Below, in pieces: positions 1 to 32,000 of a DNA stretch of 32,000 nucleotides; within the stretch, counting starts at the first letter, position 1, and every line of letters begins with the position of its first letter. Location: contig CP104013.1 in assembly GCA_025839675.1 (NCBI GenBank), positions 2,910,001 through 2,942,000 of the forward strand. The letters are read 5' to 3'. A program made the translations under genes and the position numbers. Source of the DNA: Candidatus Lokiarchaeum ossiferum. Lineage in GTDB: Archaea; Asgardarchaeota; Lokiarchaeia; Sigyniarchaeales; Promethearchaeaceae. Below the pieces are notes generated by a model. That model saw only the letters and a program-made list of their open reading frames with translations. It was not told the origin of the DNA and ran no database searches.

Positions 1-1
1 T

Positions 2-1561
2 TCAATCCCACGGTCTGCGGGAATTCTCTTACACCCTACTTCCCTTCATACACCATTTGGTATAGGGGATTTTGGTTCCAAAGCAATTCATTTTATTCAA
101 TATTTAAAAAAGTGTGGTCAAAAATTCTGGCAAATCCTACCATTAGGACCTACTGGGTATGCAGATTCACCTTATCAATGTATTTCAACCTTTGCAGGGA
201 ATCCTCTTTTAATCAGCATGGATGGACTCATAAAAATGCAATTGATTACTCAAAAAGAAGTCATGCAGTGTTTCGAAACCAGTCCAGATCCCAATACTCC
301 AGAAATTCAATGGACAATTTCTACAAAAATTAATTATCAGGCTGTGAGGAAAAGCAAATATCAAGTGTTTGAAATATCTTATAACAATTTCATAAGGTCA
401 AACTATGAGGGGAAAACCCAATTTTTACAAGAATTTTCAGATTTTTGCCGAGAAGAAAAAGACTGGTTGGATGATTTTGTATTATTTACTTCACTAAAAA
501 ATCAGCATGACTCAAAATCTTGGATCAAATGGCCGGAAAAATATCGAAATCGACGAATTCACTCAAACGCGATTAAAGTATGGATTGCAGGACATAAAAA
601 AGAGTTAGATTACTACAGATTTATCCAGTGGATCTTTGCGAAGCAATGGAAAGAATTAAAAACCTATGCTAATAAACAAGGCATCCAAATTATTGGAGAT
701 ATGCCAATTTTTGTAGCCCATGATTCTGTAGATGTATGGAGCAATCCGGAATTATTTTCTCTTGACTCTTCCGGCATTTTGGAAACACAAGCAGGTGTCC
801 CTCCAGATTATTTTAGCCCCACAGGACAATTATGGGGAAATCCTTTGTATAATTGGAAACAAATGGAGTTGAATGGCTTTAAATGGTTTATTAGGCGATT
901 TAAAAAGCTAGCAGACTTTTATGATTGGATTAGAATTGACCACTTCAGAGGATTTGAAGCCTTCTGGGAAGTTGACGGGATCGCCACGGATGCAATTAAA
1001 GGAAAATGGGTAAAGGCACCAGGGGAAAAACTTTTCAAAGAAGTGGAGAAAGAATTGGGGCAGTTACCAATTTTTGCTGAGGATTTAGGCATAATTACTG
1101 CTGAAGTTGAGCAATTACGAGATAAATTTGATTTTCCTGGGATGAAAGTAATGCAATTTGCATTTGGAGACGATTCAAATAATCCGCATTTACCTCATAA
1201 TGTAATTCCCAACTCAATTGTTTACTCAGGTACTCATGACAATGACACCACGGTAGGATGGTGGCAAAATGGGGCAACTAAAGAAGAAAAAGAAATGTTT
1301 ATGGAATATTTAAACGCAGAAGGAATGAATATCATTGAGGATATGATCAAAGGATTATATCGAACTTCTGCAAAAATTGCAATTATACCTATTCAAGACT
1401 TATTGGGATTGGGTTCAAAATCCCGGATGAATACTCCAAGTGTAACCCAAGGTAATTGGCAATTTCGACTAAAATATGGGGATCTTTCCGAACAAAAAGC
1501 CATTTGGATACGTAAAATAGCATCCCTCTACGGAAGATTACCCGTTGACCCTAAATCATGA
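2..1561 (+). CDS. malQ: 4-alpha-glucanotransferase (amylomaltase, GH77); 5' end truncated by the window edge
   Basis: The frame of ORF 218..1561 stays open back to nt 2. The upstream translation (SIPRSAGILLHPTSL..FGIGDFG..WQILPLGPTGYADSPYQCISTFAGNPLLIS) is the canonical GH77 N-terminus, so the ATG at 218 is internal. Later GH77 motifs: GDMPIFVAHDSVDVW, IDHFRGFEAFWEV, AEDLGIIT, YSGTHDNDT. Confidence 0.9.
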   Translation, partial: SIPRSAGILLHPTSLHTPFGIGDFGSKAIHFIQYLKKCGQKFWQILPLGPTGYADSPYQCISTFAGNPLLISMDGLIKMQLITQKEVMQCFETSPDPNTPEIQWTISTKINYQAVRKSKYQVFEISYNNFIRSNYEGKTQFLQEFSDFCREEKDWLDDFVLFTSLKNQHDSKSWIKWPEKYRNRRIHSNAIKVWIAGHKKELDYYRFIQWIFAKQWKELKTYANKQGIQIIGDMPIFVAHDSVDVWSNPELFSLDSSGILETQAGVPPDYFSPTGQLWGNPLYNWKQMELNGFKWFIRRFKKLADFYDWIRIDHFRGFEAFWEVDGIATDAIKGKWVKAPGEKLFKEVEKELGQLPIFAEDLGIITAEVEQLRDKFDFPGMKVMQFAFGDDSNNPHLPHNVIPNSIVYSGTHDNDTTVGWWQNGATKEEKEMFMEYLNAEGMNIIEDMIKGLYRTSAKIAIIPIQDLLGLGSKSRMNTPSVTQGNWQFRLKYGDLSEQKAIWIRKIASLYGRLPVDPKS

Positions 1562-2338
1562 ACGATTTATTAAATAATTTTTTACTTTCTCGTAAATTTT
1601 TGCCATTTTTTCTGTCTGCGGTAAAGTTTGATTTAAGATTTCGATATATCTTCTTTCCTTTATAATTTCAAAAGATCGAGGAAAATTTAAGTCAAATACC
1701 CAAGCGAGTTGTAAAATCTTAAAATCTGTGACCGAAACAATATCTTCATGCTTGACTAATTGATCATTCATAATCGAGGTGAAAACTTTGTCTGAAATAA
1801 TTTGGGAATTGGGTAATCCTAATTCGATAGTATTTGCAAATATTGGGTCTGGATTTTGGTAGTGATCACACACGACTTTATAAATATCAATTTTATCGGC
1901 ATCTCGGATGAGTTTGGTAAAGAAAATTTCCTGATCAGAAAGTTCCAGAGGAACATGAGCTACATTATGATAATTTATTGCAGAAAGGATTAAGATTTGT
2001 TCATTAGGAGGTAAAATGGCGAGTATATCTTTTTTTTGAAGAATATTAACTGCTAAATGGGCATGATTCACCGATTTCCTATCTGCAAATGTATTATATT
2101 CAAAAAATTGTTGAAAACGGCCTAAATCATGAAATAACGCAATTATCCGGGAAAGTTCCACATCATTTGGTGAAATTTTAAGATGGGAGGCAATATCTTC
2201 AATTGCCGCAATCACTCGCATGGTATGATCAATCTTCAATTGAATATTTCGATTGAAACCAAGATCAGAAGTCAGAAAAGATTGAGAATACGACGTAAAC
2301 CATGATTTCATAGTTTGATAGTGATGAATCGATGCCAT
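1556..2338 (-). CDS. HD-domain metal-dependent phosphohydrolase
   Basis: 260-aa ORF with an HD-superfamily pattern: IDHTMRVIAAIEDIA, the HD doublet in IIALFHDLGRFQQF, NHAHLAV and RDADKIDIY. Its stop overlaps the malQ stop by 6 nt (convergent genes). Confidence 0.75.
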   Translation of the reverse strand: MASIHHYQTMKSWFTSYSQSFLTSDLGFNRNIQLKIDHTMRVIAAIEDIASHLKISPNDVELSRIIALFHDLGRFQQFFEYNTFADRKSVNHAHLAVNILQKKDILAILPPNEQILILSAINYHNVAHVPLELSDQEIFFTKLIRDADKIDIYKVVCDHYQNPDPIFANTIELGLPNSQIISDKVFTSIMNDQLVKHEDIVSVTDFKILQLAWVFDLNFPRSFEIIKERRYIEILNQTLPQTEKMAKIYEKVKNYLINRS

Positions 2339-2458
2339 TGGGAATGATTGTAAAAATATACCAATCCAAATGAATTTTTGTGAATGAATTCAAGCAGAAT
2401 TAAAGATATTGTTTTATTCGAAAGCAAATCAATATTCAATGGCCAAGATTCTAAAGTT

Positions 2459-2495
2459 ATGAATTGAGGCCATTGGAATGATTACGTGAATGAAT
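2459..2495 (-). repeat. Distal partial copy of the HD-gene leader plus its first five codons; it opens a 14-codon uORF at 2429..2473
   Basis: Read on the minus strand, copy B (2495 to 2459) is ATTCATTCAC-GT-AATCATTCCA-ATGGCCTCAATTCAT. Copy A (2389 to 2324, at the real gene start) is ATTCATTCAC-[30 nt]-AATCATTCCCA-ATGGCATCGATTCAT. Both encode MASIH, and the two coding differences are synonymous. Confidence 0.6.
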
Positions 2496-3031
2496 CACAC
2501 CACATGAATAATGTCAATCAAAAAAAAGCACGTTTTACCATGGTGGAACAAATTAAGATCGAAGTCGGGATAATTGATATATAATATTTACTGATCTTCA
2601 TATCAATCTCAGTGAATTTAGGACAAAGAACTTTACTTTTTCTTCTTATCATTGACAGCTTTCTTGTTAATTTTTGCTTTATCCTTTTTATCTTTACGAT
2701 TATTTTCCATTTTCTTTTTTCGAGGCGTATTTTTTGGCATTGAATTTAGCAACTCCAATTTTATTATTACATCCAAGTTCTTTAAACCTTTAGTATCTCA
2801 ATTATCTTCATTTTATGGGATTTTTGCAATATTTAGCGAACCAAAATTTCTTGAAAGTGTAAATAGTTCAATTTTACTGGAATGTTCTCAATCAGAAATT
2901 GATTTTATTTTTTTTCAAAAAAAGCATTAAATTATAGTCGTGATGAGATTATTTTTAGATTAATACCTCCATTTATTATTGCCTTAAGTTTAAATAGTTC
3001 AGTTAGAACATAGAATTAGGAGAAATGATGT

Positions 3032-4396
3032 ATGACGGACAAAGAACCAATAGAGCGGACAAAAATCAATCAGAAACAGCCAGATTCCATACAGCCTCCC
3101 CTTAATTCAGCAGACATACATCAAAAAAAAGATCATCTAAAAAATGAAGAGGAAAGTCAGAAAATCAAAAACAAGTCTTTTTCATCTGAAAACAGTTCAA
3201 TTATCACCCTAAACCAATCTAAAAGCCCGTTCTTATTCCAAAATTTGAAAAATTTTGAATCAACTATGGCAAATCAACTAAATCAATATTATCCTCACTA
3301 CAACCCCCTTTTTGAGATATTAAATCATATTAAATTTCTAAATAATGGTGAAGATCGAGAGATAGCATTGAAAAAAAAACTAAATTTTTCAAATATTTTT
3401 ATCCGATGTTTTGAAGGTCACGAACTACTTCCATTTCTATATACATTTAGTCAGATTGAAAACTTACCCTTCTATTATCTTGGTTTATCTGAAAAGACTG
3501 GAATGGATTTTTTCTCAAATTATGAAAAAAATGCAGAAGAAGTCATTAAATTTTTCCGAAATCTCATAAACCAATCATTTTTATTCGTTATTCCCTTGGA
3601 AGCTTTTGCTTTTGAATGGAATCACACAAATGAATCGAAAAATCGATCATCCAGCATTATTAATGAAAAACGAATTTTTTCCACGTGCCTCACACTTATT
3701 AATAACATTAGAACCCTTTGTCCATTATCTACGATTGTAATCATTGATATCAGCAAGAATATTATTCCCATTGAATTTTTTTCAAATTTCGGTTCCAGTC
3801 TAAATATTATTTTACCAGATGCAGAAAGCCGCAGAAGATTTTTAGAATCCCTATTTTCCGATTCTCCAGAAGGGGCAATTGAAGGGGAACATTTGAGCCT
3901 GCAAATGAGAAATTGGAATTATGCTCATATTCGAAATCATATTCGTTATGCAAATCACTTGTTTCAAGCCCAACAATTTACCCAAAAAAAAAATAAGCAG
4001 CAATTCGATGATAATTATATTCTCGAAATGTTAGAAAACAATAGATTCTACAATCCACAAGCATTTTTAAGCGAAAAGACAACACTTAATGATGAATCTG
4101 GTCGATCTAATGCACATGATAAATATAGAACAACTGAAAACGCTCAAATTCTTCAAACCATTAGTAATCAAACTCACTCTAATCTAGAATCCCAACTATA
4201 CCAAGATGCAGCCTCGACTAATTTTGAAGAATTATGCATTACAATCGATAAACTTGCCAAGGGATTAGTCTTACAACCTCAGGAACGCAAATTGTTAGCA
4301 AATCATGCTTTCATTATGCGGGATGACCCGAATAAGGCCCTTCAAAAATTAAATAAAGCCAAAAACGCAATTGATAAAATATTACATTTAGTATAA
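3032..4396 (+). CDS. Degenerate (probably catalytically inactive) classic-clade AAA+-like protein; first gene of the SMC-like operon
   Basis: 454-aa ORF with AGGAG 9 nt upstream of the ATG. The central part follows AAA+ order but lacks the catalytic residues. The Walker-A position reads NIFIRCFEGHELLPF (no GxxGxGK[ST], about nt 3391-3435). The Walker-B position reads FLFVIPLEAF (no hhhhDE, about nt 3577-3609). The sensor-1/Arg-finger region reads TIVIIDISKNIIPIEFFSNFGSSLNIILPDAESRRRFLESLF (compare ATNRPD..LDPALLRPGRFDR.I.I.LPD...R..IL). Confidence 0.5.
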   Translation: MTDKEPIERTKINQKQPDSIQPPLNSADIHQKKDHLKNEEESQKIKNKSFSSENSSIITLNQSKSPFLFQNLKNFESTMANQLNQYYPHYNPLFEILNHIKFLNNGEDREIALKKKLNFSNIFIRCFEGHELLPFLYTFSQIENLPFYYLGLSEKTGMDFFSNYEKNAEEVIKFFRNLINQSFLFVIPLEAFAFEWNHTNESKNRSSSIINEKRIFSTCLTLINNIRTLCPLSTIVIIDISKNIIPIEFFSNFGSSLNIILPDAESRRRFLESLFSDSPEGAIEGEHLSLQMRNWNYAHIRNHIRYANHLFQAQQFTQKKNKQQFDDNYILEMLENNRFYNPQAFLSEKTTLNDESGRSNAHDKYRTTENAQILQTISNQTHSNLESQLYQDAASTNFEELCITIDKLAKGLVLQPQERKLLANHAFIMRDDPNKALQKLNKAKNAIDKILHLV

Positions 4397-4425
4397 ACCA
4401 AATCTTTCCTTAGAGGTATCAAAAA

Positions 4426-7400
4426 ATGACCGAATCGAACGATATTCTTGCCTATCCAACTTCACAATCGGAAATACAGACGATTGAAAAAAATGAGGAG
4501 AAACAAGATATTTTAGGTCCGTCCTTCGATCAGGATTTAACCAAGGTAAAAAATGTAAAAATACACAAAATTATTCTGGAGAATTTTCTCTCGTTTGAGC
4601 ACGATGAGGTGATTTTTGATCCTGAATTCTCCATTATCACCGGTCCAAATGGTGCGGGAAAGAGCACCATTTATCAAGCCCTTAAATTTGTTTTAGGCTC
4701 CAATGATTATGACGGTCGTTATGGAAAATGGGCCGATTTTATCAGGTCTGGAGCAAATTCAGCCTTAGTTCAAGTACATTTTGAGATAGACTCTCAACAT
4801 TATATCATTCAACGTAGCGTAGAACGAAACAAAGCACCAACATTTGCAATTCAATATCCAAAAACCAAAAAAATTCAACGAACTAACGTTAAAACGATTC
4901 GAAATTTTTCACAGACCATCAGAATTGATCCCGATAACATTTTTTCTTTTATGTCACAAGGTAATATTGATTCAATCAAGGATTTCAAAGAGGAAACTTT
5001 ATGCAATTTTGTAGAGGTAGGGATAGGGGTTGATATTTTACGCCATCAAATTTTGGATCAAAAACAGAAGATTGAAGCATTAGTGCGAGAAAACACAGTA
5101 TTGCAAGCGCGAAAAGAGAATTTAACGTATCAATTAGTTGAATTGGAGCCAAAATTAAAGAAACTTGAGAAAAAGAAAGAATTCCTTCAAAAACTGGATC
5201 TTTTAGAGGATGAATTATTATGGAATCAGCGAAAAGAAATTTTACAAGCCATTCAAGAGAAGGAACAAGAAATTCTCCTCCAACAAACGCGGTGTACTAA
5301 TATTGCTTTGGAAATCCAGAAACTAGAAGTAGAAGTAAGTGAGAAACAAACAAAAATTAATTCCGAAAACTCATTATTGGAACAGATTCAAACAGATTTA
5401 GCCACAAAGTCTGCCCGATTACAAATTATTACAGATGAAATAACAAAAAAAACCACAGAAAAAAATAATATTGCAGAAAAAATTGAAGATTTAAGTAAGG
5501 AAATTGAACTTTATACATCCGATGCAAAAACTTGCGCAATTAAAATGGATGCGTCAAACAAACAGCTTGAGCAAATTGAAATTAAGATAAGCAATCATGA
5601 AAAAGAATTAAACACGTTTCAAGAAGAAGAACGTGAATTGAATAAAGAATTTCATACCCATCAAAAAATATTACTCGAGTACCAAGCCAAGACCTCCCAG
5701 AAACAAAATGAAATCCAACGGTTAGAAGAAATTACTAAAAGACATCAGGAATTAGAAGAAGAAATTGCCAGAAAAATTAAGGATATTAAAAAGATTAGAA
5801 ACGACTTAGAAGCGTTTAGTTGGTTTATGAAAAATCCAAGATCCGATCTCCAATCTCGAATGATTGTGGTTTCTCAAAAATATGAATCTCAAATTACTCA
5901 AATCACTAACGACATTCAAGATTTAGATAAGATTTACAAAGAGATAATTGAGAAAATCGAAAAAACAAAACATTCGGTGTACGATAAAGAAATGCCCAAA
6001 CCCAAAGCAATTCAATCCATGATGCAAGAAATTCGGGAGAGAAAATTACATTGTTTTGGACCCCTCATTGATTATATTTCCTTTGATGGATTATTTCAGA
6101 AAGCAATTGCATCAATATTTGGATCTCGTGTGTTAAATAGCTTCATAGCCAAGGATAATGAAACTTTTGCGCAATTGAAAAATATGGCTCAACGCTTTCG
6201 AGCTCAATGTAATATCTATTTGGAACGATCCAATCCCCTCCGGAAGCTTGCAGAACCACAAAATGCTGGGAAGAATGGTATTTTTGGATACATGGTAAAC
6301 CAAATCGATTATTTAAATCCAGATATTGCGATTAAAAAAGTGATATATAGTGTCGCTAATCGAACGCTAATAGTTAAAGACCACATTACCGCTATAAATT
6401 TCGTTCAAAATTATAATTATGACTCATGGATCGTCACCTTGGATGGAGAACAAATACGACCAAAGAAATTGGTGATTGAATCAAGACCTCATTTGACAAA
6501 TAAAAACCAAATAAATTTTGCTAATGTGGCTCAAGCTAAACAATATTTAATCGAACTCAATGAAAAAGCAGAAATGAATCGGAAGGAAGTTAATCAACGC
6601 AAGCAGTTACAATTAGAAAAACAGAATAAAAGGAAAATTCTCCAAACGAGATTAACCCAAATTGAAATGCTACTAACAAAATATAAGCTTCTCGAAATGG
6701 GTACTCTTCGGAAAAATAAACTCATCTCTGAACGCGAAAAAGCATATCATAAGATGGAACTGGTGAAGGAAACTTGTGTAAATTTAGACTTGGAATTAGA
6801 GAAAATCAAATCGAATCTGCCCAAAGAAACCTTATCGGGACAAGAACGACTTGAAATACTCCCCCATTTAATCCAAAATTACCAAAACGAGCTGCAACAA
6901 TATCAAAATACAAAAACAAACTATAAGGAGGAACTCCAAAATCTTAAAATTGAGAAATCTACAATTGATACCAGTATATCCTTAAAAAATCAAGAAAAAG
7001 AAACTATTGAGACCAATTTAAAGAAGTTTGATGGTGAATTTTTTAACCTGTTTAAAGAAAACATGGGTTTAAAGACAGAAATAGATACCTTAAAGAAAGA
7101 AAAAACAAACCTTTCTCATCAACTCAAAGAATATATCCAATCCATTTCCATTTTGAATAAAGAAATAAGTACAAAAAATTTTGACAAGCTAAAAATTGAC
7201 TTAAATATCGAAAAAATAACGGAATTTATCTCAATCAATCAGCAAAAGTTGGACCAAATAGAACTAACATTTAAAGATAAAAAAACCCATTTTGTCCAAG
7301 ATCGTTCCTTTCAAGAAATTGCCACCGATATTGCATTAATCAAGAAATTTATTAGTAATTATCGTGATATTGATGATTCTATTCTTGTATCAAAAGAAAA

Positions 7401-7977
7401 AATAGAAAATTCAATAACTCGGATCAATGAAAAGCGAGAAATGATTCACGAAGAAATTGATGCTGCCCAAGAAGCTGAAAAAGAATTAGAAGAAGCGTAT
7501 TATGTAAAATTTGAGAAATCTATTATCATTTTAGAAGAAGCTATGAATAAGAAATTTTCTGTAGCTGAACTTAATTTCCGTGTACAGTTGAAGCTGAAAG
7601 GAGAAATAAAAAACTTAGGACTCAATATCAATATTTTCTTTAAAATAGATGGAGAAGAAATGTCGTATCCATTAGCAGCTTTAAGCGGTGGGCAAAGATC
7701 CATGGTAGGAATATGTCTTATGCTTTCCTTGAATCAGCTTAATCCTTCACCTCTTAATATTTATGATGAATGTGATATGTTTCTAGATGAAAAAAATGCT
7801 CAAACTGTTGCAAAACTTGTTTATCAACTCGCTCAATCTGGAGTTCAATTTGTCATCTTAATGCCTAGTAAAAATAAAACCCTATTACAACTAGCTAATA
7901 AAGTCATAGGTGTTAGTCGAAATGGTAAAAATGGACCTTCAACAGTCCATTACAGCCGACCAATGAAAAGGAGCTAG
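4426..7977 (+). CDS. SMC-family ATPase with hinge; head motifs are Smc5/6-like rather than canonical Smc
   Basis: 1183 aa with GAGGT upstream of the ATG. Walker A is GPNGAGKST (nt 4642-4668). Two long K/E/Q/L-rich coiled-coil arms flank a central hinge-like block, FGPLIDYISFDGLFQKAIASIFGSRVLNSFI...WIVTLDGEQIRP (about nt 6050-6465). The signature motif is LSGGQRS (nt 7681-7701), Walker B is LNIYDECDMFLD (nt 7753-7788), followed by QFVILMPSK. Confidence 0.85.
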   Translation: MTESNDILAYPTSQSEIQTIEKNEEKQDILGPSFDQDLTKVKNVKIHKIILENFLSFEHDEVIFDPEFSIITGPNGAGKSTIYQALKFVLGSNDYDGRYGKWADFIRSGANSALVQVHFEIDSQHYIIQRSVERNKAPTFAIQYPKTKKIQRTNVKTIRNFSQTIRIDPDNIFSFMSQGNIDSIKDFKEETLCNFVEVGIGVDILRHQILDQKQKIEALVRENTVLQARKENLTYQLVELEPKLKKLEKKKEFLQKLDLLEDELLWNQRKEILQAIQEKEQEILLQQTRCTNIALEIQKLEVEVSEKQTKINSENSLLEQIQTDLATKSARLQIITDEITKKTTEKNNIAEKIEDLSKEIELYTSDAKTCAIKMDASNKQLEQIEIKISNHEKELNTFQEEERELNKEFHTHQKILLEYQAKTSQKQNEIQRLEEITKRHQELEEEIARKIKDIKKIRNDLEAFSWFMKNPRSDLQSRMIVVSQKYESQITQITNDIQDLDKIYKEIIEKIEKTKHSVYDKEMPKPKAIQSMMQEIRERKLHCFGPLIDYISFDGLFQKAIASIFGSRVLNSFIAKDNETFAQLKNMAQRFRAQCNIYLERSNPLRKLAEPQNAGKNGIFGYMVNQIDYLNPDIAIKKVIYSVANRTLIVKDHITAINFVQNYNYDSWIVTLDGEQIRPKKLVIESRPHLTNKNQINFANVAQAKQYLIELNEKAEMNRKEVNQRKQLQLEKQNKRKILQTRLTQIEMLLTKYKLLEMGTLRKNKLISEREKAYHKMELVKETCVNLDLELEKIKSNLPKETLSGQERLEILPHLIQNYQNELQQYQNTKTNYKEELQNLKIEKSTIDTSISLKNQEKETIETNLKKFDGEFFNLFKENMGLKTEIDTLKKEKTNLSHQLKEYIQSISILNKEISTKNFDKLKIDLNIEKITEFISINQQKLDQIELTFKDKKTHFVQDRSFQEIATDIALIKKFISNYRDIDDSILVSKEKIENSITRINEKREMIHEEIDAAQEAEKELEEAYYVKFEKSIIILEEAMNKKFSVAELNFRVQLKLKGEIKNLGLNINIFFKIDGEEMSYPLAALSGGQRSMVGICLMLSLNQLNPSPLNIYDECDMFLDEKNAQTVAKLVYQLAQSGVQFVILMPSKNKTLLQLANKVIGVSRNGKNGPSTVHYSRPMKRS

Positions 7978-7980
7978 AAA

Positions 7981-8643
7981 ATGCCGGATCTGTCGAATTT
8001 ATTGGCGAAAACGACAAGACTCAAAGATCGCATGGAAATGGACCATATTTCCCTCATTGAAGAAGATCTGAAATCGATTTTCATAGAATTGAAAGAATTA
8101 ATATCTCCGAGTGATTTAGATCTTGGGATTTCTGTCATGCAAAATGGTACATTGATGCTAGAACAAAAGATTGAAGAAGTGAAACGTTTCATCAATTATT
8201 TAACACAAAAGGATCAAATTTTTCAATTTATCACTTCAACTGCGACGGATCACCAACTAGCAACTATTTTATCACAAGTATGGCATGAACCCATTCAATT
8301 ACCCTATTTATCAATGAATTATCTCGTTGGAAATTGGGCAAAATTAGTAAGAGATAAAAAAATTCACCACACGAAATCAATTCAAGAGATTTCTCCGATT
8401 GAAAAGAAAACAGTGGGGAGTTTCACAGATTTTAGTGATCCCTTTGAAGAACAAATGTTAAGTTATTTAGATCGAATAAAGCCGATCTTACCTGCCACCA
8501 TGGATGATATTTTAGGACATTTTGATAATCCAGATAAATATTTCGAACAATTTTCATATATCCTTCATCTATTGCAAGAAGGATATCTTTACTTTAAAAA
8601 ATCGACCCAACAATTTATAAAAGGTGAAATTCAAACTGAATGA
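7981..8643 (+). CDS. Kleisin-like SMC partner (putative)
   Basis: 220-aa ORF starting 3 nt after the SMC stop, with AGGAG 8 nt upstream. The C-terminus (DDILGHFDNPDKYFEQFSYILHLLQEGYLYFKKSTQQFIKGEI) matches the ScpA/kleisin C-terminal winged-helix pattern (..vv.FLALLEL.k.g.i.l.Q...F..I). The N-terminal half is not recognisably ScpA-like by eye. Confidence 0.45.
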   Translation: MPDLSNLLAKTTRLKDRMEMDHISLIEEDLKSIFIELKELISPSDLDLGISVMQNGTLMLEQKIEEVKRFINYLTQKDQIFQFITSTATDHQLATILSQVWHEPIQLPYLSMNYLVGNWAKLVRDKKIHHTKSIQEISPIEKKTVGSFTDFSDPFEEQMLSYLDRIKPILPATMDDILGHFDNPDKYFEQFSYILHLLQEGYLYFKKSTQQFIKGEIQTE

Positions 8644-9187
8644 GTACGCTATTCTATTCCACTTACTATCCAGACAACAAAGTGACAATTCTTTACCCGG
8701 TAAAATACTAATTGGTTCCCATTCAGAAGAATTAAAGGATAAATTAGGAATGAAAGGCAAAATTGGCCAAGATCAATATCAAAGATTATTAGAGCAGTTT
8801 GCAGAAAATATAAAACCTTTTGGATTAAAAATTCGCCAAAATCCGTTCAATCATTATTGGTATCTAACCCAAAACCATGATATTCAAAACTTATTCGCAG
8901 GAAATCCATTTTCTAATAAAACACGGTTAGCCGCTACCTTTACGGTGATTCTTTCATTGTGCCTAATCAATTCAGGATCCACAGATCTGGGCACAATCCA
9001 AAAAGTACGGAAAAAAATGGATATTCAGGGTGATGTGGAAGAATTATGTCAACTATATTTACTTAAACAGTCTGGAAATCAAGTTAAAATTCATGAAAAC
9101 GTAGGATATTATCTTGATCTAGACCAATTTTCTCAATTCATGGAAACAGAAGCCTATCGAGCAGGAAATTTAAAGAAAGATCCCTAA
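8624..9187 (+). CDS. Tandem winged-helix ScpB/kite-like protein (putative)
   Basis: 187-aa ORF. GTG at 8624 is the only start available after the in-frame stop at 8618-8620, and it overlaps the upstream gene by 20 nt. There are two WH-like halves. The first is FAENIKPFGLKIRQNPFNHYWYLT. The second is KTRLAATFTVILSLCLINSGSTDLGTIQKVRKK..LCQLYLLKQSGNQVKIHENVGYYL (compare ScpB kLS.AALETLAIIAY.QPiTR.EIE.IRGV...L....lI...G....Y.tT). Confidence 0.5.
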   Translation: MKFKLNEYAILFHLLSRQQSDNSLPGKILIGSHSEELKDKLGMKGKIGQDQYQRLLEQFAENIKPFGLKIRQNPFNHYWYLTQNHDIQNLFAGNPFSNKTRLAATFTVILSLCLINSGSTDLGTIQKVRKKMDIQGDVEELCQLYLLKQSGNQVKIHENVGYYLDLDQFSQFMETEAYRAGNLKKDP

Positions 9188-9213
9188 TATTAATAACCAT
9201 AAGGGGAGTAGTC

Positions 9214-9231
9214 ATATTATCTAGATAATAT
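9214..9231. promoter_or_regulatory. 18-bp perfect palindrome ATATTATCTAGATAATAT between the SMC-like operon and sepF
   Basis: Read directly: 9-nt arms with no spacer. It lies 27 nt after the kite-like stop and 58-75 nt before the sepF TTG. A T6 run follows at 9248-9253 (possible operon terminator). Confidence 0.3.
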
Positions 9232-9288
9232 CGTAATAATTGACATGTTTTTTACAAAGACTAGAATATTTTTCGTTAGAGGATAACC

Positions 9289-9606
9289 TTGGGAATATTT
9301 ACAAAGAAAAAACAATCTGGACTCTCATCACGCTATAATAAAGAAGTACATATCAAACAAATTACGATTAATTCTCACCGTGACTTTACCGTTCTTCGTC
9401 ACAATCTTCTGGATGGAAACATCATGATATGTAATTTAAAACCCCTAGTGCAAATAGCAAAAAAAGATCGTACGAATCAGGATTTGCATAATTCATTACA
9501 AAAAATTAAACATTATTGCATTCAAAATGGGGCTATGGTCTCAAAATTAGAAGAGAGTTTACTACTTATTACACCTAATTCTGATTTCTTGATCAATTCA
9601 GTATAA
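9289..9606 (+). CDS. sepF: Cell-division protein SepF homologue
   Basis: 105 aa with a TTG start and GAGGA 5 nt upstream. The N-terminus MGIFTKKK could be a membrane-targeting helix. The core HIKQITINSHRDFTVLRHNLLDGNIMICNLKPL...NGAMVSKLEESLLLITPNSDFLI parallels the SepF core of B. subtilis ([32 protein letters not shown]...[21 protein letters not shown]). Confidence 0.6.
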   Translation: MGIFTKKKQSGLSSRYNKEVHIKQITINSHRDFTVLRHNLLDGNIMICNLKPLVQIAKKDRTNQDLHNSLQKIKHYCIQNGAMVSKLEESLLLITPNSDFLINSV

Positions 9607-9608
9607 TT

Positions 9609-10043
9609 TTACGACTTAAATTTATCAAAGAGGGAACCTAAATCATTTTTTCCCAGATTTTCTAACACATCAATTAAATGATCGAGGGTGACGAACTTTT
9701 GAGACCAATCGGCTTCGTCCACAGCTCGGATCAAACCGGGTTCAAAAATTGCGCAAGAATATTCCAATCCTTTTGTGCCAGCAATTTGCTTTGGTTCAAT
9801 TCGAAGATTACTGGGATAAAATTTATGCATTGTATCATCAAAAACTCGCCCTTGAACATCAAAATAGCGTGAAGTAGATTCATTAGATTTAACAATTCCA
9901 ACCCCAACCGAAAATGTAAAAGAAGAATCGATATTCTGTTCTTGAATTACAATTGCTTCAGCATCATTTTGGGGAAATGGGGTAATTTTTGCTTTTTTTT
10001 TTAGAAGAGATTTAATATATTTTATTTTAGTTAGTAAATTCAT
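9609..10043 (-). CDS. Hypothetical protein
   Basis: ORF 9609..10076 begins at a TTG. The first ATG (10043) gives 144 aa starting MNLLTKIKYIKSLLKKKAK (basic amphipathic) and ending DLGSLFDKFKS. I recognise no family. Confidence 0.5.
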   Translation of the reverse strand: MNLLTKIKYIKSLLKKKAKITPFPQNDAEAIVIQEQNIDSSFTFSVGVGIVKSNESTSRYFDVQGRVFDDTMHKFYPSNLRIEPKQIAGTKGLEYSCAIFEPGLIRAVDEADWSQKFVTLDHLIDVLENLGKNDLGSLFDKFKS

Positions 10044-10158
10044 TTTTTTAGTTCCAATTTTATTTTTACAAATCAATTAAAATTAAACTCGAATAAAGAA
10101 GTTATCAATAAATAAGCTTTTTAAATCCATACGACAAAATAAAACACTAGAGAAAAAA

Positions 10159-10416
10159 ATGCCAGAAACAGAAACTGGGACAGTCAAATGGTTTAGCCCG
10201 CGAAAAGGGTATGGGTTTATTATTCGTGATAGTGTTGCCGAAGGAGAAGAAAATAAGGAGATATTCGTGCACTATTCTAAGGTAGAAATGGATGGATTCA
10301 AAACACTATTACCCGATCTTAGAGTTAGCTTTGAAATTTCACCAGGAAAAAGAGATGGAACAATAGAAGCGTCCAATGTAAAGATAATTCCACAAGAATT
10401 CAAAGAAACAAACTAA
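10159..10416 (+). CDS. Cold-shock domain protein
   Basis: GTVKWFSPRKGYGFI (RNP1-like KGYGFI) and IFVHYS (RNP2-like). 85 aa, with an acidic insertion and a C-terminal tail. Confidence 0.85.
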   Translation: MPETETGTVKWFSPRKGYGFIIRDSVAEGEENKEIFVHYSKVEMDGFKTLLPDLRVSFEISPGKRDGTIEASNVKIIPQEFKETN

Positions 10417-10454
10417 TTCTAAATCGTCTTAGTTATGAGGAAAAAAAGAACTAC

Positions 10455-11510
10455 TTATCTCTTTAAACGTTCAATAATAGCTGAAGTTAATATCAATTCG
10501 TATTTTAAAAAGTTATGACCACCTCGCTGTGTTACTAACCAGTTTTCTATAGGAATTTCAGAAGCGGTAATGTTTTTTTTAAAGTTTATAGCTGATATTA
10601 CTTTATCATTGAGAGAGTGGATAAGAAAAAGGCTTTTCGCTGCATATTTTTGCCAATCAACGGTGGAAGTAAATTCTTTTTTCTTTTCTAAAATTTGTAA
10701 TTCGGGAGAAATTTCTTTTTTTATTTTAGGAAGTGGATTAATAGGAACACCAAAAAAGGTGTATCGAAGCCAAAACCACCAATTTCGTTTGAAAGGAATA
10801 GGCGATGAGGGCATAACATCCGAATAATCTCCAATACATGCCACTGCAACGATCTTCTCGACACTTAATCCTTGAAATAGTAAACCTTGTTTGATTGATG
10901 CAACCGAACCTAAGGAAATTCCAACCAAATATATAGAGCGACCTTTGAATGCCTCATGATCTTGAAGAAAACGAATTATATCACCCAAGTCATGTGTGAT
11001 TTCAACAAACTGATTATTTTTTCCTGCTTTACGCGAACCACTGACTCCTCGACAGTCATAAGCAATCACATCATAGCCAGCAAGAGCAATAGGAACTGTA
11101 TAATGTCGAACATATTTTGAATCATCGGAAAATCCATGAGAAAAAATCACAATGGGAGATTTTTGGGAAGTTCCATTCCAATGAAGTAATTCACCATTTA
11201 AAAATGACTCAATTTCTAAATTTTCAGTAGGCTTTTCCATTTCCCAAGTGAGTGGGAAAAGAAAAGGAGTTATAGTCACATTGGGATGATTTACGTGTTT
11301 TCCGTACCATCGAAATTGCCAAAAATCACGCATTTCAAAATATAATGCCCAACATACCCACCATAGGATAAAAGTGAAGAGAGAAAGCAATAAATCTCCA
11401 ACAATAGGGCCTTGATTCGATTGAAATAACACATAATTTACATAAAAAATGAAACTTGCTAGGATTAAACCAAGAATAAATAACAAATAATGTTTAGGTC
11501 GTATGATCAT
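10455..11510 (-). CDS. Membrane-anchored alpha/beta-fold serine hydrolase
   Basis: Two N-terminal TM helices (HYLLFILGLILASFIFYVNYVLF and LLLSLFTFILWWVCWALYF). Then VIFSHGFSDD, the nucleophile elbow LVGISLGS (GxSxG) and GGHNF near the C-terminus. I prefer the ATG at 11510 (AGGAAG 7 nt upstream, 10 nt after the methyltransferase stop) over the TTG at 11561. Confidence 0.75.
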   Translation of the reverse strand: MIIRPKHYLLFILGLILASFIFYVNYVLFQSNQGPIVGDLLLSLFTFILWWVCWALYFEMRDFWQFRWYGKHVNHPNVTITPFLFPLTWEMEKPTENLEIESFLNGELLHWNGTSQKSPIVIFSHGFSDDSKYVRHYTVPIALAGYDVIAYDCRGVSGSRKAGKNNQFVEITHDLGDIIRFLQDHEAFKGRSIYLVGISLGSVASIKQGLLFQGLSVEKIVAVACIGDYSDVMPSSPIPFKRNWWFWLRYTFFGVPINPLPKIKKEISPELQILEKKKEFTSTVDWQKYAAKSLFLIHSLNDKVISAINFKKNITASEIPIENWLVTQRGGHNFLKYELILTSAIIERLKR

Positions 11511-11520
11511 GATTTTCTTC

Positions 11521-14500
11521 CTAAGATAAATTTCTTCCCAATGTCTCTTTAAATTTTGCAAATTGATCGGATGATAGGGGGAAAGACTTCTTATTAGAGA
11601 ACAAAGTAAAATAATAATCTTGATCTTGAGGACATAATTTACTTCCCCCCCGTATTGTTGGTTCCCATGATAATATAGTAGTTATTAATTTTTGTGGGGC
11701 TTGATAGATAACACCAAGTAAAATATCACAAATATCCAGAATAATTTTAATTTCGGAAGAATTAAACCGATTATGGCTTGAATCAAAATTTAGAAACAAA
11801 TTTTTCATCAAACAACTTGCAAGCTCATCAATTATTTGATTATACAAATCTAACTTCTCAATTAGATTATCAGGGAGGGGAAATGCTCTCCATATATCAG
11901 TATTCATATGGCGTCCATCGCTATAGATTCGATACCATGTATAAAAAAAGGAACTGTTGAATACAAGGAGAAGCCAATTTCTTAAATAAAGATTTGATAC
12001 AAGAATATTGCTTGCTGCAATTTGGGTTCCATAATAAGGAATTTGATCCCAAGCATTGTACCAGTAATTTCCAGATATTCGATACCATATAACTTCTCCT
12101 TTATTAATTTTAACTGGATCCAATTTTTGTTTCAAATCAACAGGTGCCCGTAATAGTATAGGAGCAGAAAGAATATCACCAAGTACCACATAACGACTGG
12201 TGTGAACAGAATTTTTGGATGAACTATACGACTGGAATAAAAAAAGCATAGATTGAATTACAGGATCCCCACATTTCGGTAGACGGTGCTTCTGATTGAA
12301 AGATGTAGAAATTATTTTCCCTAACAAGAAATCATTGGCTTTTAGATAGGAAAGATGATCTAAGGAAGGTTTCTTTCTATACATTGAGGTGGTATAGACA
12401 GGATAAAAGTGATTAGAACTATCTTTAGTATTCTTACAAGGATCAACTTTGAAAAGACCTTGAAGTAACGAAATCGATTGGGTCATCCCTTCAAAAAAAC
12501 GACATTTATCCCGGTCAAAAGACGCAATCAATGAGACTTTATATGTTGAAGCAAGTTTTGCGCGAGTTTGTGAGAGATCTTTGCTAAAACAGAGGACATA
12601 TGAAGTGATAAAATTCAGAACTCCTTTTTCTCGATTCAAATTTAAGGCTCGTTCGATAAATACAGAAGAAATTTCTTTTGGGAAAGAAGCATATTGAGAA
12701 ACGAAATGTTTTTCTTTGGGAGAAAGCAAATTTCCATAGGGAGGATTACCTAAAATGACATGAAATCCAGGAGAAACACTATAGTTATTGGAAAATGTAT
12801 GGGATAAATTATTCGTCTTTCTGTTAGTTGAACTAGGTTGAGGAGGGCGAAGAAATATTTCCGGAAATTCTATCAACCAATGAAATAATTCTTGATTGTT
12901 TTCATCGGATTTGTTTTTTGAAGGAATATGATACAACAAATTGCATAAATTCTTTGTGTTATGGTATATTTCCTTATAGTATTTTTCAAGTAAAGAATAA
13001 TGTTGTGTTCCCACTTCATTAAGTAAAATTAAGCGTGAATTTAAATTGAGATTTAGAATTTCCCTCATTTCGTCAATTAAATGTGAAATTTTTTCAACCT
13101 TGATTATTGAATAAGATTCTTCATTGCGATGATGAAGGTTAGGATATAACCGAAGAAATTCTTTAGCATATTTTTGGGATTTTAAGTTAATTTTATAAAG
13201 TTCTATTGCATTGCGAATAATTTGTTTTAGAATCTTGGTAAAATCATCCATAATTAAAGAATTAAATGTGAATGAATCTTTCTCTTCAATTTTATTTTGA
13301 AGTTCTTCTATACTTAAAATTCCTGTTAACGAATTTCCCCTTCTAATATTAAGCTTTACTGGAACGAGACCTTCGATTTTAACAAATTTGTACATTTTTG
13401 AAGAGATTAAAGTCATAAAACACCTTAACTTTGCAATAATTACAGCTTCAGGGTTGATATCCACCCCGTAGATCTGTTTTGGAAGCAAAATGTTTAGGGA
13501 TATAATAAATTGGAACTGTTTCAATGAGGGAAAATCGGTGAAATATGGCTGAAATAAGGATTGTGATAATAAAAACGACTTTACTTTTTCAGATGATTGA
13601 ATCTTGGCAAGATTCCACCAAAATTCATAAATCTCTTGAAGCTTTTTAATAGCACCTATCAAAAAATGACCTGAACCCATGGCGGGATCTAGTATCCGAA
13701 GAGAGGTCAGAACATAATAGAGAGAAATAAGCCAATTTTCTTGTTCTTTGAAACTTAATGAATCGTATTCAATTTGAAGAAGCTGCAAAATTGAATGAGA
13801 CATATTAAAAGGAAAAGGATCTTGAACAATAGAGTTCTTAAAAATTTGATAAAATGATAATTGATGAAAAATAGCTTTTTTTGCTAAAAACTGAGTTATA
13901 TTTTGGGGAGTGTAAAAAGCACCGGTAGAAGCACGAGTTTTTTCAGACATAAGATGCTCATACAGAGCACCTATTGTATATTCAGTGATTTTCCCAATAT
14001 TCGCTTCATATAATTGAAAACAATTTACTAAGGGAAGTGTATCAGGAAGACTGGAAGCCAAACCACGCAAAGATCCAAATTTGATATTCTTGCTATTGAA
14101 ATTTTCACAAAAATAGCCATTGTCTCCAAAAGCATATTGAATAAAGCCTCCCCAATCATTATTGCGAATGTTCATTTGTAAAGGTTGAAAGGGGAAGAAT
14201 TCTTGCCAATCGGCTTCAATTTTATGCGAAACAAAAATAGAATTAAAAATGTGAGTTAAAATCGTGCAATATTGCATGTTAGGGGGGCTATGATTTGAAA
14301 GATATGCTTCCATTTTAGGATCACAAGAAGAAGAGAGCTTAACCATCCATTGTGGGTGTGAAAAAAAACTTTCTTGATCCAAACGCCAAACCCACATCAT
14401 TAATAAAATAAACTGATCGATATTTTTTGAAGTAACTGAATAAAGAGCAAGCGATTGCAAATATTTTTTGGTCTTCTGAAAGAGAACTAAAAAAAAGCGG

Positions 14501-14523
14501 ATAGAAGTAATTTTATTCTTCAA
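11521..14523 (-). CDS. Large gamma-class N6-adenine DNA methyltransferase, Eco57I/PglX-like, no recognisable nuclease domain
   Basis: 1000 aa. Motifs: FYTPQNITQFLAKKAI; motif I LDPAMGSGHFLIGA (about nt 13665-13694); IYGVDINPEAVIIAKLR; motif IV VILGNPPYG (about nt 12737-12754). A C-terminal region of about 400 aa is typical of the target-recognition part of this family. The annotated start is a TTG inside the last codons of the upstream gene, so the start is uncertain. Confidence 0.8.
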   Translation of the reverse strand: MKNKITSIRFFLVLFQKTKKYLQSLALYSVTSKNIDQFILLMMWVWRLDQESFFSHPQWMVKLSSSCDPKMEAYLSNHSPPNMQYCTILTHIFNSIFVSHKIEADWQEFFPFQPLQMNIRNNDWGGFIQYAFGDNGYFCENFNSKNIKFGSLRGLASSLPDTLPLVNCFQLYEANIGKITEYTIGALYEHLMSEKTRASTGAFYTPQNITQFLAKKAIFHQLSFYQIFKNSIVQDPFPFNMSHSILQLLQIEYDSLSFKEQENWLISLYYVLTSLRILDPAMGSGHFLIGAIKKLQEIYEFWWNLAKIQSSEKVKSFLLSQSLFQPYFTDFPSLKQFQFIISLNILLPKQIYGVDINPEAVIIAKLRCFMTLISSKMYKFVKIEGLVPVKLNIRRGNSLTGILSIEELQNKIEEKDSFTFNSLIMDDFTKILKQIIRNAIELYKINLKSQKYAKEFLRLYPNLHHRNEESYSIIKVEKISHLIDEMREILNLNLNSRLILLNEVGTQHYSLLEKYYKEIYHNTKNLCNLLYHIPSKNKSDENNQELFHWLIEFPEIFLRPPQPSSTNRKTNNLSHTFSNNYSVSPGFHVILGNPPYGNLLSPKEKHFVSQYASFPKEISSVFIERALNLNREKGVLNFITSYVLCFSKDLSQTRAKLASTYKVSLIASFDRDKCRFFEGMTQSISLLQGLFKVDPCKNTKDSSNHFYPVYTTSMYRKKPSLDHLSYLKANDFLLGKIISTSFNQKHRLPKCGDPVIQSMLFLFQSYSSSKNSVHTSRYVVLGDILSAPILLRAPVDLKQKLDPVKINKGEVIWYRISGNYWYNAWDQIPYYGTQIAASNILVSNLYLRNWLLLVFNSSFFYTWYRIYSDGRHMNTDIWRAFPLPDNLIEKLDLYNQIIDELASCLMKNLFLNFDSSHNRFNSSEIKIILDICDILLGVIYQAPQKLITTILSWEPTIRGGSKLCPQDQDYYFTLFSNKKSFPLSSDQFAKFKETLGRNLS

Positions 14524-15364
14524 TTTCTTTCAATTCAACAATAGTTTTATCACGTAATATGGTAGGCTTTGCAGATAATCGCATTTCATCAAGACTGAGT
14601 TGTTGTTTAGTGTTTTGCACAGTATGCTTTAATATCACGCGAATATTAATTCCAATTGCTGCGGTTGAACTTATCCAGGCAATGCACATCCACATTACAA
14701 ATAGCATAATTTGTAATCGAGGGATCAAATAAGGATCAGTATACCCAGAATCTAAGCTGAAAATTGCGATTCCTTTTTGAAGATAAAAGAAAACTCCAAG
14801 AATAATTCCTTCACTTACAACCGCACAGATGATCAAGAAAATTCTTCGAGTGATGAGGGAATTAAGTGCATAAACACCTCCAATTCCAATTGTTATCCAT
14901 GCAAAAATGATAGAAAGGGCAAAATTTTCTTCAAAAACTTCATGCGACGGCATTAATATATTATTCTCTATAGTCCAGCCAATAACGCGAAAGCTGTTGA
15001 TGAGAATTAATAAGAAAGAAAGAGAATAAAGTAACCCTAAAATCATAAGAAAATTCATGGATATAGTGCGATCTTCCTTAAATCGAGATGCATCAATATT
15101 TTCTCCTAAAAGAAGATCAATTTCTGCTTGAATTTTTAAAGGAATGGCATCAGAAAGAATTTCTAAGGAGTAGGAAGGAAATTTGTTTAAAATATCTTGA
15201 CTGCTTTGGAGACCTTGTTCTCGTTCCTCTGCTTTGCATTTCGATCCAGAATAAAAATAAACTTTACGTTGGTCATTTTCGATAAGCAATGCGACATCAT
15301 GAGGGAATAAATCTTCCGCTTCAATCCAGTCTTGCTTTGCGTGATCATAGATATAAACAAACAT
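14513..15364 (-). CDS. Four-TM membrane protein with an N-terminal gelsolin-like soluble domain (putative)
   Basis: 283 aa from an ATG start. The N-terminal ~85 aa (FVYIYDHAKQDWIEAEDLFPHDVALLIENDQRKVYFYSGSKCKAEEREQGLQSSQDILNKFPSYSLEILSDAIP..LLLG) follow the gelsolin-repeat pattern (..gDcFiLD.g..iy.W.G..s...Er.ka...a..i.....v.v..eg.ep......lG). Four hydrophobic helices follow. Confidence 0.4.
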   Translation of the reverse strand: MFVYIYDHAKQDWIEAEDLFPHDVALLIENDQRKVYFYSGSKCKAEEREQGLQSSQDILNKFPSYSLEILSDAIPLKIQAEIDLLLGENIDASRFKEDRTISMNFLMILGLLYSLSFLLILINSFRVIGWTIENNILMPSHEVFEENFALSIIFAWITIGIGGVYALNSLITRRIFLIICAVVSEGIILGVFFYLQKGIAIFSLDSGYTDPYLIPRLQIMLFVMWMCIAWISSTAAIGINIRVILKHTVQNTKQQLSLDEMRLSAKPTILRDKTIVELKEIEE

Positions 15365-15441
15365 TATACTAATATTATTGCTTCAGTTAATAAAAAATTT
15401 GATCACTGAAAATTAAATTCAAAGAGTAAATAAAAAACAAA

Positions 15442-16344
15442 CTACAAGGATGATTTGATCTGTTTTGCTCGAGTTCGTAAAGTTACTTCAGTTATTCGCG
15501 CAGTATCGGCAATTTCAGTCTGTGTTTTTCGTTCAACTGTTGGTTTAGCGGCCAGATACAATGCTGCTGCCGCCAATCCTTTAGGGTCTTTTCCCATCTT
15601 TTGAAGGCCATGTTTAAGTGCTAAGCGAAGTAAATCTGAAGCCTTTTTTTGAATACTTACGGAAATATTAAGATCATTTCCAAATCGGAATACAAGGGGT
15701 TCTGGGGAAACTGGTCGATATTTCATATTCAGAACTGGAAGCACATTCCGTACAACTAAACCTAATGATCTGTGAACCCCTCTTAAAGGAAGCATTGCAA
15801 CATCCACAATTTCTTCTAATAAACGTGGAAAGTTATGAATTCGAATTGCGGCATAAGTAGAAGCAGCAACAAAAGAATCTATTGACCGTCCCATTGTTAA
15901 TTTTTGTTTGGCGACTTCAGAGTAGATCTTCCACGCAGTTTCTAAGATATGATCGGGAATATTAAGCTTTTTAGCTAATTGATTAATTTTTGGTCGTGCT
16001 TCCCAGAAATTTCGTTCAAGGGAATTTACTAACGATCCTTGAATTTTGGAGAGCCTGTTGAACATTGATTTCTGCTTCCCGACTAAAGCTTGTCCTTTGG
16101 AATCAGAACTATTCACACCAATTACTGTTCGTGGACCATAATTTCTCCAACGAGGTTCGGTTCGCCGACGATTTTTAACTTCATCGGCTGTATAAGCCCG
16201 TTTTTCAGCAGAAACATAAGCACGTCCTAAAACTAAACCACAGTTAGTGCACACACGCATACCTTCATTATTGACAAGTATTTCAGGAGTAGGGCAGCAT
16301 TGTTCATCTTCATAATCTTTTTCATAAAATCTTGGAATGGCCAT
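15442..16344 (-). CDS. tfb: Transcription initiation factor B (TFIIB homologue), divergent N-terminus
   Basis: N-terminal Zn-ribbon-like CCPTPEILVNNEGMRVCTNCGLVL, two cyclin-fold repeats (GRSIDSFVAASTYAAIRIHNFPRLLEEI and GKDPKGLAAAALYLAA) and the C-terminal KTQTEIADTARITEVTLRTR. Confidence 0.9.
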   Translation of the reverse strand: MAIPRFYEKDYEDEQCCPTPEILVNNEGMRVCTNCGLVLGRAYVSAEKRAYTADEVKNRRRTEPRWRNYGPRTVIGVNSSDSKGQALVGKQKSMFNRLSKIQGSLVNSLERNFWEARPKINQLAKKLNIPDHILETAWKIYSEVAKQKLTMGRSIDSFVAASTYAAIRIHNFPRLLEEIVDVAMLPLRGVHRSLGLVVRNVLPVLNMKYRPVSPEPLVFRFGNDLNISVSIQKKASDLLRLALKHGLQKMGKDPKGLAAAALYLAAKPTVERKTQTEIADTARITEVTLRTRAKQIKSSL

Positions 16345-16750
16345 AGTGAATCAGTTGTTTTGATTGTTTAGTAATTGATAATTATTAATAGAAATTTGCC
16401 CATTATAGTCCCACAGAACTGTAATTTTTAGTTATTTCTATATATTTTGTAGTCATACACATATTAATCTGTTCGCATTATAAAAATTTCAAGGCTTCCA
16501 ACACAGAATTCAACACCCAAAACCAATAAAAATCGATTCACCATTTTCTAGAAATTCAAGAAATTAGTTGTCAATGGAATAATTCCAATTCTCTAATGAA
16601 TTAACACAAATGTCAAAGCTAAAAGCTAATTTAATCGGAATTTTTCCAAAAAAAGACAAAAGTATTGGAAATAAAAGCAAAAAAAGACAAACATTCATTT
16701 TTGTAATAATTTCTTTATATACAACTTCAATCGTTTAAATAGAAATTATA

Positions 16751-16770
16751 AAATAAAAATAAAAAAAAGA
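16751..16770 (-). terminator. Oligo-T terminator downstream of rtcB
   Basis: The minus strand reads TCTCTTTTTTTTATTTTTATTT immediately after the rtcB stop (16773-16775). Archaeal termination typically occurs at such T-runs. Confidence 0.4.
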
Positions 16771-16772
16771 GA

Positions 16773-18239
16773 TTATCCCTTAGTTACTCCAATTGGAACT
16801 AAACGTGCCACTTTCTTCACGATTCCTAAATTATGAGATACACCAACAACTTCATCAATGTTTTTGTAAGCAAGAGGAGCTTCTTCCGCGAGCACTTTCA
16901 AGGATGCGGCTCTAACAGATATTCCTCGATCATTTAATTCTTGTTTGATATTTTTACCAAAGAATTTGCGTTTTGCTTTGGATCGACTCATTTCTCGTCC
17001 TCCACCATGTGCTGTTGACGCAAAACTGAGATCCATTGCTTTTTGTTGACCCACACATAAGTAAGATGAAGTCCCCATAGAACCAGGAATTAAAACGGGT
17101 TGACCAATTTCACGATAATTTAAAGGTACATCCTTATGACCGGGTGGAAATGCGCGAGTAGCACCTTTTCGGTGAACATTTACCATTCCCCGTTTTCCAT
17201 CTCCAAGATCATGTTCTTCTTGTTTCAAAATATTATGGGCTAAACCATAAACTAATTCCATATCCTCTGGTTTCACGTTTAAAACGTTATTAAATGCCCC
17301 ACGAGCCCAATGCATGATTATATGACGATTGGTCCAAGCAAAATTAGCCGCAGCGCGCATTTGAGCTAAATATCTATCAGCTTCTTTAGTTCCAGATATT
17401 ACATAACCAAGTTCTCGATCAGGAGCAATAATTCCCTCCCGATGCATCAAATGATCAATTTCTTGCAAAGAATCGGTACAAATCTGGTGACCCATGGCCC
17501 GACTTCCGGTATGAATCATAACGGTGACTTGATCTTTCTCAATACCCATAATTTTTGCTGCAACGGGATCCAGTATTTCAGCCACTTTTTGAATTTCAAT
17601 AAAATGATTACCCGATCCTAAAGAACCTAATTGTCGAATTCCTCGGGCTTTTGCTTTTGCTGAGACTATTGAACTATCAGCACCTTGGGTAAACCCATTA
17701 TCTTCACAATTCACACGATCTTTCTCGAATCCATACCCATTATCAATTGCCCAATTTATCCCTTCATCCAGAACTCTATCGAGATCCGTATTTGTAATTT
17801 TCAACTTTCCACGAGAACCCAATCCACTTGGAATCGCTTGAAATAAGGCTTCTGTCAATTCAGGAAGTACTGGAGCAACTTCAGCATATTTTAGGGGTGT
17901 TCGTAATAGCCGAACCCCGCAATTAATATCATACCCCACTCCCCCTGGTGAAATAGCCCCCCCTTCAACATCGGTCGCAGCCACCCCCCCTATACAAAAC
18001 CCATACCCTTGATGGGCATCGGACATCGCAATCACTTGTTTTCGAATTCCAGGTAAGCACGCTACATTCGTAATTTGGTCAACACTTTTATCTCGTGCAA
18101 TTCGTTCCATTAAATATTCGTTAGCATATATACGAGCCGGCACAGCCATTGTAAAATTCATAATGGTTTCATTAAACTTTACAACTTTCATTTCCGGGGA
18201 AACCTCATAGATGCCCTCATCAACACGTCTTGGAATCAT
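16773..18239 (-). CDS. rtcB: RNA-splicing ligase RtcB
   Basis: 488 aa with GVGYDINCGVR, GSGNHFIEIQ, HTGSRAMGHQ and a normal length (no intein). AAAGGAGAG lies 9 nt upstream of the ATG. Confidence 0.95.
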   Translation of the reverse strand: MIPRRVDEGIYEVSPEMKVVKFNETIMNFTMAVPARIYANEYLMERIARDKSVDQITNVACLPGIRKQVIAMSDAHQGYGFCIGGVAATDVEGGAISPGGVGYDINCGVRLLRTPLKYAEVAPVLPELTEALFQAIPSGLGSRGKLKITNTDLDRVLDEGINWAIDNGYGFEKDRVNCEDNGFTQGADSSIVSAKAKARGIRQLGSLGSGNHFIEIQKVAEILDPVAAKIMGIEKDQVTVMIHTGSRAMGHQICTDSLQEIDHLMHREGIIAPDRELGYVISGTKEADRYLAQMRAAANFAWTNRHIIMHWARGAFNNVLNVKPEDMELVYGLAHNILKQEEHDLGDGKRGMVNVHRKGATRAFPPGHKDVPLNYREIGQPVLIPGSMGTSSYLCVGQQKAMDLSFASTAHGGGREMSRSKAKRKFFGKNIKQELNDRGISVRAASLKVLAEEAPLAYKNIDEVVGVSHNLGIVKKVARLVPIGVTKG

Positions 18240-18648
18240 TTGTTTAATCTCTCCTTTAAATTTCTTAGATTTACAAGATACTTATATTAAAATGAGAAGC
18301 ACGCAGTTTTATCTGCATTCCCAAGAGAATAGTCCATTCAACCCAATAGTACACCATCTATCGCAAAAATGTACTAGCATTTTGAACATGTTTATAGCAA
18401 ACATCATCCAAAGGTAAGGTTTTTGAATCACCCATTCTATATTCAAACGTAAAGGACCTTTTTGGCCCCTACATTCAAGTTTAAGTCGGAAATCTACTCA
18501 TGTTTTCTCAGTTTTCTTGCAAATGAATATTATAGATAAGCTATTTTTACGTTTTAAACTTGAGGTTGTTTTTTATAAGGAATTTTTTTCATCTTTATCG
18601 ATAAAAAAAATAAGGTCTTAAAGACGATCATGCATTAACCTACATACG

Positions 18649-20127
18649 ATGACAAAACTACCATTCGTAGAATCTAGTGATGAAGAAGAGAATAAATCAT
18701 CTTTAGAAAAAAAATTAGCTACCAAATATGAATTTGGTTGGGATATATTTACGGATAATCAAAAAAAAGAAGTTTTTTCACTTGCAGAAGATTATCTCGA
18801 ATTTTTACGCGCGGCTCGTACGGAAAGAGAACGGACCATTTGGACATCAAAATATGTCGAGGAACGCGGTTTCAAACGGCTAGAAATTGGGAAGAACGTA
18901 TCAGTTTTAAATCCTGGAGATAAAGTTTATTACGTCAATCGATTTAAGAATGTCGCAATAGCAGTTATTGGACAAAAATCGATGCTAGAAAAAACACATA
19001 TCATTGGATCTCACATTGATACCCCTCGTATGGACTTAAAAATGCGCCCGCTTTATGAAGATGGAAAGGCGAGTGTTGCAATGTTAAAAACACACTATTA
19101 CGGAGGTTTAAAGAAATATCAATGGGCGTGTATTCCACTACATATGACTGGAATTATAGTAAAGCGTGATGGAACCAAGATAAATGTTGAAATTGGCAAA
19201 GATCCAAAAGATCCGGTATTTGTTATTCCTGATATTCTCCCCCATCTAATGGCAAACGTTCAAGCAAAAAGAACCACAACAACTGTCATTAAAGGTGAAG
19301 AACTAAATCTTTTGGCAGGTGGTTTCCCCATCAGTAAAGAAGAGGATAAGAAAGCCAAAAACCGATTTAAATTATATATTTTAAAATTATTAAATGAAAA
19401 ATATGACATCATTGAAGAAGATCTCCAATCCGCTGAGTTGAACATTGTTTCAGGATTAGATCCTCGTTATGTTGGTTTCGATAAGAGCATGATAGGAGCT
19501 GCAGGTCATGATGATGGAGTCTGCACTTGGACGGGTATTCGCGCATTAGTTGATCTTAAGGAAACCCCAAAAAACACTGCTGTTATGTCTATTTTTGATA
19601 AGGAAGAAATAGGAAGTAATGGTAATACAGGAGCTCAATCTGCTTGGATTCGATTTGTGATGAATGATCTTATGGTCCGAACTGGCATTCCAGAATCACT
19701 TACAAACATGCATTTAACTCTGTCCAATTCTATGATGCTTTCTGCAGATGTTGGAGCAGCCATCAACCCAATATTCCCAACAGTTCATGATCCACTCAAC
19801 GCAGCGATTTTGGGAAAAGGAGTTGTAGTTGAAAAGCATACTGGTGCCCGAGGGAAAAGCTCTTCTTCCGATGTACTTGCGGAAGTAATGGCATATCTCA
19901 GGAATATATTTGATGAAGGCAAGATCCCTTACCAAGTAGTTGAATTAGGAGCTGTAGATGAGGGCGGCGGGGGAACTATTGCAAAATTCTTTGCCGAAAG
20001 TTTCAATTGTGATGTTGTAGACGTTGGTACACCTGTTATTGGGATGCACAGCCCATATGAAATTGTTCACGTTGCAGATCTGTATGCGACTTATCTCGCC
20101 TATAAAGTCTTTTATGAAGCTAAATAA
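18649..20127 (+). CDS. M18-family aminopeptidase ('aminopeptidase 1' type)
   Basis: 492 aa with GSHIDTPRMDLK, HYYGGLKKYQW, AGHDDGVC, FDKEEIGS, DEGGGGTIAKF and GMHSPYE. Confidence 0.85.
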   Translation: MTKLPFVESSDEEENKSSLEKKLATKYEFGWDIFTDNQKKEVFSLAEDYLEFLRAARTERERTIWTSKYVEERGFKRLEIGKNVSVLNPGDKVYYVNRFKNVAIAVIGQKSMLEKTHIIGSHIDTPRMDLKMRPLYEDGKASVAMLKTHYYGGLKKYQWACIPLHMTGIIVKRDGTKINVEIGKDPKDPVFVIPDILPHLMANVQAKRTTTTVIKGEELNLLAGGFPISKEEDKKAKNRFKLYILKLLNEKYDIIEEDLQSAELNIVSGLDPRYVGFDKSMIGAAGHDDGVCTWTGIRALVDLKETPKNTAVMSIFDKEEIGSNGNTGAQSAWIRFVMNDLMVRTGIPESLTNMHLTLSNSMMLSADVGAAINPIFPTVHDPLNAAILGKGVVVEKHTGARGKSSSSDVLAEVMAYLRNIFDEGKIPYQVVELGAVDEGGGGTIAKFFAESFNCDVVDVGTPVIGMHSPYEIVHVADLYATYLAYKVFYEAK

Positions 20128-20250
20128 ATATGATGAAATTTATTACCTTTTTTTTTATCTTAATTGGTCATGGTGTTTATATAATTGCAAAACTGGACAG
20201 TTGCATCTCATTTTTTTGTAAAAATTTTGAAAAAAAAGTATGACAAACAT

Positions 20251-22344
20251 CTACAAGTTTTTCACTTCATTGAAGAGTTGATCAGAAGCGGCCTTTAATT
20301 CTTCTGCACCAGCACTTAATTCTTCTAGGGTAGCAGCCATTTCTTCTGTGGAGGATGAAACTTCTTCTGTAATAGAGGAATTTTGTTCCACAACAGCGTT
20401 TATTTTTTCTACATTCTTAGCAATATCCTTGATATGAGTATCTTCATTTTCAATATTTGATGCAGATTCGGTGATTCCAACATCTGTTTGTACAATAACA
20501 TCAAAGAGTGATTTAAGTTGACTTCGAGTTTCTTGAATTGCAGTTATTCCAGCCTCAACAGATTGAGATGTAGCGGTTGTATTACCCACAGCTTCGCTAA
20601 TACCATCTAAAATAATTTTAATCAACTCATTAATTTGATCTGCAGCTTGCTTCGAATCTTCAGCGAGTTTACGCACTTGTTCCGCCACTACAGCAAACCC
20701 CTTCCCAGCATCACCAGCACGGGCCGCTTCAATTGCAGCGTTAAGAGCGAGTAAATTTGTTTCTGTTGCAATTCCTGAAATTACATCAACAATTTTATTA
20801 ATTGCCTGACTTTTTTCGGATAGCTCATTCATTACCATATTCACTTTACTGGCATTTTTACTGATGTCGTCCATTTTTTCATTGATATTATCGGTCAATC
20901 GTTCACTTTCACGGGCCATCTCTTTACCATTCCGCGAAAGATCAACAACATGGCTAATTTTTCCAACAACTTCGGAGCTTAATATTTGAATTTGCTCAAC
21001 CGCAGAGAGAATGTCATTCAAAGTTTGCGTCTGTACCTGAGCACCATTTGCGACTTCTTGAGAACCGGAAGTGATTTCTTGAACAGAAATATTGATTTGA
21101 CCTGTCGAATCAGCAATTTGAGAGGCCATGCTGTTTACTTCTTCGGCAATCACTTTTACAGAAGATGAAAATCCTTTTTTGGCAGTAATATCTTGGAATT
21201 GTTGAAGAGAATATTGTAGATCACCACCTTCATTAAACAACGAAAATGTATAAACATCAAGATAGACTTTCTTATTGGTTTTAGGATTAAGAAATATGTA
21301 GCTATCTTCAATAATTTTCTTGGTTTTTACTGCTTGCGCAATTAAAGTTTCGTTTTGACTTTGTATTTTTTCTTGGAATACTTCATAACTGATTTTGCCT
21401 ATAATTTCATTTTGGGATAATCCAAATATTCTAATTAGGGAATTATTTATCCGTTCAATCTCAAATCGAGGATTTATAACTGCCATAGGGGTAGGCATTT
21501 TATCAATGATTCCATTTATAATTTGCATTTCTTCTTTGATTTTGGTAACCATCAGAGAAAAGGAATGGGATAAATCTCCGAATTCATCATCAGATTGAGT
21601 TTCAATTTGTACCGTATAATTACCTTCCGCCACTTTCGTACTACCTTTGGATAAGATTTTGAGTGGCTTTACAATGACATAGTTGCTACTTACCACAAGT
21701 AAACCAGTTCCGAGGATTGCCACAATTACCGTAATCAATATCGAGGTATTTATTTGAGCTTGGACAATGTCATCTACATCATTAATATAAATTCCTGTCC
21801 CCACGATCCACCCCCAAGCATCTAATTTACGAACATATGACTTTTTAGGTTCAATTCGATTTTCATCACTATAGTATTTCCATTCATAATCAACAAATCC
21901 ATCTTTATCGGTTTCCTCACATGTTTGCATCATTTCAACGAATAAATGCTTCCCATTAGGATCAACATTTCCAGATATATCAGTACCATCAAGATGGGGG
22001 GAATTTGGATGCATGACCATATAAGGTGTATTATCAATTGTTTCCTGAATCCAAAAATAATCGAGAAGATCGGATCCATAACGATAATTTTTTATCATCT
22101 CTTTTGCAGTATTTTTTGCTTCAATTTCAGTGATATTACCATCAGTGAAATAATTATAGTATTGCAATATAGAGGATTCCGCCAAGTCCACCATGCTTTT
22201 CAAGTTATTTTCCTTTTCAAGATACATATTGCTTCGTGTTTGAATTGAAGTAGATAGTACAGTTGCCACAGAAAACAACACAATTGGAACAAGTCCAATG
22301 GCTAAAATTTTTATCCGAATAGATATTCTTACACTTTTATTCAT
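20251..22344 (-). CDS. Methyl-accepting chemotaxis protein (TM, Cache-like, TM, HAMP, PAS, MA domain)
   Basis: 697 aa. N-terminal TM helix; extracytoplasmic Cache-like region ([20 protein letters not shown]); second TM; HAMP ([12 protein letters not shown]); PAS-like segment. The C-terminal signalling domain carries the conserved hairpin [41 protein letters not shown] lies 10 nt upstream of the ATG. Confidence 0.9.
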
Positions 22345-22520
22345 TATATAAAGGCACCTCTACTGAATTGATTCGATAGAAATTGAACAACTCCAATAAA
22401 AAATAATAGTTCTGTTTCTGAATAAAGTTGTACAGTTATGTAACACAAAACCCAATTAGCACCTTTAAAACCTTCCATTGAAAGATGATTTTTTTAAATT
22501 AGCGAAACATAAATTTTTAA

Positions 22521-22532
22521 TTTTTTAAAATA
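22521..22532 (+). promoter_or_regulatory. TATA-like box for the tRNA-Thr gene
   Basis: TTTTTTAAAATA is centred about 30 nt upstream of tRNA position 1 (22558), the usual archaeal TATA-to-TSS distance. Confidence 0.35.
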
Positions 22533-22557
22533 CTGATTTAGCTACAAAGAATTTTTT

Positions 22558-22630
22558 GCCAGTGTGGCTTAGCGGCTATAGCGCTTGATTCGTAATCAAG
22601 ATGCCGGGGGTTCAAATCCCCCCATTGGCT
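22558..22630 (+). tRNA. tRNA-Thr (anticodon CGU), no intron, no encoded CCA
   Basis: Manual cloverleaf. Acceptor GCCAGTG/CATTGGC (one G-U pair). D arm GCTT..TAGC with a T13-T22 mismatch. Anticodon stem CTTGA/TCAAG with loop TTCGTAA. 5-nt variable loop ATGCC. T arm GGGGG-TTCAAAT-CCCCC. Discriminator T. 73 nt in total. Confidence 0.9.
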
Positions 22631-22660
22631 CCCTTTTCAGGTTTGGAGCAGAGATTATAT

Positions 22661-23134
22661 ATGCAAAGTCCAACTCATATTCTCACCGGTATTTTTCTTT
22701 ATAAATTGATAATAGCACTTTTTCCGACACTTCCCACAATGTGGCTCGTGATAATCACCTCAATATTAGCATTTCTCTCACATGGATTGATAGATGCAAT
22801 AGCAGTAATGACATATCATCCTTATAAAGCCAATTGGGAAGATAAATTCTTTAAAATATACCATATAGTTTTTGTTTATATCCTAACAGGGGTTTTAGTT
22901 ATTTATTTTTTAATTCCATATTGGTGGGTAATGATCTTTGCATTATTACCGGATTTAATTGATTGGTACACATTGAGGCCAATTTGGCACCACGATCCTG
23001 TAATTCACCCAAAAATTGATCTCTTTCGGGATAAGTTTTTCCATTGGCTACCTGATTTAAAAGAAGAACGGTGGGCAGTGTTGGTTGAGTTTTTTTTGCT
23101 CTTAGTATTGGGAATTGGAATAACTTTATTATGA
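22661..23134 (+). CDS. Polytopic membrane protein, YdjM/DUF457-like putative membrane-bound hydrolase
   Basis: The ORF-track start (22601) lies inside the tRNA, so I use the first clear ATG at 22661 (157 aa). Hydrophobic throughout, with THILTG, LSHGLIDA and ALLPDLIDW resembling YdjM-family motifs. Confidence 0.5.
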   Translation: MQSPTHILTGIFLYKLIIALFPTLPTMWLVIITSILAFLSHGLIDAIAVMTYHPYKANWEDKFFKIYHIVFVYILTGVLVIYFLIPYWWVMIFALLPDLIDWYTLRPIWHHDPVIHPKIDLFRDKFFHWLPDLKEERWAVLVEFFLLLVLGIGITLL

Positions 23135-23189
23135 AAAAAAACAAGGAATTCCGAATATTTTTAAGATGCAATCTCTAATCTATCTCATT

Positions 23190-23753
23190 ATGAAAGTTAT
23201 TGGGATAAATGGAAGTACTCGGGCGAATGGAAATACTCAAGCTGCTTTAAAAGAATTTGGGAGAGTGTTGCAATTGGCTGGTCATGAGATGGAAATTATC
23301 GAACTTCGGAAAATGAAACTTAATCCTTGCCATGCGTGCGGACAATGTAGCGGCACAAAAATGTGTGTTCAGAAAGATGATATAAATGAAATTTTCCAAA
23401 AACTGGATGGTGCTGATGGAATTGTACTCGCGTCACCGGTATATTTCTCTAATGTTACTGCACGGATGGCGATGTTTATAGAACGAACAGGTACCATGTT
23501 TTGTGCTAATGAGCGATGTTTCAAGGGAAAAATAGGCGCTTCCATTGCCGTCGCTCGTCGTGCGGGTACGAATGTTGTTTATGCAATGTTAAATTACTAC
23601 TTTGGGATTGGAGAAATGCCTATTGCATCTTCACGTTATTGGAATAATATTATGGCGCGAGATAGAGGAGATTATGATCAAGATGAAGAGGGAATTAAGA
23701 TTATTCAAACTTTAGCACACAATATGAGCAATATGTTAGAAAAACTGAGATGA
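23190..23753 (+). CDS. Iron-sulfur flavoprotein (Isf-type, NAD(P)H-dependent FMN-reductase fold)
   Basis: MKVIGINGSTRANGNT is a flavodoxin-like N-terminus. The compact cluster motif CHACGQCSGTKMC (CX2CX2CX5C) and ADGIVLASPVYFSNVTA are present. The ATG at 23190 is preferred over 23166. Confidence 0.8.
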   Translation: MKVIGINGSTRANGNTQAALKEFGRVLQLAGHEMEIIELRKMKLNPCHACGQCSGTKMCVQKDDINEIFQKLDGADGIVLASPVYFSNVTARMAMFIERTGTMFCANERCFKGKIGASIAVARRAGTNVVYAMLNYYFGIGEMPIASSRYWNNIMARDRGDYDQDEEGIKIIQTLAHNMSNMLEKLR

Positions 23754-23776
23754 AAAAAGAAAGAACTATAATAATT

Positions 23777-23932
23777 TTATTTTTTTTTATCTTGGTCTGA
23801 AATTTGATTGGTAGTTGGAGTCAAACCTTTAAAACTACTCTCCATCCTATCTATACGCAAATTAATTTCATCTAACTTTTCTAAAATTTCATAAAACCGG
23901 GATCCGAGACTAGCAAAGTGATTTTTCGACAA
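23777..23932 (-). CDS. Candidate small protein (51 aa), absent from the ORF track
   Basis: TTG start at 23932 preceded by AGGTG with a 5-nt spacer, and TTATATA about 38 nt upstream. Translation: (M)SKNHFASLGSRFYEILEKLDEINLRIDRMESSFKGLTPTTNQISDQDKKK, helix-like. Caveat: there is no ATG until codon 30, and the KKK tail coincides with the T-run that probably terminates the Isf-type gene (23190..23753). Confidence 0.3.
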   Translation of the reverse strand: MSKNHFASLGSRFYEILEKLDEINLRIDRMESSFKGLTPTTNQISDQDKKK

Positions 23933-24003
23933 AATTACACCTAATTATATCTTGGAGTTTATCTATATAAGCCTAAGCATTGGCCCCTCTTTGCAATATA
24001 ATT

Positions 24004-24480
24004 ATGGGGAATGGATTCCCAAAATCTTATTTGTTGCTTTTCATTGGAATTAATGTGCGTCGTGAAACTTTTCTTCTACAAGTTTTTGAACCGGTTAAAA
24101 TTAAAAATGAATTATATGGAAAATCCATTTCAATTAACCATCCAAAGAAATCCATTAAATTTACCTCAGCATTTCATGCTCCCACTTACATCCAATATGA
24201 GGACATAGAGGAAATAACAATTTCCTATGATCGTAAAATAACACTTTTGGTTTTGGGATTTTTAACATTTTTTGTCTTTATTGGGATCTTCATTCTATTT
24301 TTCCGAACTCATTTACCCCCATGGCACATCAAAATTGCTATAAAGGATCAAATCAAACCAATTTCAATCCGCGCCCGAATGAAGGATGAGGAAGCAGCCG
24401 CTTTGGCGGATTTTTGTACCCTCAAAATTCCTACAAAATTGCTTGTTCATGAGAAAAAAGCCAGAAAAATGGCTAAATAG
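24004..24480 (+). CDS. Hypothetical single-pass membrane protein
   Basis: ORF 23980..24480 begins at a TTG; the first ATG is at 24004. It has one clear TM helix (ITLLVLGFLTFFVFIGIFILFF). I recognise no family. Confidence 0.45.
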   Translation: MGNGFPKSYLLLFIGINVRRETFLLQVFEPVKIKNELYGKSISINHPKKSIKFTSAFHAPTYIQYEDIEEITISYDRKITLLVLGFLTFFVFIGIFILFFRTHLPPWHIKIAIKDQIKPISIRARMKDEEAAALADFCTLKIPTKLLVHEKKARKMAK

Positions 24481-24619
24481 TGTGCTTAGGATGAAGAAAT
24501 TTTTTATGTCATTACTCTAACGATCTTGTAGATTGATTAGGAATATATATATGGATGAAGGAAAGTAAGTAAGTTGTTGTTACAATTCATTTTATGGTGT
24601 AACTGAGGAAAATATCACA

Positions 24620-25477
24620 ATGTCAAGCAATATAAATGCAACGATAACTTGCCCAACTTGTCAAAAAAGCAAAGATATTGAAATTCCGCGTGAATTATTT
24701 GAGACGAAAACGTGGGGTATGGTGAAGGTCAATATTGAAAGGGATTATTGTTGCGAACATGCATTTTTAGCATATTTCAACAAAAAAGGAGAAAATGCAG
24801 GATATGAAAAATTGGATATTATTTTTGATTTAAAAAAAACGGAAGAAGACCTAGAACAATTTCATTTAAAGGATTTATTAAAGCAATACGGTGAAGAGAA
24901 TACCTGCATGATAATCCACGCTATGATCTTAAACACTCCAATTATTTTTCTCCATAAGAAGTATTTCAAAGAAAATAGATATATTAAAGCGACTTATAAA
25001 AAAGATATCTTCCAATTCATCCAGTTAAAACAATTCTTGTTAAAATTTGTCGAAAATACTCTCTCTTTAATCACCCTTGAATTTGATACGGAGTATAATC
25101 AACACCCGAGAACAGATGCCTTAATTATTTCACCTACAAAGGAAATTGAACGACTACCTTGGGTATCTATTCCAATTGATTTTGAATTAAACATCGTTCA
25201 TAAGGCAATGGATGTTTTAGATGAAAGTGTGCAATATCTTGTAATACAAGATGAAATGCAAAAAATTCTCAAAAAAGCAGAAGTTTTTAACAAGATATTA
25301 GATAAATGGGCCGCAATATATGAAGAAGATATTCGAAAACAGTTAGATGAAGCCTTTGAAACAGAATTAGACGATTATTCTTATCAATTATTAGTGCAAA
25401 TTCTCGAAATAAGGTTTAAAGCAGATATGTCAAAAATTAAGAACCCCACTAGGCCAAAACAAAGACGTTTGAGATAA
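24620..25477 (+). CDS. Hypothetical protein with an N-terminal Cys-rich (CxxC...CCxH) knuckle
   Basis: 285 aa with GAGGA 11 nt upstream of the ATG. The N-terminus reads ITCPTCQKSKDIEIP...VNIERDYCCEHAF. The C-terminal third is acidic and helical with a basic tail, PTRPKQRRLR. Confidence 0.6.
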   Translation: MSSNINATITCPTCQKSKDIEIPRELFETKTWGMVKVNIERDYCCEHAFLAYFNKKGENAGYEKLDIIFDLKKTEEDLEQFHLKDLLKQYGEENTCMIIHAMILNTPIIFLHKKYFKENRYIKATYKKDIFQFIQLKQFLLKFVENTLSLITLEFDTEYNQHPRTDALIISPTKEIERLPWVSIPIDFELNIVHKAMDVLDESVQYLVIQDEMQKILKKAEVFNKILDKWAAIYEEDIRKQLDEAFETELDDYSYQLLVQILEIRFKADMSKIKNPTRPKQRRLR

Positions 25478-25520
25478 CCATCGTGAAAGCGGAAAAATTG
25501 AAAGAAAAAAACCAGAAAAA

Positions 25521-26309
25521 CTAATTCATTTCCAAAATTTTGGATAAGAATTTTTTTAACCGTTCGTTTGGAGGATTGTCAAATACTTCATCTGGGGTCC
25601 CCCTATAGATAATTTCTCCTTCATCCATAAAAATAACCCGAGTGGCAACTTCTTTTGCGAATGGAATTTCATGAGTTACTACCACAAGAGTATAGTGGAA
25701 TTCAGTAACTAAGCGAATCATAAATTCGAGGACTTCGCCAGTTAATTCGGGATCCAAAGCGGATGTGGGTTCATCAAAGAAGATCAATTTAGATCGCATA
25801 GCTAATACACGAGCAATTGCAACCCGTTGTTGTTGCCCTCCTGAAAGTTCTCCAGGATAACTATCTATTTTATCAGCTAAATTAACAGTATTTAGCACAT
25901 CATTAATTCGTTTATCTATTTCATCATCATCTAAATTTAAAACTTTCTTTAAAGGCAATTCAATATTTTCCCTTACAGTCAAGTGCAAAAAGAGATTAAA
26001 GCTTTGAAACACCATCCCAATATCTTTTCGAACTAAATCAATATTGACATCAGGAAGTGTAATCTCTTTTCCTTCAAAAAAAACTTGACCAGATGTAGGC
26101 TCAATTAATCGATTCATGCACCTTAATAATGTGGATTTGCCGGAACCGCTACTCCCAATGATAACAATCACTTCCTTTGAGTAAATTTTCAAATCTACCC
26201 CTGGAGATTTAATTGCATTAAAATCTTTGAATTTCTTTGTTAAATTCCGAACTTCAAGTAATGGAACTTCTGAGTCATCTGCTATTTGATTTAATTCTTC
26301 ACTAGTCAT
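25521..26309 (-). CDS. Polar amino-acid ABC transporter, ATP-binding subunit
   Basis: Walker A GSSGSGKSTLLRC, signature LSGGQQQRVAIARVLA, Walker B LIFFDEPTSALDPE. I prefer the ATG at 26309 (AGGTG 6 nt upstream, 8-nt overlap with the permease stop) over the GTG at 26318. Confidence 0.92.
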   Translation of the reverse strand: MTSEELNQIADDSEVPLLEVRNLTKKFKDFNAIKSPGVDLKIYSKEVIVIIGSSGSGKSTLLRCMNRLIEPTSGQVFFEGKEITLPDVNIDLVRKDIGMVFQSFNLFLHLTVRENIELPLKKVLNLDDDEIDKRINDVLNTVNLADKIDSYPGELSGGQQQRVAIARVLAMRSKLIFFDEPTSALDPELTGEVLEFMIRLVTEFHYTLVVVTHEIPFAKEVATRVIFMDEGEIIYRGTPDEVFDNPPNERLKKFLSKILEMN

Positions 26310-27240
26310 TGTGCACACCTAATCCAGGAATTCGTAACTTCAATTCTAATTGTTTTGCAATTTTTGATAATGTAAAAGCTATAGCAAAATAAAATACCGC
26401 AGCAAATATGAATACTTGCCAAAAAGCATATCTCGATTGCAATGTTTGGGATTCTTTGGTAAGTTCTATTACCCCAATAGTAGATATTAATGAACTATTT
26501 AAGATTACATTTATAGTTTCATTTGTTAATGGAGGTACAATGATTCTTATTGCTTGAGGAAGAACAACATGACGCATAGTTTGTAAGGATGTTAGACCCA
26601 AACCGCGAGCTGCTTCACTCTGACCTGAAGGAATTGCCAAGATCCCACCTCGAATAATTTCTGCTTGATATGCAGCAGTATTGAGTGCCAATGCCAAGGT
26701 TCCAGCATAAATTTCGGTAGTTAAATATTGAATATTTAAATTTCTAATTCCATCTATCATCCAGCCAGGTAATCCAAAATATACTAACAAAATTTGAACT
26801 AAGAGTGGTGTGGATCTAAAAAAATCGATGTATATTTGAGCGATTTGTCGCAATCCATAAAGTTTACTCTTACTAACTAAAATTACTGCCAACAATGCCG
26901 CAATAAAGAATCCAATTACAACACTAATTAAACTAATAAAAATTGTTAAAGGAAGAGCAGCAGCCAACCTTCTTGTTATAGCTGGCAACCTCCAATCCAA
27001 ATCCCCCAATGATGAAAATCCAAAAATTTTAAGAAATAGTTCAAAAATACTAATAAAAGGATCAAAATACATGGCACTTGGAATAATCCAAGATCTTATT
27101 ATTCCATAGATAATGATAAGCAAAATTAATGTTAAAAACCACCACCCAAAATTTTTTCTTGTTGGACGGATCTTCTTAAGAAAAATTAATATTGGAGTGT
27201 TTTCCTTGTCGTGTTCATTATGTGTAAAATTTTCAGTCAT
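26302..27240 (-). CDS. Polar amino-acid ABC transporter, permease subunit
   Basis: Polytopic, with the EAA loop SEAARGLGLTSLQTMRHVVLPQA. GGTGA lies 10 nt upstream of the ATG. Confidence 0.9.
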   Translation of the reverse strand: MTENFTHNEHDKENTPILIFLKKIRPTRKNFGWWFLTLILLIIIYGIIRSWIIPSAMYFDPFISIFELFLKIFGFSSLGDLDWRLPAITRRLAAALPLTIFISLISVVIGFFIAALLAVILVSKSKLYGLRQIAQIYIDFFRSTPLLVQILLVYFGLPGWMIDGIRNLNIQYLTTEIYAGTLALALNTAAYQAEIIRGGILAIPSGQSEAARGLGLTSLQTMRHVVLPQAIRIIVPPLTNETINVILNSSLISTIGVIELTKESQTLQSRYAFWQVFIFAAVFYFAIAFTLSKIAKQLELKLRIPGLGVHND

Positions 27241-27305
27241 TCGATTGTTTTCACCATAGTAAATTTTTGAAACTCAAAAATTAAAAAAAATCAAATAAAA
27301 AAGGA

Positions 27306-28280
27306 TTAATTGTTTTTCTTCTTAGATTTTCGGATAACACCATAAACAGTGACTGGGATTATTGCAATTAGTGAAAATATTGAGAATCCATTGATTGTAT
27401 TTTTTATAACTGGTTGCACCAATGAATCCAAGACTTCTTTCAATTCTGGTTTATTTACAGAAGGAGTAGTTCCTATCCATTCTTCATAAATGGCGATATA
27501 TTCTGTTGAAAATACCGGATTATATGGATCATCTCCGAGTAATTTATCAATCGCTTCATTCATTCGTACTACTAATGTATTGGCACCCTGATCACATGCA
27601 ATTCCAAAAGCCTCTGGACTGAATTGAGCCACAATTTCGAATTCACTACCTGTAATTGCATCACCAGCTTCAATTAAAGTGACTAAGTCACCTAAGACCA
27701 CATCAACTGTCCCTGCATCGAGAGCTGCTAGGGCTAATGTGATTGTAGTATATGGTACAACACTACAAGCAAAATCTTCATCTTCAAGATACCATTGACT
27801 TGTAGTAGATGCTTGAATTCCACATTTAATACTTGCATTATTCACATCATCAACTGAATCAATATCAAGGGTTGAATCATTTTTAACCATAACTGCTTGC
27901 GAACTTAAGAAATACCATCGCGTAAAATTCATGGTTGTCATCCGATCATTAGTTATAGTCACTGCTGATATAACACAATCATAGGCACCTGTTGCTAAAC
28001 TGGTAAATATTGTGTCCCAAGCAACATCATGATAAACTATATCAACCCCCATATCATCAGCAATGAATTCCATTATGCTAGGATCAAATCCCTCAATTAC
28101 ATCACCGGTCTTTTGTTCAAAAGGAGGGTATGCAGCTTCAATTCCAACATGGATTTCTCCAGCATCTATTACATCGGAAAGACTTGAATCCGTATATTCA
28201 GAAACAGCTGAAGGAACACTTAAAAAGATGATTGAAAAAGTAATGAGAATCATCCCCGCTTTTATTTTGTTATTTTTCAT
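27306..28280 (-). CDS. Family-3 (polar amino-acid) substrate-binding protein with a C-terminal membrane anchor
   Basis: N-terminal signal/TM (ILITFSIIFLSVPSAV), GIEAAYPPFE, an acidic mature domain, a C-terminal TM helix (FSIFSLIAIIPVTVYGVI) and the tail RKSKKKNN. AAGGTGA lies 6 nt upstream of the ATG. Confidence 0.85.
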   Translation of the reverse strand: MKNNKIKAGMILITFSIIFLSVPSAVSEYTDSSLSDVIDAGEIHVGIEAAYPPFEQKTGDVIEGFDPSIMEFIADDMGVDIVYHDVAWDTIFTSLATGAYDCVISAVTITNDRMTTMNFTRWYFLSSQAVMVKNDSTLDIDSVDDVNNASIKCGIQASTTSQWYLEDEDFACSVVPYTTITLALAALDAGTVDVVLGDLVTLIEAGDAITGSEFEIVAQFSPEAFGIACDQGANTLVVRMNEAIDKLLGDDPYNPVFSTEYIAIYEEWIGTTPSVNKPELKEVLDSLVQPVIKNTINGFSIFSLIAIIPVTVYGVIRKSKKKNN

Positions 28281-28480
28281 TTTTTCACCTTATGTAGTTT
28301 CTAGATGTCACAAATGTTATAAAATATAAAAAAAAGTTCAATTTTTAAAACATCTCTTATAAGATTGGATGTTTGTCTATAAAAGCGTTTACATTAAAAG
28401 AATTCCTTGTGGGAATTTAATTTTGATGGATAAAAGAATGGAAAATGAAATTCAGAAAAAATTGTATTTACAATAACTCA

Positions 28481-29818
28481 TTAAATGAAATAAACAATAA
28501 AAACAAGATAAATTATACCTAAAATTACATGAAGAAAGGCAAAAAGTCCACCTACTTTCGTCAATCGTTTATAAGTTAAATCTTTTACGCAATATTTCTC
28601 CGACAATTCCAATGTCATCATATCGGCTGCACTCCCTTGAGGAAGAAAATTACCTCCTAAATTAACTCCAAGAACGAAAGCCACGATTAACGGAAGCATA
28701 TCAAATCCTGCTGTTTCGATCAAAATGTTGATTATTGGTAAGAATATGATGGTAACTGGAGCATTATCCATGAATCCTGACAGAATTGAAGTTACCAGTA
28801 AAATTGCGATGGATAAAAGAAAAACATCTTGAAAAGTAGCTTTTTCAATGAGATTTTCCATTAATTGTACAGTACCATTTATTTCCATCAAATGAACTAA
28901 AATAAAAAGGCACATGAAGAAGTACACTAACTTGTAATCAACCTTTCTCAGGAAATGGGATAGATGAGGTTCTTTCTTTTGTGATTTTCCAAGACGAGGA
29001 TTAACAAAGACAAACACAAGCATACCAATCAAACCCGCTACATGAATTTGATCTATGAAAAGTAACAAAAGAACGAAAATGAGTAGAGCGATTAAGTTGA
29101 TCATGATAACTTTTGAATCGGTCTGAAAATCGTCTTCTATTTGTATCTGAACATCAACAACCTCTTTCTCGTCACATGCAGCAATCCACTGTTTCTTTAG
29201 TTGTTTGGACAACACAAAATAATCTAAAAGCACGAGTGTAACTATTGTTGAGACAACAAAAAAGACCCCAAATCGTGTAATGAAAAAAATAAATGAAAGA
29301 TCAAAATAATTAGCAATCATGATGTTTTCCGCGGAACCGAAGGGTGTAAGGGTAGAAGCCAAATTAATGCAAATGGTCATCCCCAAAAGGAAGGGAGAAG
29401 GGTTAATTTTAAGATCTTCACAAGTGAGAACGATAATAGGGATGAAAATAATTGCCACACTCAAATCTTCTAAGATAGAAGCGGAAAGAGTAGACACAAT
29501 ACAAATCACATAAAACATTTTCCGAATATTGTTCCTATATTTCAGTACGATCCTTTTAGCAATTTCATGAAAAACTCTCGCTTCATTAAGGATTTCCACA
29601 ATTGTAAACATGGCAATCAGAAAGAAAATAACTTCCCAATCAATCGCTCGAATATAAGTGTCTAAATCATGAGCAGCAGGTAAATCAATGCCTGTTACAG
29701 CCCCAGCAATAATAATTAACAAAACGGAATATGAGAGGTAATCTTTTTCTTCAAAGAATAAAATAACAATTAAAATGAGAAAACATAGTCCAACGACGAT
29801 TTGCGACAGTAAAGACAT
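28481..29818 (-). CDS. Ion-transporter-superfamily permease (ArsB/NhaD/CitMHS-like)
   Basis: 445 aa and polytopic, with a central hydrophilic loop. Repeated hairpin-type motifs: SASILEDLSVAIIFIPI, GSAENIMIA, GFMDNAPVTIIFLPI and GGNFLPQGSAADMM. Confidence 0.65.
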   Translation of the reverse strand: MSLLSQIVVGLCFLILIVILFFEEKDYLSYSVLLIIIAGAVTGIDLPAAHDLDTYIRAIDWEVIFFLIAMFTIVEILNEARVFHEIAKRIVLKYRNNIRKMFYVICIVSTLSASILEDLSVAIIFIPIIVLTCEDLKINPSPFLLGMTICINLASTLTPFGSAENIMIANYFDLSFIFFITRFGVFFVVSTIVTLVLLDYFVLSKQLKKQWIAACDEKEVVDVQIQIEDDFQTDSKVIMINLIALLIFVLLLLFIDQIHVAGLIGMLVFVFVNPRLGKSQKKEPHLSHFLRKVDYKLVYFFMCLFILVHLMEINGTVQLMENLIEKATFQDVFLLSIAILLVTSILSGFMDNAPVTIIFLPIINILIETAGFDMLPLIVAFVLGVNLGGNFLPQGSAADMMTLELSEKYCVKDLTYKRLTKVGGLFAFLHVILGIIYLVFIVYFI

Positions 29819-29871
29819 GGGAAGATATATAAGATTTATTGATTATTAAACATTTCAGAAAAAAGATGGTG

Positions 29872-30843
29872 TTATTCCATCAATTTTTTCGATATTAGCC
29901 ACTGAAAAGCAGATAAAACCCCAATATTTTCTTTGACTGACACGAGACTCATAGAATGGGGCATTGGTAATTGGTTTACATTAAACAACTGGGAAAATTT
30001 TTTGATTAAAGATTCAGATTTTTCTTTCTCGACTAAATCAGATTTATTTAATAGGATTAATATGGGGATGTGATTACTTTCAAAACTGGCTGGTGTAGGA
30101 AAATATTGTTGGATAACTCTTTCAAATTCTTCTTTAAATTCAAAATCTCGCGTTTCTGACGATGAAACATCCACAACATATATGATTGCATCAGGTTTAT
30201 GACAATCTTTAAACCAAGTCTGTCGAATTGCCTTTTGACCCCCCACATCATAAATTTGAAATTGAAAATGCTCAATGGCAGCCCGGAGAATTTGAGTACC
30301 TAAAGTAGGGCGGATCTTTGGAGAGAAAGTCCCATATCTTAACAATTCAATTATTGAAGATTTTCCAACAGCTTCAATTCCTAAAAAGAGTAATTGGCCA
30401 TAAGGGTGGTCTCCTTCAAATTCTTCAAATTTATTGATTGCTTGACGTAAGAATCGATCGATCTTAGATATCTTCATTTGAATGATTGGGGAGGTTTTAT
30501 TCTTATGTGAAAATATCTCTAAAATGTGAGGAATGTTTTTTATTTGTTCAGAAAGATTCTGTAACTCCTTTCTCCAGTTAAAAATTGTATGCTCTTCGGT
30601 CAATATTACTGAAATGAGGAGTAATTCATATCCAGTTCGAGCAATTCCAGAGGGAATACTAAATTTAAAATTAAGATATAATGCTTCTTCGTGCTTGACT
30701 TCAAAAAAGGGAGCATCTAAATTCAAATCAAAAAGCTTAATTACAATATTTTTATCGGAATCATTAATATTTGAGGGAACAGCATTTAAAATCCACGGAC
30801 CAGCCATTCGATCATAGTAACTTACAAGTATTTTAACTGGCAA
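29872..30843 (-). CDS. Arf/Sar/SR-beta-family small GTPase fused to an N-terminal longin-like domain of about 150 aa
   Basis: G1 GIEAVGKSS, G2 RPTLGT, G3 DVGGQ, G4 NKSD, G5 SVK. Overall it parallels Arf (PT.G......f..wDvGGQ..iR..W......i.VVD). The N-terminal region has a beta-beta-alpha-beta-beta-beta-alpha pattern by sequence. The start is a TTG at 30843; the next ATG is at 30807. Confidence 0.8.
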   Translation of the reverse strand: MPVKILVSYYDRMAGPWILNAVPSNINDSDKNIVIKLFDLNLDAPFFEVKHEEALYLNFKFSIPSGIARTGYELLLISVILTEEHTIFNWRKELQNLSEQIKNIPHILEIFSHKNKTSPIIQMKISKIDRFLRQAINKFEEFEGDHPYGQLLFLGIEAVGKSSIIELLRYGTFSPKIRPTLGTQILRAAIEHFQFQIYDVGGQKAIRQTWFKDCHKPDAIIYVVDVSSSETRDFEFKEEFERVIQQYFPTPASFESNHIPILILLNKSDLVEKEKSESLIKKFSQLFNVNQLPMPHSMSLVSVKENIGVLSAFQWLISKKLME

Positions 30844-30994
30844 AGAAAATCATGAATACCATAGAATTACATCCAAAAAAGGTTTTTCACGCAAATAACG
30901 AAGTTGTTTTTTCTAATCATTAACAAAATTGTTTTTTTGGGGGAAAATATCATTTGAGTATAATTTAATGAAGAAAAAAGGGAGAAAGTGAAAT

Positions 30995-32000
30995 TCACTC
31001 ATCAGTTATAAAGGATGTCAAGTTAATTTCAAATCCAGCTGTTGGATACTCTAATCCGAAATTTAAAATGACTTCAGGATGAATTTCACCGATATATCCA
31101 ATAATGTGATCTTTATAATGAATTTCGCCTGTTCGCCCGGGAATGAAAGTCGGATTTTCCGCTGGCACTATTTTTATGGCTTGTAATACCCCTAAAGTTC
31201 TTAAATAGTGATCTAAAACGGATTTGATTTCAGAATAATCACTTCCTTCAGAATGTAGGACGCAAGCAAGATGAGATTCCCGACGGGTTTGAGATTGCTC
31301 CTGTTTATCCAGTAGAATGACGTCTCCTACTTCAAATAGGCGGAAAGGTTTTTCCCCAGATCGGTTGAATTGTAAGTTTTTCATCAAACTCACCAGTAGA
31401 CTTCGCCGAACCGTGTTATATTCAAGGGAAACAGGATTTTCCAGAATAATTTCATCCGATTTTTTCATTGGTAAGCGGAGACTTAAATTATCATTTTTGG
31501 AAATTAGGATATTATTGGACATTTCGATACAACCCGTACCTACCATAATATCTCGTGTCTTCTGTTCATTTACCAATACAGGATGATACTTACCTAACCC
31601 TTCCATATTAATTGTCAGATCTAAATTTTGATACCCGTAGCCCATAGCAACTTCTTCGACGATATCCACTTCATGCATGATATCATCCCGATAGGCAGGA
31701 ATAGCGACATCAATCGTGTTGGAATCAACAATTTTGGCATCCAATCGCATTTTTTCTAAGCATTCCATCATTTCTTGGGGGGAGAGATGTAATCCAATAT
31801 AAGAATTAATGTAATCAACTCGAGCTTGCCAGTGTTTTGGAGTTAAATCAGGAGTATACATCGCATTATCGGGCTCATCCTCGTAAATCACTTTCACGGA
31901 CTCAACTTCACCTCCCATATCAGCAAAGGTTGAAGCTAAAATATTTAACGCTACATCCACAGCTTTTTTACTTGTTCCAGTAAGATCTAAGAGTAGATTT
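30995..32000 (-). CDS. pheT: Phenylalanyl-tRNA synthetase beta subunit (archaeal/eukaryal type); N-terminal part lies beyond the window
   Basis: The frame stays open from the listed GTG (31960) to the window end (..NLLLDLTGTSKKAVDVALNIL..). The B5 motif is PAYRDDIMHEVDIVEEVAMGYGYQN. The C-terminal B3/B4-like core includes FRLFEVGDV. Confidence 0.9.
   Translation of the reverse strand, partial: NLLLDLTGTSKKAVDVALNILASTFADMGGEVESVKVIYEDEPDNAMYTPDLTPKHWQARVDYINSYIGLHLSPQEMMECLEKMRLDAKIVDSNTIDVAIPAYRDDIMHEVDIVEEVAMGYGYQNLDLTINMEGLGKYHPVLVNEQKTRDIMVGTGCIEMSNNILISKNDNLSLRLPMKKSDEIILENPVSLEYNTVRRSLLVSLMKNLQFNRSGEKPFRLFEVGDVILLDKQEQSQTRRESHLACVLHSEGSDYSEIKSVLDHYLRTLGVLQAIKIVPAENPTFIPGRTGEIHYKDHIIGYIGEIHPEVILNFGLEYPTAGFEINLTSFITDE

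What the first reader, a model, noticed from the sequence alone, without database searches (positions are those of the whole stretch)
3032..9187. Four-gene operon for a non-canonical, Smc5/6-like SMC complex (dead AAA+, SMC, kleisin-like, ScpB/kite-like)
Four co-directional genes are separated by 29 nt, 3 nt and a 20-nt overlap, and the first three have SD-like motifs, so one transcript is likely. The 1183-aa protein has every SMC part: Walker A, two long coiled-coil arms, a central hinge-like block, a signature motif and Walker B. Its head motifs differ from the canonical bacterial/archaeal Smc pattern (LSGGEK.., DE[VI]DAALD, QFIVITH). They read LSGGQRSMVGICLMLSL, YDECDMFLD, QFVILMPSK and N-terminal ..FIRSGANSALVQVHF. 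That is the pattern I associate with eukaryotic Smc6/Smc5 (LSGGERS.., DEFDV[FY]MD, QF.LLTP, ..F[IV]K.G...A.I.). It is encoded together with a protein carrying a kleisin-type C-terminal winged helix and a tandem winged-helix, ScpB-like kite. This is a complete ring-plus-kleisin-plus-kite set distinct from standard smc-scpA, preceded by an AAA+ pseudo-enzyme with no counterpart in known SMC complexes. In a likely Asgard host it bears on the origin of the eukaryotic Smc5/6 complex. Archaeal Smc5/6-like genes have been noted in phylogenomic surveys. I cannot tell whether this operon architecture has been described.
Basis: partly seen in the sequence, partly recalled or inferred. Interest (0 to 1): 0.8.

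Follow-up and report, generated by a model that had tools for sequence, protein, structure and literature searches.

The report
Asgard SMC operon with dead AAA+
This Lokiarchaeum locus is a conserved four-gene operon for a non-canonical, Asgard-only DNA-organising ring (SMC, kleisin, kite) plus a catalytically dead AAA+ protein; the three-part ring type is already published, the fourth partner apparently is not.

Summary
Four co-directional genes sit at 3032-9187 with 29 nt, 3 nt and -20 nt spacing. The window is Ca. Lokiarchaeum ossiferum (ORF1 is 100% identical to NEF87_002455).

- **SMC:** the 1183-aa protein is complete and looks catalytically competent. It scores 182 bits on TIGR02169 (cutoff 729); canonical SMCs score 570-1430.
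- **Kleisin:** the AlphaFold model (pLDDT 87) has an N-terminal helical domain, a linker and a C-terminal winged helix. Its best full-length PDB matches are Nse4, at weak E-values.
- **Kite:** the model (pLDDT 83) is a tandem winged helix, and its top 13 PDB matches are all kites, ScpB first.
- **ORF1:** a classic-clade AAA+ homologue lacking the Walker A lysine, Walker B acids and arginine fingers in all 12 homologues examined.
- **Synteny:** the four-gene order held in 14 of 14 Asgard loci, down to about 25% SMC identity.

"Smc5/6-like" is only partly supported. The D-loop motif cited also occurs in canonical archaeal SMCs, head profiles score higher on canonical Smc than on Smc5/6, and the kite is ScpB-like. 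Non-canonical SMC-kleisin-kite operons in Asgard archaea, including a third Asgard-only set, are already published (van Hooff et al., bioRxiv 2024/25). The conserved dead AAA+ partner is not mentioned there. Verdict: a new variant of a known kind.

The parts
2989..2996 (+). TTTAAATA, a candidate archaeal TATA box 36 nt upstream of the ORF1 start. No comparable box lies between the four genes.
   Evidence: Read directly from the sequence. This is inference only, because such motifs are common in a 32% GC genome.
3032..4396 (+). ORF1, 454 aa (= L. ossiferum NEF87_002455): catalytically dead classic-clade AAA+ homologue, with a low-complexity N-terminus (aa 1-75).
   Evidence: 100% identity to P0120. 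An 8-sequence profile hits p97/VCP, Rix7, Msp1 and Rpt4 at 1.8e-6 and weaker. 4 of 8 homologues hit Pfam AAA PF00004, best 2.2e-4. It is present upstream of the SMC in 14 of 14 loci.
3383..4021 (+). Degenerate AAA+ core of ORF1 (aa ~118-330). The P-loop position reads CFEGHELL, the Walker B position FVIPLE, and the LPDAESRRRFL and W295 lid motifs are retained.
   Evidence: In the alignment of 12 homologues, none has GK[ST], none has an acidic DE pair at Walker B, and the arginine-finger positions are hydrophobic. The alignment to p97 is shown.
4178..4393 (+). C-terminal ~70-aa helical module of ORF1. It is the best-conserved part of the protein and the candidate docking surface.
   Evidence: Mean pairwise column identity is 0.34-0.44 here against 0.10-0.30 elsewhere in the protein. 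It has no relative in PDB or Pfam.
4426..7977 (+). Non-canonical SMC, 1183 aa: N-head, long coiled-coil arm, hinge, second arm, C-head.
   Evidence: Pfam SMC_N 3e-22 and AAA_23. TIGR02169 aligns over aa 46-1174 but scores 182 bits against a 729 cutoff, whereas canonical SMCs score 570-1430 on TIGR02169 or TIGR02168.
4558..5070 (+). SMC N-terminal head half, including Walker A GPNGAGKST (4642-4668) and the Q-loop FMSQGN (4948-4965).
6055..6396 (+). SMC hinge (aa 544-657).
   Evidence: Pfam SMC_hinge E=2e-4, 22.1 bits against a 22.5 cutoff. PF06470 is precomputed for many family members.
7438..7959 (+). SMC C-terminal head half: signature LSGGQRSM (7681-7704), Walker B/D-loop LNIYDECDMFLD (7753-7788) and the H-loop region QFVILMPSK (7846-7872).
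7981..8643 (+). Kleisin, 220 aa: N-terminal helical domain with a 45-residue helix (aa 43-87), flexible linker (aa 125-153) and C-terminal winged helix (aa 154-216; nt 8440-8628).
   Evidence: AlphaFold2 with a 48-sequence MSA gave pLDDT 87.4. In Foldseek against PDB, ranks 1-2 are Nse4 (7qcd_F, E 0.036; 7tve_G). ScpA C-terminal winged helices 5h66_C and 4i99_C (TMt 0.60-0.63), MukF, Scc1 and RAD21 are also in the top 50. The gene always lies between the SMC and the kite.
8624..9187 (+). Kite, 187 aa: tandem winged helix (WH1 aa 5-83, WH2 aa 100-156).
   Evidence: AlphaFold2 with a 47-sequence MSA gave pLDDT 83. The Foldseek PDB top 13 are all kites: ScpB 3w6j_C (E 2e-3, TM 0.52/0.57), then Nse1/Nse3, MAGE-G1 and JetB; MukE follows at rank 17. 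8 of 47 family members hit Pfam SMC_ScpB and none hit Nse1 or MAGE.

Best explanation
The locus is a single operon of Ca. Lokiarchaeum ossiferum. It encodes an Asgard-restricted, non-canonical SMC holocomplex.

**The ring.** A homodimeric SMC with intact ATP-binding and hydrolysis motifs is closed by a short kleisin. The kleisin's N-terminal helical domain should bind one SMC neck and its C-terminal winged helix the other head's cap. A dimer of ScpB-like kites should sit on the kleisin linker. Like other SMC-kleisin-kite rings, the complex most likely entraps or translocates on DNA using ATP. It probably works alongside the cell's canonical Smc-ScpAB.

**The fourth product.** ORF1 is a classic-clade AAA+ fold that has lost nucleotide binding and hydrolysis across the whole family. 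It most likely acts as a non-catalytic accessory subunit (loader, targeting factor or ATPase regulator). It would dock through its conserved C-terminal helical module, with the dead AAA+ domain serving as an interaction platform.

**Shown versus inferred.** Shown here: gene order and its conservation, the folds, the motif status and the distribution. Inferred: complex formation, homodimerisation, DNA entrapment and ORF1's role.
For: - **Operon:** gaps of 29, 3 and -20 nt. In seven of the eight other loci with called genes the gaps run from -4 to 82 nt, with frequent 4-nt overlaps; the eighth (L021) has a 188-nt gap before the SMC.
- **Conservation:** the four-gene order held in 14 of 14 loci while the flanking genes differ between divergence tiers.
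- **SMC:** complete, with Walker A, Q-loop, LSGGQ and Walker B DE conserved.
- **Non-canonical:** 182 bits against 570-1430 for canonical SMCs.
- **Folds:** kleisin and kite.
- **ORF1:** AAA+ homology, loss of catalytic residues in 12 of 12 homologues, and a conserved C-terminal module.
- **Distribution:** every source-named hit (about half of them) is an Asgard lineage, and only 61 kleisin representatives exist among 1.84 billion proteins.
- **Contrast:** three canonical SMC loci carry Pfam-recognisable ScpA and/or ScpB (both in one of the three) and have no ORF1 homologue.
- **Literature:** archaeal paralogous SMC-kleisin-kite operons are interpreted as separate homodimeric complexes (10.1101/2024.01.07.573240).
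Against:
- The kleisin's structural matches are weak (best E 0.036). It has no sequence-level link to any kleisin family.
- ORF1's association rests on synteny alone.
- I could not confirm that L. ossiferum also carries a canonical smc-scpAB.
- The most divergent tier has VSEGQ instead of LSGGQ, so ATPase competence may not be uniform across the family.
Confidence: 0.62

Rival explanations
1. One reading: the module is specifically the archaeal counterpart, or a sister lineage, of eukaryotic Smc5/6-Nse4-Nse1/3. In van Hooff et al.'s terms it would be the Asgard-only duplicate of the SMC5/6-related complex.
For: - The kleisin's two best and only full-length PDB matches are Nse4.
- The single-sequence N-head plus arm matches yeast Smc6 best among full-length chains.
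- The H-loop region has Pro, as in Smc5/6 (the Smc5/6 pattern is from my own knowledge).
- Distribution fits. The family occurs in Loki, Hod and Sigyn lineages, no hit or 45 comes from a contig of P. syntrophicum's genome size (about 4.4 Mb, from my own knowledge), and that species scores 0 in the paper's 'Nse3_related' column.
- In Heimdall LC_3 that published set is a contiguous SMC-kleisin-kite trio with a single kite gene.
Against: - The head-only profile scores 117-129 bits on Pyrococcus Smc and 103-118 on Smc1-4, but 95-98 on Smc5 and 73-77 on Smc6.
- The kite is nearest ScpB by fold and by Pfam, with 0 of 47 hits to Nse1 or MAGE models.
- DE.DMFLD is not discriminating.
- No LC_3 protein was identified among the hits.
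- No phylogeny including eukaryotes could be built.
Confidence: 0.4
2. It is simply the organism's housekeeping Smc-ScpAB, highly diverged in Asgard archaea, with an unrelated gene upstream.
For: The gene order smc-kleisin-kite and the ScpB-like kite match Smc-ScpAB. The heads score best on canonical archaeal Smc. I did not verify that a second SMC exists in this genome.
Against: - It scores 182 bits against a 729 cutoff on the equivalog model, while even distant canonical SMCs score at least 570.
- The kleisin has no ScpA signature in 48 members.
- Published tables show Lokiarchaeia carrying canonical sets in addition to non-canonical ones.
- The upstream gene is conserved in 14 of 14 loci.
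Confidence: 0.1
3. It is a Wadjet- or Lamassu-like anti-plasmid or anti-virus SMC defence system, with ORF1 as the effector or sensor partner.
For: - Four-gene SMC modules with an extra non-ring gene are typical of defence systems (JetABCD).
- Eco57I-type restriction/methylase genes lie within a few kb in the window, L001, L007 and L021.
- PADLOC gives mad3 (3e-25) and LmuB (2e-22) hits.
Against: - The PADLOC hits cover only generic ABC-ATPase head regions, and JetC scores just 8.5e-6.
- No nuclease or other effector domain is present, and ORF1 is catalytically dead.
- Flanks are stably housekeeping across Sigyn, Hod and Loki tier-3 loci: a thiolase/ChsH2 cluster upstream and a prenyltransferase downstream.
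- Composition is native, at 0.30-0.33 GC throughout.
Confidence: 0.1
4. ORF1 is a co-transcribed passenger with a function unrelated to the SMC ring.
For: No interaction data exist. ORF1 is poorly conserved overall (17-26% identity between tiers).
Against: It is adjacent in 14 of 14 loci across SMC divergence down to about 25% identity, while the outer flanks change. Start/stop overlaps with the SMC gene occur in L004 and L006. The C-terminal module is strongly conserved. ORF1 is absent from the canonical SMC loci.
Confidence: 0.15

Closest known systems
Archaeal non-canonical ('SMC5/6-related') SMC-kleisin-kite operons, including the proposed third, Asgard-only complex (van Hooff et al., bioRxiv 10.1101/2024.01.07.573240; Yoshinaga & Inagaki 2021, PMC8665677)
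   Same: A second or third SMC paralogue in Asgard archaea, encoded contiguously with its own kleisin and kite and interpreted as a separate homodimeric ring. The distribution (Lokiarchaeia and Hodarchaeales, not P. syntrophicum) matches their 'Nse3-related' set.
   Different: Those papers describe three genes; the term 'AAA+' does not occur in the main text and 'AAA' gave no word-start match there. Here the kite is ScpB-like by Pfam and by fold. I could not verify that this family is the one they placed in the SMC5/6-related clade.
Prokaryotic Smc-ScpAB
   Same: Gene order smc-kleisin-kite, kleisin size (~220 aa), tandem winged-helix kite closest to ScpB, full-length SMC with hinge, and heads that score best on archaeal Smc.
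   Different: The SMC scores 182 bits against a 729 cutoff on the equivalog model. The kleisin is undetectable with the ScpA model. The signature motif is LSGGQ rather than LSGGE. The H-loop region contains proline. There is a conserved fourth gene.
Eukaryotic Smc5/6-Nse4-Nse1/Nse3 with the Nse5/6 loader
   Same: A kite-containing SMC complex with an additional regulatory module. The kleisin model's best full-length matches are Nse4. ORF1 could play an Nse5/6-like loader or ATPase-regulator role; this is a functional analogy only.
   Different: The ring here is presumably homodimeric. There is one kite gene with no RING domain, and no Nse2. ORF1 has an AAA+ fold, not an alpha-solenoid. Head profile scores to Smc5/6 are lower than to canonical Smc.
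Wadjet JetABCD / MukBEF
   Same: SMC, kleisin and kite, plus in Wadjet a fourth operon gene. JetB and MukE appear among the kite's structural matches.
   Different: The gene order differs and there is no Toprim nuclease. JetC similarity is negligible (8.5e-6). The kleisin is monomer-sized rather than MukF-like.
Dead AAA+-like regulators such as LAP1/LULL1 of Torsin (from my own knowledge)
   Same: An AAA+ fold that has lost nucleotide binding and is retained as a regulatory partner of an ATPase.
   Different: LAP1/LULL1 complete an AAA+ active site with an arginine finger. ORF1 has lost its arginine fingers, and its putative partner is an ABC-type SMC head.

Membership tests
SMC protein (superfamily architecture) | Split ABC-type head (Walker A at the N-terminus; signature motif, Walker B and D-loop at the C-terminus) | tested here: met
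   GPNGAGKST, LSGGQ and YDECDMFLD are present and conserved across 49 family members. Pfam SMC_N scores 3e-22.
SMC protein (superfamily architecture) | Central hinge flanked by two long coiled-coil arms | tested here: met
   TIGR02169 aligns co-linearly over aa 46-1174. Pfam SMC_hinge matches aa 544-657 at 22.1 bits, against a 22.5 cutoff. The hinge is precomputed for many homologues.
Canonical prokaryotic Smc (TIGR02169/TIGR02168 equivalog) | Score above the curated equivalog cutoff | tested here: not met
   182 bits against 729 and 174 against 567. Eight canonical SMCs from the same search score 570-1430.
Kleisin | N-terminal helical domain, flexible linker and C-terminal winged helix that binds the SMC head cap | tested here: met
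   The AlphaFold2 model (pLDDT 87.4) shows this architecture. Nse4, ScpA C-terminal winged helix, MukF, Scc1 and RAD21 are among the PDB matches. This is a fold-level test only, and the E-values are weak.
Kleisin | Sequence membership in ScpA, Rad21/Rec8 or Nse4 families | tested here: not met
   No Pfam hit in 48 members and no PDB sequence hit with a 48-sequence profile. hhalign against an archaeal ScpA gave probability 0.8%.
Kleisin | Physical bridging of the two SMC heads | not testable with these tools
   Needs multimer prediction or biochemistry.
Kite (ScpB / Nse1-Nse3 / MukE / JetB) | Tandem winged-helix fold | tested here: met
   The AlphaFold2 model (pLDDT 83) has two winged-helix domains. 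The Foldseek PDB top 13 are all kites.
ScpB-type kite | Sequence similarity to PF04079 | tested here: inconclusive
   8 of 47 members hit it, best 2.2e-5 in that scan and 1.2e-6 in the 8-member scan. The window's own protein does not.
Nse1/Nse3 (MAGE)-type kite | Sequence similarity to the Nse1 or MAGE models, or best structural match to Nse1/Nse3 | tested here: not met
   0 of 47 hit the Nse1 or MAGE Pfam models. Nse3/Nse1 (7dg2) rank below ScpB in Foldseek. Membership of van Hooff's 'Nse3-related' clade was not tested.
Smc5/6-related SMC clade | Phylogenetic grouping with eukaryotic Smc5 and Smc6 | not testable with these tools
   No eukaryotic or reference archaeal SMC5/6-related sequences could be retrieved. 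A proxy, head-profile scores against PDB, favours canonical Smc over Smc5/6.
Classic-clade AAA+ ATPase | Homology of the alpha/beta core and lid | tested here: met
   The profile hits p97/VCP at 1.8e-6, then Rix7, Msp1, Cdc48, Yme1 and Rpt4. 4 of 8 members hit PF00004.
Classic-clade AAA+ ATPase | Catalytic residues: Walker A GK[ST], Walker B hhhhDE, arginine finger(s) | tested here: not met
   All three are absent in 12 of 12 homologues, so this is a pseudo-ATPase.
Wadjet / Lamassu defence SMC systems | JetC- or LmuB-level similarity plus an effector nuclease gene | tested here: not met
   PADLOC gives only head-level generic hits (JetC 8.5e-6), and the other three proteins have no hits. There is no nuclease domain in the module.

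The most novel reading that the evidence does not exclude
The dead AAA+ protein is an integral fourth subunit of an Asgard-specific SMC holocomplex. That would make it a new class of SMC accessory factor, an AAA+-derived loader or ATPase regulator docking through its conserved C-terminal module. It would imply that the archaeal relatives of eukaryotes had already begun adding dedicated regulatory subunits to duplicated SMC rings, as Nse5/6 or Scc2/4 do in eukaryotes.
Probability: 0.4. Interest if true: 0.75.

Novelty: new variant of a known kind. Interest (0 to 1): 0.6.

Why it matters
Eukaryotes differ from most prokaryotes in having several specialised SMC complexes, each with dedicated regulators. 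Asgard archaea are the closest known relatives of eukaryotes, and L. ossiferum is one of only two cultured when the van Hooff preprint was written.

A conserved, Asgard-only SMC ring that always travels with a non-catalytic AAA+ partner gives a concrete, testable case of SMC-complex elaboration before eukaryogenesis. It also identifies three sequence families (ORF1, kleisin, kite) that current family models do not annotate.

The ring itself is not new, because paralogous archaeal SMC-kleisin-kite operons are published. The added value lies in the fourth subunit and in a caution about classification: motif-level resemblance to Smc5/6 is not sufficient to assign this family.

Tried and rejected
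- **Genome scan, full kite alignment:** A 5-sequence alignment worked, but one narrow pattern returned only 7 loci and used the single genome-contig scan. I therefore could not scan L. ossiferum for other SMC sets or fetch P. syntrophicum or LC_3 loci.
- **Concatenated ORF1+kleisin query:** meant to recover both families in the last large-database search. It returned only 3 ORF1 hits because the candidate cap filled with low-complexity words.
- **Structure prediction with locus-derived rows:** This was solved for the kleisin through the exhaustive representative search. ORF1 could not be modelled.
- **Kleisin and kite profiles against PDB sequences:** nothing found.
- **Kleisin against reference kleisins:** hhalign against one archaeal ScpA was not significant. 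A local HMM search against eight reference proteins ranked the two kleisins first, but at only 7-10 bits.
- **ORF1 C-terminal module:** no relative in PDB or Pfam.
- **L019's 522-aa gene upstream of a canonical SMC:** unrelated to ORF1.
- **Literature:** nothing on HVO_A0114 (PF25212), on an AAA+ partner in Asgard SMC operons, or on L. ossiferum SMC.
- **Cluster-member look-up:** did not reveal organism names or an LC_3 member.
- **Head-motif argument for Smc6 affinity:** rejected as non-discriminating.


Full report
**1. What is in the sequence**

| ORF | Coordinates | Length |
|---|---|---|
| ORF1 | 3032-4396 | 454 aa |
| SMC | 4426-7977 | 1183 aa |
| Kleisin candidate | 7981-8643 | 220 aa |
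| Kite candidate | 8624-9187 | 187 aa (GTG start) |

- The gaps are 29 nt, 3 nt and a 20-nt overlap.
- AGGAG, GAGGT and GGAG precede the first three starts. Nothing similar precedes the fourth.
- A TTTAAATA box lies at 2989-2996, 36 nt upstream of ORF1. There is no comparable box between the genes, and an oligo-T run follows the last gene. These are consistent with one transcript but are only suggestive in a 32% GC genome.
- ORF1 is 100% identical to NEF87_002455 of Ca. Lokiarchaeum ossiferum. The SMC is 99% identical, and the kite 98% identical, to proteins of that species.

**2. The SMC**

- Pfam finds SMC_N (3e-22), AAA_23 and a borderline hinge at aa 544-657.
- The archaeal Smc equivalog model TIGR02169 aligns end to end (aa 46-1174 against model positions 2-1160). 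It scores only 182 bits against a 729-bit cutoff.
- Eight more distant SMCs picked up by the same database search score 570-1430 bits on TIGR02169 or TIGR02168. The window's protein is therefore a complete SMC but clearly not a canonical Smc.
- Walker A, the Q-loop, LSGGQ, Walker B DE and the D-loop aspartate are conserved across 49 family members, so it should be an active ATPase.
- Two variants stand out. A middle tier has GPNWSGKT at Walker A, and the most divergent tier has VSEGQ in place of LSGGQ.

**3. Conservation of the module**

Homologues fall into tiers of about 41-48%, 30% and 25% identity. All hits that carry a source name (about half) are from Asgard lineages (Loki-, Sigyn-, Hod-, Thor- and Odinarchaeota by source names).

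- I fetched loci around seven SMC homologues from all tiers and seven loci through the kite.
- I annotated every locus with HMMs built from the four proteins.
- Every independent locus with enough flanking DNA has the same order: ORF1 (405-475 aa), SMC, kleisin (212-268 aa), kite (169-187 aa).
- A locus reached from the ORF1 side shows the same order, making 14 of 14.
- In seven of the eight other loci with called genes the intergenic distances run from -4 to 82 nt, with frequent 4-nt overlaps. These include ORF1/SMC overlaps in L004 and L006; the eighth (L021) has a 188-nt gap before the SMC.
- The outer flanks differ between tiers. Tier 1 has glucanotransferase upstream and a SepF-like ORF downstream. 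Tier 3 has a thiolase/ChsH2 cluster upstream and a prenyltransferase downstream. The conserved unit is therefore the four-gene block.
- Three canonical SMC loci show SMC followed by Pfam-recognisable ScpA and/or ScpB (both in one of the three), and have no ORF1 homologue.

**4. The kite**

- The window's 187-aa protein has no Pfam hit. However, 3 of 8, and later 8 of 47, family members hit SMC_ScpB (best 1.2e-6). None hits the Nse1 or MAGE models.
- An AlphaFold2 model from a 47-sequence alignment (pLDDT 83) has two winged-helix domains.
- In Foldseek against PDB the first 13 matches are all SMC kites. ScpB leads (3w6j_C; E 2e-3; TM 0.52/0.57), followed by Nse1/Nse3, MAGE-G1 and JetB, with MukE at rank 17.
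- It is a kite, and it is closest to ScpB.

**5. The kleisin**

- No sequence method links the 220-aa protein to any kleisin family.
- An exhaustive phmmer search of 1.84 billion representatives found only 61 relatives.
- With 48 of them as the alignment, AlphaFold2 gave pLDDT 87.4 and pTM 0.42. The low pTM is what two domains joined by a flexible linker would give.
- The model has an N-terminal helical domain with a 45-residue helix, an unstructured stretch at aa 125-153, and a C-terminal H-H-H-beta-beta winged helix.
- Foldseek ranks Nse4 of yeast Smc5/6 first and second (7qcd_F, E 0.036; 7tve_G). These are the only full-length alignments.
- ScpA C-terminal winged helices (TMt 0.60-0.63), MukF, Scc1 and RAD21 are also in the top 50.
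- The E-values are weak. Even so, the architecture, the hit list and the invariable position between SMC and kite make the kleisin assignment the best reading.

**6. ORF1**

- An 8-sequence profile hits classic-clade AAA+ proteins. These are p97/VCP D1 and D2 (1.8e-6), Rix7, Msp1/ATAD1, Cdc48, Yme1 and Rpt4, matched from Walker B through the lid.
- 4 of 8 homologues hit Pfam AAA.
- In 12 homologues the P-loop position reads APSGTD, APSGHG, CFEGHE or has no loop at all. None has GK[ST].
- The Walker B DE is replaced by NQ, EQ, DQ, HN, RN or hydrophobic residues, and the arginine-finger positions are hydrophobic.
- The structural LP...R..FL and GW.W.DI motifs persist.
- The N-terminus is variable and low-complexity.
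- The best-conserved part is a C-terminal module of about 70 aa (column identity 0.34-0.44). It has no relative in PDB or Pfam.

**7. Is it Smc5/6-like?**

The evidence is mixed.

For:
- The Nse4 matches of the kleisin.
- The single-sequence N-head plus arm matches Smc6 best among full-length chains.
- The proline in the H-loop region.
- The distribution. Van Hooff et al. describe canonical and SMC5/6-related SMC-kleisin-kite operons in TACK and Asgard archaea. They also describe a third, Asgard-only set whose kite groups with Nse3.
- Their 'Nse3_related' column is positive only in Hodarchaeales and some Lokiarchaeia, and is zero in P. syntrophicum. No hit in my searches comes from a contig of that species' genome size.
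- In Heimdall LC_3 the canonical set has two kite genes, whereas the Nse3-related set is a contiguous trio with one kite, as here.

Against:
- DE.DMFLD is also the canonical archaeal D-loop.
- A head-only profile scores 117-129 bits on Pyrococcus Smc, 103-118 on Smc1-4, 95-98 on Smc5 and 73-77 on Smc6, which is level with Rad50. Long eukaryotic branches could explain this result.
- The kite is ScpB-like.
- I could not show that any LC_3 protein belongs to the family.

No tree including eukaryotes could be built with these tools. I put the specific SMC5/6-related reading at about 0.4.

**8. Mechanism**

- The best-supported picture is an SMC homodimer closed by the kleisin, with a kite dimer on the kleisin linker. 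It would act on DNA by ATP-driven entrapment or translocation as other SMC-kleisin-kite rings do. This follows from established knowledge of Smc-ScpAB, MukBEF and Smc5/6.
- Homodimerisation follows the published argument from operon structure.
- ORF1 most likely acts as a non-catalytic fourth subunit, a loader, targeting factor or ATPase regulator, docking through its C-terminal module. That rests on strict synteny, tight coupling and the conservation pattern. It is an inference.
- A defence role is less likely. There is no effector, similarity in PADLOC is only generic, flanks are housekeeping and composition is native. Eco57I-type genes do recur nearby, though.

**9. Novelty**

- The ring type is known (van Hooff et al., bioRxiv 2024/25; Yoshinaga & Inagaki 2021).
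- The term 'AAA+' does not occur in the van Hooff main text. Full-text searches found no paper describing an AAA+-like partner of an archaeal SMC complex.
- The finding is therefore a new variant of a known kind, with moderate-to-high interest mainly because of ORF1 and the Asgard context.

Noticed in passing
window 9289-9606 (+): A 105-aa ORF about 100 nt downstream of the kite has a weak SepF (FtsZ-anchor) Pfam hit (E 0.0022). A 106-aa ORF sits in the same position in the tier-1 relatives L001 and L009. This is a possible link between the SMC module and cell division.
   Followed up: partly
window 11521-14523 (-); also L001 13521-15534, L007 13860-15420, L021 4153-6153: Eco57I/N6_Mtase-type (type IIG-like) restriction-modification genes lie within a few kb of the SMC module in the window and in three other loci, two of them from different divergence tiers. 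This could be chance or a defence-island association.
   Followed up: no
L001 1-447 and L009 1-400 (genes run off the locus ends; would lie left of the window start): A ~1200-aa HEAT-repeat protein with faint Cnd1/HEAT Pfam hits lies about 4-5.5 kb upstream of the module in two tier-1 relatives, separated from it by glycoside hydrolase genes. HEAT-repeat 'hawk' subunits are not known in prokaryotes, so this may deserve a look.
   Followed up: no
P0005 and P0018: Two members of this SMC family carry the same MAG locus-tag prefix (DRO88_06945 and DRO88_02065), so some Lokiarchaeia have two paralogues of the family. The P0005 subgroup has LSGGEQS, DEIEMFLD and LMPDSS variants.
   Followed up: no
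P0045-P0052 and P0022-P0044: The most divergent tier of the SMC family has VSEGQ or LSEGQ instead of LSGGQ in the signature motif. The middle tier has tryptophan inside Walker A (GPNWSGKT). Both are unusual for SMC ATPases.
   Followed up: no
L019 2420-3988: A canonical-scoring SMC (P0055) has an unannotated 522-aa gene 13 nt upstream and a 260-aa kleisin-position gene without a ScpA Pfam hit. The 522-aa protein is unrelated to ORF1.
   Followed up: partly
kite family A6: 30 of 47 kites weakly hit Pfam PF25212 (HVO_A0114, a Haloferax family; best E 0.001), more often than they hit ScpB. Nothing about this family was found in the literature library.
   Followed up: partly
window 2652-2930 (+): A 92-aa TTG-start ORF rich in Phe, Ser and Ile lies just upstream of the operon. 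It is probably a spurious ORF in AT-rich intergenic DNA.
   Followed up: no
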